From Candidatus Sericytochromatia bacterium (lineage in GTDB: Bacteria > Cyanobacteriota > Sericytochromatia > S15B-MN24 > JAQBPE01), in assembly GCA_040400605.1 (NCBI GenBank), contig JBBAPZ010000003.1:126507-190506 (forward strand): a stretch of 64,000 nucleotides of DNA, given 5' to 3'. The notes under the pieces are model-generated. The model saw only the letters and a program-made list of their open reading frames with translations. It made no database searches and was not told the origin of the DNA. Of the stretch, positions 1 to 64,000 are shown in pieces. Within the stretch, counting starts at the first letter, position 1, and each line of letters starts with the position of its first letter. Both the position numbers and the translations under genes were made by a program.

Positions 1-153
1 ATGCCTATCAAAACACCCAATAGACCGACTTATACCAAACCCAAGATCGTTAACAAAATGTTTTCAAATTTAACGGTCAGATAAGAATGATTGATTCCGG
101 CCGCACGATAACAGCTTTGCAAGTTAACGCAAGTGACCCCAAGGAGTAATAGC

Positions 154-1140
154 ATGTCCATTAACTCGATGACAGACCAAGCGATCAAGCGTCTCTATCC
201 ACTTCTTCAGAAGCAGCGAGCAAGCTCGCCAAACGAAGCAGTGCGGGTTGCAGCGACACCATCCCCAGTATTTGGTCAAAGGCCTCGCCAAGTGACGATC
301 ACGCCTGCTGGGGTGTTTGGGCGGGACATTACACCAGGCGGTTTGGCGCGTGAGCGTTTTGTCAAACAGACATTTCCGGGTTATCAACCAAGCAGCCTGA
401 AAGAGGCAAATATGGCTCGCACCAGAATGAATGAAAACTTGGCGGGGTTCGACTTGTCGGGTGTCGACCTAAGCGAATCGATTCTCTATGGCACCAGTTT
501 CGAGAAGGCCAAGTTAAAAGGGGCTAATCTGGATTTGGTGCGCACGAATTTTGGAGACGACGTTGCAAATTTTAGAGGTGCTGACCTCACAAACGCGTCT
601 GCACGGATCGCCGGTTTCAGTAGCGGTGATTTCACCGGAGCGCAGGCGTCCGGCATTGATTTAAGTAAAGCGGAGTTGCACCAGGCAAATTTTCCGCAAG
701 CCAACCTCTACAAAGCCAATCTCGGTCACGCTCAGGCGGAGAATACTCAATTTCCCGGCGCTGACATGGTGGGAGCGGACCTCAGGGACGGGAATTTTTG
801 GGGTGCCGACTTTGGAGGGGCCAATTTGGCGTTTGCCGATATGAGGGGAGGTAACACGGCTGGATCCTACGGCATCCGCGAGAATACGTCATTCGCGCAT
901 GCCAACTTTAACGGTGCAAATCTGAGATACGCTGATATGAGAAAAGCCGATGTTACCGGAGCGGATTTTGGAAAAGCCGATCTGTCGTACGCGCTACTCC
1001 CCGACCTGCGTAACGCAGAGATTTCGGGCGCTACTGTTACCAGAAGAGACGGGACCGTGGTACCACTTACCAATTTCTCGGAACTCCCCAGTCAGAAACG
1101 AAAGGCGGAAGGCTTGCATCCATGGATGCGCTCACGGTGA
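154..1140 (+). CDS. Pentapeptide repeat protein with low-complexity N-terminal extension
   Basis: Many A(D/N)(L/F)xx repeats (ANLYK ANLGH, ADFGG ANLAF ADMRG, ANFNG ANLRY). AGGAG at 142-146 supports ATG 154 rather than GTG 133. Confidence 0.9.
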   Translation: MSINSMTDQAIKRLYPLLQKQRASSPNEAVRVAATPSPVFGQRPRQVTITPAGVFGRDITPGGLARERFVKQTFPGYQPSSLKEANMARTRMNENLAGFDLSGVDLSESILYGTSFEKAKLKGANLDLVRTNFGDDVANFRGADLTNASARIAGFSSGDFTGAQASGIDLSKAELHQANFPQANLYKANLGHAQAENTQFPGADMVGADLRDGNFWGADFGGANLAFADMRGGNTAGSYGIRENTSFAHANFNGANLRYADMRKADVTGADFGKADLSYALLPDLRNAEISGATVTRRDGTVVPLTNFSELPSQKRKAEGLHPWMRSR

Positions 1141-1214
1141 ACTGGGACGATGGCGAGACGTAGGGATCCGTTCCGCCTGACGCAATGTAACCGCTGAAAT
1201 CAAGAGAACACGCC

Positions 1215-1240
1215 GTAGTGCCTCATCACTGAGGCACTAC
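1215..1240. terminator. Perfect 11-bp hairpin between convergent genes, probable terminator
   Basis: GTAGTGCCTCA-tcac-TGAGGCACTAC between the pentapeptide gene and thrS. The U-tract is weak. Confidence 0.55.
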
Positions 1241-1393
1241 ATTTGACATTTCTTAACGACGCCGCGGAGTGCCGGTCGTTAGCCGCTTGGGCCTCAGCGA
1301 GCGCTTGATGACAACAACTGTGCCAGCCTGAACGTTTTAAATTCGCTAAACGCAAACGACCGCACCAAGTGGCAAAATTGGTTGCGCAATCCC

Positions 1394-3367
1394 TCAGTCC
1401 GGCATGACAAGCGAGGTCAAGGACTTGGTATCTCGCTCCCTTGCCAGCAGGTCAATAACCCGTTCAAGTTCCACGACCTGGTTGCGCCCACCTGTGCGGG
1501 CGCGGACCGCGACACTGCGCGCAGCCATCTCCTGCTTGCCGATAATCAGCATGTAAGGCGTCTTATGAACCTGTGCCTCCCGGATGCGATAGTTCAAGGA
1601 CTCGTTGCGATCATCCAAACTCACCCGCAAACCGACCTCAGCCAACGCGTCACGCACGGTTTGGGCGTAGTCGTGGACATCATCACTGATGGGAATGACC
1701 ACCGCCTGCGTCGGTGCCAACCACAACGGAAAGTGCCCCGCATAATGCTCAATAATCAAAGCCATAAAGCGTTCCATGGTTCCCAAAATGGCCCGATGCA
1801 CCATCACCGGCGTGTGCTCCTGGCCATCCGATCCCCGATAAGTCAACTCGAAGCGCTCAGGCAAATTGAAGTCGCACTGCACCGTGGGGCCTTGCCACTC
1901 CCGTCCAATCGCATCATAAAACTTGAAGTCAATTTTGGGACCATAAAATGCGCCACCGCCCTCGTCAACCTCATAAGGCAAACCAGAGCGTTCAAGGGCC
2001 ATCCGAAGGGCGGCGATCGCCCGTTCCCAAATGGCATCATCGCCAATCGCCTTTTCCGGACGCGTGGAGAGGTACACCTTGGCTTCGAGGCCAAACACCT
2101 GCATGGCCGTCTGAATAAACGCGACACAGCCTGTCAACTCATCCGGCAACTGCTCAACCGTGCAGAAAATGTGCGCATCATCCATCGTCAAACCGCGCAC
2201 CCGCGCCAAGCCATGCAAGGTGCCCGAGCGCTCATACCGGTAAACATTGGCGATTTCTTGCAGACGGATGGGCAAATCCCGATACGAACGCAACTGCGAC
2301 TTATAAATCATCGCATGCCCCGGACAATTCATCGGCTTCACACGATAATTGGCCCCTTCAATATCCATCGCCGGAAACATGTTTTCCGCATAATTGCCCA
2401 AATGTCCCGACACCTCAAACAAGGTTTCTTTGACCACGTGAGGCGTGAACACCGGCTCATAGCCCCGCGCCTTGAGTTCCGCACGCAGCCAATCCTCAAT
2501 GAGTGAGCGAATCAAGGCACCTTTGGGATGCCAAAAAATCAAGCCTGGTCCCGTAACTTCCGGAATGGAGAACAGATCCAGTTCTTTGCCCAGCTTGCGG
2601 TGATCACGCTTGGCCGCTTCTTCGAGACGGGTCAAGTGGGTCTTGAGGTCAGCCTCACTAAAATAAGCCGTGCCATAGATGCGTTGCAACATCTTGTTTT
2701 TTTCGGAGCCACGCCAGTAAGCACCGGCCGCGCTCAACAACCGGATGTGCCGGATCCACCCTGTGTGCGGCACATGCGGCCCGCGACAAAGGTCGCTCCA
2801 GCCACCATGGCCATACAGCGTTACCGTGGCTGTGGGGTCTTGGACCAGGATATCACCCAAAATCTCAGCCTTGTAGGGCTCTCCTTCGGCTCGGAATCGC
2901 GCCATTGTGGCGTCAAGGGCGTCGGCTGGAATCTCGGTACGCGATACCGGCAATTTCGCCTCAGCCAAGCGTTGCATCTCCGCCTCGATGCGCACGAGAT
3001 CATCGGGTGTGAAACCCCGTTCGTAATCAAAATCGTAAAAGAAACCGTCTTCCGTCACGGGACCAATCGTCACCATCGCACCTGGAAACAAGGACTGCAC
3101 TGCCATGGCCATCAAATGGGCGGCGCTGTGACGCAAGACCTCTAGAGCCGCTGGATCATCCGCCGTCACGATGGCGACGCGATCGCCTGTCGCCAACACC
3201 CGTGAAAGATCGCAAAGCGCGTCGTTAATCCGCGCCGCCACCGCCTTTTTGGCCAAGCCCTTGCTGATGGACTCAGCCAAACCCCACGCCGTGGTACCAG
3301 CAGGCAATTCACGCTGCGACGCATCAGGCAAAACAACCTGGATCACTGAAGCCTCAACCGGCGACAT
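1394..3367 (-). CDS. thrS: Threonine--tRNA ligase
   Basis: TGS domain start, RHSAAHLMA, DLCRGPH, KRDHRKLG, KPMNCPGH, GAFYGPKID, VHRAILG motifs. Confidence 0.98.
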   Translation of the reverse strand: MSPVEASVIQVVLPDASQRELPAGTTAWGLAESISKGLAKKAVAARINDALCDLSRVLATGDRVAIVTADDPAALEVLRHSAAHLMAMAVQSLFPGAMVTIGPVTEDGFFYDFDYERGFTPDDLVRIEAEMQRLAEAKLPVSRTEIPADALDATMARFRAEGEPYKAEILGDILVQDPTATVTLYGHGGWSDLCRGPHVPHTGWIRHIRLLSAAGAYWRGSEKNKMLQRIYGTAYFSEADLKTHLTRLEEAAKRDHRKLGKELDLFSIPEVTGPGLIFWHPKGALIRSLIEDWLRAELKARGYEPVFTPHVVKETLFEVSGHLGNYAENMFPAMDIEGANYRVKPMNCPGHAMIYKSQLRSYRDLPIRLQEIANVYRYERSGTLHGLARVRGLTMDDAHIFCTVEQLPDELTGCVAFIQTAMQVFGLEAKVYLSTRPEKAIGDDAIWERAIAALRMALERSGLPYEVDEGGGAFYGPKIDFKFYDAIGREWQGPTVQCDFNLPERFELTYRGSDGQEHTPVMVHRAILGTMERFMALIIEHYAGHFPLWLAPTQAVVIPISDDVHDYAQTVRDALAEVGLRVSLDDRNESLNYRIREAQVHKTPYMLIIGKQEMAARSVAVRARTGGRNQVVELERVIDLLARERDTKSLTSLVMPD

Positions 3368-3488
3368 GGCACTTTCTCCTCAAACGGGCCCGTTCCAAAA
3401 CCAGCCAAGGCATTTTAGCGCAGTTTGCCGAAAATTGCCCGCCTCTTTGTCCAGCAACCCGTAACGGTGACACATGCATCCGATCAGT

Positions 3489-5360
3489 TTATCGCTTGCG
3501 CCGCTTGCCACCATTGCGCTTGTATTGAAGCCGGTACGCAGCGGGCTCAGCCGACGGCTCTGGGGCGGGATAGGTGATATCCGCTATCTTCTGATTCTCC
3601 GACAGATTCGACAGTTCGGCCGTGAGTCGGTTGCCTGCGGGGTCCACAATTTCGCCGGCACGCACTTTCACAGACACCACATCCGCCTTGTTATCGAAAA
3701 ACTTGTGATTGTTCCAGATGCGAATCACCCGAATGCCAGATGACGCGAGTGGTTTGAAACCAACTGTCACGGGGCATTGGGCGGTGGGTACAATGCGAAA
3801 CTCCTTACCCAGCTCCGCCGGATTATTACCGAAGCCTTGTCGATCACTCGGCACATTCAGCACGTTGGTCGTTCCATTCAAAAACGTTGACTTAAGCGCC
3901 AATTGCGATTGCCCCACACAAAACGTGAAATTCTCCAATTTCTCAACGCTGTCATCCCATGTGAGCGTATCACGCCGCGGCGTCACACTTGGCCTGATCC
4001 CAAAGACCACCAAATCGGTGTCAAACGTCACTTCAAACTCTGTGTAACTCTTCGATAAGTCCTCATCATTGCGAACCACTGTACACGTCAAACTGGTTGG
4101 CTTAGGTGGTTCATTGTCCGTCTTGAGAGTAAAAGTCGCCGCATTGGTGTGCGTACTGTCCCAACGCGTGTCGCGATCCTTGGGATCAAAACCGGAAATG
4201 CCAAGCTTCGGCGATCGCACGGTGTTAAACAAAAACTCGCCCGCAGCAACCGTCGTATCCAGCTTGCCATTGCCCCCGGTTCCCATCCGGTTACCGTCAA
4301 TATCCCTGACAACAAAAGCGGGATCATTCACCAGGCCAATCTGGTACGCACCGCCCTTGGTTCGCCCAGTCAAGGCATTCGTAATCTTTGAGCAACTCAC
4401 AATGATCGCCTGATCCCACGTGGGGATATCCAGCAATTCGACGCCACTTTCACTACTAGGACGCGGCGTCGGCCACGAGATAAAGTAAGGGAAAGCATTG
4501 ACGTTAACAGGCGTTCCAGACCCGGCATTCAAGTCGGGTGGGGGTGTCGCGCCTTGGGCTGCCACCTCATTCAACGGCACGATGCGCAAACTGTGGATGA
4601 AGTTGTTGCGATTCTGTTCGGTCAATGCCTCCGATAGCGTGATCTTCAGTTTGACTGGGGTGTTATCCAATTCTGTTGCGCCGTCAAGTGGCTCCACATC
4701 AATGATTTCGGGATAATTGGAAAGGAAGTAGGGGTGATCAAACTTGCCAGGCTCCCCGAAATTCACGGTGTGCAGATTGCCCCCCTCCAAAAAAAACGTC
4801 CGTTTGCGCGCTGTGTAACCATACTTGGTAACCTCAATCAATGCGACACCATTTTCTGTCGGCACATCATCAAAATTGAATGCACCATCTTTCAGCTTGA
4901 CTTCAGTCTTTTTGTCTTTATACGTCAAGGTGGCGAAGAATTCATTTGAATCCATCATCTGGTTGCCATCGATATCGTAAATTTTTCCGGTGATACGCGT
5001 TTTGCCATCCGCGGTAGCCGCCACATCCACCACTTCCGGTCCACCGGGCGAATAAGTGGGTCGAGGGGTCGACGCCGGGCTCGGCTCCGTGGAAGGTGAC
5101 TGCCCCGCATCAGGCGACGGTGAGACCGCAGCCGGCGAGGGCGAGACCGAAGGCCTGGGCGCATCCGATGGCAGCACGAAACTCGTGGCACTGGCACTGG
5201 GACTCGTTCCGGGAGCACGTGATGCAGTCGGCGGCTTGCTCGATTTGATGCTTCCGGGATTGTCAATCACAACCGTTGAAGAGGGCGCAGCCGGGCATCC
5301 CACAGACACCAGCGTCGTCACCCCCAACAAGCCGCTCAAACGCGTCAACCGGCCATACAT
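3489..5360 (-). CDS. Large lipoprotein with P/S/T linker, carboxypeptidase-regulatory-like and Ig-like domains
   Basis: Signal peptide ending LVSVGC, Pro/Ser/Thr-rich linker, then ITGKIYDIDG...FNFDDVP...KYGY (carboxypeptidase-regulatory-like pattern) and beta-rich PEIIDVEP..VKLKITLSEAL (Ig-like pattern). Confidence 0.7.
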   Translation of the reverse strand: MYGRLTRLSGLLGVTTLVSVGCPAAPSSTVVIDNPGSIKSSKPPTASRAPGTSPSASATSFVLPSDAPRPSVSPSPAAVSPSPDAGQSPSTEPSPASTPRPTYSPGGPEVVDVAATADGKTRITGKIYDIDGNQMMDSNEFFATLTYKDKKTEVKLKDGAFNFDDVPTENGVALIEVTKYGYTARKRTFFLEGGNLHTVNFGEPGKFDHPYFLSNYPEIIDVEPLDGATELDNTPVKLKITLSEALTEQNRNNFIHSLRIVPLNEVAAQGATPPPDLNAGSGTPVNVNAFPYFISWPTPRPSSESGVELLDIPTWDQAIIVSCSKITNALTGRTKGGAYQIGLVNDPAFVVRDIDGNRMGTGGNGKLDTTVAAGEFLFNTVRSPKLGISGFDPKDRDTRWDSTHTNAATFTLKTDNEPPKPTSLTCTVVRNDEDLSKSYTEFEVTFDTDLVVFGIRPSVTPRRDTLTWDDSVEKLENFTFCVGQSQLALKSTFLNGTTNVLNVPSDRQGFGNNPAELGKEFRIVPTAQCPVTVGFKPLASSGIRVIRIWNNHKFFDNKADVVSVKVRAGEIVDPAGNRLTAELSNLSENQKIADITYPAPEPSAEPAAYRLQYKRNGGKRRKR

Positions 5361-5949
5361 CACAACAGCGTCTCCTCAAACGAAACCGTCCACAATCCAT
5401 ATACCCAACGCGACCCTTGATTGCAACACGGACAATGAAACCGACATCAATTTCACGGTTCAGGCCGGCGGAATGACTGGCGTTTACCGTCAAAGACCCA
5501 ATCACGCCAGGTTGAGTGGCGTTCTGCAACCATGCATTAACAGACATTCGACAGCTCGCGGCAAAAATTCTGGAAACCAGGTCATCGCTTGATCATTAAA
5601 AAACGTTCATCCACAACACGATCTGAACCAGTTTGCGGGCAAGGTGCCCTGAAACAGGCACCCAAAGGGTGCTTCAAGCGCTTTCTGATTTGAGGAGGTT
5701 TCGACCAGCCGATTGAACGAACAATCAGCGAATTTGAGAACTGGGATACAACCAGCCGACCGACAGATTTTATTGAAACGACTTCTTGAAACAAGCGTTC
5801 AGCCCCATCGCCAAACCACATCACCATGAAGGCACGCAAGTTTGACACGGTAACGGCGATAAACCTTAGACGCGGCTTAACGCAATATTTGCCTTTATGG
5901 GGTCACACCGCTTGGGTGAGGACTTTCACCTGCGATAGAAGGGGTAACG

Positions 5950-7326
5950 ATGCGCGCCATTGTTCTGACTGTCACATTGATGATGCTTGTGGCTGGTTGT
6001 GGTGTCAAAGCGATGCCACAGGGTTTCTTCAGCGCAGGCGATGCCCTCAACGCCAATGCGCGGCCGGTGCTCGGTGACAGGGCGTGGGCCCAGTTTCGCA
6101 TCGCGGCAGAATTGCCTGCCACCAAGGAGGAACGGGCCGCGGTGAAACTGACCTATCTCATGACGGATGACACCAAGCACCAGAGCCCACAGTCACTTGG
6201 GATGCTGCGAATGTTGGATGACTTGCCGCAGAAAGACGTTCATAACGTGGTGTTTCGCGATGGTCGCGACCAAGGTGATGCCAGGCTTTATTATCTGGTT
6301 CAGGGGGATGGCAACGCCCAGAGCGTTGCGAATCCGGGCGTTCCCTTGGCGCCCGGTGTGACGGAAGTGGCATCCAACAACCCACAGGTTTTTGCTCAGG
6401 TATTGGCTTACACCCTCGATCGCTATCCCGGTCGCCGCAAATATCTGCAAATCTACACCCATGGCGGCGGCGTCTTTGGTATTGGCACCGACAGCAATCA
6501 GACGGATCCCACAGGCAAAGCGCTGCCCAAAGAAGAACAGCGTTCCATTATGCGCATACCGGAGTTTGCGGAGGCCTTGCGCCAAGGGCTGAAGGGGCGG
6601 GCATTGGATGCGGTGTATTTTCGGGCTTGTTTGATGGGTAACGTCGAGGCTTTGTATGAATTGCGTGGGTTGGTGCGGTATGCGATCGCCAGCGAAGATG
6701 TCAGTTACTCGGTCGACAATTCCAATCTGAACATGACCCGCCTGTTCGACGACTTGGCCAATCAAAAAACCGAACCGGCGGAACTCGTCCGACAAATGGC
6801 GATCGCCGGACGTGGCAAACACGGCATGACAACCGACAAGGATCCAAGCGGCTACGCGACCATCGCAGCCATTGAGATCGAACGCCTCACCGAACTCAAG
6901 GCAGCCCTTAACCAACTCGCAAACGCCCTGTTGCGGGCCGAACCAGACGAAGCCACGCTAATCCGCGAAGCCTATGATGCCGTTCCAAGTTTCGGTACCG
7001 ATGAAACGGATCAGCGCGACTTGTGGGCCTTTAGCGCTGCCCTGCAACAACGCATCAAAAACCCGGATCTGCTGCGCAGCATCGATGCCGTACGACGAAC
7101 CCAACGAGCCGTCATGCTGCACGCCAAAGACGCCTATGGACCAGCAGCCAACGGCCTCTCCATCCTCATGCCGCCACGCAATCTGGCAGAAGAAAAACGC
7201 GCGGTCATGCTCAAGTTCATCCGCACCCGTTACCAAACAACACGCTTTGCACAAGATGGCACATGGGGCAAATTTATTGAAACCATGCTGTCACCCCAAG
7301 CAGGTCAAACACCCAAACGTCCCTGA
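5950..7326 (+). CDS. Clostripain-like (peptidase C11) cysteine protease lipoprotein
   Basis: Lipobox LVAGC. Catalytic-dyad contexts IYTHGGG and YFRACLMGNVE match the C11 HGxG and FDACLM motifs. RBS AGGGGG. Confidence 0.85.
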   Translation: MRAIVLTVTLMMLVAGCGVKAMPQGFFSAGDALNANARPVLGDRAWAQFRIAAELPATKEERAAVKLTYLMTDDTKHQSPQSLGMLRMLDDLPQKDVHNVVFRDGRDQGDARLYYLVQGDGNAQSVANPGVPLAPGVTEVASNNPQVFAQVLAYTLDRYPGRRKYLQIYTHGGGVFGIGTDSNQTDPTGKALPKEEQRSIMRIPEFAEALRQGLKGRALDAVYFRACLMGNVEALYELRGLVRYAIASEDVSYSVDNSNLNMTRLFDDLANQKTEPAELVRQMAIAGRGKHGMTTDKDPSGYATIAAIEIERLTELKAALNQLANALLRAEPDEATLIREAYDAVPSFGTDETDQRDLWAFSAALQQRIKNPDLLRSIDAVRRTQRAVMLHAKDAYGPAANGLSILMPPRNLAEEKRAVMLKFIRTRYQTTRFAQDGTWGKFIETMLSPQAGQTPKRP

Positions 7327-7736
7327 CAATGAGGAAGCGTTGCGCTGCACGGTTTGCTCGGGAACAGAGCCGAAAACTCGGCATCGGCATGAAAATGCGC
7401 CAAATGATTAAAAGCTGCCACTGATGCTTGGTGATCAATACGGTGACACGTCGGTGGCAAGCGAATGGCGGCAACCGCATGGACACCGGATCGACATCTT
7501 TATAAATTAATCCCAGGACGTCTCCGCGCAAGCAAGTATACGGTCGTTTTGTGTAAAGCAGCATCCGCTTAGGCTTGCTGCGCCATGCTCAGGCTAGCAA
7601 CTTAACGCGATCCTAAACGATAAATATCCCAATATTAACCGAATCTGGCACATGCATGGCGATAAAAAACCTGGTTGCGTGAGCGGATGTCCGGTACGGA
7701 TGTGACATCCCAGTGTATTGAGGAAGGATTTATTCG

Positions 7737-8785
7737 ATGTCACAACTGCGTCTGGATGCGGGTTTGGTTGCACGGGACTACGATAAAAATCGTGATGGTT
7801 TGGTGAGTGATGATCTCAAAGTGACCGCGATGGATCTCGTGGATACCCAAAAGACGGCAAGGTCACAGTAGCGGAATTGGCTGCGGCACTAGGGGCCGAT
7901 CGCGTCATCGTCAGTCAAGGCACCATCTTGGCAGGCAAAGCAGGCGCCGCACCCACCCTGCCAGAAATCCAATCGCTCAACACCATTCGAAACCTCGCAT
8001 CAGACGCCGTCGGCTTCTTCGGCGCCGGCAACGCCCAATATCCCGGCTACCGTTACCAATCCACCGACCAAAACGGCAAAGTCCACTATCAATACGGGGC
8101 AGCCATTGCCGAATTGCGAACCCGCCTGAGCGCCATCGAAACGGTCGCCCGCCAAGACAATGGCTTCCGCTCCAAGACTGTCGCCACCCTCGCCCGCAAT
8201 GCCCTCCAGCAAAACACCTGGGATCACCTTCTGGATCAAGGCAGCGCCCAAAGCCGCTATAGCGCACTCTTTGCCACCATCAACAACATTGCCGAAATGA
8301 GCACCGCGCCAGCCCAACCGACACAAACCGAAGAAACACTCTATGGCTCAGTCAAACAGGCCCAACAATCCATTCAAGGCCTCAAAACATCACTCAAAGG
8401 CGTGACGGTCGCCGACACCGAAGCCAAAGTTCAACAAAAGATCAAAGACTTGCAGGCCGACATCGCAGCGATTCCGGGCTGGCAAAAAGTGCTGGTGGTC
8501 GGTCTCGCACGCAAAGCGTCACTGAATAACCAGATCAAGGATCTGCAAAATAAATTGGCAACACTCAAAGCAGCCAAACCGGACACCCAGATCACCCAGT
8601 TGAGCAGCACCGCCCGCCAAGCGTACGAAGTGGGACAAAACGGCTGGAAAGTCCGCAACGTCGAAGAGGCGGATGCCTACGCAACTGAAGCCTCACCAGT
8701 AATCAACGAAGCAAGGGGCATCGGCAGAAAAGCCGTTCAAGACGCCAACCACATTCAAGCCTTGCGCAAAAAGTTGAATCAATAA
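7737..8785 (+). CDS. EF-hand-like N-terminus plus coiled-coil orphan protein, split by a -1 frameshift near 7850
   Basis: RBS GAGGAAGG then ATG 7737 gives MSQLRLDAG..DYDKNRDGLV..DTQK, which stops at 7869-7871. The -1 frame continues DGKVTVAELAAALGADRV into the 7877-8785 ORF. Confidence 0.7.
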
Positions 8786-8802
8786 ATCCACTGAACCCAC
8801 GC

Positions 8803-8846
8803 TTGACAGGTTGACATTTACCTCCTAGATTAGAACAAACGTTCTA
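8803..8846 (+). promoter_or_regulatory. Sigma70 promoter overlapped by a LexA (SOS) box
   Basis: TTGACA (8803-8808), 17 nt, TAGATT (8826-8831). Palindrome TAGAAC-AAAC-GTTCTA (8831-8846) fits GAAC-N4-GTTC and lies directly upstream of imuA. Confidence 0.85.
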
Positions 8847-8865
8847 CTTTGGGAGGTATTGTGCT

Positions 8866-9480
8866 TTGGCGGCACCGCTTGATTGGGCAGCACTGTCACT
8901 GAAGCCGGCCAGTGCGTTATTGCGTGAAAATGGGCCATCCGGGCGTTTGTCGGATCTTGTCGGCTGGGTATCCGTGGTGCAGGAAAGCACGCATGGCGCA
9001 CGTTTGACTTGGGCCATGCATCTGATTTGGGAGGCGCAGCGGCGACAAGAGCCAGTTGCCTGGATTGGCGCACCGGGGAGAACGTTTTACCCGCCGGATG
9101 CGATCGCCAATGGTGTCGACCCCGACGCACTGCCTGTCATCCGGGTATCAAGCGGAACGCAACAACTGCGTGCCGTGGACCATTTGTTACGTTCCGGCGC
9201 ATTCGGACTCATCGTGATTGATGGGGCACCTGATTGCCACCTATCCAATCGGGTGTTGTCGCGCTTGGGGCCCCTGGCCCGCCGTCACGTGACGGCAGTG
9301 GTCTGTTTGGTGTCTGCCGACGCTCGCGTCGACGCGGCGATCGACATCCGGGCGCAAATTGAACAACTCCGGCTGAAAGATGGCAGGTATCGGTGTCGCT
9401 GGCGATCGCTCAAAGACCGCCGTCGAGCCCCGGGAGCGGAAAGCGTTGAGGTGGTTCATGGGCCGATTGGCTTGTGTTGA
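8866..9480 (+). CDS. imuA: ImuA, RecA-like SOS mutagenesis accessory protein
   Basis: RecA-fold motifs VAWIG..FYPP..GVD..LPVIR and LLRSGAFGLIVID without an intact Walker A. First gene of the imuB-dnaE2 operon. RBS GGGAGG. Confidence 0.85.
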   Translation: MAAPLDWAALSLKPASALLRENGPSGRLSDLVGWVSVVQESTHGARLTWAMHLIWEAQRRQEPVAWIGAPGRTFYPPDAIANGVDPDALPVIRVSSGTQQLRAVDHLLRSGAFGLIVIDGAPDCHLSNRVLSRLGPLARRHVTAVVCLVSADARVDAAIDIRAQIEQLRLKDGRYRCRWRSLKDRRRAPGAESVEVVHGPIGLC

Positions 9481-10942
9481 CATCCCTGCTTTGGCTTTAC
9501 AGGTGTTGCTGAAGGCGCATCCGGAATGGCAGGGTGAGCCGGTTGTGTTATTGGACCGTCCCCAAGCGTCCGGGGTGGTGCAAGCGGTCAATGCCGCGGC
9601 GCAAAAAGGGGGGGTGCAGCCAGGCTTGCGTTATGCCGTCGCGTTAAACCGTTTGCCGAATTTGCGTGGGGGCACGGTGGATGCGTCCACGCTCAAGGAG
9701 GCGCAAGCGGCTTTATTGGGGTATTTGCAGGGTTTCAGTCCTGAGGTTGAGCCAGCGGAGTCCGGCGTTTTCTGGTTGGATGTGGTGGGTTTGGCGGGTT
9801 TGTACCCGTCACTGGATGTATGGGCGCAGGCATTGCGGGCTGCGCTGAAGGCCGAGGCCTATGTGGTGGGCGTGGTGGTGGGTTTCAGCCGTACGGGGAC
9901 TCGTTCCGTGGCGCGTGTACTCAACGGGCGCAAGCATCTGGTGTTTGAGGGTGTGGAGGCGGAGCGGGAGGTGGTGGCCCGTGTGCCGTTGAATGTGCTT
10001 GGTTGGCCTGCCGGCGTGGTCGCGGCATTGGGACAATTGGGTGTCACGCGGGTGGGGGCGTTTTTGCGCTTGCCCGCAGCGGGTATCGCGTCGCGTTTTG
10101 GGGAGGAGGCATGGAAAGCGTATCAGGAGTTGCGGGGCGATCGCTTTTGGCCTTTGCAGCCGGCAAAGCTTGCCTTGCCGCATGCGCTCACGGTGAACTG
10201 GGACCATGGCGAGACGTGTCGTGTGCGGATGTTGTTTCAGTTAAAAGGGCCGGTGACGCAACTCTTGCAGGAATGTGCAAGCAAAGGCCAGGGAGCAACG
10301 GCGCTGAGTGTTGATTTTTGGGATGAATCGGGTGATGGCCGATGCTTGGCGCTGCGTCTGGCGGAGCCGACCGTGGCGGGGTTGGTGGTTTTGAATTTGT
10401 TGCAATTGCGTCTCGAATCATTTGACTTTGGCGACAGGGCGGTTGTGGGTGCGCGTGTCGCGATGGTGGGGGTGCCTGTGCGCGTTCACCAAGAAACCTG
10501 GCTTTTGGCGGCACCCAAGCGTGACAAACGCCTGGCCAATCGGGCATTTGAGCGTTTGCGGGCCCTGTTTGGGGATGAGGATGTGGTGGTCAAGGCAGTC
10601 CTGTGCGATCGCCATTTGCCTGAAGAGCGCTTTGATTGGCAGCCGTTGACCCAGTTGTCTGATGCCGCCCCCAAGGAGCCGGAAGGTGGCACCTTGGTGC
10701 GTCAATTGTGGCAGCCGCCGCGTGAAATTACGCCACGTCCGACCACAGGGGACTGGTACCCCTTGGGTTGGGCGGCGGGTGCGGTGGTGGGTTGGGAGGG
10801 GCCGTATCGTTTGGCTGGTGGTTGGTGGCAGGATGCAACGGTACGGGATTATCACCGGCTTGAATTGTCACAGGGTGCCTTGCTATGGGTGTTCAACGTC
10901 CCTGAGCAGGGGCGGTGGTTTTTACAGGGGGCGGTATGTTGA
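9458..10942 (+). CDS. imuB: ImuB, inactive Y-family polymerase-like protein
   Basis: MGRLACVDIP..ALQ, VNAAAQKGGV.PG, FSPEVE, C-terminal GPYRL.GGWW...RDY. Start at ATG 9458 with RBS GAGGTGG, overlapping the imuA end. Confidence 0.9.
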   Translation: MGRLACVDIPALALQVLLKAHPEWQGEPVVLLDRPQASGVVQAVNAAAQKGGVQPGLRYAVALNRLPNLRGGTVDASTLKEAQAALLGYLQGFSPEVEPAESGVFWLDVVGLAGLYPSLDVWAQALRAALKAEAYVVGVVVGFSRTGTRSVARVLNGRKHLVFEGVEAEREVVARVPLNVLGWPAGVVAALGQLGVTRVGAFLRLPAAGIASRFGEEAWKAYQELRGDRFWPLQPAKLALPHALTVNWDHGETCRVRMLFQLKGPVTQLLQECASKGQGATALSVDFWDESGDGRCLALRLAEPTVAGLVVLNLLQLRLESFDFGDRAVVGARVAMVGVPVRVHQETWLLAAPKRDKRLANRAFERLRALFGDEDVVVKAVLCDRHLPEERFDWQPLTQLSDAAPKEPEGGTLVRQLWQPPREITPRPTTGDWYPLGWAAGAVVGWEGPYRLAGGWWQDATVRDYHRLELSQGALLWVFNVPEQGRWFLQGAVC

Positions 10943-10989
10943 GCGGAGCCGCAATTGTGTGCAGGGGCGTTACGAGGAGGCCATAGGGG

Positions 10990-13900
10990 ATGGGGGTGGC
11001 CTTGTGTTGTCGCAGCAATTTTTCTTTTCTGGAGGGTGCCAGTCATCCGGAGGAACTGGTTGAAGCGGCACATCGTCTGGGGTTGCGGGCGCTGGCGTTG
11101 TGCGATCGCAACGGGTTGTACGGGGTGGTGCGGGCGCATCAACGAGCGCAGGCACTGGGGTTGCAACTTGTGATTGGCGCGCAGGTGAGTGTGTCAGATG
11201 GATCATCCATTGTGTTGCTGGTGCAGGACCGTGTGGGTTATGCGAACTTGTGCAAGGTGTTGAGCATCGGGTGTATGCGATCGCCAAAAGGACAATGCAC
11301 GCTCGAATGGTTTGAAATTGCGATGCATGCCACGGGGTTGATCGCGCTTTGGGGCGGTACCGAAGGCAGTTTGGGTGCAACGATGCCCCCGGATGACGTG
11401 GCACGGTGTTTGCAGGATGCCTTCGGTGAGCGTCTGTACGCGCTCATCACCCGCCACCTGAATGAGGCGGAGAAAGAACGCGAGGCGCGCATTCGAGAAC
11501 GCGCAAGGCGTTATGGGATTCAAACGGTCGCAGCGACGGAGGTGTTGTATCACGCGCGTGAGCGTCAGCCCTTGCAAGACATTTTGACATGTATTCGATG
11601 TGGGGTTGCGTTGGATCAAGCCGGACGGCGTTTGAAAGCCAATGCTGAACATGGTTTGAAAGGCGCGCAGGAACTTGCGGCGCTGTTTGAGGATGTGCCC
11701 GAAGAGTTGGCGAGGGCCGAGGCGATCGCCCGTTCGTGTACGTTTTCGCTCAAAGAACTGCGTTACCGTTACCCCTCTGAGCATCTGCCCAATGGGATGA
11801 CCACGATGGATTATCTGAAGCAATTATGCGCGGAAGGTGCGCGTAAGCATTATGGCGGGATGATTCCTGAAGCGGTGACGCAGCAACTGGCACATGAGTT
11901 TGAATTGATTGAATCGTTGGATTACGGCGGTTATTTTCTCTCCATGCGCGAGATCGTCGACTTTTGTCGCGAACGGGGAATCTTGTGTCAAGGGCGAGGT
12001 TCCGCGGCCAATTCGGCGGTGTGTTTTTGCTTGGGAATCACGGCTGTAGACCCGGTACGGATGGGGTTGCTGTTTGAACGTTTTATTTCAGCGGAGCGCG
12101 CCGAGCCACCGGATATCGACTTGGATATTGCGCACCAGCGGCGTGAAGAGGTGATTCAGCATGTGTATGAGAAGTATGGCCGCAGCCATGCAGCGATGGT
12201 AGCGGTGGTCATCACTTACAAAGGACGCCTGGCTGTGCGGGAGGTGGGCAAGGCTTTGGGCCTTCCTGAAACGGAGTTGGGTCGCTTGGCCAAGTTTGTC
12301 GGGCACGATGGACATTTGACGCCCGAAAAGCTGGCATTGGCAGAATTGAAGGCGGATAAACCCGTTTATGGGTATTTGATGCAGTGGGTACGCGAGTTGG
12401 TTCATTTTCCGCGTCACCTGTCGATTCATCCTGGGGGATTTTTACTTGGGCATCAGCCCGTGAATGAATTGGTGCCGATTGAAAACGGTGCCATGCGCGA
12501 TCGCACGGTGATTCAGTGGGATAAAAACGATGTCGAGGCCTTGGGCCTGTTCAAGGTGGATCTTCTCGGTTTGGGGGCTTTGACCCATCTTTCGGAATGC
12601 TTCGCGCTGATTCAGGCCCATCGTGGCATCACACTCACCATGGCCACGGTGCCTGCCGAAGACCCTGCCACCTACGCGATGTTGGGCAAGGGTGACAGCG
12701 TGGGGGTATTTCAGGTGGAAAGTCGGGCGCAAATGGCGATGCTGCCGCGTCTGAAACCGAAGACCTATTATGATTTGGTGATCGAAATCAGCTTGGTACG
12801 GCCTGGTCCAATCACAGGCGGCATGGTGCATCCTTACCTTCGACGCCGCAATGGTGAAGAAGCCATTGATTATGCCTTGGATTGCCTGCGGCCGGTGCTG
12901 GAAAAAACACTGGGGGTGCCCCTGTTTCAGGAACAGGTCATGAAATTGGCCATGGTCGCGGCTGATTATACGCCAGGTGAAGCGGATCAACTCCGTCGCG
13001 ACATGGCTGCCTGGCGCAAGCGTGGTTCCATCGCCCGGCACCGGAAACGCCTTATTGAGCGCATGCAAGCCCGTGGCGTGCCCATCGCGTTCGCCGAACG
13101 CGTCTTTAAACAGATTGAGGGATTCGGGGATTATGGTTTCCCGGAGGCACACGCGGCCAGTTTTGCGCTCATCACGTATATAGGCGCCTATCTTAAATGT
13201 CATTACCCGGCTGAATTCACGTGTGCGCTGCTCAATGCCCAGCCCATGGGGTTTTATTCCGTCGCTACGATTGTGGAAGATGCGCGTCGCCATCAGGTTA
13301 CGGTACGGCCTTTATGCATCAACCAAAGCGGGTTGGCCAGTACACTGGAGCCAGACGGTGACAGATGGGCCATTCGGATGGGTCTGCGTCACGTCAAAGG
13401 GCTCAGTCGTCAAGCGGCTCAGCGCTTGCGCGCTAACGGTCCTTATGATGATCTCAAAGCCGTGTTGACGCGCAGCGGTGTAGAACGTGGCGACTTGCTC
13501 AAACTGGCTCAAAGCGGTGCATGTCACAGTCTGGGTTGCGATCGCCGCAGTGCGCTCTGGCAGATACGCGGTCATCAAAAGCCCTTGTTTGACGGAAGCA
13601 TGAGCATCCCGGAAGCCATGCCCACTTTCCGAAACCTGTCTTTGTTCGAAGCCATCAACTGGGATTACCAGCATGCCGCGCACAGTACACGGGGGCATCC
13701 CTTGGGTCCTTTGCGCGAACAGTTGCTCAAAAAAGGGTTGCGTGACGCCCGCGGTCTGATGCAACTGCCGGATCAAACACCCGTGCGTTATGCCGGCCTG
13801 GTCATCTGCCGCCAGCGCCCGGGTACGGCGTCGGGTGTGGTCTTTTTAACCCTTGAGGATGAAACAGGCTTCATGAATCTGGTGGTGTGGCCAGGCATCT

Positions 13901-14058
13901 ATGAGCGGCACAAGCGCTTGATCAAAACCGTGTCGTTGCTCGGAGTCAGTGGCAAGCTGCAAGTCAAGCACGGTGTCACACACCTGATCGCGACACGCTT
14001 TTGGCGTCCTGAGATCGACACAGGCATCCAGGCCAGCGCGAGCCGCGATTTTCGCTAA
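10990..14058 (+). CDS. dnaE2: Error-prone DNA polymerase III alpha (DnaE2/ImuC)
   Basis: SNFSFLEGASHPEEL, QGRGSAANS, PPDIDLD, FKVDLLGLG, YGFPEAHAASFA, RQRPGTASG, terminal SRDFR. Confidence 0.97.
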   Translation: MGVALCCRSNFSFLEGASHPEELVEAAHRLGLRALALCDRNGLYGVVRAHQRAQALGLQLVIGAQVSVSDGSSIVLLVQDRVGYANLCKVLSIGCMRSPKGQCTLEWFEIAMHATGLIALWGGTEGSLGATMPPDDVARCLQDAFGERLYALITRHLNEAEKEREARIRERARRYGIQTVAATEVLYHARERQPLQDILTCIRCGVALDQAGRRLKANAEHGLKGAQELAALFEDVPEELARAEAIARSCTFSLKELRYRYPSEHLPNGMTTMDYLKQLCAEGARKHYGGMIPEAVTQQLAHEFELIESLDYGGYFLSMREIVDFCRERGILCQGRGSAANSAVCFCLGITAVDPVRMGLLFERFISAERAEPPDIDLDIAHQRREEVIQHVYEKYGRSHAAMVAVVITYKGRLAVREVGKALGLPETELGRLAKFVGHDGHLTPEKLALAELKADKPVYGYLMQWVRELVHFPRHLSIHPGGFLLGHQPVNELVPIENGAMRDRTVIQWDKNDVEALGLFKVDLLGLGALTHLSECFALIQAHRGITLTMATVPAEDPATYAMLGKGDSVGVFQVESRAQMAMLPRLKPKTYYDLVIEISLVRPGPITGGMVHPYLRRRNGEEAIDYALDCLRPVLEKTLGVPLFQEQVMKLAMVAADYTPGEADQLRRDMAAWRKRGSIARHRKRLIERMQARGVPIAFAERVFKQIEGFGDYGFPEAHAASFALITYIGAYLKCHYPAEFTCALLNAQPMGFYSVATIVEDARRHQVTVRPLCINQSGLASTLEPDGDRWAIRMGLRHVKGLSRQAAQRLRANGPYDDLKAVLTRSGVERGDLLKLAQSGACHSLGCDRRSALWQIRGHQKPLFDGSMSIPEAMPTFRNLSLFEAINWDYQHAAHSTRGHPLGPLREQLLKKGLRDARGLMQLPDQTPVRYAGLVICRQRPGTASGVVFLTLEDETGFMNLVVWPGIYERHKRLIKTVSLLGVSGKLQVKHGVTHLIATRFWRPEIDTGIQASASRDFR

Positions 14059-14713
14059 CCACCCGACAGAAAAACCCGCGCATCAATCAACAACACCATC
14101 ATTCATTTCCACCCACTCGACACTTCGTGAAACTCGGGAGCGCTCGAAACGCTGTTTTAATGCTTGTTTGCGTATCGTTCGCATTTGAACCGAAACCGTT
14201 CGTTTTGTGGATCGGATCTGTTTTAATCGCAAGCCTGTCACCTGACTTCACAGTCTATGTCCAGACAACTGTCGAAAAGCTGTCTCACTCTTCTATCAAA
14301 CGCACACCAACTGTAGGCGGTTACACTTCCCGGCAATCGCGTGGCGTATTGCAATCAACCGGGACGAAGTCTTTGCCTGCTCAGCCCTTGTAAGTGAATC
14401 GAAGCAAGCGGCACGAACGCTGTTTCCACAATAAACTGCAAATCAATAATGTGGTGCTTGGGTTTTTCAATCCACGGATGATGCTTGAGAACGATCAGAT
14501 TGACCGATCGGGCTGACTCGCAACCGCAGTGCTGTGACCCGTAAGAGGCGCTGCAACAGTGCTGCCGGCTGCCGTGCGCCACGAACATTTAACGAACAAT
14601 CCGTGAATCTGATGGATGTTGATGCCTGCTGCTCCATTCTTACCAGCCCTTTCCATCCCAATTTTAATCACTCATTTAACTAAACAAAACACTTAAATGA
14701 CAAGCCAGGGGGC

Positions 14714-15919
14714 ATGAGCGACGACAAGGTTGGGGGACCCGTTCAGAAAAGCTATCCAGACATTGAAAGGGAAATATTCATGTTGAGGGATGCAGTCAGC
14801 CGGCTGGCGTTCATGCAGCATCATTTGGGTCTGGAAAAGGGGTTTCTTGCGGAAACGGTGAACGATCGGGCGCGAGCGGGCATTATTGCGGACACTTTGG
14901 ATATTGGCAAAGTTCCCGCAACACTGACTGGCGATGTGGCACTGGGTGGTCGATTGGAAAAAGCGGCTCAGGTAAGAATGGCGTATCTGAAGCGGGAGAT
15001 GAAAAGGCTTACCCCGCAGGAGCGTGAGACCCTGACAGCACGCGTGGGTGAAATGTCAGCGAAAGGTACCGCCTGGTCTAAGCAGTTGTCAGGTGTGCGT
15101 GAGCGCTTGGCGCAGCAGTCGCCAGAGAATTTGCGGCAAGCAGTTAAAGATGGTGCGATGCGAGACTTTAAAGCTAGTCGAACTGCATCCCCAGCACATG
15201 AATACGAGGCATTGCAGGCTTGGTTCGGTGAAGCGTATGACAATTTGCAAACCTTGGGGATAGCAATACGTGAAAACAAAAAAGCGATTCTCGCGCACCT
15301 CCTGTCACCACAAAAGCGTCAGCGGCGTCTGACTGATATCATCTGGGTGAATCGGCAGAGTGGTTCATCTTACGAGCGGGCCAAGCGAATAACTGATAGG
15401 ATGCAAGCGCAGGGGGGGGGCTTACCCGCTTCGATTGATGTAAAGGTCGTTCAGCGCAGCGAGCCCAATGCCAGGGGCGGCGTTGGCAAGGTTCTTATCA
15501 ACGAAGGTCTTTTTGCGAAATTCTCCGACGATCAACTGGCCTCAATTCTGGGTCACGAAATGGCCCACGTCCGCCATGGAGATAGTGCCGGAATGGCTGC
15601 GGTAAGAGCACGACAGACGAAATGGATGGTCAAGAAAAAGCAGGAATTACCCCAACCGGTACGGGCTGAGTTGAACCAGGCATACCAAGATGCCTGGAAA
15701 CACATCCGAGACCTAATGGAACTCGAGGCCGATGCGGATGGTGTACGCTACATGGCTCGGGCAGGTTTTGATCCTAACGCCGCACTGACCGCTATGGCGA
15801 CACAATTGAACTCAACCAGTCTAAATGCCGACCATCCGGAGGCCATTGTCCGCTTGTTGAACCTGATGGCTGTCATCAAAAACGAACGCCTCGGACAGAT
15901 ACCCGCGTCTACCAATTAG
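14714..15919 (+). CDS. M48-family zinc metallopeptidase with long helical N-terminal region
   Basis: PNA..., LGHEMAHVRH (HExxH), ELEADADG..YM.RAGFDP and DHP..RL motifs. No signal peptide. Confidence 0.85.
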   Translation: MSDDKVGGPVQKSYPDIEREIFMLRDAVSRLAFMQHHLGLEKGFLAETVNDRARAGIIADTLDIGKVPATLTGDVALGGRLEKAAQVRMAYLKREMKRLTPQERETLTARVGEMSAKGTAWSKQLSGVRERLAQQSPENLRQAVKDGAMRDFKASRTASPAHEYEALQAWFGEAYDNLQTLGIAIRENKKAILAHLLSPQKRQRRLTDIIWVNRQSGSSYERAKRITDRMQAQGGGLPASIDVKVVQRSEPNARGGVGKVLINEGLFAKFSDDQLASILGHEMAHVRHGDSAGMAAVRARQTKWMVKKKQELPQPVRAELNQAYQDAWKHIRDLMELEADADGVRYMARAGFDPNAALTAMATQLNSTSLNADHPEAIVRLLNLMAVIKNERLGQIPASTN

Positions 15920-16000
15920 TGCGCCAAGACATTCCGTCCGTCCGATCAACCGGTTCGGAATATGTCAACCAGCGCTACAGAAAGTCGTGAACGCGCCTGT

Positions 16001-16345
16001 TCAGCCGAGGGTCAGATTATGAAGGGCCTCGCGGGCGCGTTCTAGATGCATATCGTTGACGTGAGGCCTCACCGTCTGCCACGCCAGCATGATCACGGCC
16101 GCATCATCGCTGAAGCCCACCATCGCGAGCACGTCTGGAATGGCATCGAGAGGCAATACAAAGTAGGCTAGTGCCGCCGCGACGATCAACTTGACACGTG
16201 GTGGGGTCGCTTGATCCACCAAACAGTAGTACAAAGCGAGCGCTTCTTTCAGAAAAGGAAGACGTGTCGCAAAACGCCGGATATGCGCCCAGAATGCCTT
16301 GGCATCGAACGACCGGGGATCAGGAAGCGGAAAACGATCTGGCAT
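16001..16345 (-). CDS. YkvA/DUF1232 family membrane protein
   Basis: AALAYFVLPLDAIPDVL..VGFSDDA signature. RBS GAGGAG. Confidence 0.92.
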   Translation of the reverse strand: MPDRFPLPDPRSFDAKAFWAHIRRFATRLPFLKEALALYYCLVDQATPPRVKLIVAAALAYFVLPLDAIPDVLAMVGFSDDAAVIMLAWQTVRPHVNDMHLERAREALHNLTLG

Positions 16346-16354
16346 GGGGTCTCC

Positions 16355-16804
16355 TCACACGCTAGACATACCCAGCAAACTCCCCACCGTCAACAGTGAA
16401 CGAGTGGGTATCGGCATTGCGGCAGGCCCGTGATGAACTTCCTCTGCTACCACCGCCTCAGCTTTCGTCACATGCACCGTCCCATGCGGATGTTCAGGAG
16501 GCGTATACAGCGTGTAAAGCTTGAGCGCTCGCTCACCCGAATTGATCACATTGTGCATCGCACGCGCAGGCACCACCAACACATCCCCCGCCGACAGCAC
16601 ACCGTGGTGTTCACCCACATGGTAACGCGCTTCACCCTCAACAATAACCAACACCTGATCCAGTTCGTGCGACTCCAAACCAATGTCATCGCCCACTTCA
16701 ACACACATCACCACCAACTGACTCAGCGGCGTGGTATGCAACACCCGTCGAAAGGCCGTATTGCGCAACGCCTCTTGCACAATGTTGACATGAAAACTCA
16801 ACAC
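16355..16804 (-). CDS. Cupin domain protein
   Basis: FRRVLHTT..SQLVVM..IGLESH..DQ..VPA...HNVIN.G..LKLYTLY.PPEH. Start placed after GGGGAGG. Confidence 0.88.
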   Translation of the reverse strand: MLSFHVNIVQEALRNTAFRRVLHTTPLSQLVVMCVEVGDDIGLESHELDQVLVIVEGEARYHVGEHHGVLSAGDVLVVPARAMHNVINSGERALKLYTLYTPPEHPHGTVHVTKAEAVVAEEVHHGPAAMPIPTRSLLTVGSLLGMSSV

Positions 16805-16849
16805 AACCTCCCCACCAGCAAAACAACGGCTACCGGGCACCGGAATCAA

Positions 16850-17143
16850 TCATTCACGTTTTGTGGAATCAGACGGCAACGCCACCCCATCTTCCCCCAC
16901 CATCACACGCTCAGGCGGCAAAAGGCCCAAACGCCACAGCAACAGCAAGCCAGACGGCACAAGCACAACCGCGACAAAGCTCACAAACGCCAAACCCATC
17001 CCCATCGGGATCCCGCGCAAAAACTCCCGATGCACCAACATCAGCAAAACAACCACCATGATAAGCCAAGTAGGCCGAACCTTCATGACTGATCGGCGTT
17101 TCAGACGATACGTGGGGAGCGGTTTCAGATCTGGCGCTTGCAT
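16850..17143 (-). CDS. Small membrane protein (2 TM)
   Basis: GGAGG RBS, two hydrophobic segments, co-oriented with the cupin and YkvA genes. Confidence 0.6.
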   Translation of the reverse strand: MQAPDLKPLPTYRLKRRSVMKVRPTWLIMVVVLLMLVHREFLRGIPMGMGLAFVSFVAVVLVPSGLLLLWRLGLLPPERVMVGEDGVALPSDSTKRE

Positions 17144-17553
17144 GTCACGACAGGACCTCCTCGAAATGACCCTGCGCCATTATAGCAGAGCCCCAACAAG
17201 CCGAACGTCAAAGCCCAACCAATAAGATCGGTGAGGCCTTTCACCAACCGTCGACCTTGCGGCGACAGCGTGCTTGGCAATCAGTCACATCAAAAAGCGC
17301 CTCAAGAGCCAAACCGGCAATCGAATCTGCCCTTGGTCTCCTCCAACAGTTTGCCTGATTGTTGCCAAAACACTGGTGAAACGAAAACCGCGCGAGTGGG
17401 AGTGTCATGGTCTTGTATCGAGGCCATGGCACCAGCTGTCATCACTGGACCGGGGATCTTGATGATGCCCTCATTGTCAAAGGCGTCTGATTTCTTATCA
17501 AACAGGGTAAATGAACAGCAACGATACCCTTTGACAAAGATCCGGGAGTCAAC

Positions 17554-18483
17554 ATGACCATTGCAGGCAGTCGCATATTCATATCAGTCACGGGTTTGCT
17601 CATGATCATTGGCTGTTCCGTACCGCCAACACAAAAAATAAACCAGATCAATAAACCGCTTGCGAGCAGCCCTAGACCGAATGCTTCCCCATCCGCACCG
17701 GCGCTTGCCCCGTCAGTCGGTCCATCCGCGACGGCCACACTCACCCCATCTTCGCTTCGCACGGTCGCATTTCAGGTTTACGCACCGAGCGTGCAAGCGA
17801 GCAACGGTAAATTGGTGAATGAGGACCCGCAAGGCTTGCTCAGTGAAGCCGGGTTGACGCTGATTGCCCAGGGCGGTGGCAATTTGATTGGCAGCAATGG
17901 TGGGGCCTTGATCGCGCAAGGCGGCGGCAATTACCGTGTTCAGGCAACCCCTGAGCGCCTCGCCCGCGTCGAAAGAGCCATCGTGTACCTGAGCAAACTG
18001 AATGGCGATCGCCTGAAACTGGCCGGCATTGCAGACGCCGATGGCAGCCACCGACTCAGCGACGTACCGGATGGCGAAGACCTCATCGCTGTCGCGGAAT
18101 ATCGCCTGAAAGGCAAGTCCTACCGCTTGCAGGCAGCCGTCCCGCAAGGTGACCTCAGTGGTGCGCCCGTCTACCTCGACCCGATCAACACCTTCGTCGC
18201 CACCCGCATCAAGGCGATTTATCAACAAAATGGCAAAAAACTGACGCCACTCTCTGCGGCTAAACTCAAAGACGCGTGGACCGCCTTTTACGAAGCAGGC
18301 ATCGACGTCGAGCCCGAACTGCTTGAAAACAGCCGCAACTTTGCGGACCTTATCGCTTTCTATGCGCGAAGCCTCGTGCGCATCAACCGCGCGGACGCAC
18401 GCAAAAAAGTGGAAGACTTTATGGCCGAACTCTCGATTCAAAACAACGCGTCACAGCCTTCGCTAACCCCGCAAGCGAAGTGA
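17554..18483 (+). CDS. Lipoprotein with 8-aa LIAQGGGN repeats
   Basis: Lipobox IIGC, P/S linker, LIAQGGGN-LIGSNGGA-LIAQGGGN repeat. Confidence 0.8.
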   Translation: MTIAGSRIFISVTGLLMIIGCSVPPTQKINQINKPLASSPRPNASPSAPALAPSVGPSATATLTPSSLRTVAFQVYAPSVQASNGKLVNEDPQGLLSEAGLTLIAQGGGNLIGSNGGALIAQGGGNYRVQATPERLARVERAIVYLSKLNGDRLKLAGIADADGSHRLSDVPDGEDLIAVAEYRLKGKSYRLQAAVPQGDLSGAPVYLDPINTFVATRIKAIYQQNGKKLTPLSAAKLKDAWTAFYEAGIDVEPELLENSRNFADLIAFYARSLVRINRADARKKVEDFMAELSIQNNASQPSLTPQAK

Positions 18484-18511
18484 GCAACCGCCTAAAAGCC
18501 ACTTCTCACGT

Positions 18512-19297
18512 TTATGGCAGCGCCGTTGTCCCGTGATACAAAAACTCAAGCGCAGCAGGCAAACGGCGCCGCCAATCAATCTCTTTGTGATCACCCGCCT
18601 CATCCGGCAACCACAAATGATGGTGTCCGGGCTCAAACCCCTTGCGCGTCAAAAGCTCATCCATCCACTTGGCATGCTCAATCACCATGCCGTTGGCCTC
18701 TTTACCACCACAATCCAGATACAGACGGGGCTCTCCCACACACCGCGCCTTCGCCACGTACGGAAATACCTGCCCTTGTTGCACCCATAAAGCAGGCGAC
18801 ATGCACAACGCCTTGCCAAAAACCTCGTTGTGCCTGAAAAAACCATACAACGCCATCAAACCACCCAAGGACGCACCACCCAGCATCGTCGCCTCAGGCC
18901 CTTCCAACACCCGCAACTCAGCAGCGACCATCTTCCTTAACGGCCCCACCACCCAATCAAGTAACGCATCCCCACGCGCCGTATGAACAGCCTCCACGGG
19001 CCACGGACTCAACTCTTCCTCACGGTGCACACCGTGGTGAATGCCAACCACGATGGGGACTTCGCGACCCTCGGCAAACAACCGATCCAAGGCATGGTGC
19101 ATATGCCAACCACCCGCCAAGGTCCCGTGATCATCAAACACATTCTGACCATCAAACACAAACGCCACCGGATAGCGCTTCGACGTCGCAACCGCATAAT
19201 CCGGCGGCAAATAAAGCGTCAAAGGACGCGCACCCACAAGGCCAGGTATCTCAAAGGCCCTCGTACGATGCAATTGCCCGCGCCCTGACCCCACCAT
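18512..19297 (-). CDS. Alpha/beta hydrolase (putative esterase family)
   Basis: LYLPPDY, YPVAFVFDGQNVF, nucleophile GASLGG, DCGGKE, GDHKE..W.RRLP. Confidence 0.92.
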   Translation of the reverse strand: MVGSGRGQLHRTRAFEIPGLVGARPLTLYLPPDYAVATSKRYPVAFVFDGQNVFDDHGTLAGGWHMHHALDRLFAEGREVPIVVGIHHGVHREEELSPWPVEAVHTARGDALLDWVVGPLRKMVAAELRVLEGPEATMLGGASLGGLMALYGFFRHNEVFGKALCMSPALWVQQGQVFPYVAKARCVGEPRLYLDCGGKEANGMVIEHAKWMDELLTRKGFEPGHHHLWLPDEAGDHKEIDWRRRLPAALEFLYHGTTALP

Positions 19298-19358
19298 CAA
19301 ATCCCGTCCCTAAATCAACGCCCCTCGCTCCTCCATTGTAAAACGCAAGCCCGTAAAA

Positions 19359-19769
19359 TCAATCGCGCCCCAAACGCGCCGGCCGCTGAATCCCGCGACG
19401 GGCACACACCAGGCTAAAAGCCCAAGCCAAATCCTGACCATCCAACTCACGCCACCGCGTCTCCAATGGCGTGCGATAGACCGCTGCCGCCTGCAAGACA
19501 CCATGCTGAGACGCCGCCAAAATCTCAGTCGCCCGCTCCTGCGACAACACTTGCCCACTCTGACGATCAAGCACCTGCGCGTAATCCGCCAAATGAACCA
19601 ACAAATCCAAATCATACGCGCGCGGCGTACGCATGAGCGCACTCAAAACCGGAACAGCCTCAGGCGCCATCACCACCAGATAACCACCCTGATTCTCCAG
19701 CAACGTGTAACGCAACACGCCACCACCACGCTGCCGCACACTGACTTGATAATCCAACGAAAACAACAT
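19359..19769 (-). CDS. Hypothetical protein
   Basis: 136-aa ORF with RBS-like AGGGGA, co-oriented upstream of the esterase. Confidence 0.6.
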   Translation of the reverse strand: MLFSLDYQVSVRQRGGGVLRYTLLENQGGYLVVMAPEAVPVLSALMRTPRAYDLDLLVHLADYAQVLDRQSGQVLSQERATEILAASQHGVLQAAAVYRTPLETRWRELDGQDLAWAFSLVCARRGIQRPARLGRD

Positions 19770-20434
19770 GACTCATCCCCTGCTTCTTCAACTGCAACGC
19801 TTCAGCACACCCGCCCGACCAACGTCGCGCAAACACGTGCCACAATTAAAATGTAAACTTTTATGAAGAATTTCACGCGAATGGGGTTGCTCAAAAACTT
19901 TGTGCGTTTATCACAATCCACTCATTCGACACGTTGTAAAAACAGATGACACATAAAACGCGAATAAATTATCTGTTTGGGGTCTGTCGGCATCACATCA
20001 AGTCAAAAGGTGCTTGAAAAGTCGCTTCGATACTCGTTTGGCTGCCTTTCGCATGTGTGGTGAAGCGCCTTGCGATGTGGCACGACTCGTTAAAATTGAT
20101 CAGGCGATGGCTTCAATCGCAGGTGTTTTGCCGTGAGCGATCAATTCCCTTGTTTAGGCGTATTTGAATGACGGATTTGTGTTCGCACGCTTTGAGACTC
20201 GACGCCATTGATGCGGGTGAGTCGAAGGTCTGACTTTGGAACGGCGCGGAGCGTGCGACCCATGTGTGATCACTTAAGAAGCCGTTTCCGGGTTTATCCA
20301 GATAATCAACACTGGGCCGATCCCGGTAACCCGCATGAGGACGATGTAACCCAATGATGAAACTTGGAGATCTTTGCCACGCGTTGCTTAGGTAGAGACA
20401 GACGGCGTGCGACCCAAGGCCCGTCGTGGTGCAC

Positions 20435-20478
20435 AAAAAAGGCCCGGTGCCGCAGAACCAAGGCGTGCAGCACCGGGC
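20435..20478 (-). terminator. Rho-independent terminator of ettA
   Basis: Minus strand GCCCGGTGCTGCA...TGCGGCACCGGGC followed by CTTTTTT. Confidence 0.8.
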
Positions 20479-20520
20479 GCAAAAATCAAGGCACAGGCAC
20501 CCAGTGGATGCCGCGCTCAA

Positions 20521-22176
20521 TCAGGCACGAACGAGTGGTTTGTATTTGATGCGGTGGGGGCGGCTCGCGTCCGCGCCGAGGCGTCGTTTTTTGTCGTCTT
20601 CGTATTCCTGGTAGTTTCCGGCGAACGACACCACCTGGCTATCGCCTTCAAACGCGATGATGTGGGTGGCGACGCGATCCAGGAACCAGCGATCGTGGCT
20701 GACCACCACTGCGCAGCCCGGGAAGCCCAGCAAGGCTTCTTCGAGCGCACGGAGGGTGTCTACATCCAAATCGTTGGTTGGTTCGTCCAGTAACAAGACA
20801 TTGCCAGCAGATAGCAGGGTCAACGCGAGGTGGACACGGTTGCGTTCGCCACCGGAGAGTTTACCGACCAGTTTTTGTTGATCCGGGCCCTTGAAGTTAA
20901 AACTGGCGACATAGGCACGCGAGGCAATCTCCCGCGAACCAACCTTGAGTTTCTCCTGGCCGCCGCTGATTTGCTCCCACACGTTCTTGTTGGGATCGAG
21001 GGTGTCACGGCTTTGATCAACATAAGCCAGCTTGACCGTTTCGCCAACCCGCAGCGCACCTTGATCCGGCGTTTCTTGCCCCACAATCATCCGCATCAAG
21101 GTGGATTTGCCCGCACCGTTGGGACCGATCACGCCCACAATGCCACCCGGCGGCAGTTCAAAATCGAAGTTTTCAAACAACAGCTTGTCGCCATAGCCTT
21201 TGGTCAACCCCTTCGCCTGAACCACCACATCACCCAAACGCGGCCCCGTCGGAATGAGAATTTCGACATTGTCCTGCCGAAGCTGGGTACTCTGGGCGAG
21301 CAAATTCTCGTAATTGGACAAGCGTGCTTTCGACTTCTTGCTGCGCCCCTTGGGATTCTGACGCACCCATTCAAGTTCTTCAGCCAAGGTCTTTTGCCTG
21401 GCGGAGGCATGTTTCTCTTCAAGCGCCAAACGACGCTGTTTCTGTTCCAGCCAGCTCGAATAATTGCCCTCGAACGGGATGCCCTTGCCGTGATCAAGTT
21501 CCAGGATCCAACCTGCCACGTTATCAAGAAAATAACGGTCATGGGTCACAGCGACAACTGCACCTTTATATTGACTTAAATGCTGCTCTAACCACTCAAC
21601 CGACTCCGCGTCCAGGTGGTTGGTCGGCTCATCCAACAACAGCAAATCAGGCGCGGAAAGCAACAAACGACACAGAGCAACCCGGCGCCGCTCACCGCCG
21701 GACAAATGAGTCACCGGCAAATCCCCGTCCGGCACACGCAAGGCGTCCATAGCAATTTCAAGCGTGTTGTCGATATTCCAGCCATCAAGCACTTCAATCT
21801 CATCTTGCAGACGAGCAAACTCATCCGCTGTTTCATCACTGTAATTGGCGCTCAACTCCTCAAAACGGGTCAACAGACCCCGAACCTTGGCCATGCCATC
21901 TTCCACGTTCTCGCGAACGGTCTTGCTTGGGTCCAATTGCGGTTCCTGTTCGAGATAGCCCACCGTTGCACCGTCAGCGAGGCGTGCCTCGCCGTTGAAA
22001 GCCGTATCAAGACCCGCCATAATCCGCAGAAGCGTTGACTTACCAGCGCCGTTCGCGCCAAGCACCCCAATTTTGGCGCCTGGAAAAAACTGCAGGTTGA
22101 TGTTTCCGAGCAGCTCGCGCTTGGGCGGAACCACTTTGGTGAGCCGGTGCATGGTAAAAACATACTGATAACTCAT
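20521..22176 (-). CDS. ettA: Energy-dependent translational throttle ABC-F protein EttA
   Basis: Two ABC domains (GANGAGKS, LSGGERRR, GPNGAGKS, LSGGERNR), ELEWVRQNPKGR linker, C-terminal PHRIKYKPL. Confidence 0.96.
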   Translation of the reverse strand: MSYQYVFTMHRLTKVVPPKRELLGNINLQFFPGAKIGVLGANGAGKSTLLRIMAGLDTAFNGEARLADGATVGYLEQEPQLDPSKTVRENVEDGMAKVRGLLTRFEELSANYSDETADEFARLQDEIEVLDGWNIDNTLEIAMDALRVPDGDLPVTHLSGGERRRVALCRLLLSAPDLLLLDEPTNHLDAESVEWLEQHLSQYKGAVVAVTHDRYFLDNVAGWILELDHGKGIPFEGNYSSWLEQKQRRLALEEKHASARQKTLAEELEWVRQNPKGRSKKSKARLSNYENLLAQSTQLRQDNVEILIPTGPRLGDVVVQAKGLTKGYGDKLLFENFDFELPPGGIVGVIGPNGAGKSTLMRMIVGQETPDQGALRVGETVKLAYVDQSRDTLDPNKNVWEQISGGQEKLKVGSREIASRAYVASFNFKGPDQQKLVGKLSGGERNRVHLALTLLSAGNVLLLDEPTNDLDVDTLRALEEALLGFPGCAVVVSHDRWFLDRVATHIIAFEGDSQVVSFAGNYQEYEDDKKRRLGADASRPHRIKYKPLVRA

Positions 22177-22327
22177 CGAAACCCTCTCATGATCGTGCTG
22201 ACCAAAGACACATCAGTGACTGTCCAAAACGCGTGTGTCATAAAAAACCAACTGATATAAAACGCCTGCCAAGATTTTGATCACCAAACCGCGCTTTTGC
22301 GCCACCGTCGCGCGCCAACGCCTGTGT

Positions 22328-22561
22328 TCAAGAACGCAAACGCCGTTGCATCCACAGACTGCCGACAAATAAAAACGCGGCACACGCAATGTTGAATGCA
22401 ATCAACCCGGGGTGAAACTGGTGACGCACCGCGAAATAGACCAGAAAACAGGTCATTAATGCGCAAAAATGGCCGCTCCAGGCGATCGCACGTATCGCTG
22501 GGCGCGGCATCTGTCTGACGCGTCGTCTCGCAGGGATGTCAGTCTCTTCAGCGTGCTGCAT
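22328..22561 (-). CDS. Small membrane protein (2 TM)
   Basis: Basic N-terminus then two hydrophobic helices. Fills the gap between co-oriented genes. Start uncertain. Confidence 0.45.
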   Translation of the reverse strand: MQHAEETDIPARRRVRQMPRPAIRAIAWSGHFCALMTCFLVYFAVRHQFHPGLIAFNIACAAFLFVGSLWMQRRLRS

Positions 22562-22591
22562 GGCTTGTTCAAGATTACCACAACCCAAGCG

Positions 22592-23059
22592 TCAACGTCG
22601 TTTCTCAAGGGTTTCGCGTAGCCGGATCAGATTTTCCACATCTTCCCTATTGTACGCCAGCAAACGGGACAAAGCCTGGCCATCACCATTTTTTTGATAT
22701 TGGTACCACAACGCCACAGCATCTTTGCCGCTCATACCATCGTGGACGCGCGTGATTCCCAGCCGTTCCTCGATGGCCTTCAATCCGCCGTACAGTTTTT
22801 GTTGATGACACCATTTCATCAAATCAATGGATTGGTAGCGCTGCCGCAAATCGATGCCGAGTTGCTTCCGAATGATGGGCAGGTCAAAACGGTCACCGTT
22901 AAAGGTATAGACGCACAACGCAAACGGCAGGACCGCCTCAAGCCCGGCAGGCGTGATTTGTTCACCAACCAGCTGTATGGTACCGACACTCGCGTGATGA
23001 AACCCCAAAACCGTCAATTCACCCTGATAAGTGGTTTCAATATCCAGGTACAGCGCCAC
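22592..23059 (-). CDS. YprB-like RNase H-fold exonuclease (RNase_H_2)
   Basis: YLDIETT, TFNGDRFDLP, GGLKAIE..LGI.R, LLAYNREDV acidic motifs. Confidence 0.9.
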   Translation of the reverse strand: MALYLDIETTYQGELTVLGFHHASVGTIQLVGEQITPAGLEAVLPFALCVYTFNGDRFDLPIIRKQLGIDLRQRYQSIDLMKWCHQQKLYGGLKAIEERLGITRVHDGMSGKDAVALWYQYQKNGDGQALSRLLAYNREDVENLIRLRETLEKRR

Positions 23060-23213
23060 GGCTCATCCTTCCTGCCTCTCACTGGATCCAACGCCCATCC
23101 ATGCCGCTAAAGCCTACCATGTGTCGCGTCTGGTCGCCCGGTCCATGGGTTTGAGAGAAGGCATAACGGGTACAACACCGAGGGCAACCGGCGTCTGATG
23201 AAAGTGAAGCGAG

Positions 23214-26200
23214 ATGCGTACAACTTTGGAGGGCTGTGGTCGTTTCGTGCCCCTTGAGTCATTGGGCGAGGGTGCCACGGCGCAGGTATTCAAAGCGGAG
23301 GATCCGACGAACGGGGCAACCGTTGCCCTCAAATGTCTCAAAACGCTTTCCCCGGAAGCGCAATTGCGTTTCGAGCAGGAATACCGGCTGCAAGCCCGTT
23401 TGAACCACCCGAATTTGTGTGCTGTGCACGAATATGGTGTCACAGCCGACGGTGTTCCTTTCATGACGATGGAACTCGTTGAAGGTGTGGGCCTGGACGC
23501 TCTGATACCGGCGTCTGTCGCCCAGGCGCAGCATATTTTTACGCAACTGGCGCATGCGTTGAATTACATGCATCAGCAAGGATGGATCCATTGTGATCTC
23601 AAGCCAGAAAATATACGGGTGCGCTCGGACGGCACGTTAAAGCTGATCGACTTCGGACTGTTGGTCCAGGCTGGCCAGCGTGCCGGCACAGTGCAAGGCA
23701 GCTTACATTATTTGTCACCGGAAATTGCACGCGAGCAGCCACTTGACGGGCGCAGCGACGTCTACGCGGTCGGTGCGATATTGTACGAATTGCTGTCAGG
23801 CAGCAAAGCCATTGACGGTGAAACTGTCCTTGAGGTGTTGCGCAACCACGTGAATGTAATGCCGGCGGACATCAGTTGTCGGGTAACGAAAATGCCGTCC
23901 GCCTTTGCCGGTACCATTATGCGGATGTTATCGAAGGATCCGGATGCACGTCCGGTATCCATTCTCGCGGCACTCGCCAATTCGGGCGTGCAAACGGATA
24001 TCGTCTATCCGAGCATGCTCTTGGCACCACCATTGCTTGAGCGGGAAACGATCATAAAACAGCTGGAATCAGCCCTTGTTAGCGTCAGACAGAGTCACAA
24101 CGGGGAAGTGCTTCAAATACAGGGCGTCGCGGGTAGTGGCAAGACACGCGTGCTCTCAGAGATGCGTTATCTGGCCAGCTTGCATGGGTTTGACGTCGCC
24201 TGGGTGGATTGCGCGGTTGAAACGGGTCCCTACGGTCCACTTGTTGCGGCGTTGCGACAGTGGCTCCCGGCCCTTGAAAAGAACGCTCCCGAGGTGTTGG
24301 TGGATGCCGCGCCCTGTCTTGCCTCCCTCATTCCGGAGCTTGCAAAAGACGGTTACACGAGCAATCTGGATACGGAGCAACCGCAGTACCTGATTCAATC
24401 GGCGTTGTCGCGGGTGCTGATCAAAGCCGCGATGCCAAAAGGTGCCGTGATGATCCTGGATGGCTGGAACAACGTGGGCACAGACGTCCAGGATGCCTTG
24501 CGGTTTTTGATACGCAATGGCAGCAGCCTGGGCCAAATGGAACAAGCGACGGCTGATGGAAAACCCTTGGCTCACGTGCCATTGTTGGTTGTCATGGCAA
24601 GTGAAGAGGAACTCGCCTATTCCGGTACCCGTTTACCCTTGAGTAACCTCAACCGTGAGGCCATCCATCGGCTGTTGGCATCGCGGTTGGGCCAAAAAGA
24701 GCTCCCGGAAGCGTGGAGCAAACGGTTGCTGGAATTAACGGCAGGCAATCCGGGATGGCTCAACGCAATTTTGGACAATGCTTTCGCGCAGGGTAATCTT
24801 CAGCGTGCTGGCGCGTCGTGGTACTTGCAAAAACCGTTCTCCAGCACCGACCTCAGTTCCGAACTGCGGCTGCGGCTGGTTGGGGGCAAAGAGTGTCTGA
24901 GCCAGGAGGGTCGCCAACTCGCTGAGGAAGCCGCTGTCTTGGGTTACAGTTGGTGTCCGTCTGAACTGATGGATGTCACCAATCTGGATACCCCAACGAT
25001 GCTGGATGCGCTAATGCAACTGGGTGCGGCCGGGTTGATCATGCAATCCCCGCAAGGGTATGCGTGGCAATCCATTGCGGTACGGGACCTGTATTACGAT
25101 GACATCGCACCTGAAGCACTTCCCGAATTGCACCAACGCGTTGCGCGCTTGCTCCTGAAGCGACGCGTTGAGAGACACAAGTCCTCTCTGCGTCAGAATC
25201 TGGAGCTGGCTGAACACGGACTGATGGCTCAGATGCCTGAAGCCGCCACCGAGTGGGTGTTAACGGTTGTAGCAGATGGTTTTGGCATTTTGCCCTACCA
25301 GGATTTGCTCGTGCTGTTGCGTCGCGGCCTGAGCCTGCTTGAGCAGGCCGAAGCTGATGCGGAAGCCTTGGCCTTACGGGTCGTCTATTTGCGCTGGATG
25401 GCACATACCCACCGTGCCCGCCACGAGTTAACGGAATCCGAAGCGTGTCTCAAAGAAGGCCTGCGCTTGCTTGAACGGCGTCACGATCCCCAACAGGAGT
25501 GTCTTCTGTCCAGTGCGTACGGTCTGGTGTGTGATTTGCGGGGGGATCCAGGTGACAAGGTGATGGCGGAAGAGCACTTCGCGCGAGCCATCGAATTGGC
25601 GACGGCGAGTGACGACCAGGCCGAATTGGCCTACACGCTCGTTGCGAGGGGTCGTGGTCGTCTGCTGGGTGGGCGCACAATCGATGCGATCGCCGATCTT
25701 GAAAAAGGACATCAATCCGCTTTGTTGGCAAGTAAAGGCTTTCAGGCTGCCCGCGCACTGGCGTTATTGGGGTACGCTCGCGTGCAATTGGGACAGGCCG
25801 CAGACCAAGGCTGTGAACAAGTGGAGGCTGCAATTGTCGAACAGGCCCGCCTCGGGGATCACTATGGCGAGAGTTATAGCCTTGGCTTGCTCGGCAACAT
25901 CAAGCTGGAAGAGGGCCATTACCTCGATGCCTCCACCGCGTTTGCGCGCCAGGTGGACATCGCGCGATCGCTCGGGGTTATCGACGACCTGATCGTCGGG
26001 CTGATATCGCTTGCGGAGGCGCAACTCGGACTGGGTCAACTCCACGATGCCATCACCAATTGCGAATTGGCCGAACGCCTGGCCATCGAACACGACCATG
26101 TTCTGGGCAAACTGGTGGCCTGCGCACTGCTGGGATTGAGCCACGCCCTGCGCGCTGAGGTCCCCGCAGCCCTGAAGCGCTTGGCATTCGCCGAACAAGC

Positions 26201-28028
26201 CGCCTTGGAGCGTTCGTCCCTGGAACAGTTGCTTGGCTTGGCCTACGTAATTGACGGCTGGCTGGCTTTGGGACTGCCGCGCCGCGCGGACAACACCTTG
26301 CATCAAGCCCTTTTTACCCTTCGTGCCGTTGAAGCGCCCTTAATGAGCCTGCGCTACAAATTGCTTCAGGCCCGCGTGCTGATTTACCGTGGTCAGCATG
26401 GCACGGCGGGCCCGTTGCTTGAAACAGCGTGTCAGGAGGCCCGACAAATGCAGAATCGGGGCTTGTTGGCCATGGCGCTGCTTGAGCGAGGATTTGTCAA
26501 GCTTCACGCTGACGATGAGCGCTCCGCCCGTGATGATGCCGAAACCGCCGAAGCAATCATTCTTGATTCGGGGGCGCAGATTTTAGCCCTGCGACTCAAG
26601 GCATTGTGGGCAGAACTTGAAGCGCGTCAAGACGATGCCGCGCGTGCCCGCGTCTATTACCAGGCGCTGGAACTAAGCGCCGATGACCTGAACATGCCGC
26701 TAACCAAAGCCGTCGCGCTTTACGGGCAGTCACAGCAAGAAGATCGCCCACCGCGAGCCAAAACCCTGTTGACAGCCGCGCAGCGTCTCTTGGGTGACCA
26801 TGCGGCGCAATTGGATGACACATTGCGGGATGACTTCAGGCAAACGCCATGGGTCGCAGCGATCCTTGATGCCCATCCAACCAACCAGAACCAGACGGTG
26901 TTATCGACTGGCACATTGTCTGATTTCGGCTCTGTCGTGCAACAAATGCAGTCAACACTCGATTCCTTGACCAACTGGCACGAATCTGAAGTCGCGCATC
27001 TCAACCAGTACCAAGAAAAATTGCTGAAGCTGCTTGATGGTACAAGTCGACTTGGTGTAACACTCGATCGGTCAGATGTGTACCAGGCACTCCTCAGCCT
27101 TGCCTTGTGTATCAGTGGTGCGGAGCGTGGCTATCTCATCGCCAAACAGCCTGGCCGCTACGGGGATCTCATCTGTCAGTTGGCCTTGAACAGTGATGGG
27201 CAACCGATTGATACGCGTTACTCTTTGTCAATTTGCCAGCGGGTACTGGCGAACAACAGTCCGTTGCTGCTGCTTGACACATCGGGAGACAGTGAGTTTT
27301 CGGCCGCAAAGTCAATCCTGGCACTGAGCATTCGCTCTGTCATGTGTGTGCCATTGGGGGCGGAAGATAACCCGAACGGCGTGCTTTACGTCGACTCCAG
27401 CGCGGTTGTGATCCACTTTAGTGAGCCGGATCTTCACCTGTTACAGATTCTTGGCCAGCATGCGTCCCGGTTGCTGGCGCAGGTCGAACGCCATGAGAAG
27501 TTGGCGCAACGGGTACGCGAACTCGCAGCGGGTGCCAACCGAATCGTTGCAACGTCGCAACCGGTGATTGATGAATTGACCAAACTGTCTGGGCGAGCTC
27601 ACTTCTTTGACTTCGCCAACCGGGAAATCATGCTGGCAAAACGCTACGAACGGCCGTTTAGCCTCCTCATTTTGACGATGAGCAATCTGAAACATATCAA
27701 TGATCACCACGGACGTCGCGCCGGTGACGAAGCCCTGCGGGCGCTGGGACAGGTCTTGTTGCGGCAGTTGACTGAAGGGATTATCGCGGCAAGGCTGGCA
27801 GACAAAGAGTTTGCACTCCTGGTTACATTGGATGCCCCATACACCGCTCACGAGCTGCTCGCGCGGGTGCTACACGACGTGCAGGCCGTCAGCATAGCGG
27901 ATGAGCGCGGATTACACCTGCCCACCATTGCGTTATCAGCCGGTATGACGCAATGGCAAGCAGAGGATACAGTGATCGGCGATATGTTGTATCGCATCAA
28001 CCTGCCCCCTACAGGTGATGCGCACTGA
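23214..28028 (+). CDS. Ser/Thr kinase - AAA/STAND ATPase - TPR - GAF - degenerate GGDEF signalling protein
   Basis: GEGATAQV, VALK, HCDLKPEN, DFGL, YLSPE; Walker A GVAGSGKT; helical repeats; GAF SVMCVPL..GVLYVDS; C-terminal GGDEF-fold with ADKEF. Confidence 0.9.
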   Translation: MRTTLEGCGRFVPLESLGEGATAQVFKAEDPTNGATVALKCLKTLSPEAQLRFEQEYRLQARLNHPNLCAVHEYGVTADGVPFMTMELVEGVGLDALIPASVAQAQHIFTQLAHALNYMHQQGWIHCDLKPENIRVRSDGTLKLIDFGLLVQAGQRAGTVQGSLHYLSPEIAREQPLDGRSDVYAVGAILYELLSGSKAIDGETVLEVLRNHVNVMPADISCRVTKMPSAFAGTIMRMLSKDPDARPVSILAALANSGVQTDIVYPSMLLAPPLLERETIIKQLESALVSVRQSHNGEVLQIQGVAGSGKTRVLSEMRYLASLHGFDVAWVDCAVETGPYGPLVAALRQWLPALEKNAPEVLVDAAPCLASLIPELAKDGYTSNLDTEQPQYLIQSALSRVLIKAAMPKGAVMILDGWNNVGTDVQDALRFLIRNGSSLGQMEQATADGKPLAHVPLLVVMASEEELAYSGTRLPLSNLNREAIHRLLASRLGQKELPEAWSKRLLELTAGNPGWLNAILDNAFAQGNLQRAGASWYLQKPFSSTDLSSELRLRLVGGKECLSQEGRQLAEEAAVLGYSWCPSELMDVTNLDTPTMLDALMQLGAAGLIMQSPQGYAWQSIAVRDLYYDDIAPEALPELHQRVARLLLKRRVERHKSSLRQNLELAEHGLMAQMPEAATEWVLTVVADGFGILPYQDLLVLLRRGLSLLEQAEADAEALALRVVYLRWMAHTHRARHELTESEACLKEGLRLLERRHDPQQECLLSSAYGLVCDLRGDPGDKVMAEEHFARAIELATASDDQAELAYTLVARGRGRLLGGRTIDAIADLEKGHQSALLASKGFQAARALALLGYARVQLGQAADQGCEQVEAAIVEQARLGDHYGESYSLGLLGNIKLEEGHYLDASTAFARQVDIARSLGVIDDLIVGLISLAEAQLGLGQLHDAITNCELAERLAIEHDHVLGKLVACALLGLSHALRAEVPAALKRLAFAEQAALERSSLEQLLGLAYVIDGWLALGLPRRADNTLHQALFTLRAVEAPLMSLRYKLLQARVLIYRGQHGTAGPLLETACQEARQMQNRGLLAMALLERGFVKLHADDERSARDDAETAEAIILDSGAQILALRLKALWAELEARQDDAARARVYYQALELSADDLNMPLTKAVALYGQSQQEDRPPRAKTLLTAAQRLLGDHAAQLDDTLRDDFRQTPWVAAILDAHPTNQNQTVLSTGTLSDFGSVVQQMQSTLDSLTNWHESEVAHLNQYQEKLLKLLDGTSRLGVTLDRSDVYQALLSLALCISGAERGYLIAKQPGRYGDLICQLALNSDGQPIDTRYSLSICQRVLANNSPLLLLDTSGDSEFSAAKSILALSIRSVMCVPLGAEDNPNGVLYVDSSAVVIHFSEPDLHLLQILGQHASRLLAQVERHEKLAQRVRELAAGANRIVATSQPVIDELTKLSGRAHFFDFANREIMLAKRYERPFSLLILTMSNLKHINDHHGRRAGDEALRALGQVLLRQLTEGIIAARLADKEFALLVTLDAPYTAHELLARVLHDVQAVSIADERGLHLPTIALSAGMTQWQAEDTVIGDMLYRINLPPTGDAH

Positions 28029-28034
28029 CGATGG

Positions 28035-28577
28035 TTACCAATTCGGCGGATCCGCCGGAATAACCGCCGGCGGCTTCCCATAAACGACAACTACACGACG
28101 CCTGTCCAGCAGTTCGAGATCCATCCCATCGGTCACGAGGATACCGTTTTCATATACTTTCGCACCGACCAGCGGCACACCCCACTGTGTGAAGAACTGT
28201 CCCAGCGTGATGCGCATCGCTTTTGCCGCCTCAACGTGAAGCTTTCCCGTCGTATCATGGGTATGCAACGGCGAAATGAAACCAGGCCCAATCCCGACAT
28301 CCGCCGGCACTTCGACCGGGCGCCCCTCATAAAAAACATCCAACTGGGTGTGTATATGGTAATCCAACATTTTTTCACTGTCGGCACTCAAACCGGCAGC
28401 CAAAACCAATTCGCGCTGATTAAACGGTCGTGGCCAAGGCGGTGCTACAGGCAAGCCCGAGGCCTGGCCGACTGCACCACCAGGCGGGGCGGGTGCAACG
28501 CCCGGCACCGCACACCCGGCTACCAGCCCTAAAGGCAAAAGCCACGTAAGCAAAGTCACAACGTTGACATTCCGCAT
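28035..28577 (-). CDS. Lipoprotein with His-rich putative metal-binding domain
   Basis: Lipobox LVAGC. HIHTQL, VPADVGI, LHTHDTTGKLHVE and TLGQFF..WG motifs. Start moved to ATG 28577 so the signal peptide is N-terminal. Confidence 0.75.
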   Translation of the reverse strand: MRNVNVVTLLTWLLPLGLVAGCAVPGVAPAPPGGAVGQASGLPVAPPWPRPFNQRELVLAAGLSADSEKMLDYHIHTQLDVFYEGRPVEVPADVGIGPGFISPLHTHDTTGKLHVEAAKAMRITLGQFFTQWGVPLVGAKVYENGILVTDGMDLELLDRRRVVVVYGKPPAVIPADPPNW

Positions 28578-28971
28578 TGCCTGAGATCCTTTACCATTTA
28601 GTGATGCTTGGGCTGCTGGCCAAAACTTGTATAACAACTGTGAAATTGTCCGTAAATCATGTAGTTGACTTCGATATCGACAAAAAACATGATCGCTGCT
28701 TGATGCTTTTTCCGTCAGAGCAAGCACCCCTAATTAATCATGTCCCATCAACGCGCGCCTGTGCAAGCCGTATGCCAGCATCGGAAACCCATCGCACGCG
28801 CGGATCCGACAACAATTACCAGTCTCAGACGCAAAAGTAGCCCAACCGATTCCGCGTTTAACAAGCTGCGTTGTCTCAACGAGCATTTAACGAACGATCG
28901 GCGAATCTGAGTGGTAACACTGTCCGGCGCAACCAATTGATGGGTGGCGGCGATCGCCCAATCGGTTTATC

Positions 28972-29505
28972 ATGGTCGCCATGAATGCATTCTGGATCCT
29001 GTATTTAGGTTTGACCCTGCTCGCAATCGCTGTCATTCTGCGCTTCGGCCCGTTACTGTGGCGTCGTGTCGCGCCGCGTATCGCTTTGTTCATTGGACGT
29101 GCCTATCAGGAGCGCTTGACCCGGCAGTTAAAAAAGAAGTTTCCCACGCTTGCCGAACGCCTGAATGATTTTGACTTTGCTGGCGACAAACGTGAAGCTT
29201 TTGAAGCGGCCGCCAGACGCCTCCCACCGCACGAGGCGTTAAAACTGCAGACAGAATTCAACAAAATACGCGAGCAGTTCGTTAGCCGTCACCCAGAGGT
29301 GCTGGCATTGATTGGCGGTGCCACGGACCCCAAAACCCAAGTGAAAGCCATTGATCAAGTTATGGCCCTACCTGAAGAAAAACGCCAGGCCATCGAGGCC
29401 GATGTACTGCGTGCCTGGGACCAATTGCGCAACAAATACCCCTTGCTGATGGGTGCACTCGAAGGCGTCTTCAAAAAACGCCCGCCACAAACCAAGTCCA
29501 AGTGA
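28972..29505 (+). CDS. Membrane-anchored helical hypothetical protein
   Basis: N-terminal TM segment followed by a charged helical domain. Confidence 0.75.
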   Translation: MVAMNAFWILYLGLTLLAIAVILRFGPLLWRRVAPRIALFIGRAYQERLTRQLKKKFPTLAERLNDFDFAGDKREAFEAAARRLPPHEALKLQTEFNKIREQFVSRHPEVLALIGGATDPKTQVKAIDQVMALPEEKRQAIEADVLRAWDQLRNKYPLLMGALEGVFKKRPPQTKSK

Positions 29506-29508
29506 CGC

Positions 29509-29691
29509 TCAAGCGCCTTCACCGCGGCTGGCATCGCGCTTGCGCACCCACCACGCGCCCATCCCACCCAAAACCGCGACAACCAAAACCTTGACCGTCA
29601 CCACAATGGCAACGATCGTGGCGGGTCCGGGTGCGACATCCATCAGGGCCAATAACGACACAATCAGGGCGGACAAAGCGGCTGTGATCAT
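29509..29691 (-). CDS. Small hydrophobic protein
   Basis: AGGGGGG RBS, two hydrophobic stretches, 60 aa. Confidence 0.55.
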   Translation of the reverse strand: MITAALSALIVSLLALMDVAPGPATIVAIVVTVKVLVVAVLGGMGAWWVRKRDASRGEGA

Positions 29692-29744
29692 TTACCCCCC
29701 TAAAGGAAAACCACTTTTAGTGATGGGTCAAGTTTGATCCAGGT

Positions 29745-30281
29745 CTAGGTGAGCCGTTTCAGTTGCGCTGAGTCAAACACGTACAATGTGTCATCAGGGC
29801 CATGATAAAAAGTGTTGAGCGCGATCCCGTCTCGATAGGCGCTCACATGACCATGGCCCCCATGGGGTTCCACCTCGACCACCGTTCCGTCAGAAAAACT
29901 GGCGACAAGCAGTTGGTCCTGTTCAACCAAAGCCTGCTCTTCGTCGCCCCGTTTGATTTTTACGCGCAGCGACGGCAAGAAATGACAGGAGTCCACCACG
30001 CGAGTGCTGGGCGACTCTTCACGCGGCCGTTCCCCGGCCAAAAAGTTGACAATGGTTGCCGGTTCCGTTTCGAAGATAACATGCAGGATCGAGTCCACCA
30101 TCTCTAAGCGTAATGCGCGATTGGCACTCACAATGGATTGCGTGGCACCGTGCGGCAACTCACCCAACAAAATCTGATACTCAATACCATTGGCGTACTT
30201 GTAATAGCGTACACCTTCCCACTCGGTGACCTGTTTTTCACGGTCACGCACAATCGCTGCCGGGTGTTGTATCTTGATCAT
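29745..30281 (-). CDS. Hypothetical protein
   Basis: Globular-looking ORF. GGGAGAG RBS before ATG 30281. Confidence 0.65.
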   Translation of the reverse strand: MIKIQHPAAIVRDREKQVTEWEGVRYYKYANGIEYQILLGELPHGATQSIVSANRALRLEMVDSILHVIFETEPATIVNFLAGERPREESPSTRVVDSCHFLPSLRVKIKRGDEEQALVEQDQLLVASFSDGTVVEVEPHGGHGHVSAYRDGIALNTFYHGPDDTLYVFDSAQLKRLT

Positions 30282-30364
30282 GGCGATCTCTCCCACACAG
30301 TAAAGTCTGAGCGCCCATTGTAAAACGCTCCCTCACTTTTGACCACATGGGTTAGAATGGCACC

Positions 30365-31936
30365 ATGCCGCCATCCAGCGCCAATCCAATCGAATCGCTC
30401 ATCGCGCAGCACTTTGCGCACCGCTACGAGTGCTGGAATCCAGATGCGTATCTCGATACGCTGACACCGGATGCCTATGTCGTCTGTAGTGGACGAGTTG
30501 CACGGGTATCGGAAAGCACATCGGAAACATTGCGTTCCGAATGGTCCAAACTGCCATCATCACAGGATCCAAACTTTTTGTCACCCAGTCTGGAAAATTG
30601 GTTTCCAGACGACGACAATCGCGGAGTGGCCTGGGTGCGTGTCAACGAAAAAAGCACCCAAAAATCCCATCGTCTCGCACTGGGCTTGATTCGCGTGAAT
30701 ACGACGTGGCGCGTGCATTGGGCAACGGCCCAATGCCTTGAAACACCGGATTGGGCGAAGCAGGAATTGGCGGCACTTGCGGACATGGTCAGTCTCCACG
30801 CCTTGAAGTATCCCGGCGCGCATTACGTCTCATTGCTGGAGTTGGGTTACGGTCGGATGTACCACTTACCGACCCAGCGTCTCCTGGCCTTGCCAGAAAG
30901 CCGCTTCAGTTGTGCAGGAACGGGCGCCTGCTGCAGCCACGAGCTCACGATTGGCCTTGATGATGCATCTCAAACCTTCGTTCAGGCTATTGATTGGGCA
31001 AGGTTGGATCAGCGCCTGGCTGGCAAGGAATGGGTGGAGACACTGCCTGCGATTGCACAGAAGCTTGCCGGGTTCCGCCACCGTCTCAAGCGTGATCCAC
31101 AAGGGCGCTGCCATTTTTTGACGAGCGACAACCGCTGCTTGATTCACGCCCTGGCTGGCCGTGCCGTATTCAAACCCTGCCATGTTTTTCCTTACCGCTT
31201 TGCCTGGACGCCTGACGGGATCTGTGTGACCACCCACGCGATGTGTCCCACCGCACGACGCTGTCAAGGACTGCCCCTTGCAGCCCAGGAAAAGGACCTG
31301 CGCGAACGACTCGCGGTCGCAGACGTCTTGCACGCCGATAGGTACTACCTCGGTGTCGGGCAAGAAATCGACTGGATGACCTTCAAGACCATCGAAGGAC
31401 AATTGCTCGACATTTTGGGCGGGCCAGAAACAATGAGGCGCAAACTGTGGGTTGCCATGCGGTGGCTGAACCGGCGCCTGAGCGACCCCGATGCGATGAT
31501 TGGCGCGCATTGGTACGAGGAGGCCATCCAGCGGCACCCTTGGTGGGTTCGACTGGCTTTTTCGCGTTTTGGACGCATGTTTGACCCGTGTTTCAACGAC
31601 CTGGCCGGTTATTCACAAGGAACCCAACGACTGGCGGATTTTGAGTCCGAACTCACGGACGTCTGGCGTGCTTTGCTGTTCAGTAAAGCGACCACCTACC
31701 CTTACGGGCTGATCGCAGGTCTCAATTATCTGATTTTGACGTATCAGGTGCTGGAACGACAGGTGGCGCGGCACGCCAAGCGTGGTATTTCTGAGGCTTT
31801 TTGGCGGGAGTTTTATGCGGTTGTAACCAGTGGCACCTATCCGCGTATTTTGACCACGTGTCATCGCAACCCGGCCACCCAGTTGGCCCGTTTTGCGTCG
31901 GACCCTACCTGGGGTTTGACACTTCTGCGACTTTGA
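30365..31936 (+). CDS. YkgJ/FliB-like Cys-cluster protein with N-terminal SnoaL/NTF2-like domain
   Basis: FSCAGTGACC, CHFL, CLIH, PCHVFP and CPTAR cysteine motifs. The N-terminal ~125 aa has an NTF2-like pattern ending WRVHW. Confidence 0.75.
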   Translation: MPPSSANPIESLIAQHFAHRYECWNPDAYLDTLTPDAYVVCSGRVARVSESTSETLRSEWSKLPSSQDPNFLSPSLENWFPDDDNRGVAWVRVNEKSTQKSHRLALGLIRVNTTWRVHWATAQCLETPDWAKQELAALADMVSLHALKYPGAHYVSLLELGYGRMYHLPTQRLLALPESRFSCAGTGACCSHELTIGLDDASQTFVQAIDWARLDQRLAGKEWVETLPAIAQKLAGFRHRLKRDPQGRCHFLTSDNRCLIHALAGRAVFKPCHVFPYRFAWTPDGICVTTHAMCPTARRCQGLPLAAQEKDLRERLAVADVLHADRYYLGVGQEIDWMTFKTIEGQLLDILGGPETMRRKLWVAMRWLNRRLSDPDAMIGAHWYEEAIQRHPWWVRLAFSRFGRMFDPCFNDLAGYSQGTQRLADFESELTDVWRALLFSKATTYPYGLIAGLNYLILTYQVLERQVARHAKRGISEAFWREFYAVVTSGTYPRILTTCHRNPATQLARFASDPTWGLTLLRL

Positions 31937-31944
31937 TGTGATGG

Positions 31945-33279
31945 ATGTGTGTGATGAATCATCTCAAGCATTCACCTGACGGGGTGCACGATGTCATTGT
32001 GGTCGGGGGTGGCCCGGCGGGTTTGATGGCGTGTGTGGGTGCGATTCGTGCCGGCGCGAGAACGCTGTTGATCGAGAAAGGCGATCGCCTCGGACGTAAA
32101 TTGATCATCTCGGGGGGCGGTCGCTGCAATGTCACCAACGCAGGCGATATCGATCACCTCGTCACCATGATCCCCGGCAACGGCAAATTCATGCGCGGCG
32201 CCTTTGCCCAATTCTCAAATCGGGACATCATCAACCTTTTCGAAGGTCTCGGTGTTCGTCTCAAACAAGAAGACAACGGTCGGATGTTTCCTGTCACCGA
32301 CAAAGCCACCACCGTCGCAGAAACTTTGATCAGCCACTTGCGAACGGCCGGTGTCACCATACAACTGGGAGCACCGGTCAAGCAACTGACCCAAGCAGAT
32401 GGCGCAATTACCGGCCTCACCCTCCAAAACGGCGAAACAAAACGGGCGGGGGCGATCGTGGTGGCAGTGGGCGGCAAATCCGTTCCTAAAACCGGCTCAA
32501 CCGGGGACGGTTATGCGTGGGTCACCTCATTGGGACACACGGTTACCACCCTCTACCCAACCGAAGTCCCTATTTTATGCGACGCAGACTGGATCACGGA
32601 TCGCAGCGCCATGGGACTCTCCTTACGGGATGTGGCGCTCCACTTGTTCAACCACAAAGGCCAACGCCTCACCACCCAGCGCGGTGATGCCATCATCACG
32701 CACTTTGGCCTGTCTGGGCCGGCCGCCTTAAGATTGGGACACTACGTCTCTTGCGCCCTCTCAAGACAAGTTGCCCCCCTGCGCTGTTTAATCGACCTTC
32801 AACCAGACTGGCAAACCAGCGATTGGGACCACGCACTGATCAACCAATTCAACCTGCATCCCAAACGAACAATTCGCAATCACTTGTCTGAGCTCGTTCC
32901 AGAGCGACTCGTCGACACCTTGCTCCAATTGTCTCAACTCAATGGCGATGCCAATGCCTCACACCTTCCCAAAAAAAACCACCTTCAATTGTTGCAATGC
33001 CTGAAAGGCCTTCCACTCACCGTCACCGGAACGCGTTCCATTGAAGAAGCCTTTGTCACAGGCGGCGGCATCAGCCTGAAAGAAATCGACCCCAAAACGA
33101 TGGCCTCGCGCCTGGTCAAAGGGCTGCACTTCGCAGGCGAGATCATGGATGTCCACGCCCATACGGGGGGTTACAACATCACAATCGCATTCTCCAGCGG
33201 CTTCGTGGCCGGCACTTGGGCCGCCAAACACGCCCTCGCCGCACGCTGGAATCCAACCGACCACCCTCACGACAACTGA
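31945..33279 (+). CDS. HI0933/YhiN(BaiN)-family flavoprotein
   Basis: VVGGGPAG, GRKLIISGGGRCNVTN, GRMFP, GGKSVPKTGSTGDGY, VTGGG, TGGYNI motifs. Confidence 0.95.
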   Translation: MCVMNHLKHSPDGVHDVIVVGGGPAGLMACVGAIRAGARTLLIEKGDRLGRKLIISGGGRCNVTNAGDIDHLVTMIPGNGKFMRGAFAQFSNRDIINLFEGLGVRLKQEDNGRMFPVTDKATTVAETLISHLRTAGVTIQLGAPVKQLTQADGAITGLTLQNGETKRAGAIVVAVGGKSVPKTGSTGDGYAWVTSLGHTVTTLYPTEVPILCDADWITDRSAMGLSLRDVALHLFNHKGQRLTTQRGDAIITHFGLSGPAALRLGHYVSCALSRQVAPLRCLIDLQPDWQTSDWDHALINQFNLHPKRTIRNHLSELVPERLVDTLLQLSQLNGDANASHLPKKNHLQLLQCLKGLPLTVTGTRSIEEAFVTGGGISLKEIDPKTMASRLVKGLHFAGEIMDVHAHTGGYNITIAFSSGFVAGTWAAKHALAARWNPTDHPHDN

Positions 33280-33285
33280 GTCATC

Positions 33286-34365
33286 CTAATGAGTATTTGA
33301 TGGCGCCTGATGACGAACCGCTTGCGCGCGCGGGTTCATCACCTTGAACCACAATGGCGGAATCAGCGCCAAAAGAATCATTCCCGCGTAACCCGTCGGT
33401 AACTGTGGACCCTCCGGATAATGCTGGAGGGCCTCATACCGCCGCATCGCATTCATGTGATGGTCGGCGTGGCGCTGTAATCGCACCAAAAAATAATTGG
33501 TCAAACGATTGGCCGAAGACCACGAATGGGCTACACCCACTTTTTCATAACGCCCAGGACCCAGTTCCTCCCGCTCGAGCCCGTAGTGCTCCAGATAGTT
33601 GGTTACTTCGAGCAAAGAAAACGCCACGACACCTTGTAGAACATAAAACAGCAAGGCAGTCTCACCCCACACAGATGCCAACCCGGCAGCGTAGATAATC
33701 GGCAAAACCACAAACCACAACATCTGGTTGCGCCAATGCAAACTTGAAAGCCCCAATCGCGTCAACCGTTGTTGCTCAAGGTGCCACGCACTCAAGAAAC
33801 TGCCAATCACCGTTCGCGGGTAAAATCGGTACACCGATTCACCCAGGCGTGCGCTAGCTGGGTCATCCTTCGTCGCCACACGCCCATGGTGACCAATCAG
33901 GTGCTCAATGGTGAAGTGCATGTATAACGCATGCAACAACAACAACTGACCCAAGCTACGCTCAAGCCAGTTGGTCTTGTGAATCAACTCGTGTGCAACG
34001 GTGATACCGACACCACCCGAACAAACCCCCACAGACAACACCAAACCTGCCAGTTCCCACCACTCAAACGCGCGTTGGCTCACCTGCCAGGCTGCAAACA
34101 GAACCACCGCCATGATGGCCGGTGCAATCAAATGCGTGATGGCCCTGTAACCCCAAGCAGCCAAACGTGGATGCGACTCCCGTGGGTTCTTGTTGACCCG
34201 GTCTTCACCCAACAAGACATCCAGTGTCGGCACGACGCCAAAGACCAGAACAACAGCAGCCCACGTCCACCAGCCACCCCAAAGGAGACCCATAATGGCG
34301 AGAGCCAGTGGAGAAAACACCACTGCATAGGGAATGACGCTCAATAATGCCAACATGTACATCAC
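33286..34365 (-). CDS. alkB: Alkane 1-monooxygenase (membrane di-iron)
   Basis: All His boxes present: AHELIHK, EHLIGHH, NYLEHYGL, LQRHADHH. Also DDPASARLGES and PQLPTGY. Confidence 0.93.
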   Translation of the reverse strand: MMYMLALLSVIPYAVVFSPLALAIMGLLWGGWWTWAAVVLVFGVVPTLDVLLGEDRVNKNPRESHPRLAAWGYRAITHLIAPAIMAVVLFAAWQVSQRAFEWWELAGLVLSVGVCSGGVGITVAHELIHKTNWLERSLGQLLLLHALYMHFTIEHLIGHHGRVATKDDPASARLGESVYRFYPRTVIGSFLSAWHLEQQRLTRLGLSSLHWRNQMLWFVVLPIIYAAGLASVWGETALLFYVLQGVVAFSLLEVTNYLEHYGLEREELGPGRYEKVGVAHSWSSANRLTNYFLVRLQRHADHHMNAMRRYEALQHYPEGPQLPTGYAGMILLALIPPLWFKVMNPRAQAVRHQAPSNTH

Positions 34366-34471
34366 CTCGTGGCCTCAGGAACAACCTGATTGACGCACAC
34401 CTTCGTGCAATCGTCGGTGATCGAATCGACAGACCGGCACCCCTCAATTGCCACCCCGGCGCCCAATGCTT

Positions 34472-35206
34472 TTATACCCTGTTGACACCGGTTTCAATCG
34501 TATTCAAGGTCTGTCTCATCAGGTTCTGCATCGCCACTGGTGAGACTGGCGCACCCTCAGCGTGGGCGATCGCCAGGCCGAAACCATCGTTTCGTCGCCA
34601 GTGTGCCACTACACAGCCGCCCGCGTATCGCACCGCGACGGTATCTTGGTGCAACTGCCCCAGACACAAAGCATGCAAACCCGTTGTCTGGCCGCCAAGC
34701 AGTTTATACGCGGCTTCCTTGATTCCCCACACAGCCAAGCTGGCGTGGGCACCCCACACACCCGACGCCAGCGCTGCCTGTTCGGATTGATGCATAAACA
34801 ACCGATGTGTGGCGGGGTTCAATGCGCGCAGCCCCTCCAGATCAATGCCAATTGGATAGGGTGCGGCGATCGCCACTGCCCAACCACCCGTGTGACTAAG
34901 CGACAAACCCCACGCATCCAGCGCATCCTGCGGCAGGACAAAGACAGGCTGTCCACCATCACCACGGTGAATAACCACATCACACAGCGAAACAGCGACA
35001 GGACTCGCTTGCGCCAAGGCACGTTTGGCAGCCAAACGCCCCAGCAGCCAATCCCTGCGACGTTTGGGCACGGTCAAACGCTCAAACATCTCACGCTCCA
35101 CCCGATGAAGCGCTGCTTCAGCTGATTCCAATTCGTCCGTGGTCGCGCGCGCAAGGCCGATGAAGGGAACCGGATGGGGCGAATGTGTGGGTGCCTGGCT
35201 CTCCAT
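34472..35206 (-). CDS. 4'-phosphopantetheinyl transferase (Sfp/EntD-like)
   Basis: KRRRDWLLGRLAAK, GQP, LSLSHT, IGIDLE, WGIKEAAYK. Confidence 0.9.
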   Translation of the reverse strand: MESQAPTHSPHPVPFIGLARATTDELESAEAALHRVEREMFERLTVPKRRRDWLLGRLAAKRALAQASPVAVSLCDVVIHRGDGGQPVFVLPQDALDAWGLSLSHTGGWAVAIAAPYPIGIDLEGLRALNPATHRLFMHQSEQAALASGVWGAHASLAVWGIKEAAYKLLGGQTTGLHALCLGQLHQDTVAVRYAGGCVVAHWRRNDGFGLAIAHAEGAPVSPVAMQNLMRQTLNTIETGVNRV

Positions 35207-35266
35207 AGACAGCGCATGTTACCATGGTCCTTTATCCGGTTCGTGACGTGGGATAAAGAGGAATAA

Positions 35267-36967
35267 TTGACGATGGACGCCGTACCCTCACAAACAGCCA
35301 CTCAGTCGCCTGAAACGTCGCTGGATTTCATTCGCGAAATCATTGAAGCTGACCTCGCAGCGGGCAAACACGCGCAGATTGTGGTGCGTTTTCCGCCCGA
35401 ACCGAACGGTTATCTGCACATTGGACACGGCAAAGCCATCTGTCTGAACTTCCGGCTGGCCGAACAGTACGGGGGGCGCTGTCATCTGCGTTTCGATGAC
35501 ACCAACCCGGCCAAGGAAGAAGTCGAGTTTGTCGAGTCGATTCAAGACGATGTGCGCTGGTTGGGTTTTGAGTGGGAACCCCATCTGTATTTTGCCTCGG
35601 ACTACTTCGAGAAGCTGTATGAATATGCCATCGAATTGATTCATAAGGGGTTGGCCTATGTGGACAGCCTGAGCCAGGAAGATGTTCGGGAGTACCGGGG
35701 CACACCAACAACCCCGGGGCGCAACAGTCCTTACCGTGATCGCAGCGTCACCGAGAACCTCGAACTGTTCAAGCAGATGCGCTCAGGCGCATTTGCCGAT
35801 GGGGCGTGCGTGTTGCGTGCGAAGATTGACATGGCATCACCGAATCTGCTTTTGCGCGACCCGGTGCTGTACCGCATCAAGCGTGCCCATCACGTGCGAA
35901 CAGCCGATACCTGGTGCATTTACCCGATGTACGATTATGCCCACCCGATATCCGATGCACTCGAGGGCATCACCCACTCAATTTGCACCTTGGAGTATGA
36001 GGATCACCGGCCACTCTACGACTGGGTGCTCGACAACATCAGCATTGACTGCCATCCTCGGCAGATCGAATTCGCGCGCCTTAACTTGACCTACACCGTG
36101 ATGAGCAAGCGTTTTTTGCGTCAACTGGTGGATGCCAAACTGGTAACAGGGTGGGATGATCCGCGCATGCCAACCCTTGCGGGGATGCGCCGTCGGGGTT
36201 ACCCGCCCGCGGCCATCCGCGCGTTCTGCCAAGCCATTGGCGTCACCAAGGCCAACAGTGTCTGCGACTTTGGCCAGTTGGAATACTATATCCGCCAGGA
36301 ACTCAACCAAAAGGCCACCCGACGCATGGTGGTGCTGGATCCGATCAAGGTTGTCATCGAAAATTATCCAGAAGACGAGGTTGAGTGGTTCATAGGCGAC
36401 AACAACCCCGAAAACCCCGCGGACGGCACCCGAGAAATTCCATTCTCGCGAACGCTTTACATTGAGCGGGACGATTTCCGTGAGGTGGCGCCCAAGAAAT
36501 TCTTCCGGCTCAGCGTCGGCAGCGAAGTACGCCTGAAGCATGCCTACTGCATCACCTGCCGTGAGGTGGTCAAGGATGAAGCTGGTGAGATTATTGAACT
36601 GAGGTGTGTGTATGACCCACACAGCCGGGGTCAGACCTTGGATGGTCGCGTGGTGAAAGGCACCTTGCACTGGGTGAGTGCCGCACACGCCGTGCCGATC
36701 GAGGCGCGCATTTACGACCACCTCCTACGGCAACCCGTTTCGACCGGCGACTTACACGCTGACTTCAACCCGGAATCGCTGAAGGTTTTGCACGCAGCCC
36801 TCGCGGAGCCTGCGATCGCTTATGCGGGTGTCGGTGACGCTTTCCAGTTCCTGCGCATCGGGTATTTCACGCCGGATCCTGACAGCACGCCCCAAAAACC
36901 CGTCTTCAATCGTTCAGCCACCCTCAAAGACACCTGGGCCAAATTGGAAAAGCGGCTTAATCAATAA
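35267..36967 (+). CDS. glnS: Glutamine--tRNA ligase
   Basis: RFPPEPNGYLHIGH, RFDDTNP, THSICTLEY, VMSKR, GWDDPRMPT, VKGTLHWVS. Confidence 0.97.
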   Translation: MTMDAVPSQTATQSPETSLDFIREIIEADLAAGKHAQIVVRFPPEPNGYLHIGHGKAICLNFRLAEQYGGRCHLRFDDTNPAKEEVEFVESIQDDVRWLGFEWEPHLYFASDYFEKLYEYAIELIHKGLAYVDSLSQEDVREYRGTPTTPGRNSPYRDRSVTENLELFKQMRSGAFADGACVLRAKIDMASPNLLLRDPVLYRIKRAHHVRTADTWCIYPMYDYAHPISDALEGITHSICTLEYEDHRPLYDWVLDNISIDCHPRQIEFARLNLTYTVMSKRFLRQLVDAKLVTGWDDPRMPTLAGMRRRGYPPAAIRAFCQAIGVTKANSVCDFGQLEYYIRQELNQKATRRMVVLDPIKVVIENYPEDEVEWFIGDNNPENPADGTREIPFSRTLYIERDDFREVAPKKFFRLSVGSEVRLKHAYCITCREVVKDEAGEIIELRCVYDPHSRGQTLDGRVVKGTLHWVSAAHAVPIEARIYDHLLRQPVSTGDLHADFNPESLKVLHAALAEPAIAYAGVGDAFQFLRIGYFTPDPDSTPQKPVFNRSATLKDTWAKLEKRLNQ

Positions 36968-37408
36968 GCCCGCCTTGATGGCGAAAAGCTGCGTCAAGTC
37001 CGTCCTGTTCCAGCGAGAAAAAGGATGGACTTGATGCAAACTGTTGGAGCGCCGGGTGAACACACCGCGCCAAGTTCATGCAGTAACGCGTTGGTTGATC
37101 ATCAGATTTTGGCTGTTAATCAATAACAGGAAGCCAGTGTCTGACGTTTTAAGTACGCCACTTGCGCTTTGAAGAAAAACCGATGCAACACTTGAACGCT
37201 CATTCTGTCAGTATGGCGCAGCAAGCGCGGCGATATCCCACCATGTCGGGGTTGTCTACCTCTCAGAATATGGTCCGTCGCGATTGTTTCCACTAAATTA
37301 CCTCAATCACTTGACCGCACGTGGGTTTCAGTTTAAGCTTTTCTTAAATCGACAATTGAATTCACTTTTGTACTTAGCCCCTGAGATAACCGAAGTAAGG
37401 ACCCTTGC

Positions 37409-37861
37409 ATGCGCCTTTACCGTAACTCATTGGTGAGCCTGTCTATTATTGCCATCGGGCTCGCGTTGAGCGCCTGTGGCGCGCAGCCAGCGGTCAGGCT
37501 GCCGGGACAAGGACAACTACAGGCTGCCAAGGCGACTACAGAAGCTATCCCCGAAGCCAGTGCCTTTAAGGTCATTGAAGGCACTGTCACTAAAATTTTA
37601 CCTGATGACACTCGCGGCCTTCCGCATCAAAATTTTGTCGTGAGCGCGATGATTGTTGATGCGCGGCAAGCGGTGACGGTCAACCACAATACTTTGAACG
37701 GTGCCCGGGTTAAAAATCTCAAAGTGGGTCAATCCCTCACGATTCGGGGTGTGATGTATCGTAACAAGAATCGTGCCGTTGGCATCCATTGGACGCACAA
37801 AGCCGTCAAAGATGGTGATGCAGGGTATATCAAGACCGCAGACGGGGTTGTTTATCAGTAA
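37409..37861 (+). CDS. DUF3465-like OB-fold lipoprotein
   Basis: Lipobox LSAC. GTVTKILPDD.RGLPHQNF, VNHN, IHWTH and GYIK motifs. Confidence 0.8.
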   Translation: MRLYRNSLVSLSIIAIGLALSACGAQPAVRLPGQGQLQAAKATTEAIPEASAFKVIEGTVTKILPDDTRGLPHQNFVVSAMIVDARQAVTVNHNTLNGARVKNLKVGQSLTIRGVMYRNKNRAVGIHWTHKAVKDGDAGYIKTADGVVYQ

Positions 37862-38183
37862 AGTGGTCAGAACTTTCCACTGACTTGATACATAAATGTT
37901 TCTAATCACGTAACCAAATAGAACCAAGCAATCCGCACAGTGTTTCAGCGGCAAGCAGCAAGTACTCAAGGCAGCATATTGGGTGTTTGGCCGCAAATGT
38001 TGTGCTCGCTGCTCGATACTCACCTGCTCACGAGACCTACGCTTGAACCGCATCACTATTACGACACACGACTCCGCGTGACCCCTTTGATAACAAAATC
38101 AGCCATAGCATAGTCGAAAAAGCGTTCAGTTATCCTGACACGTCGAAAAACCAACCGTTCGAAGCATCGCGCAGACAATGTAG

Positions 38184-38218
38184 AACGGGCCGCACCCACA
38201 AAACAGGGGCGGCCCGTT
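38184..38218 (-). terminator. Hairpin terminator downstream of htpG
   Basis: AACGGGCCGC...GCGGCCCGTT 10-bp stem about 24 nt after the htpG stop. Confidence 0.65.
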
Positions 38219-38241
38219 TATCGCGATTTAGTTCAACCCGT

Positions 38242-40065
38242 TCAAGCCTGCGGTGACAACAGTTTATGAGCGCGCGCAATAAAGCGTGTCAGGTCGTCGC
38301 CTTTGAGACCATCGTGTGCCAAACGCGCGAGATCATAGATATGTTCAGCCAATTCCTGTCCCCGTTGTCCGTCGGTTGATGCAAGCAACTGCTGGACGAC
38401 CGGGCTGTTGGCATTCAGGACGAGGGTCTTGCTCGCTGGCATCTCGAAGCGATCCTTCCACATCGCCGACATATCCGCAAACCGCCGCTCCATTTCGTTT
38501 TGCGTGATCAACCCCGAAATGTCGGCTGATTTCAGGCGCTGAACTTCCACGGTAACACCGCGATCGGTCAAGAAACGTTCCGCCGCTTCCTTCAGGCGCT
38601 CATCCTGGGTCTTGCCCTCGGCGTCAAGCACCTGTGCCGCCTCGGTATCTCGCAACTCATCACTGATGCCCGCATCCACTCGCACCCATTTGATGTCCCG
38701 ATTCTTGTTCTCCAGCAACTGAATGAAATGCACATCAAGGGGACCGTGGGTATACAGCGCTTCCAACCCTTGTGCCTTAAACAGTGAGACATAGGTCGTC
38801 TGGGCGTCACCCGCTTCAGCATAATAAACCTTTTGGCGGTTCGCTTCGGATTGCCGGGAGAGGTACTCTTCAACCGAGCTAAAGCCGTCGTTGCTGCTAC
38901 GGAAGAGTACCGCCTCTTTGGCCGCATCGTAAAACTTGTCGTCTTCGAGCATCCCGAATTTGACAAACGGGTGGATGTCATCCCAATACCCCTCAAACTT
39001 TTCGCGCTGGGTGCGGAAAAGTTGTGTCAGGCGATCCGCCACCTTTTTAGTAATGTGACCCGCGATTTTCTTGACGTACGGATCATTTTGCAACATCGAA
39101 CGGCTCACATTGAGCGGAATGTCGGGACAATCGATCATGCCTTTCAGCACCGTCAGAAACCGCGGCAACACATCTTGCACATTCTCCGTCACGAAGACGT
39201 TGTTGCAGTAAAGCTGCACCTGTCCCTTCGACACATCAAACTCATGCTTCAGTTTCGGGAAGAACAGCACCCCTTGCAAACGGAATGGGTAGTCAACATT
39301 GAGATGGATCCAAAACAGCGGATCCTCCTGAAAAGGGTACGCGGCGCGGAAAAAAGTCAGATAATCATCATCACTCAGGCTACTGGGGGCTTGCGTCCAA
39401 ATGGGTGCCCGGTCGTTGACTAACGCACCATCCAAATGAATCTCAACAGGCAGGTAACGCGCATACTTTTCCAAAACATGCCGCACCCGTGCAGACTCCA
39501 AAAACTCCAACGACTCCGCACTCAAATGCAATACGATATCTGTCCCACGGGTAGCACGGGCACCCGGCTTCAATTCAAACGACAGGCCGCCTTCACACGA
39601 CCAATGACAGGGCTCGACACCCGTTTTGTAACTGAGTGTCTCAATTTCAACTTTATCCGACACCATGAACGCAGAGTAGAACCCCAAGCCAAAATGCCCA
39701 ATGATCCCGCTCTTCTCACCCTCAACTTCGTAACGCTTCACGAAATCCTGGGCACCGGAAAACGCCACGGTATTGATATACTGGCGCACCTCCTCCGCAC
39801 TCATCCCAATGCCATTGTCACTGATGGTCAAGGTCTTGTTGTCTTTATCAATGCGCACATCCACACGATACGGACCACACTCACCCAAGTTCTCAATTAA
39901 CGCGACATGCTTCAGCTTGCTGACAGCATCCACCGCATTGGAAACAAGTTCCCGCAGAAAAATTTCGTGATCCGAGTACAGCCACTTCTTGATAATCGGC
40001 AAAATGTTTTCAGCGTGAATGGACAGTTGTCCTTGCTCACCGGCACTTGGGGTTTCCACAGTCAT
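38242..40065 (-). CDS. htpG: Chaperone HtpG (Hsp90)
   Basis: ENILPIIKKWLYSDHEIFLRELVSNAVDA, DNGIGM, IIGHFGLGFYSAFMV, DIPLNVSRS. Start at ATG 40065 after GGAG. Confidence 0.97.
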   Translation of the reverse strand: MTVETPSAGEQGQLSIHAENILPIIKKWLYSDHEIFLRELVSNAVDAVSKLKHVALIENLGECGPYRVDVRIDKDNKTLTISDNGIGMSAEEVRQYINTVAFSGAQDFVKRYEVEGEKSGIIGHFGLGFYSAFMVSDKVEIETLSYKTGVEPCHWSCEGGLSFELKPGARATRGTDIVLHLSAESLEFLESARVRHVLEKYARYLPVEIHLDGALVNDRAPIWTQAPSSLSDDDYLTFFRAAYPFQEDPLFWIHLNVDYPFRLQGVLFFPKLKHEFDVSKGQVQLYCNNVFVTENVQDVLPRFLTVLKGMIDCPDIPLNVSRSMLQNDPYVKKIAGHITKKVADRLTQLFRTQREKFEGYWDDIHPFVKFGMLEDDKFYDAAKEAVLFRSSNDGFSSVEEYLSRQSEANRQKVYYAEAGDAQTTYVSLFKAQGLEALYTHGPLDVHFIQLLENKNRDIKWVRVDAGISDELRDTEAAQVLDAEGKTQDERLKEAAERFLTDRGVTVEVQRLKSADISGLITQNEMERRFADMSAMWKDRFEMPASKTLVLNANSPVVQQLLASTDGQRGQELAEHIYDLARLAHDGLKGDDLTRFIARAHKLLSPQA

Positions 40066-40124
40066 CCTTAACACTCCATAAATGGACGCGCGCCACGCGC
40101 ACGAACGGGGACTACAGTCATCCA

Positions 40125-40155
40125 TGTATAGCGACTTGAGTCTTGTATTGTCAAG
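40125..40155 (-). promoter_or_regulatory. htpG promoter with HAIR-like (HspR) inverted repeat
   Basis: Minus strand CTTGACA-atacaag-ACTCAAG versus HAIR CTTGAGT-N7-ACTCAAG. It contains the -35 TTGACA, with TATACA 18 nt downstream. Confidence 0.7.
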
Positions 40156-40357
40156 ATTCACCAACGTGCGAGCCAAGTGACCTGGCCATCCATTCATTCC
40201 GCATCACGGTGGTTGAGAGCGATTGCTCCGCGTTTGATTGTTTTCATCCCTGACTATGCCAGCAAACCGACCACGACGTGGTCACAAAAACACCGGGTTT
40301 CGGCATCATCATCCCATGCGCCTTCAGTGTTCAAGAAAAGGCTTGGTTAACGGGCAT

Positions 40358-41797
40358 TCAGGCTTTTTTTCGAAGGCTATCAGAGCCGACACGTTGTTGC
40401 AACCACTGTTTAAAAATCGCGGTCAACTGGTGGGTGTAAAGCAGGCGTGCCGGATAGAGCAGTTGCCATTGCAACGTTATCCAGTCCGTATCGTTGACGA
40501 GCCGCACAAGGGCTTCGGACCGGACCACGGTGTCACCGTTGAGGTGCTTGGCCACTTCTGATAACAGACGTTCAAGGTGACACCAAATCGCACAGGCCGC
40601 CTCGGCCTTGGCAAAGCCGTGCCACGGCAGTGCCTGTGCCTGACTCAAACCATACCAAAAATCGATAACCGGTCGGTTACGGGTCATCAATGCCAGGCAA
40701 TCAAGCCAGGCTTGCCTTTGCGCAGGCGTTGGTGTCCACTCCAATAAAGGCGGTGCGACGTGTGTCTGACGATGCATCAAGATGGGATCCGTGCCAAGGC
40801 CCAAATGGCGACGAATCACCGCAACCAGCGTGTCGGTTGCGTACAGCGGCAGTTGCCGATGAGCGCGTTCAATTTCGCCATAACTAAGTTTGCGACTGGT
40901 CAAATCCCGTACAACGTGGGTTAAAACGGCTTCAAGCAACGCTTGTGTGGGCTTGAGTGACAAACCTTGCTGCAAGAGTGCACGAAAGACGAAACGAAGT
41001 TCCGTGCGTGACACATAACGTTCCATTTCATGGTCATAGCCGGCATTTTGAGCTTCCGCAAGCAACAAATCCATCTGTTTTGAACCAAAAAACAAGTGGG
41101 CATGAGCCAAAAGACAGCTTTCCAGGTGTCGACTCAACGCCTGCAACCATTGCAAGCGCGTCAATTCCGCTGGTGGCTTGATCGCAGTTTCAATCGGCAT
41201 CCAGCAAATAAAGCCCCGACTGGCGGGATCACGCAGCCAATCATACGGAAAACCGGCGGGCTGCTCGGCATCCTCATCACGCAGGATACACACCTGACCC
41301 GGAAATGCTTCACCACAACAGAGAACCTGACTTCGGGCATAAAGGGTGTAGCCAAGGCTATGGTTGTGCAACGGGTCGAGCGTGACAATTAAGGGCGGCA
41401 AAGGAAAACCGAGCCCCTCACTGAGTTTGATGCGCGTCGATTCAAACCACTGTCCAATTTCAGAATGTTCCAGCCCAACGCTTGAGGCCCATTTCAAGCA
41501 TTCTCGCAACAGTTCGGAACCCAATCCAAGGCGCAATGGCGGCTCAACCAAACTGACCGCCGTCTGATCGAGTCCCCGCTCGGCATCGATGTGCCGTACG
41601 GTCCAAACTGATTCTCCCGGTTCGAGCCATAGTCCGACCGCACCGAGTTCCTCCGTGATGGTGCGCACCTGTTGCTCGGTATGCCGCATCAGAAATGCAT
41701 CAAGACCGAGATACTCCAACAGACATAATTCACCAAACAGGTAGTGACCGTGTTCCTTGCCATAGCGCGCGACCAGGCGTGTCAAAGGATGCGTCAA
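40358..41797 (-). CDS. Soluble protein containing an FHIPEP (FlhA cytoplasmic)-like domain
   Basis: R..LSEGLGFPLPPLIV, DPA...WM, LSRHLE..L.AHAH.FFG and FRALLQQGLSLK...LLEAV resemble FlhA-C. No TM segment. Confidence 0.65.
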   Translation of the reverse strand: MTHPLTRLVARYGKEHGHYLFGELCLLEYLGLDAFLMRHTEQQVRTITEELGAVGLWLEPGESVWTVRHIDAERGLDQTAVSLVEPPLRLGLGSELLRECLKWASSVGLEHSEIGQWFESTRIKLSEGLGFPLPPLIVTLDPLHNHSLGYTLYARSQVLCCGEAFPGQVCILRDEDAEQPAGFPYDWLRDPASRGFICWMPIETAIKPPAELTRLQWLQALSRHLESCLLAHAHLFFGSKQMDLLLAEAQNAGYDHEMERYVSRTELRFVFRALLQQGLSLKPTQALLEAVLTHVVRDLTSRKLSYGEIERAHRQLPLYATDTLVAVIRRHLGLGTDPILMHRQTHVAPPLLEWTPTPAQRQAWLDCLALMTRNRPVIDFWYGLSQAQALPWHGFAKAEAACAIWCHLERLLSEVAKHLNGDTVVRSEALVRLVNDTDWITLQWQLLYPARLLYTHQLTAIFKQWLQQRVGSDSLRKKA

Positions 41798-42206
41798 ACG
41801 TCACCTCTCGGCATCAAATCCTCCCATCCATCACGACACTTGGCTTCATCGCAGAGAGTGACGAAGGCCCCTCAATCATGTTCCGGTCCAAGACCCCTGT
41901 TGGTCAACCAGTCACGCAAACGCGAGCCAACAATACCCCTGAATGCCAACCGTGCAAACCCGGATGAAATCGGTCGCATCCGGGACCCAAGTCGCATCCC
42001 AAGCGTGTCGAACAAACTCCCAAAGTTAGCGCCAAACGTGACTTTCACCCGTTATGCAATACGAATCGACGACACATGGCGCCAATCCCCATCCCATCGA
42101 TCTGCACCCGGTGCATACATGACACCGATCAAGTTTTGACATTCAGTCGCGCGCTCCTTACGATTGAGCCGTGATTCGACATGATTGGGATGAGGGGTAT
42201 CGGTCA

Positions 42207-42776
42207 ATGGAGACCACGATGGGTACGACGCCATTGAATTGGCATGCATTTCTGGATATGATCAAAGGTTTGTCGAGCGAGGCGTTAACTGAGGATTGCC
42301 TGTTTGAACTTGTGCAGAGCCTTGTCATCGACTCCGGCCTCTTGGCGCCCCACATCCAGTTCAGTTCGGATGGTTATGCGCGCAACGTGCTGTTTCGCGA
42401 TGACAAACTGGAAGTCATCTGCCTGTGCTGGGAACCAGGCCAGGCGACGGCCGTTCACAGCCACGGTCGGTCATTTGGTGTCGCTTATGTTCATGAGGGC
42501 ACATTACAGGTTACTGGTTATCGACGCCTCGATCGCGGTGATGAACCCGGAAGGGCGAGCCTTCAAGCCAGTTCGGAGATACTGGCGACGGTTGGCTCCC
42601 TCACCATGGATCGCGTCGGGAGCATACATCGACTCGGGAATCCGAGTCACGCGACGCGCCGTGCCGTCTCACTCCATTTCTATGCGGGACCGCTCGACGA
42701 AATGGAAGTTTACGATTTGACGTCCGACACGTTCATTCAGCGTCCGATGCAGGCCGAACCCCTTGCATCCAGCTGA
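42207..42776 (+). CDS. Cysteine dioxygenase type I family protein
   Basis: YARN, LCWEPGQATAVHSHG, IHRLGN and SLHFY give the 3-His iron site and Ser-His-Tyr triad. Start may be 42219. Confidence 0.9.
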   Translation: METTMGTTPLNWHAFLDMIKGLSSEALTEDCLFELVQSLVIDSGLLAPHIQFSSDGYARNVLFRDDKLEVICLCWEPGQATAVHSHGRSFGVAYVHEGTLQVTGYRRLDRGDEPGRASLQASSEILATVGSLTMDRVGSIHRLGNPSHATRRAVSLHFYAGPLDEMEVYDLTSDTFIQRPMQAEPLASS

Positions 42777-42843
42777 TCGTTCCGGTATGGCCCCTGTGGG
42801 GCGTCAGACAACGACCAACACCTGCTGTCACGGACCCTGAACC

Positions 42844-43620
42844 ATGTCCTTCCCGCTCGTCTCTGGCACCTGGCAAGAACTTCACACCTTGGCTGGCCTT
42901 CACGCCGAACGTGAAGGCTTTCCCCGTTGGCAAGTCGTCCTGTGCCACGCAGGTTGGCAAGCGATCGCCTGGCATCGCCTCAGTCGTTGGCTCTACCGCA
43001 ACGGCTATCGATTCCTGGGCCGCTACCTGGCCCTATGGGGTAAACGCCTCACAGGCACCTACATTCACCCCGCGGCACAGGTGGGCCGCCTGTGTGAACT
43101 CAGTGACGGTGGCGGCATTTACATCGGCGAAAGTGCCATTGTGGGCGACAGCTGTCAAATCGGAGCCGGCGTCTTGCTGGTGGCCCACACCCGGAAACCC
43201 AACTTCGACACGCTGACTTTGCCACTCGGAACCAACCCGCTTTTGCGTGCCCACCCAGCCCTGGGCTCGCGGGTGCTCATCGAGGCAGGTGCTGTGTTAA
43301 TGGGTGACATCGTGATCGGCCACGACGCCGTTGTCGAAGCAGGAAGCCGTGTCACGCGCGATGTCCCCCATCACGGCAAGGCCCAAAACGCTCCCGCCCG
43401 AATCGGCGACGCCAGCTTTTCCCAACAGGATCCGGACGCCGCAGCACTGCTGGCCCTCGCCTCACGCGTTCACCAACTCGAAGAGCAAATCCAGATTCTC
43501 ACGTTTAAAACCCAAGCCCGACCAGGACCAGGCGATCGCCTCCAAACCAACAATCCGAACCAATACGGCCCCTTGCCCGCCATCGAACGCCTCAGCGACT
43601 ACACCGGTCTCACACCCTGA
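42844..43620 (+). CDS. Serine O-acetyltransferase (CysE)-like protein, catalytically degenerate
   Basis: HRLSRWLY, IHPAAQVG, IGESAIVGD, HPALG hexapeptide repeats and C-terminal coiled coil. Active-site residues are substituted. Confidence 0.85.
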   Translation: MSFPLVSGTWQELHTLAGLHAEREGFPRWQVVLCHAGWQAIAWHRLSRWLYRNGYRFLGRYLALWGKRLTGTYIHPAAQVGRLCELSDGGGIYIGESAIVGDSCQIGAGVLLVAHTRKPNFDTLTLPLGTNPLLRAHPALGSRVLIEAGAVLMGDIVIGHDAVVEAGSRVTRDVPHHGKAQNAPARIGDASFSQQDPDAAALLALASRVHQLEEQIQILTFKTQARPGPGDRLQTNNPNQYGPLPAIERLSDYTGLTP

Positions 43621-43875
43621 ACCTTGCGCGCCGCTGACTTGACCCGCCCCACGCGCGACATCGCGCGCGCCACAAGCCCCCAGTCAAAAACGCTGACCCG
43701 TGAACCCGCCGACGCACCCGTTCGTGCAAACAAGTGCGGATAATCTGCCCAATGGCACTTCTCTGACGCCATGTCAACCCTCCTTGGATCCCACAACTGC
43801 CTCATGGACGCTATCGGATGCTGCCACCACAATATTGCGTTCTACATCAAAAATTTAACTTCAATTGATCAATGC

Positions 43876-45597
43876 TTAACGTTGATCCCCGTGAGTCGGT
43901 GTGACTGCGGTGTGACCATCGAGCGATGCCCAAAGATCCGCCAATTGCGACTCAATCCATTGGGCGCGGGTGTCATCCGACCACACCAGGCGTCTTTGAT
44001 GCAGGTTTGCCATCAGCTGTGCAGCACTTGACGCAATGGTGCGTGCGCCGGCGGGGTCCAAGATGGTGAGCCGGGTGCGGCGTTCGAACCAGTCCCGCAA
44101 GGCGTATGCCGATTCATGTCGCACGGAATAAACCAGCTCCGCCGGATAAACAGGAATGAAAGAACCACCAAAGGGCTTGGCCCAGTCTGGATTTTCGTTG
44201 AGAATGTCACGTAATTGTGCAAAGTTGGTCCCATAACGATTGGCCAGAACGCGAACCGTTTCAAGGGGCAGGGTCCGGGTCTCGCGCTCGCATTCCTGAA
44301 CGAAGGCATCGAATGGGCGGCCGCCCAATTCGCTGCCTGAAATTGGCGCCGTTTCGATACGGGAAGGCGGGGCTTTGCGATCGCCAAGAATCCGCTCAAT
44401 GGCTTGACAGGCCATTGTCCGGTACCCTGTCAGCTTCCCGCCAGCAATCACAAAAAATCCACTCAGCGGCTCAAACACAACGTGCTCCCGCGACACCTGT
44501 GACGCTCCCAAGCCTGCCTGTGACGGCGCGATGAGCGGTCGCCAACCAGCGAAACGACCAATCACATCCTGAGAGGTCAGCTGGCTGTTCAGAACCTGGT
44601 TCGCCGCATCCAGCACATAGGCTTCTTCCGCCTCGCTCACGGTGACATCCTCATCAAGATAGTGAAAATCCCCGCTGGGTCCATCGTAATCCGTATCCGT
44701 CGTGCCGATGATCGTGCGCCCGCCCCAAGGAATCACGAACATCACCCGGGGTTCACGCTCCGACGGCGAGCACGAACGCATGACGATGGCCTGTTCGGTG
44801 AGTTGACGATTCACAACCACATGGACGCCCTTGGTTGGACGCAAATGCAAAGGCGCGTCTGGCAACACCAGACGAGTAACGGCGTCCACCCAAGGACCAG
44901 CAGCGTTGATCACCTTGCGCGCACGCAACGTTTTTTCTGCACCTGCAAGATGATCCCAAACACGAACATGCAACAAGCCGCTGGCCCCCGGCCGTGTCAC
45001 CCCCAACACCTCCACATAGTTAAACGCGCTCGCATTGCAAGCCACCGCTGACTTCAAGGTCTCAATCACCAAGCGCGCATCATCCGTAATGCCATCACAA
45101 TAGGCAAATACCCCTGATAACCGCTCCGCGCGCAATGCTGGCGCTGCCGTGATGGCTGCTTGCCGATTCAACCAGCGATGAATTCCCGACCGGCCCCGCG
45201 AAGCGAAATTGGCCAGACAATCATACAAAGTGAGCCCCACATTGACGACCCAACCGCGATCATATCCGCCCCGCACAATCGGGAAAAAATAAGTCAGACG
45301 CCTGGCGACATGCGCCGCATCCTCAAACAGGCGATCGCGTTGGGCCAACGACTCAAACACCAGCCTGAACTGCCCCTGCTCCAAGTAACGCACCCCACCG
45401 TGCAACAACTTCGAACTTTTCGAACTCGCGCCTGACGCAAAGTCATTCTTTTCAAGCAGCATCACACGCAATCCGCGCATCGCGCCTTCCCACGCAATAC
45501 CTGCTCCGACAATGCCGCCACCGATGATCACCAAATCGTAATCAATTCCACAAACACCATCATCCAACTGTTTTCGCTCGAACATCACATCAGCCAT
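43876..45597 (-). CDS. glpD: FAD-dependent glycerol-3-phosphate dehydrogenase
   Basis: IGGGIVGAG, DFASGASSKSSKLLHGGVRYLE, DDARL, KGVH, GTTD, SREH, GGKLTGYR, RRTRL. Confidence 0.95.
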   Translation of the reverse strand: MADVMFERKQLDDGVCGIDYDLVIIGGGIVGAGIAWEGAMRGLRVMLLEKNDFASGASSKSSKLLHGGVRYLEQGQFRLVFESLAQRDRLFEDAAHVARRLTYFFPIVRGGYDRGWVVNVGLTLYDCLANFASRGRSGIHRWLNRQAAITAAPALRAERLSGVFAYCDGITDDARLVIETLKSAVACNASAFNYVEVLGVTRPGASGLLHVRVWDHLAGAEKTLRARKVINAAGPWVDAVTRLVLPDAPLHLRPTKGVHVVVNRQLTEQAIVMRSCSPSEREPRVMFVIPWGGRTIIGTTDTDYDGPSGDFHYLDEDVTVSEAEEAYVLDAANQVLNSQLTSQDVIGRFAGWRPLIAPSQAGLGASQVSREHVVFEPLSGFFVIAGGKLTGYRTMACQAIERILGDRKAPPSRIETAPISGSELGGRPFDAFVQECERETRTLPLETVRVLANRYGTNFAQLRDILNENPDWAKPFGGSFIPVYPAELVYSVRHESAYALRDWFERRTRLTILDPAGARTIASSAAQLMANLHQRRLVWSDDTRAQWIESQLADLWASLDGHTAVTPTHGDQR

Positions 45598-45922
45598 ATC
45601 CCTATGTTACCTGATGAAGGTCCCTTCGCACCCCTCTCGGTAAAGCAAAAACCAGGAATCAACAACCGTTCCCCAAACCGCTTGAGCGTTTCCAAAAGCA
45701 CGGGATCGCTTAAGACAAGAAATCCGCTCAATCAAGTCACTGCCTTATCAATCGCAAGCAGTTGCGCCAGGAAACCATCAGTTTCGGTTGTCAGACGAAG
45801 TACACGCAAACACACATCAAATGCGCGTCTCAAACGCTTCCCGCCTTGATCGCACATCACACTGGCGTCTCAACGTGAGGCGCAACCATTCCGCTTAAAA
45901 CAAGCCAGTCGTTCCACCCATG

Positions 45923-45959
45923 ATCGATCGAGATCATCTCAGCCATGATCTCGATCGAT
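45923..45959. repeat. Perfect 15-bp inverted repeat rich in GATC
   Basis: ATCGATCGAGATCAT-ctcagcc-ATGATCTCGATCGAT. Confidence 0.9.
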
Positions 45960-46392
45960 GACACCAGATGACTCGTTACATCGCTTAACATTTTGACACT
46001 GACTCGACTCAGGCGTTCCGTGATAGAGGTGCGTAAAATCACATCCTGGTGCGTATCAGCCTCAAATGCACCGACGGGTCAACCACTCCCGTTTGATGTC
46101 AAGTCTTGACCGCGTGCGACATAACACGCTTGATCGGTCTTTCGACACAATGTTAACTTCAACAAGGCAACGTTTGGATTGGGGTGGCCCACGCAGTCGG
46201 CGCCAGTCACATCAAGGATGATGGACACTCGCGATTGTTCGGACGCAAGTTCAAAACCGATCGCGACTAAAAAAAATCAATCCGGTTTACGGTGCTTGGC
46301 AAAACGTTTTGAAACAGGGCCACCCGCCTGGTGGGTCTGAATCAAGACACGGTTGGGACTCAGGAACCCAGGTCTTTAAAAAACGTATAGAC

Positions 46393-46467
46393 AAAAAAAA
46401 GCGGCCGCCAGGCTGACGGCCACCTCTCAATAGGTCAATTTTGAGTGTAGCACGCCTGGCAACCGCT
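46393..46467 (-). ncRNA. Putative counter-transcribed (antisense) RNA hairpin/terminator upstream of the rep-like gene
   Basis: Minus strand AGCGGTTGCCAGGC...GCCTGGCGGCCGCT forms a 14-bp stem with two G.U pairs, has an inner CTCAA/TTGAG stem, and ends in a run of T. No minus-strand gene with coding character ends here. Confidence 0.55.
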
Positions 46468-46517
46468 GACAAGGGGTTGCGTTCATTTTTTGAAGCAGCC
46501 CGTAGAAAGTGCTGCTT

Positions 46518-47252
46518 ATGTTCTCACTGTTTGATGCGCTGTCTGAAGCGCGTAATTTGGGTTGGAATCTCTCGACGATGTTGGTTAAAGCATATGTAGA
46601 TGAACGGGGTATGCATCCAGTGGGATTGATTGCGGATGCGTGCGCGTTGTCTGTTCGAACGGTTGAACGGGCATTGGCAGTGTTGAAACAGGCGTCGTTG
46701 TCAGAAAAATCGGTTTTGACAACTTTGTCGCATGAACATGACAAACATAACAAAATTAATAAAAGCACCACGACAGAGATGGCGTGCGCGACACATCCTG
46801 ACAAGGCAGGTTTGTCGGCTACTTGGGCAACGGACCCATTGGCTGAGCGCTTGCTTGCGTGTGAGGTGTTGCCGTGGTGTGTGGAAATCATTATGACGCG
46901 GGTGCAACGGGAGGTGATTGAGCGTCAGCTTGATGCGCACGCATGGCGTTTGAAAACCGGTTATCCTTTTAAGTCGCATCCGGCGCGTTTTTTATTTCGC
47001 GCGTGTTTGAACGATTATGCGTTGCCCGATGTTCGTACCGCGGTTGCCAGCGAGCCTCAAGCGCGCGCCTTACCTGAACCAGCGCCTGCGATTGGTGCGA
47101 CGATGACGCGGGAGGGTGCCTTGAATGTCATTCGGATGGGGTTGCGTTCGCGCTTGCCCGTGATGCGTGAAGAAGCGTTGCGGCTTGCGCGGTCGTGGGA
47201 CATTGATGTGTCACTGTTGCGCGGTGCGGCGTTGACGGGTGCGCTGGCTTAG
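46518..47252 (+). CDS. HTH plus DnaD/replisome-organiser-like putative replication initiator
   Basis: N-terminal HTH IADACALSVRTVERALAVL, low-complexity linker HEHDKHNKINKSTTT, C-terminal domain REVIERQL..W...HPARFLFRACLNDY. Confidence 0.6.
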   Translation: MFSLFDALSEARNLGWNLSTMLVKAYVDERGMHPVGLIADACALSVRTVERALAVLKQASLSEKSVLTTLSHEHDKHNKINKSTTTEMACATHPDKAGLSATWATDPLAERLLACEVLPWCVEIIMTRVQREVIERQLDAHAWRLKTGYPFKSHPARFLFRACLNDYALPDVRTAVASEPQARALPEPAPAIGATMTREGALNVIRMGLRSRLPVMREEALRLARSWDIDVSLLRGAALTGALA

Positions 47253-47477
47253 ACTCATATCGCCGGGTGATTTGGCCGTAACCACGGTGTTTGAACCGGC
47301 AGCGAGTGTCCGTCCCTGAACTGCTCGCAGTGCTTTGATAGCCTTGAGCATGCGGCAACGCGTGGTTTGGTGATTGGCTGTTGGGCTGGCGCCGGGTCTC
47401 GGCACGCGTTTTCCTGATGTTTTGCAGCCAATGCAAACCTTTTGAACGGAAACCGATGCGTCACCGGATAACGCTTG

Positions 47478-48155
47478 TCACGTGGTAGGGCTGTTGGTCT
47501 GCTTGGATTGCGTGCACAGATGGGGGGATTGTCGTTGCAGGGCGGCTGGGGCGAGTTGGATTAGGCGATCGACGACATCGTCAAGCACGTGGTTGTGGTC
47601 GGTGATGTGATTGAGGCTTGTCATGACCGTGGCGTCTAGCCCACAGGGGTTAAGCATGCGAAAGGCTTGCAAGTCTGTTGAGACGTTGAGCGCGAGACCG
47701 TGATACGTGACCCAGTGGCTGACCGCGATGCCCACCGAAGCGATTTTGGATGAACCAACCCACACGCCGGTCAGTTGGGGGTGCCGGTGCGCGGTAATCG
47801 CATAGGTGTCAAGCAACGTGATGAGCCAGCCTTCCAGGCGTCGCAGATACGCATGCAGGTCCCGTTCGTGCGTTTGGAGGCGCAAGAGTGGGTAAGCCAC
47901 AATTTGTCCGGGACCGTGGTAGGTTGCATCGCCGCCGCGTTCGATAGCCTGAACGGGTACGTTGCATGACCCATGGACATTCGTATTGGCGTTTTTCTTA
48001 CGGCCCAGGGTGATGATGGGATCGTGTTCAACGACCAGTAGGGTATCGGGGGCGAGGCCATCTCTGATGGCGATTAACAAATCGCGTTGGCGTTGCCAGG
48101 TGACGCCATGGGGTTCGCGGCCGAGCCATTGGATGTCAAGTGGTGCGGTAGGCAA
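47478..48155 (-). CDS. lipB: Octanoyltransferase LipB
   Basis: VEHDPIITLG, RGGDATYHGPGQIVAYP, KIASVG, HGLALNV, PCGL. TTG start after GGAGG. Confidence 0.95.
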   Translation of the reverse strand: MPTAPLDIQWLGREPHGVTWQRQRDLLIAIRDGLAPDTLLVVEHDPIITLGRKKNANTNVHGSCNVPVQAIERGGDATYHGPGQIVAYPLLRLQTHERDLHAYLRRLEGWLITLLDTYAITAHRHPQLTGVWVGSSKIASVGIAVSHWVTYHGLALNVSTDLQAFRMLNPCGLDATVMTSLNHITDHNHVLDDVVDRLIQLAPAALQRQSPHLCTQSKQTNSPTT

Positions 48156-48303
48156 ATGGGGCTTCCTCCGGGAAGTGTAACGGATAGCAGATTTTAGCAT
48201 TCCTGGCTGACTGATTTGCCAATCCTGATGGAACGGGGGTACGATGAAAGCTGATTCCGTTGGGCTCATCGATAGATGAGTGTCGTAGGTGGGGAGCTGA
48301 TTT

Positions 48304-51117
48304 GTGAACGCTGACACCAGTTCTTTGTATGCGGGCAACGCGGCCTTTGTTGAGGCCTTGTATGAGACGTATTTGTTGGATCCCCAAGCCGTAGATGGCG
48401 TTTGGCGGCAATATTTCGATACCTTGCGTGCGGGTCAGTCTGGGCCGGAAGTGCCGCATGCGCCGATCCAGGCTGCATTCGTGGCCCAAGGCCGTGCGGT
48501 GGGTGTACGGCGGGACGGGGGGGGGGCACGTCCAAACTTTGGTTCGTTATTCGACGCTTACCGTAGCGATGGTCATCAGGTGGCGCGAATCAGCCCGTTG
48601 TCGTTGCGGCAGGCGGTTGCGGTGCCGGAGTTGGAGTTGGGGCATCATGGCTTGAGTGAGCGTGACTTGGTGCAGGCCGTTGACGATTCGCGCAGTCGGG
48701 ATTTGGGGACAACCGCGAAGGAGGCAGTGGCGAATGCGCGGCGCATTTATTGTGACAGTGTTGGTTACGAATACATGCATTTGCCGCGCGTCGAGCGCGA
48801 GTGGTTGCGCGAGCGGATTGAGCGGTCGGGCGGGCGGGCGGTGTTGACGTCTGGACAGCAACGGCGGATTTATGAAAAGTTGGTGGCGGCGGAGGGGTTG
48901 GAGCGTTATCTGCATCAGCGTTATGTGGGGCAAAAGCGCTTTTCGCTGGAGGGTGGCGACACCTTGATTCCTGTTTTGGATCACCTGTTCGATCGTGCCG
49001 GGGTGCAGGGCGTTCAAGAGATTGTGATGGGGATGGCTCATCGGGGTCGCCTCAATGTGTTGATCAATGTCATGGGCAAGCCGAGCGGCGAATTGTTTGA
49101 GGAGTTTGAAGGCAGGAAGGTTTATCCGGAGGAGTTGGCCGGGGATGTCAAATACCACTTGGGCTTTTCATCCGATGTTGAGACTGCCGGTGGGCCCGTT
49201 CATCTGTCGTTGGGTTTTAATCCGTCGCATTTGGAGCTGATCAATCCTGTCGTCGAGGGGTCTGTGCGCGCGCGTCAGGACAGGCGGGAGGATACGCAAC
49301 GCGTGAAGGTGCTTCCTGTGCTGATTCATGGTGATGCGGCGGTAATTGGTCAAGGCGTCGTGACTGAGACCTTGAATCTGTCGCAGTTGCGTGGCTATGC
49401 CACCGGCGGTTCGATTCATATCGTTATCAACAATCAGGTGGGTTTCAGTATCAGTGATCCGCAAGATGCCCGTTCGAGTCGGTATTGTACGGACGTGGCC
49501 AAGATGGTTGAAGCGCCTGTTTTTCATGTGAACGGGGATGATCCGGAGGCAGCCATTTTTGTGACTGAGTTGGCTTTGGCGTATCGCCAGACTTTTCACA
49601 AGGATGTATTCGTGGATCTGGTGTGTTTCAGACGCCATGGCCACAATGAGTCGGATGAACCGCGTGCCACACAGCCTGGCATGTATCGTCAAATTGATGC
49701 CCACCCGGGGGTTTGCGCGCGCTATGGTGGGCAACTGCAGGCACTCGGGGTGCTGACGCCTGCGGATGTTGCTGCGATTGCCAGCGCTTACCGTGATGCA
49801 TTGGATGCGGGTAAGGTGGTTGCTGCTGCGAAAGAGACTGTGGGGCGAATGAACAGAGGGGTGGACTGGGAGCCGTTTTTGAGCCTTGATTGGCGTCCCC
49901 CGGCTCACAGTGCCGTATCTGTTGCACGTCTGCAGGATTTGGGCCGTGCGCTGACCAGCTTGCCCGATGATTTGGTTCTGCATCCCCGTGTGGCGAGTGT
50001 CATCAAGGCACGGCGGGAGATGGTTGCGGGTGGTGCGTCTATTGATTGGGGTTTTGCTGAGAATTTGGCTTATGCTTCTTTGTTGACTACTGGTTTCCCG
50101 GTTCGTATCAGCGGGCAAGACAGTGGCCGGGGTACATTTTTTCATCGGCACGCGGTGTTGCATGACCAACGGGAGAATGATTTGCCTGAGGGGCGTTGTT
50201 ATGTACCATTGAGGCACTTGGCTGAAGGGCAGGCGCGTTTTGAGGTGATTGATTCGGCGTTGTCGGAAGAAGCGGTATTGGGTTTTGAGTATGGATATAC
50301 CAGCAACGAACCGAATGCCTTGGTGATTTGGGAAGCGCAGTATGGGGACTTCGCCAATGGTGCGCAGGCGGTGATCGATCAATTCATCAGTGCGGGCGAA
50401 TCGAAATGGCGTCGCTTGTCGGCGCTTGTCATGATGTTGCCTCACGGTTATGAGGGGCAGGGGCCCGAACACTCATCAGCGCGCCTTGAGCGTTTCTTGC
50501 AGTTGTGTGCGGAGCAGAACATGCAGGTGTGTGTTCCGAGCACACCGGCACAAATGTTTCATCTGTTGCGGCGTCAATTGTTGCGTCCGGCGCGGAAACC
50601 GTTGGTTGTCATGAGCCCGAAGAGCATGCTGCGGCATCGACTGTCGGTGTCGACGTTGGAGGAGTTGGCGTCAGGGGGATTTGATGAATTGATCCCCGAG
50701 TCTCGGGCAATCGAGGGTATGACGCGTGTCGTTTTGTGCAGTGGGAAACTTTATTACGACTTGTATGAAGCGCGCGACAAGCATGGTTTGGCCAATGTCG
50801 CATTGGTGAGATTGGAGCAGTTGTATCCTTTCCCGTCGGGCGCTTTGACCCGGGAGCTTGCGCGTTTTCCAAAGGCGGAGGTGGTTTGGGCGCAGGAAGA
50901 GCCCCATAATCAGGGGGCCTGGCTGTCAATCCAGGAGGATCTGCGGGCCTGCCTGGGTGCGGGACAAACCTTGTTGCCTGCGACGCGTCCACGTGCTGCG
51001 TCGCCCGCCGTTGGTTATGCCAGCAAGCATGCGGTGCAGCAGCAAGCGTTGATTCAGGGCGCGTTGGGATTGGTGCCTGTTCTGGCTGCCACTGCAGTGT
51101 CTGCGGCGGCGACTTGA
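48304..51117 (+). CDS. sucA: 2-oxoglutarate dehydrogenase E1
   Basis: [62 protein letters not shown]. Confidence 0.98.
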
Positions 51118-51154
51118 ACCGGGTTTAGGATGCGGCATTTACGTAGGAGTGGCC

Positions 51155-52333
51155 ATGATCGTTGAAGTCAAGGTTCCCGTTTTTTCGGAGTCAGTCAGTG
51201 AAGGCACCTTGCTTGCCTGGGCCAAGCCATTGGGTGCGCGTGTCGAACGGGGTGACAAGCTGATTGATATTGAAACCGATAAGGTGGTGCTAGAAGTTTT
51301 TGCCCCGCAGTCCGGTGTTTTGACGGCGTTGATGAAACAGGAAGGGGATGTGGTCACGGCGGAAGAGGTTTTGGCCGCGATCGATACGGCGGCTGCGGCC
51401 GAACCGGTGGTTGCCGCGGCGGTTGGTCAAACCGAGGCATCGGCGACGGAGGCCTCAGCTGGTGTTTTGGAACGGTCGGGTCCGGCGGTGCGTAAGTTGC
51501 AGGCGCAGACGGGAGTCAATCTGGAGCAGGTGCCGGCGACCGGCAAGGATGGTCGGGCAACCAAAGGGGATGTTTTGGCACATCTGAATACGCCGGCGCC
51601 GGTTGAAGCGGTGGCACCGGTTGTATCGGGTGTTCGCCCGTCCAAGCGCGTTCCGATGACCCGTATTCGTGCGCGGATTGCGGAGCGTTTGAAGGAAGCA
51701 CAGAACACGGCGGCATTGTTGACGACCTACAATGAAGTTAACATGCGGTCAGTGATGGCGTTGCGCAAGCAGTATCAGGATGCGTTCACCAAAAAGCACG
51801 GCATCAAGCTCGGGTTTATGAGCTTTTTTGTCAAGGCTGCGGTCGAGGCGTTGAAGCAGTATCCCGTATTGAATGCGTCGGTGGATGGCAAAGACATCAT
51901 TTACCACGGTTTTTATGATATCGGGATTGCAGTGGCGAGTGAGCGCGGGTTGGTGGTGCCGATTGTGCGGGATGCGGATCAGCTATCCCTTGCGCAAATC
52001 GAGAAGGCGATCGCCGGTTATGCTGCCAAGGCCCGGGACAACAAGCTGACCTTGGATGACATGGCGGGCGGAACTTTCTCCATCACCAATGGTGGAACAT
52101 TCGGCTCGATGCTTTCCACCCCCATCTTGAACCAGCCGCAAAGCGCGATTCTTGGCATGCACAACATCGTGGAGCGCCCTATCGTTGAAAATGGTCAGAT
52201 TGTGGCGGCACCTGTGATGTATTTGGCGCTTTCTTATGATCACCGCATCATTGATGGTCGAGAAGCGGTGCTGTTTTTGGTCAGCATTAAAAATGCTTTG
52301 GAGGATCCGGCGCGGATGCTTTTGGATATCTGA
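51155..52333 (+). CDS. sucB: Dihydrolipoyl succinyltransferase E2
   Basis: Lipoyl motif [34 protein letters not shown]. Confidence 0.97.
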
Positions 52334-52430
52334 CCCAGATTGGCTTTCGGGTAGCCGGCAACCGGCTGCCCATTCCGCTTGAACTTGATGAATGGGCCCG
52401 TGATGACATTCGCGAGTCTTGAATGAGGCA

Positions 52431-53846
52431 ATGAACGTGGCACAAACTTTTGACGTTGTGGTGATCGGTGGTGGACCGGGCGGCTATGTGGCGGCCATTC
52501 GGTGTGCACAGTTGGGTTTGAGTACTGCTTGTGTTGACGCTGGGCGCAGCCCGCAGGGGCAGGTGAGTCTGGGTGGAACGTGTCTGAATGTCGGGTGTAT
52601 TCCGAGCAAGGCGTTGCTTGATTCGTCCGAGCAGTATGAAAAGCTGAAAGAACTGGGTCATCACGGCATTGAAGTGAGTGGCGTCGAGTTGAATCTATCG
52701 CGGATGTTGGCACGCAAGGATGCGGTCATTGCAAAAATGGCCGGTGGGATTCAGGGATTGTTCAAGAAAAACAAGGTGACTTCCTACTGTGGGGTTGGTC
52801 GTTTGCAAGAGCGTGCAGGTGATCGGTGGCAGATTGCAGTGGGTGAGGAGACGTTGCACGCGACGCATGTGATCGTCGCCACGGGTTCTGTGCCGCGTCC
52901 GTTACCCTTGGCGCCTTTTGACGGAGAGCGCGTGGTGGATAATGCGGGGGCGTTGGCTTTTGAAACGGTGCCCAAGCGTTTGTGCGTGATTGGTGCCGGG
53001 GTGATCGGTGTCGAACTCGGCAGCGTTTGGCGGCGTTTGGGAGCAGATGTGACGATTTTGGAGGCAGCGCCGAGTTTTTTGGCGGCTGCTGATGAGGCGA
53101 TCGCCAAAGAGGCGCTCAAATACCTGACGCAACAGGGATTGCAATTCAAGTTTGGTGTGGCAATTGAGGCTGTCAGTTCTGATGCCGATGGCGTGCGCGT
53201 GCGCTATGGCCATGAGGGCCAGCCTTGCGAGTTGGTTGCGGACAAGCTCATCGTTGCAATTGGGCGTCTTCCCAACACGGCCGGCTTGGGTGCCGACGCT
53301 GTGGGATTGGAATTGGATGATCGTGGTTTTGTTAAAGTGTCTCACTGGCGGACCAATTTACCGAACGTCTGGGCGGTCGGTGATGTCATTGGTGGGGCGA
53401 TGCTCGCGCACAAGGCAGAAGAAGAGGGTGTGGCTGTCGCTGAACTGATTGCCGGCCAGGCGGGGCACGTTAATGAGGCGGTGATTCCGTGGGTAATTTA
53501 TACCTCGCCTGAAATTGCGTGGGTCGGGCAGACGGAACAGGCGCTCAAGGCAGCTCAAGTACCCTATCGAACCGGCAGGTTTCCGTTTGCGGCCAATGGA
53601 CGCGCGCACGGTCATAACGACACGCGTGGTTTTATCAAGGTTTTGGCACATGAGTCATCGGATCGCATCCTGGGTGTGCATATGATCGGGCCGAACGTTT
53701 CGGAATTGATTGGAGAGGCCGTGACGATGATGGAGTTTGCGGCATCAAGTGAAGACCTTGCTCGCACGATTCACGCGCATCCGACCTTGTCTGAAGTGCT
53801 AAAAGAAGCCGCTCTGGCGGTCGACAAGCGCGCAATTCACGCGTGA
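52431..53846 (+). CDS. lpdA: Dihydrolipoyl dehydrogenase E3
   Basis: [38 protein letters not shown]. Confidence 0.97.
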
Positions 53847-54382
53847 TAATTGCGCATCCGATTGCCTGTTCGTTCATCAAACGGTGCTTTCGCAGCAGTC
53901 GGTGGGAGCAAACAGGACTGCCTGGTTGTTGTTATAACGTCGCGCATCGGTTGCTGTTCAAAACTGTTTCGCAGTGTCAAAACATCAGGCATTCTCGCGC
54001 TATTAGGCAACATCACTCAACGTTTGATCACCAATCAACGCTTTTCGATATGACATTATCACCCGGCTTCAACAGTCAATCTGCGGGTTCTTGTGATTGC
54101 CCCAATGGAGTCGTTAATTTACACCGTTCGTCGGGTAAGCTAGGTCAAGCAGAGCAACCTTGCAAATTTTACAACGCATCGGATTCAACGACGCTGAAGA
54201 GGAACGTGAATGATTTGCCCCTTGATGAGTTATGCTGCCAATTTGGTGGAGTGTCAGCGTGAAAAATGTGCCGTGTGGGATAAGCGCGAAGAGGCTTGTG
54301 GCTTGGTGTCGGTTGGCGCACGGGTGCAGGACGGTTTGAGCGATCTAGTGATGACCTTAAACGAGATCAAGGTCAAATTCTG

Positions 54383-54417
54383 AAAAAAAACAGACCCCTC
54401 TCCACAGTGGAAAGGGG
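54383..54417 (-). terminator. Rho-independent terminator
   Basis: Minus strand CCCCTTTCCA-ctg-TGGAGAGGGG followed by TCTGTTTTTTTT, just after the TAA at 54437. Confidence 0.8.
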
Positions 54418-54436
54418 CGTTAAAACCGGTTGCGTC

Positions 54437-55240
54437 TTAAACGTCTATCTCTGCTCCAAACCGGTGGCGCACAAGCACAATGAAAGGGTTGTCCGGTTCC
54501 GGTGTCGGTTGTGAACTCAGTAACAGCTGATCGTTGACATTCAGTGCAGTGCCGCGATCCGAATCGGCTTCGCCCGGGCGCCCATTAAGAACCCGTGTAT
54601 CAGCATCCGAATAAGATGCTGCGCCACGGCTGCCATCTGAGAGCGTGACAGGCGGAATTAACTGACCTGCAGCCGAAGCGTCCAGTGGCAAGCGACCGTC
54701 AGTGCTGTTTCCGACATTCAACATTTGGCACTCAGTTTCAATCTAGCGACCGGGTTTGCCATTGGGAAAATGCTTTTCGTGCATCTTGCGCGCTGTCTCG
54801 TGCAATAGCTCGAAGGTAGGATCCGCCATGATGCGTTTCGCCAAATTCTCAATGTGACGCTGGTTGCTTGCCGAATTCGACAACTTCTTGGTTCCAGGTC
54901 GCCCGTCAATTTTTGCTTTTTCCACGGATGCTCCTAACCCTCACACGTTGGTTACAGTGGTTGCAAGTTCCTCGAGACTGAGAGCAGCCAGTGTCCTAGC
55001 GAACTCTATCGGGTCTTCGCGATAAGCATTTGCCAAACGAAACTCGGCCGCCCGAATTGTCGCAACGCTTGGTGGCTCTGGCTGCCGCGCTTGTCGAACC
55101 ATCGTGTCGGTCGGAATGGTAGTTGCCGATAATGTGCTTGCTTGCTCAGGCGTTGCTGCTGGTGTCAACTGCGGTGTCCGTCGTGCGATCGCACCCTGAC
55201 CACCAATGGGTATCGAACCTGATGAAGTCAGTCTGTCCAT
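54437..55240 (-). pseudogene. Single 268-codon reading frame interrupted by two in-frame stops
   Basis: ORFs 54941-55249, 54743-54925 and 54437-54724 share one frame, separated only by TGA (54941-43) and TAG (54743-45). RBS GAGGG upstream and terminator downstream. Confidence 0.7.
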
Positions 55241-55756
55241 ATGTTTCACCCTCTGTTAATGACTTGCGGTGTAATACCGCCAGTAACCCAGTATAGGCCT
55301 TTCCGCGCCTGAATCAAGCGTTGCTCGCGACCTGTTAAGTGTATAGACTCCCTTTTGATGAAACTTGCGAGGTTAACAGCAGTTTATACAAGAAATTTTT
55401 GAGAATTTAACATGAACCAAATAAATTAAGCGGACAAAGCAATAGGCCATGCGCCTCAAAGTTAACGGTGATCACATATTGGCACAACCCACCGATTGAT
55501 TTCCGTGATCGAAAAAGGCGTGACCTGCAGGCGTTTCCAGCGTCATTGAGTTAAAGAAAAAGTTAAACAACGTTTGTTTTTTAGGACGCAACGGTGGTCG
55601 CAATGGTGCAGTGGGACCAATAGGGGCACTCCCCCCCTAACATTCTGCGCCGGATTCGTGCTGTTTGCCGTGCGAATGCGTTGCGTAGCGCCGTTTGCAC
55701 ACGACACGCATGCTGTTGAAACTGCCAGAAGTGCCTGATTACCGCTTTAGGCCGTT

Positions 55757-56716
55757 TTACTTTAGCAGCCCGATGGCACGCAAGCGCTCGTTTAAAAAGT
55801 CTCCAGCGCTCACGGGGCCATAGCGACAGGGGTTTTCTGGCGTGATTGTCTCAGCGATGGGTGTCAGATCGAATTCGGAATACGGGTGAACGAAAAAGGG
55901 CATTGAGTAGCGCGCCACGTTGGCACCCGCAGGGTTGACCACGCGGTGGGTGGTCGATGGGATCACGTGATTGGTCAGGCGTTGCAGCATGTCCCCTGCG
56001 TCAACGACGAGCTGCCCTTCCGGTGCCTCGACAGGTAACCACGTGCCGTCGCGGGTAAGAATCTCGAGCCCGGAGGTGGTGGCTTCGCAAAGAATGGTGA
56101 TCAAGTTGATGTCTTCGTGTGCGGCTGCTCGAACGGCGTGGGGATCCATGTGGGGTAACAATGGCGGATAATGGATCGCACGCAGGATCGAGTTCCCTCC
56201 TTCGATCGATTTTGCGAAGTAGGCGCGATCCGACAGCTTGAAGTAATCTCCAAGCGCAAGAAGCATCAGGCGCGCAGCGTCCTCGAGCTGTGCGAAGAGC
56301 GTCAGGGTCAGTTCCCTCAATTCCGGTACTTCGCTCGGCCAAACATTGCTGGGGTACTCGTCAAAATAGCGATCGTGAGACGCCAATTCACGGCCCACGT
56401 GCCAGAATTCCTTGAGGTCGCCAACTGTTGAGTCTTTGGCATGCTCCTTGCCAAAACTGGTATACCCGCGTTGCCCGCCAGCCACCCGCTCGTATTGCTT
56501 TTTTTGCTCCAATGGCAATGCAAAAAGTTCTTGAAACAAGCGATAAGTCTTTTTAATCACTGCCGTTTCAATGGTGTGGCCCTCGATTGCCACAAACCCA
56601 AAATCACGCAGGCCTTCACCCCACGTTTGAACAAATCTGCCTTTCTGTTCCGCTGTTCCGTGCGTGTAGTCACGCAAATCGATCACGGGAATTTGCTGGG
56701 TGGCAGACGTTGGCAT
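55757..56716 (-). CDS. Isopenicillin-N-synthase-like 2OG-Fe(II) dioxygenase
   Basis: IPVIDL, RGYT, LRAIHYPP, AHEDINLIT (HxD), STTHRV, RYSMPFF (RxS). Confidence 0.93.
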   Translation of the reverse strand: MPTSATQQIPVIDLRDYTHGTAEQKGRFVQTWGEGLRDFGFVAIEGHTIETAVIKKTYRLFQELFALPLEQKKQYERVAGGQRGYTSFGKEHAKDSTVGDLKEFWHVGRELASHDRYFDEYPSNVWPSEVPELRELTLTLFAQLEDAARLMLLALGDYFKLSDRAYFAKSIEGGNSILRAIHYPPLLPHMDPHAVRAAAHEDINLITILCEATTSGLEILTRDGTWLPVEAPEGQLVVDAGDMLQRLTNHVIPSTTHRVVNPAGANVARYSMPFFVHPYSEFDLTPIAETITPENPCRYGPVSAGDFLNERLRAIGLLK

Positions 56717-57348
56717 AAACGCCCTCCTGAGGCAGAAAGGGGGAAGATTCGCGGGATTACACCGCGCAGTCGGGGTAAGGTCAGACGACGCTCGTCACGA
56801 CACTCATACCCATTTGGGATAGTAAATCTCAGGTGTCGTCGTAGTAAAATTATCCGGTTTAATATCGGGCTTCGTCCGTAGCCATACCGTGACACGCAGG
56901 TTTGTATCAAAAACCATCTGACGGTAAGCGAATGGAACCAAGCGACCGTACCGCATTTCAACGGCAAGAAACAAGGATTTAAGGCAGCCTGTTGCGTGTT
57001 TTTACACCCGCGTGGTGCTTGCTGCGCCATGCTTACATCTGGGAATGCAAGAACCTTAGGCAGGCACACACGGTTGCTTCATTAGTAACCAAAGTTTGGT
57101 CAGAGAACAAACCGTTTCTGTATGGGGGTTATCGTGATGATTGGCATCAGCGACCACGTTTTGGGATCCATCAGGTTTTCAGTTGTGCATCAACGCCCGA
57201 TAAAAGGTAAATTGCGGGCTAAACCCCAGTTAATTTAAATCTAAAATCGACAAGATTTCGTACTGAGCAGGGGATAATCTGGGTGTCTGCGTTTGTTTGG
57301 AATGGTTTGATGGTTCGAGAGTCACGCAACACCGATCGAAAAGTTAGA

Positions 57349-57984
57349 ATGGGTATTGTGTCGCAACGCGCTTCGGGCGTTTCGCGCATTAATGCGACGA
57401 TTGACAGAGGGGATCCTGGTAACCCCTGTGCGGATCGCTTCACCGATGTGTTGGGTCTTCAGGGCTTGTTGCAGGATGGCACAAAGCTCGTTGCCTTACA
57501 GTCGTCTGCCTCTAGTGTGGCAGGGACTGTTGCCCGGAACCTCAACGCTGTGGTGATGGGTCATCGCCTGGCGATGGGACCTGCGTTGCGGTTGAGTGAG
57601 CGGCGTTTGGCGCATGCGGCGCCTGTCACCCAAAGGGTGTTTAAACCTTTACTGAACGCTGGGCAAGCCACAGCACGTTTCGGTGCCGCCTTCGGTAGAT
57701 ATGGGCCTGTCATCAGTTTGCCGTTTGCCGTTTATGATGTTTACAAGGCAATCTTGGAGACCGAGCCGCAAAAAAAGCGGGCAGCTTCCTTCAATGCATC
57801 GATGACCGTGCTGGGTACCGGGTTTGGGACGGTTGGGGTGATGGTGGCCTCCGTACCCATTGCGGTGTTTTGTTTGGCGTTGTCTGCTGGAATCGGCGCC
57901 TTTCAATTGTCAGATGCATATCTCAATAAGGGGCGTGTGAATCAGCAACTTGGCGATCGCTTTTTTTATTGGATGCGGGGCTAG
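57349..57984 (+). CDS. Hypothetical protein with Gly/Ala-rich hydrophobic C-terminal helices
   Basis: Long ORF with TM-like segments. Start uncertain (57283-57349). Confidence 0.6.
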   Translation: MGIVSQRASGVSRINATIDRGDPGNPCADRFTDVLGLQGLLQDGTKLVALQSSASSVAGTVARNLNAVVMGHRLAMGPALRLSERRLAHAAPVTQRVFKPLLNAGQATARFGAAFGRYGPVISLPFAVYDVYKAILETEPQKKRAASFNASMTVLGTGFGTVGVMVASVPIAVFCLALSAGIGAFQLSDAYLNKGRVNQQLGDRFFYWMRG

Positions 57985-58055
57985 CTGATCGCACGTGCTT
58001 GAAGTAACATCATAGCCGTTCACACAGAGGATGTGGGCGCTCGTGGAGGGGCCAC

Positions 58056-59492
58056 ATGCGGGCACGACGCTTGGCTGTCATTCTGGTGTTGCTGACTTGG
58101 GCGTGTACGCAGCCGCGCGGTGGCGTGCCAACCACCGTACAAAGCGCTGGCTCCGCGGGGGCAACGCCGCTTCTTGACTCGCCTGCCCCGACTGCGTCAG
58201 GGAGCCAGACCGTATCGCCGAATCCGGTGCCGCCTGTGTTAAAACTGGTTGCTCCCACTGTCCGGGACGATTTTACGCGGTTGCTCCTGACCGTGACTTT
58301 TTCGGTGAGTACGGAGGCGAACCAGCCGATCAAGGGTGCCGAGATTTACTACGACGGGGTATTGGTCAAGTCTTTCGAAGGTCCAGGGCCCGTTTACAGT
58401 TGGGATGAGTGGAATCCGAACCAGATTAACGCGTCAGGCAAGCCAGCGGATGCCCAGAGCGTGGGGCCCGGCACGCATACCTTGCGGCTGGTTGCGCTGA
58501 GCGTCAGTGGTTTGCAAGGGAGTTTGGAGTGGACGTTCAACAAACCGTTGAGGCTGGGCGCGTGGGAGCCGATGGCTGCTGCACCGGTCGTGCTCAGTCA
58601 TACGCATGTTTACCCGGACAGCGCATCGCCACCGACCATTTTTTCGCTTTGGGGCAGTGTGGATGGCATCGACACGACGGTACAACCACGGCGTCAAAAT
58701 TATGCTTTCAACCCCGCGGGTCAAGGGGCTTGGACTGAGGCCCGCTTCACTGGCACATCCGTCCCGCGCGCGCTTTATACATCGTGTGCGCATCCGAGTG
58801 GTCAATTGGTGTACGTCATTGGGGGGCGTACCGGGGCGACGGATTTAAGAACTGTGGACGTGGTGGCGCCCTTGCGTCGGGTCGCTGAGGCGTCGCTGGT
58901 GCCTTTGTTGGTGGCACGGCGCGAGGCGTCTGTGGTTTACATGCAGAATGCGTTGTATATCATGGGCGGGGTATCAGGCAGTTTGGGGCTATATGATGTC
59001 GAGCGAATCAGTTTGGGGCGCGACGGTTATCCGATCGGTGATGCGAAACGCATGGCAAGTCTCGTCAATGCGCGCTATGGTGCCAATGCGCACGTGTTCG
59101 GTGGGCGCATTTATGTGTTTGGTGGCGGATACCGGCCGATTGAGGTCTATGATCCTGCCACTGATGCCTGGCGATTTTTGACACAGACTGATGGAACGAC
59201 GGTGGCCACACCGGAGGCATGGCGTAACAGCCTGATGATTCCAGTGGGCGATCGCCTCTATTTCTTCGGCGGCGAGAAAGAAGACGGACAGCCTGTGGAT
59301 CGCATTTTTGAATTCAACCCCGGTACGAATATTTGGCGCGACTGGGGGCCCCTACCCCGTGCCCAGGATCAACCAAGCGGTCAAACGCGTTTGGCCGGCT
59401 GCTTTTTGGGCGACACCTTCTACCTTATTGGCGGGCAAAGACTTCCGGAACGTCGCTTGAGCGCGCAGGTGTTCAAATCAACCGTCTTTTGA
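58056..59492 (+). CDS. Kelch-repeat lipoprotein with N-terminal Ig-like domain
   Basis: Lipobox LTWAC, P/S/T linker, GTHTLRLVA Ig-like strand, Kelch cores VYVIGG, LYIMGG, IYVFGG, LYFFGG, FYLIGG. Confidence 0.88.
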   Translation: MRARRLAVILVLLTWACTQPRGGVPTTVQSAGSAGATPLLDSPAPTASGSQTVSPNPVPPVLKLVAPTVRDDFTRLLLTVTFSVSTEANQPIKGAEIYYDGVLVKSFEGPGPVYSWDEWNPNQINASGKPADAQSVGPGTHTLRLVALSVSGLQGSLEWTFNKPLRLGAWEPMAAAPVVLSHTHVYPDSASPPTIFSLWGSVDGIDTTVQPRRQNYAFNPAGQGAWTEARFTGTSVPRALYTSCAHPSGQLVYVIGGRTGATDLRTVDVVAPLRRVAEASLVPLLVARREASVVYMQNALYIMGGVSGSLGLYDVERISLGRDGYPIGDAKRMASLVNARYGANAHVFGGRIYVFGGGYRPIEVYDPATDAWRFLTQTDGTTVATPEAWRNSLMIPVGDRLYFFGGEKEDGQPVDRIFEFNPGTNIWRDWGPLPRAQDQPSGQTRLAGCFLGDTFYLIGGQRLPERRLSAQVFKSTVF

Positions 59493-60812
59493 GGAGCTGG
59501 GCGGAAAGTCTCACCCGCCAAACCCACTGGTGGAGGCGCGCGTTGGTATGCGTGGCGGAAAACGAAAGCGGACAAACTTCGCCGCGCTTGCGACACGTCG
59601 CCGCCAGAAATCCTGGAAATCAGGCGATCGCCTAACCAATTAAAAAATTCGACCCACAAAACAACCCGGATCTGTTTGCGTGTGAAGTGCTCTTAAACAT
59701 TCATTCACACGGTGCTTCAAGCACTGTTCAGTTTGAGGAAGTGGCGAACAGGCGTTGAGGCAACAGTTCGGTCACAGGGGGGGGTGCCCTGCCCGGGGGG
59801 GCATCAACTGCGCGATACACGACGCACAGGGTTCCATTCAAAAACAGTGTCGCATAAGTCAAAAAAAGGGCAGCACCTGCCATTACGTCACGCCAATTAA
59901 CAAGCCGAGCACCAGTTAATGTATTTCCGTCTATTGCGAAACCTTGCAACCAATCGTCTGGACAACGCATACAAAAACGCTTGCAGCCGAAGCCCCGCAA
60001 CGTTTTCTATCGATTTATGCAACCTCGGGAAAACTGTCAGATCGACTGAATCAGACGATAATCACAACAAAAATACGCCAAGGTATCCAGCCTGATACCG
60101 CGTTTCACAACCTGCATCGTCACAGCGAACAATCAACGTTCCTGATGAATGGCCTTGGTATGGGGTTCATTCGCGACAGTATTCAGTGGCCATCGAAGTC
60201 AAACTGGCCTTAAAGGCGGTTTTCGTAGGCCTTTGTGGTTATTTTTTCCTGACTGCCACAGTTTGGGACTAAACAAGCGGGTGTGTTGAAATCCGTGAAA
60301 AAGCCAAGTTTTTATTGACGGAGCCATCGACCAGTCGTTACGATGATTGCTTACAGCCTGTACCGTTTTAGTCGGCTTGCCTACCCTGCCCGTATTTTTG
60401 CGGACTCCGACATCGTCGTAGAAAGACGAAACACTTGAAATCAGACGAGGTTCTGACGTCGACGCCAATGCTCAACACGGCTGTAGGCGTCTTTGTGTGC
60501 CAACGCATGCTTGGTGTTAACAAAGCGGGCAGGCCCGGCCGTGGCCGTGTGCCTGGTTTTGCGGTCAAGTCACTCGGCGGGTGGCACCTTGATGTCTGGA
60601 GGTTGGTTGGGGAGATTATAACTGGTCCGCGCGGTGTCAAATCCGTTGCCGACTTACACGTGAGACGGCCAAAAGCGCCCCAGTTCGAGTCTCCCGTGGC
60701 TAACCCGGTTGTTTATACTTCTCAAAATTGGAAGGGTTGGCCTTGTAAACTGATTGTTTGCCGGCTTTATCTAAACTATTTGAAGTGACGTTCCGGGAGG
60801 TGGAGGTATTGG

Positions 60813-61850
60813 ATGACGCCCTTGTTTGAGCGATGTATGGATGTGAGCGCCGAGGAGTTGCGGCTGATGCGCTGGAACGCCCCAGGGGGCAAGGCTTGTG
60901 AATATGGGTTGATCTATCTGGATTCGGTGGTTCAGTTTCAAAGCCGCGTGTTGATGCGCTACACGGATATGCGTGATCTTCGGACAAAAATGATGACACT
61001 GATACCTGAAATGCCCAAAGGTGGCGAGTCCGTGCAACTGGCTGGTCACGACGGTGTGATGGTGGGGCCTTGCGGAAGTGCCGTATTGGATGCACCGTGG
61101 TGGTCCGTGCCGAAAGCGCGTTTGGGGATTGATGGTGAGTTGGCCCTTTTGGCGTGTCACGCATCAAGTGGAATTTTGGCCGGTGTTTATCAACAGGCCA
61201 GGCTGTGCTGGCAACTGGGAGAGGACGATGGTGTGTTGCTGGCTTTGCAGCGCGCGTCTCGACTGTTGGGTAATTGCGGTGAGCGCGCGGCACTGCATGT
61301 GGTTGTGAGGTTTAAGCTGGCGATTGCCGCTCACCTGCAAGCGGATCAACAGCTCATGCTGGCTGCCAATTTCTATCGTTCAGCCTTGGTGATATTTCCA
61401 AGTGAACAGCTTCCACTCACCTGTGTCATTCAATCAACGTATGAATTGGCGGCATGCGGCGCGTGGGTCGACGCCGTCGGGGTGTTTAAAACATTGCTGA
61501 CGCGTCTTGAGACAGAGACCGATTTGCCTTGTACGATGCTCGATACCAAGTCGGTTCGCTACTGGCGCGCACGGATACCCATTCACATGGCCACAGTTTT
61601 CCAACGATCGGGCGATTACGAAGCCGCCATCGCAGCACTGCTTGAATCACTTGATGTCGCCTATGAAGACTCGCATCACATTGATTGTGAACACGTCCGT
61701 CTTGCAACCGAACAGCTCGCAAGGGTGTGTGACAAGGCAAGATATTGGCCCGAAGCCCTGCGTTGGTATGAGCGATTGAACCTGCTCTGCCCCACTGCCA
61801 GGATTCAACGACGAATCAGCGCCCTGCGCCAGCGGGTGCATCAAGCCTAA
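60813..61850 (+). CDS. Hypothetical protein with C-terminal TPR-like repeats
   Basis: GGAGG RBS. GDYEAAIAALLESL and YWPEALRWYERL helical repeats. Confidence 0.65.
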   Translation: MTPLFERCMDVSAEELRLMRWNAPGGKACEYGLIYLDSVVQFQSRVLMRYTDMRDLRTKMMTLIPEMPKGGESVQLAGHDGVMVGPCGSAVLDAPWWSVPKARLGIDGELALLACHASSGILAGVYQQARLCWQLGEDDGVLLALQRASRLLGNCGERAALHVVVRFKLAIAAHLQADQQLMLAANFYRSALVIFPSEQLPLTCVIQSTYELAACGAWVDAVGVFKTLLTRLETETDLPCTMLDTKSVRYWRARIPIHMATVFQRSGDYEAAIAALLESLDVAYEDSHHIDCEHVRLATEQLARVCDKARYWPEALRWYERLNLLCPTARIQRRISALRQRVHQA

Positions 61851-62042
61851 ACACTGACGCAGAGGTTGCTGTCTCAAAACCGATGCGAGACTGTATAGCG
61901 ACAACAATACACCGGCGCTTCGAACGACAACCTCTCGTCCCAAGCATCCGATGCGCAACACTTCTTGTTTTGAAAGCATTTGGTCTCCCACCGTGTCTGA
62001 GGGTTTAACGACAAAGTGGGAGAGCAGGGGCGGCAGGATTGA

Positions 62043-63809
62043 TTAAAACACCACGTGACGGCCCTTTTGACGGCGACTGTAGATGGCAACGGTTGTTTCC
62101 GCATCGCCAACACCCATGTTACCTGAGTCTCCGATACCCGATGCGCCAAACTCTTCCCAATCCATCGCCGAATCAGTGCCATCGTTTTCTTTGAGCATGC
62201 CACCGAGGATACGACGACCCCGTTGTATTTTTTGGTCGTCGCGGGTCCAGATCGAGATCGCCAGATCGTGTGGATTGGTGAGCAGGGCAAAGCGCAAGAA
62301 TGCATCGAAACCATCAAGTGGCATGGCACACAAGATGGGCATGAAAAACTCCGTGGTGGTCAGGTTGAGGCGTTGCACGCCCTTGCCATCCCAGTTTGCT
62401 TCAATCCAGGACTCCGGGCGCAGATCACCAATGATGACCGGATCGATCACCTCCGCATGATCGCTATAAGCATCCCCAGAACGTTTACCACCCGCACGCA
62501 CGATGGTATAGCCGGCTTGCCGCGCCCCCTCCTGAATATTGGTGACAGTCTGGGCCTCATGCACCATGTTGGGTCCAATCACCTTGATTTCTTCCGTATC
62601 CCGGGGATTGCTCACCCGCCACAAATCCATTTCCTGGTTGATCAGCGACAGCAGTTTGTCCAACACCGCCTTGGACCCCGCCACACCGTGCAAGGTCGTG
62701 CACTTGTGGCTTGAAAAACCCAGCTTGGAATAAGCCAAGCGTACCGCGATACGCTTCAGTTCATCATCGCTGAAACCATCGTCAACCCACGCCCAGTTGC
62801 AACCACCACCTTCGAACTTGAGCGTGCGCACCCCGCGCCCCGCGGCGATCGCACGCGCCGTTGCCTCAGAACCAGTCAATGAGACCACCGCTACCCGCTC
62901 GTGGCTCGCCAACGACCCAACACCCTTGCCAAACCCTTCCAATTTGTACACTGCCGCCGGATTGGCACCCGCAGCCAGCAGCATGCGCATCATCACGGTG
63001 TTACAGATACCACCAAACGGATGCCCCTTGAAAATCATCGGGCTACCTGACATATAGCAACCGATGATCTGAATCACCGGTATTCCGTAAATGAAATTCA
63101 TGGGCGTGATCACAGCCGAAATGCCGGCTGGCAGATAGCCGTTCTTCCAATAGGAATGCCCTTCCACCATCGGTGGAATCAGTTCGCCTCTGAGGGCTTT
63201 CTCGGCGTTCCCACCAATGTGGTCAGCCGCGCGCTTGGCTTCCCAAAAGTCTTTTTCCGCCTCCAGCCGGGTTTTGGGTATCACATGCCGGATCTCACGC
63301 AATACCTCCTCCGAAAAATACTCCAGAAACCGTGAAAAGTTGTTAACGACCCATTTGCGATAAGCCACGGTCTCTTCCGACCAACTGAGGCCGCTCCAAT
63401 ATTCCCACGCGGCACCCACCGCCAATTCGACATCCTCGGCCTGGGAGTCTGGCACTTGGGTCAGCGATACCCGCCGATCCCACAAGGCCTGCAGGGTCAC
63501 CATGTTGCCTGCCAGCGGCTTGTACCACGATCCTGCGATCAGGTTATACACAGGAACGGGCGGATCCTGCGGGGTGCTTGGTAACTGCGTGTACGGAAAA
63601 ATGTAGCCCCGCAAAGCCTCCATTTCCTCATCGCGCAAGCCTCCCTGAAACAGGCTGAAACGCGCACGACGCACACCGTATTGTTCTGCGATCGGGTCCA
63701 CCCCCAATTGCCCCGCAGCAACGAACCCCCGCACGCGCGCGACGGTCGCCTCGGGGTCAAATCGTCCCTGCGCATTCAACAAGTCGCCCCCGGACAGCGT
63801 CTGAATCAT
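62043..63809 (-). CDS. Divergent aldehyde dehydrogenase family protein
   Basis: ITPMNF, LTGSEAT, FEGGG, catalytic HKCTT, EFFMP, FGASG..DSG. RBS GGAGG before ATG 63809. Confidence 0.85.
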   Translation of the reverse strand: MIQTLSGGDLLNAQGRFDPEATVARVRGFVAAGQLGVDPIAEQYGVRRARFSLFQGGLRDEEMEALRGYIFPYTQLPSTPQDPPVPVYNLIAGSWYKPLAGNMVTLQALWDRRVSLTQVPDSQAEDVELAVGAAWEYWSGLSWSEETVAYRKWVVNNFSRFLEYFSEEVLREIRHVIPKTRLEAEKDFWEAKRAADHIGGNAEKALRGELIPPMVEGHSYWKNGYLPAGISAVITPMNFIYGIPVIQIIGCYMSGSPMIFKGHPFGGICNTVMMRMLLAAGANPAAVYKLEGFGKGVGSLASHERVAVVSLTGSEATARAIAAGRGVRTLKFEGGGCNWAWVDDGFSDDELKRIAVRLAYSKLGFSSHKCTTLHGVAGSKAVLDKLLSLINQEMDLWRVSNPRDTEEIKVIGPNMVHEAQTVTNIQEGARQAGYTIVRAGGKRSGDAYSDHAEVIDPVIIGDLRPESWIEANWDGKGVQRLNLTTTEFFMPILCAMPLDGFDAFLRFALLTNPHDLAISIWTRDDQKIQRGRRILGGMLKENDGTDSAMDWEEFGASGIGDSGNMGVGDAETTVAIYSRRQKGRHVVF

Positions 63810-64000
63810 CGTCGATCCTCCTCGTTTGCTCCACGAAACACGCAATTCATCACACGTTAGTGTACCAGTTTCCGCTATCGACAGGCCGTTGATCCATGCT
63901 TGCGTCAGCCGGGAAAGTGGTCATAACCAACCCACGTCTGAAATGATTGTACGACCGTTTCTTGTGCCAACCCTTTCCCCGACGTTATATGGAAACGCGT

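Follow-up and report, generated by a model that had tools for sequence, protein, structure and literature searches.

What is a gene that looks like a replication initiator, with an antisense RNA apparently set against it, doing among the housekeeping genes of a Candidatus Sericytochromatia genome? The window, the 64,000-nucleotide stretch of DNA analyzed here, lies on contig C3 (235 kb) of a draft assembly of 3.7 Mb in 174 contigs (94.55% complete, not closed), designated G000; relatives' genomes are G003, G004, and so on, and L020, L021, and L024 are the relatives' loci of the gene, which we call X. Our answer is that X is very probably an antisense-controlled initiator. On balance we lean toward reading the locus as a captured mini-replicon of plasmid or phage descent that serves, or for a long time served, as a second origin subordinate to that of DnaA, in agreement with the "domesticated secondary origin" offered in the first-pass annotation of this DNA; an initiator-like gene, a predicted counter-transcribed RNA, an A+T-rich island, and a skew switch all point that way. 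The features are as follows, in window coordinates.

43876-45597, minus strand: glpD, left flank of X
45598-46517: non-coding region from glpD to X, 920 nt, GATC-enriched
45923-45959: GATC-rich palindrome, perfect, 15-bp arms, 7-nt spacer
46119-46159, plus strand: ACATAA-N4-CTTGAT motif and weak predicted X promoter (-35 TTGATC 46130-46135, extended -10 TAACTT 46154-46159)
46391-46437, minus strand: predicted counter-transcribed RNA, ~47 nt (short 5' tail, 14-pair hairpin 46428-46396, U-run)
46400-46467, plus strand: long leader hairpin of the X mRNA, an alternative, predicted "on" fold in which GCCAGGC pairs with GCCTGGC
46444-46472, minus strand: antisense promoter, TTGTCA-17-TG-n-TACACT (-35 46472-46467, -10 46449-46444)
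46473-46520, plus strand: stem before the ribosome-binding site (RBS), invariant GTGCTGC block, and start codon, predicted to become inaccessible upon antisense binding
46518-47252, plus strand: gene X, 244 aa, putative replication initiator (helix-turn-helix [HTH] with a weak PF13730 match, linker, four-helix domain, three-helix tail)
46701-46769: A+T-rich island, putative origin, around an H-D/E-H motif; palindrome CATGATCATG in three of three relatives, CATGAACATG here
47478-48338, minus strand: lipB, right of X, the ancestral glpD neighbor in the same orientation, with a lagging-strand codon signature

The locus and its conserved parts

The non-coding stretch before X, first put at about 900 nt, measures 920 nt, and the X reading frame has two possible starts, 46509 (GTG) and 46518 (ATG), before its end at 47252; homologues begin at the ATG. 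The contig carries thrS, glnS, htpG, and sucA by family scan and, by eye from translations, rpsB-tsf-pyrH-frr, recA, rpsA, and smc, so it looks like main chromosome. The earlier impression that no integrase or par genes accompany X held among the window genes scanned: integrase, ParA/ParB, and helicase families were found in none of 33 further genes and 6 scanned earlier (10 of the 33 had no family, 4 were judged on their best five matches, and sucB and lpdA were identified by eye). No phage or gene-transfer-agent families occurred among the window genes scanned, and searches with consensus patterns for parS and dif-like sites gave nothing near X.

The glpD-X-lipB synteny holds in a sister species (~93% identical), where a single contig spans X and lipB together with the last part of glpD and the first part of sucA, and breaks down in other genera. 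Relatives G005 and G007, which are without X, share the order lipB, one gene (HEAT-repeat-like by eye), glpD, cysE, and a dioxygenase gene, implying that X replaced the gene between lipB and glpD. On the other side of lipB, at window 48304-53846 on the plus strand, lies sucA-sucB-lpdA. In relatives this place is taken by a kinase gene and a pyruvate-dehydrogenase-type cluster, and the sucA-sucB-lpdA cluster may be a later arrival.

Full-length X occurs in 3 of 47 genomes of the class (G000, G003, and G004), one copy each, a count that leaves out weak matches in G023, G039, and G045 and a second weak one in G004. When six candidates per genome were scored in a phylum sample of 401 genomes, six genomes had X relatives (three full-length, three HTH-only), all in one taxonomic order, so that this sample brought no carriers beyond those of the class. 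Homologues, 22 of them close among 4111 candidates and 33 as cluster representatives at E<=0.001, come from records labeled Candidatus Sericytochromatia or Cyanobacteria bacterium. Searches of plasmids and phages by tblastn gave no X relatives (best E of 0.3 and 5), and viral contigs gave none by protein and none by leader pattern. Judged from these sequence searches, the family appears small and so far found only in Sericytochromatia; the literature covered on this group, which included few subscription papers, gave no account of replication origins or of the X family. Presence is patchy (3 of 8 genomes of the taxonomic family) and neighbors are not fixed, and the protein is conserved across genera at about 45 to 50% identity as well as in a sister species.

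Four distinct loci could be compared, those of the window, L020, L021, and L024; two others, L022 and L023, were set aside as not independent, their protein being identical to X. The cassette is complete in all four. On the minus strand they share an antisense promoter of the form TTG, 17 to 18 nt, TGn-TAnnnT, followed by a predicted RNA of 47 to 48 nt ending in a U-run; a transcript of 80 to 120 nt had been anticipated, and promoter and terminator positions in the window give about 47 nt instead. The hairpin of this RNA folds far better than shuffled sequences at every locus (z of -4.0 to -5.6). It is conserved beside homologues, with 14 of 14 pairs kept in four of four loci. Five one-side changes were seen, all to or from G-U, which fits minus-strand folding; no change was compensatory in this small set of four sequences. 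No Rfam family reached its cut-off at the locus (best STnc70, 22.7 of 40 bits).

The long hairpin first assigned to the antisense strand is real, and the inverted repeat at 46400-46467 does close more fully on the minus strand (-39.7 versus -29.9 kcal/mol). Because the antisense promoter lies inside an arm of this repeat, the antisense RNA has room for no more than the inner terminator hairpin at 46428-46396, and the long repeat most likely acts on the mRNA, where its GCCAGGC/GCCTGGC helix shows one compensatory change, A-U to G-C, in L021. The stem described at the RBS is also present, at about 46473-46500. Blocking the antisense target in the folding model frees a segment that then pairs with the start region and the invariant GTGCTGC block, and the modeled cost of opening the RBS rises by 5.4, 2.3, 14.5, and 5.0 kcal/mol across the four loci, a shift reached by 0, 2, 0, and 0 of 60 shuffles of the middle segment. 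We judged the RNA switch by these opening energies in place of the mean unpaired probability of the RBS, which moves little (0.57 to 0.47, 0.48 to 0.36, and unchanged in two loci). The "on" fold of L024 lies 8 to 12 kcal/mol above the best fold and so would need to form during transcription, and in L021 the opening-cost shift disappears with a longer downstream stretch. The leader anatomy is conserved, and the leader pattern recurs in the same 3 of 47 genomes as full-length X, once in each; the switch built on it is a modeled one.

Farther upstream, the ACATAA-N4-CTTGAT motif stands 314 to 445 nt before the ATG in four of four loci and occurs once in the whole G000 assembly, making it a possible autoregulatory site of X. 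The weak X promoter beside it was read by eye and was not listed by the promoter scan. GATC sites number nine in 45598-46517 (9.8/kb versus 4.75 genome-wide, rank 18 of 496 long spacers) and reach 15 to 17/kb upstream of X in three relatives. Where a background was available, GATC density before X is roughly double that of the genome concerned; G000 also has a Dam-family methylase gene of putative specificity. The GATC-rich palindrome that had drawn attention at first reading is perfect over its 15-bp arms, but we rejected it as a conserved part of the cassette, as it is one of 25 repeats of this kind in G000 and none of three relatives has a counterpart before X; it is probably species-specific.

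The suggestion of an origin-like stretch inside the gene found support in an A+T island with synonymous constraint in four of four loci. The H-D-H motif in the disordered linker is near-invariant and is spelled CATGATCATG in the three GC-rich relatives, within a stretch of about 70 bp of low GC at third codon positions (GC3). GC3 of the island is 0.35 versus 0.55 for the rest of X in the window, and 0.43, 0.32, and 0.32 versus 0.92, 0.90, and 0.86 in L021, L020, and L024. All five island His and Asp codons end in T (CAT/GAT) in each of three relatives, against a background of 0.11 to 0.16 in the two genomes measurable, and this synonymous A+T bias argues for a constraint on the DNA. Rep-box repeats were not found. 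An A+T island commonly marks an origin that lies within a rep gene. Linker-coding DNA is the origin in pSK41 (PMC5703833), and silent changes to the A+T-rich region of repC abolish replication (PMC3155836); by analogy, the island is a putative origin of replication.

The X protein and the initiators it resembles

An AlphaFold model divides X into three folded parts linked by disordered stretches: an HTH (residues 1-67), a disordered linker (65-95), a four-helix domain (~100-170) with HPARFLFRACLNDY, and a three-helix C-terminal part (198-241). The layout first proposed, an HTH followed by a linker and a HPARFLFRACLNDY domain, therefore stands except for its single C-terminal domain, the model having a separate three-helix part at 198-241. 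Among 32 members of the X family, 21 match the PF13730 HTH at E<=0.1, below the family cut-off, and replication-initiation families of PHROGs match 14 and 12, weakly and possibly through the HTH only. RepA_N stands at rank 24 among the Atlas neighbors of X, a lead that may likewise come from the HTH alone; PF06970 (RepA_N) itself is absent for X and from the best 25 of 38 families for the 32 members (E<=0.1), the rest matching at most one member. Bac_RepA_C gave no match for X, and the RepC domains RP-C and RP-C_C were found neither for X nor among the families listed for the 32 members.

The middle domain is modeled with confidence (pLDDT 92.7). The DnaD-like character given to the C-terminal domain in the first-pass annotation was not borne out by a significant match: Pfam, NCBIfam, and PDB gave no significant match to this domain, Foldseek against PDB returned nothing at E<=0.001, and the best solved folds, at Z of 5.3 in a wide search and 6.2 in a second look, were unrelated helical bundles, so these searches neither support nor exclude a DnaD-like fold. 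In a viral fold library the top matches (E of 0.085 to 0.84) included an unnamed phage protein (TMq 0.62) and, as matches 2 and 4, a replication protein (TMq 0.67, E 0.48) and a replisome organizer (TMq 0.54, E 0.84); DnaD itself stood at a nonsignificant TMq of 0.53 and E of 2.9. We treat the DnaD-like fold as a lead and not a result. The whole X model matches the folds of HTH proteins only.

By analogy with known systems, X resembles the pSK41/pPR9 RepA proteins and repC with its counter-transcribed RNA in how it would work, and lacks the domains and operon layout of both. Like X, the RepA_N initiator of pSK41 and its pPR9 variant have an HTH N-domain, a linker encoded, as is predicted for X, by the origin, and a helical C-domain; their antisense RNA induces an RBS-hiding stem, as modeled for X, and pPR9 carries the PF13730 HTH that X weakly matches (PMC5703833). 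Unlike pSK41, X has no RepA_N or Bac_RepA_C match, has an extra C-terminal part, and is located in a chromosome rather than on a plasmid. Its predicted RNA is about 47 nt with one hairpin, whereas that of pSK41 is about 83 nt with two (PMC5703833).

The repABC systems have, as is predicted for X, a counter-transcribed RNA hairpin of about 50 nt just upstream of the initiator, two alternative leader folds, and an intragenic A+T-rich origin without iterons or DnaA boxes, and, like X, methylase-type sites in the region (PMC3155836, PMC6090056). In contrast to repABC, X has no RepA/RepB genes or parS beside it and no RP-C match; its neighbors are glpD and lipB, and the ParB genes of G000 lie on contigs C5, C12, and C17. 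RepC is about 400 aa long, and X is much shorter. Control differs as well, a predicted translation block and GATC sites in X compared with termination and GANTC in repABC (PMC3155836, PMC6090056). In the same phylum, ssr7036/asRNA1/CyRepA1 of the Synechocystis plasmid pSYSA also places replication under antisense-RNA control, but CyRepA1 has primase and helicase domains that X lacks, and its control is ColE1-like (PMC9978351).

The mechanism that we envisage begins with a weak promoter that would yield an X mRNA with a leader of about 270 to 400 nt. A constitutive 47-nt antisense RNA would pair with this leader, and in the model the freed segment then covers the GTGCTGC block and start and blocks translation, so that the amount of X would track how many copies of the locus are present. 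As the examples of pSK41/pPR9 RepA and of RepC suggest, X may bind the A+T/GATC island in its own gene through its HTH, and its helical domains may recruit host replication proteins, including a helicase. Forks would leave both ways, and the fork opposing the oriC fork would be expected to reverse nearby strand bias, an effect fading with distance.

Strand bias at X and the DnaA origin

A switch in strand composition across the locus had been noticed by eye, and a cumulative-skew check run on the 235-kb contig confirmed it: the lowest point of C3 falls at window 46163 for GC skew and at 46430 for keto skew. Strand-corrected skew, defined as bias at fourfold-degenerate sites corrected for coding strand, is -0.13/-0.11 to the left and +0.13/+0.13 to the right within 40 kb of X for genes of both strands, with the best change point at window 44.0-46.5 kb. 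Compared with all gene boundaries of G000, the X boundary ranks 5 of 1915, 3 of 1498, 1 of 1162, and 4 of 666 at 10, 20, 30, and 50 kb (7, 3, 3, and 6 with X removed). A strand-bias switch of the kind left by an active origin is present at X, and block shuffles (200 runs) reach it in fractions of 0.60, 0.23, and 0.005 at 20, 30, and 50 kb; genome-wide significance is confined to the 50-kb scale, and the skew by itself is only moderately strong.

Comparison with relatives strengthens the link between the switch and X. Around lipB-glpD in G005 and G007, which are without X, skew is uniform, with 12 of 12 bins positive in one and 13 of 14 negative in the other. The z of lipB in G000 is -5.2, in the lowest 0.9% of 1957 genes, and its counterparts in relatives stand at +0.11, -0.03, and +0.17. 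As lipB has kept its ancestral orientation, an inversion at X would not give this lagging-strand signature; the genes to its right (sucAB-lpdA) are not ancestral neighbors, so a single gene carries the orientation argument. G003 has X elsewhere; there the step at lipB-glpD is at most small (0.01 to 0.08), whereas the gene boundary that precedes X ranks 1 of 314, 4 of 287, 1 of 259, and 9 of 236, with the dnaA region at 21 to 247, in a ranking that sampled 446 kb of 7.1 Mb (~0.45 Mb) and counted part of X. The genes flanking X in G003 give z of -5.9, -2.4, and +2.8 on their own; raw skew there shows no switch at X, and a comparable corrected switch lies on C99. L020 and L024 are too short for usable skew. 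The skew reversal dies away over about 6 kb in G003 and 12 to 45 kb in G000, and we infer that a reversal fading on one side is the expected trace of a subordinate origin inside a replichore.

Steps of origin polarity also occur away from any X homologue, at about 51-53 kb on C15, 222-226 kb on C2, and 45-55 kb on C11 of G000 and at about 70 kb on C99 of G003; these are rearrangements or further origins.

X coexists with oriC. The idea that X replaces a lost dnaA was rejected, as G003 and G004 have X together with dnaA and DnaA-box clusters. These clusters adjoin dnaA in G003, G004, G005, and G007, and the dnaA block of G007 carries the top switch of its contig. At X, no box cluster of a DnaA-dependent oriC was found; at 0 to 1 mismatch to the consensus there are no boxes at X in G000, L020, or L021 and one in L024. 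G000 gave no DnaA-C or DnaN match, its Bac_DnaA match being an IstB-like frame, and it is without the whole jag-yidC-rnpA-dnaA-dnaN-recF-lepA block; since the block includes essential genes, the absence of dnaA is most likely an assembly gap. The only DnaA-box-like cluster of the assembly is on C80 (3.9 kb), whose genes (fabF, degP-like) look betaproteobacterial by eye and which is probably contamination.

Competing readings and what the cassette would mean

Four alternatives have to be weighed against a captured second origin. A chromid is a replicon of its own that combines plasmid-type Rep and Par with core genes (PMC12456017), and X could be the main initiator of such a replicon, or of a split chromosome, that includes C3. 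The same cassette evidence would serve this reading, and imuABC, glnS, and a RecQ-like gene lie both on the X contig of G003 and on C3 (5 of 11 mapped genes, X included), all eight family genomes have three to five ParB genes, and skew stays near or above zero up to the end of C3. We nonetheless consider it unlikely: the housekeeping genes listed above sit on C3, ParB counts do not differ between genomes with and without X, no par genes were found near X among the window genes scanned, X lies at varying sites, and the reversed skew fades over the short distances given above.

Somewhat less likely still is that an integrated plasmid or phage survives here as a silent remnant, repressed by its own antisense RNA, and that the skew flips are products of rearrangement. 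Patchy presence without fixed neighbors and the patchy skew elsewhere would suit a remnant, as would sequencing depth in a sister-species run, where the X contig does not exceed its flanks (11.5 versus 13.6 and 13.3, contig means only). Yet the gene has stayed intact, along with its promoter, hairpins, and island, across genera and in a sister species, the strand bias of lipB changed when its orientation did not, and the flip follows X to a second site in G003.

The Bartonella run-off origin, conserved, putatively phage-derived, and chromosomal, drives local bidirectional replication (PMC2697382), and it makes conceivable a domesticated escape origin that amplifies the region under some conditions and has no part in routine replication. 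Strand bias that is strongest beside X and then fades, together with the phage-like fold leads, would fit. Against this stand the housekeeping neighbors, window genes that, where scanned, include neither a phage cluster nor a gene transfer agent, and an antisense control cassette, which differs from Bartonella and would presumably curb runaway firing, and we regard the reading as improbable. Least probable of all is that X is an HTH transcription regulator with an antisense-controlled leader, its HDH binding metal, as a protein role leaves the all-CAT/GAT codons, the A+T island, and the skew flips unexplained and the HTH-only relatives are without the leader pattern, even though regulator HTHs are the only solved-structure sequence matches of X (best MarR, E 0.0009) and stand-alone HTH relatives exist. 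The latter are genes of 65 to 70 aa akin to the X N-terminus (L030, L031, and L032, in G011, G015, and G016), two of which directly follow activator-like genes (BTAD-like by eye).

For the captured second origin, precedents are partial. The usual view is that a bacterial chromosome has one DnaA origin, the known exceptions being fusions, laboratory suppressors, and phage escape replication. Vibrio cholerae NSCV1 has a single chromosome with two active origins, one of them a plasmid-type origin in the main chromosome as proposed for X (PMC6284228), and in Synechococcus elongatus a dnaA deletion is rescued by plasmid integration, a plasmid-type origin then driving chromosomal forks (PMC7198777). 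Those cases are whole-replicon fusions or laboratory suppressors (PMC6284228, PMC7198777). X differs in being a bare cassette of about 1.2 kb without par or integrase genes, at different sites per genus, and old enough for changed synonymous sites. Within the limited literature searched, we found no precedent for a bare conserved origin cassette at varying chromosomal sites.

More tentatively, X could represent a natural, stably inherited second origin: an antisense-controlled cassette of a new family that sits at different sites per genus, fires beside oriC, and may have overtaken oriC in G003. If so, it would be a case of natural origin capture, a small stand-alone cassette with its own copy control among housekeeping genes and an origin signature at two sites, and the bacterial counterpart of the origin captures that have been proposed in archaeal chromosomes. 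The cassette would also supply a replicon for a group in which, to our knowledge, genetic tools are lacking. Several cyanobacteria have multiple origins and DnaA-independent replication by an unexplained route (PMC7198777), and X bears on such replication in the same phylum.

Three further observations concern the same genomes. In three places in G000 (L045-L047; C5:190991-192788, C12:22175-~24000, and C17:21156-23120), an AAA_22 (ExeA-like) ATPase gene precedes parB in place of the usual ParA-ParB, one pair being Pfam-confirmed, possibly an unusual partition system. An imuA-imuB-dnaE2 mutagenesis cassette at window ~8900-14058 (plus strand), found also on the X contig of G003, has a short local skew step at its start. 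Finally, window 40358-41797 (minus strand) encodes a 479-aa protein, present also in G003, G005, and G007, that matches only part of FHIPEP (the FlhA-like cytoplasmic portion) and lies outside flagellar clusters.
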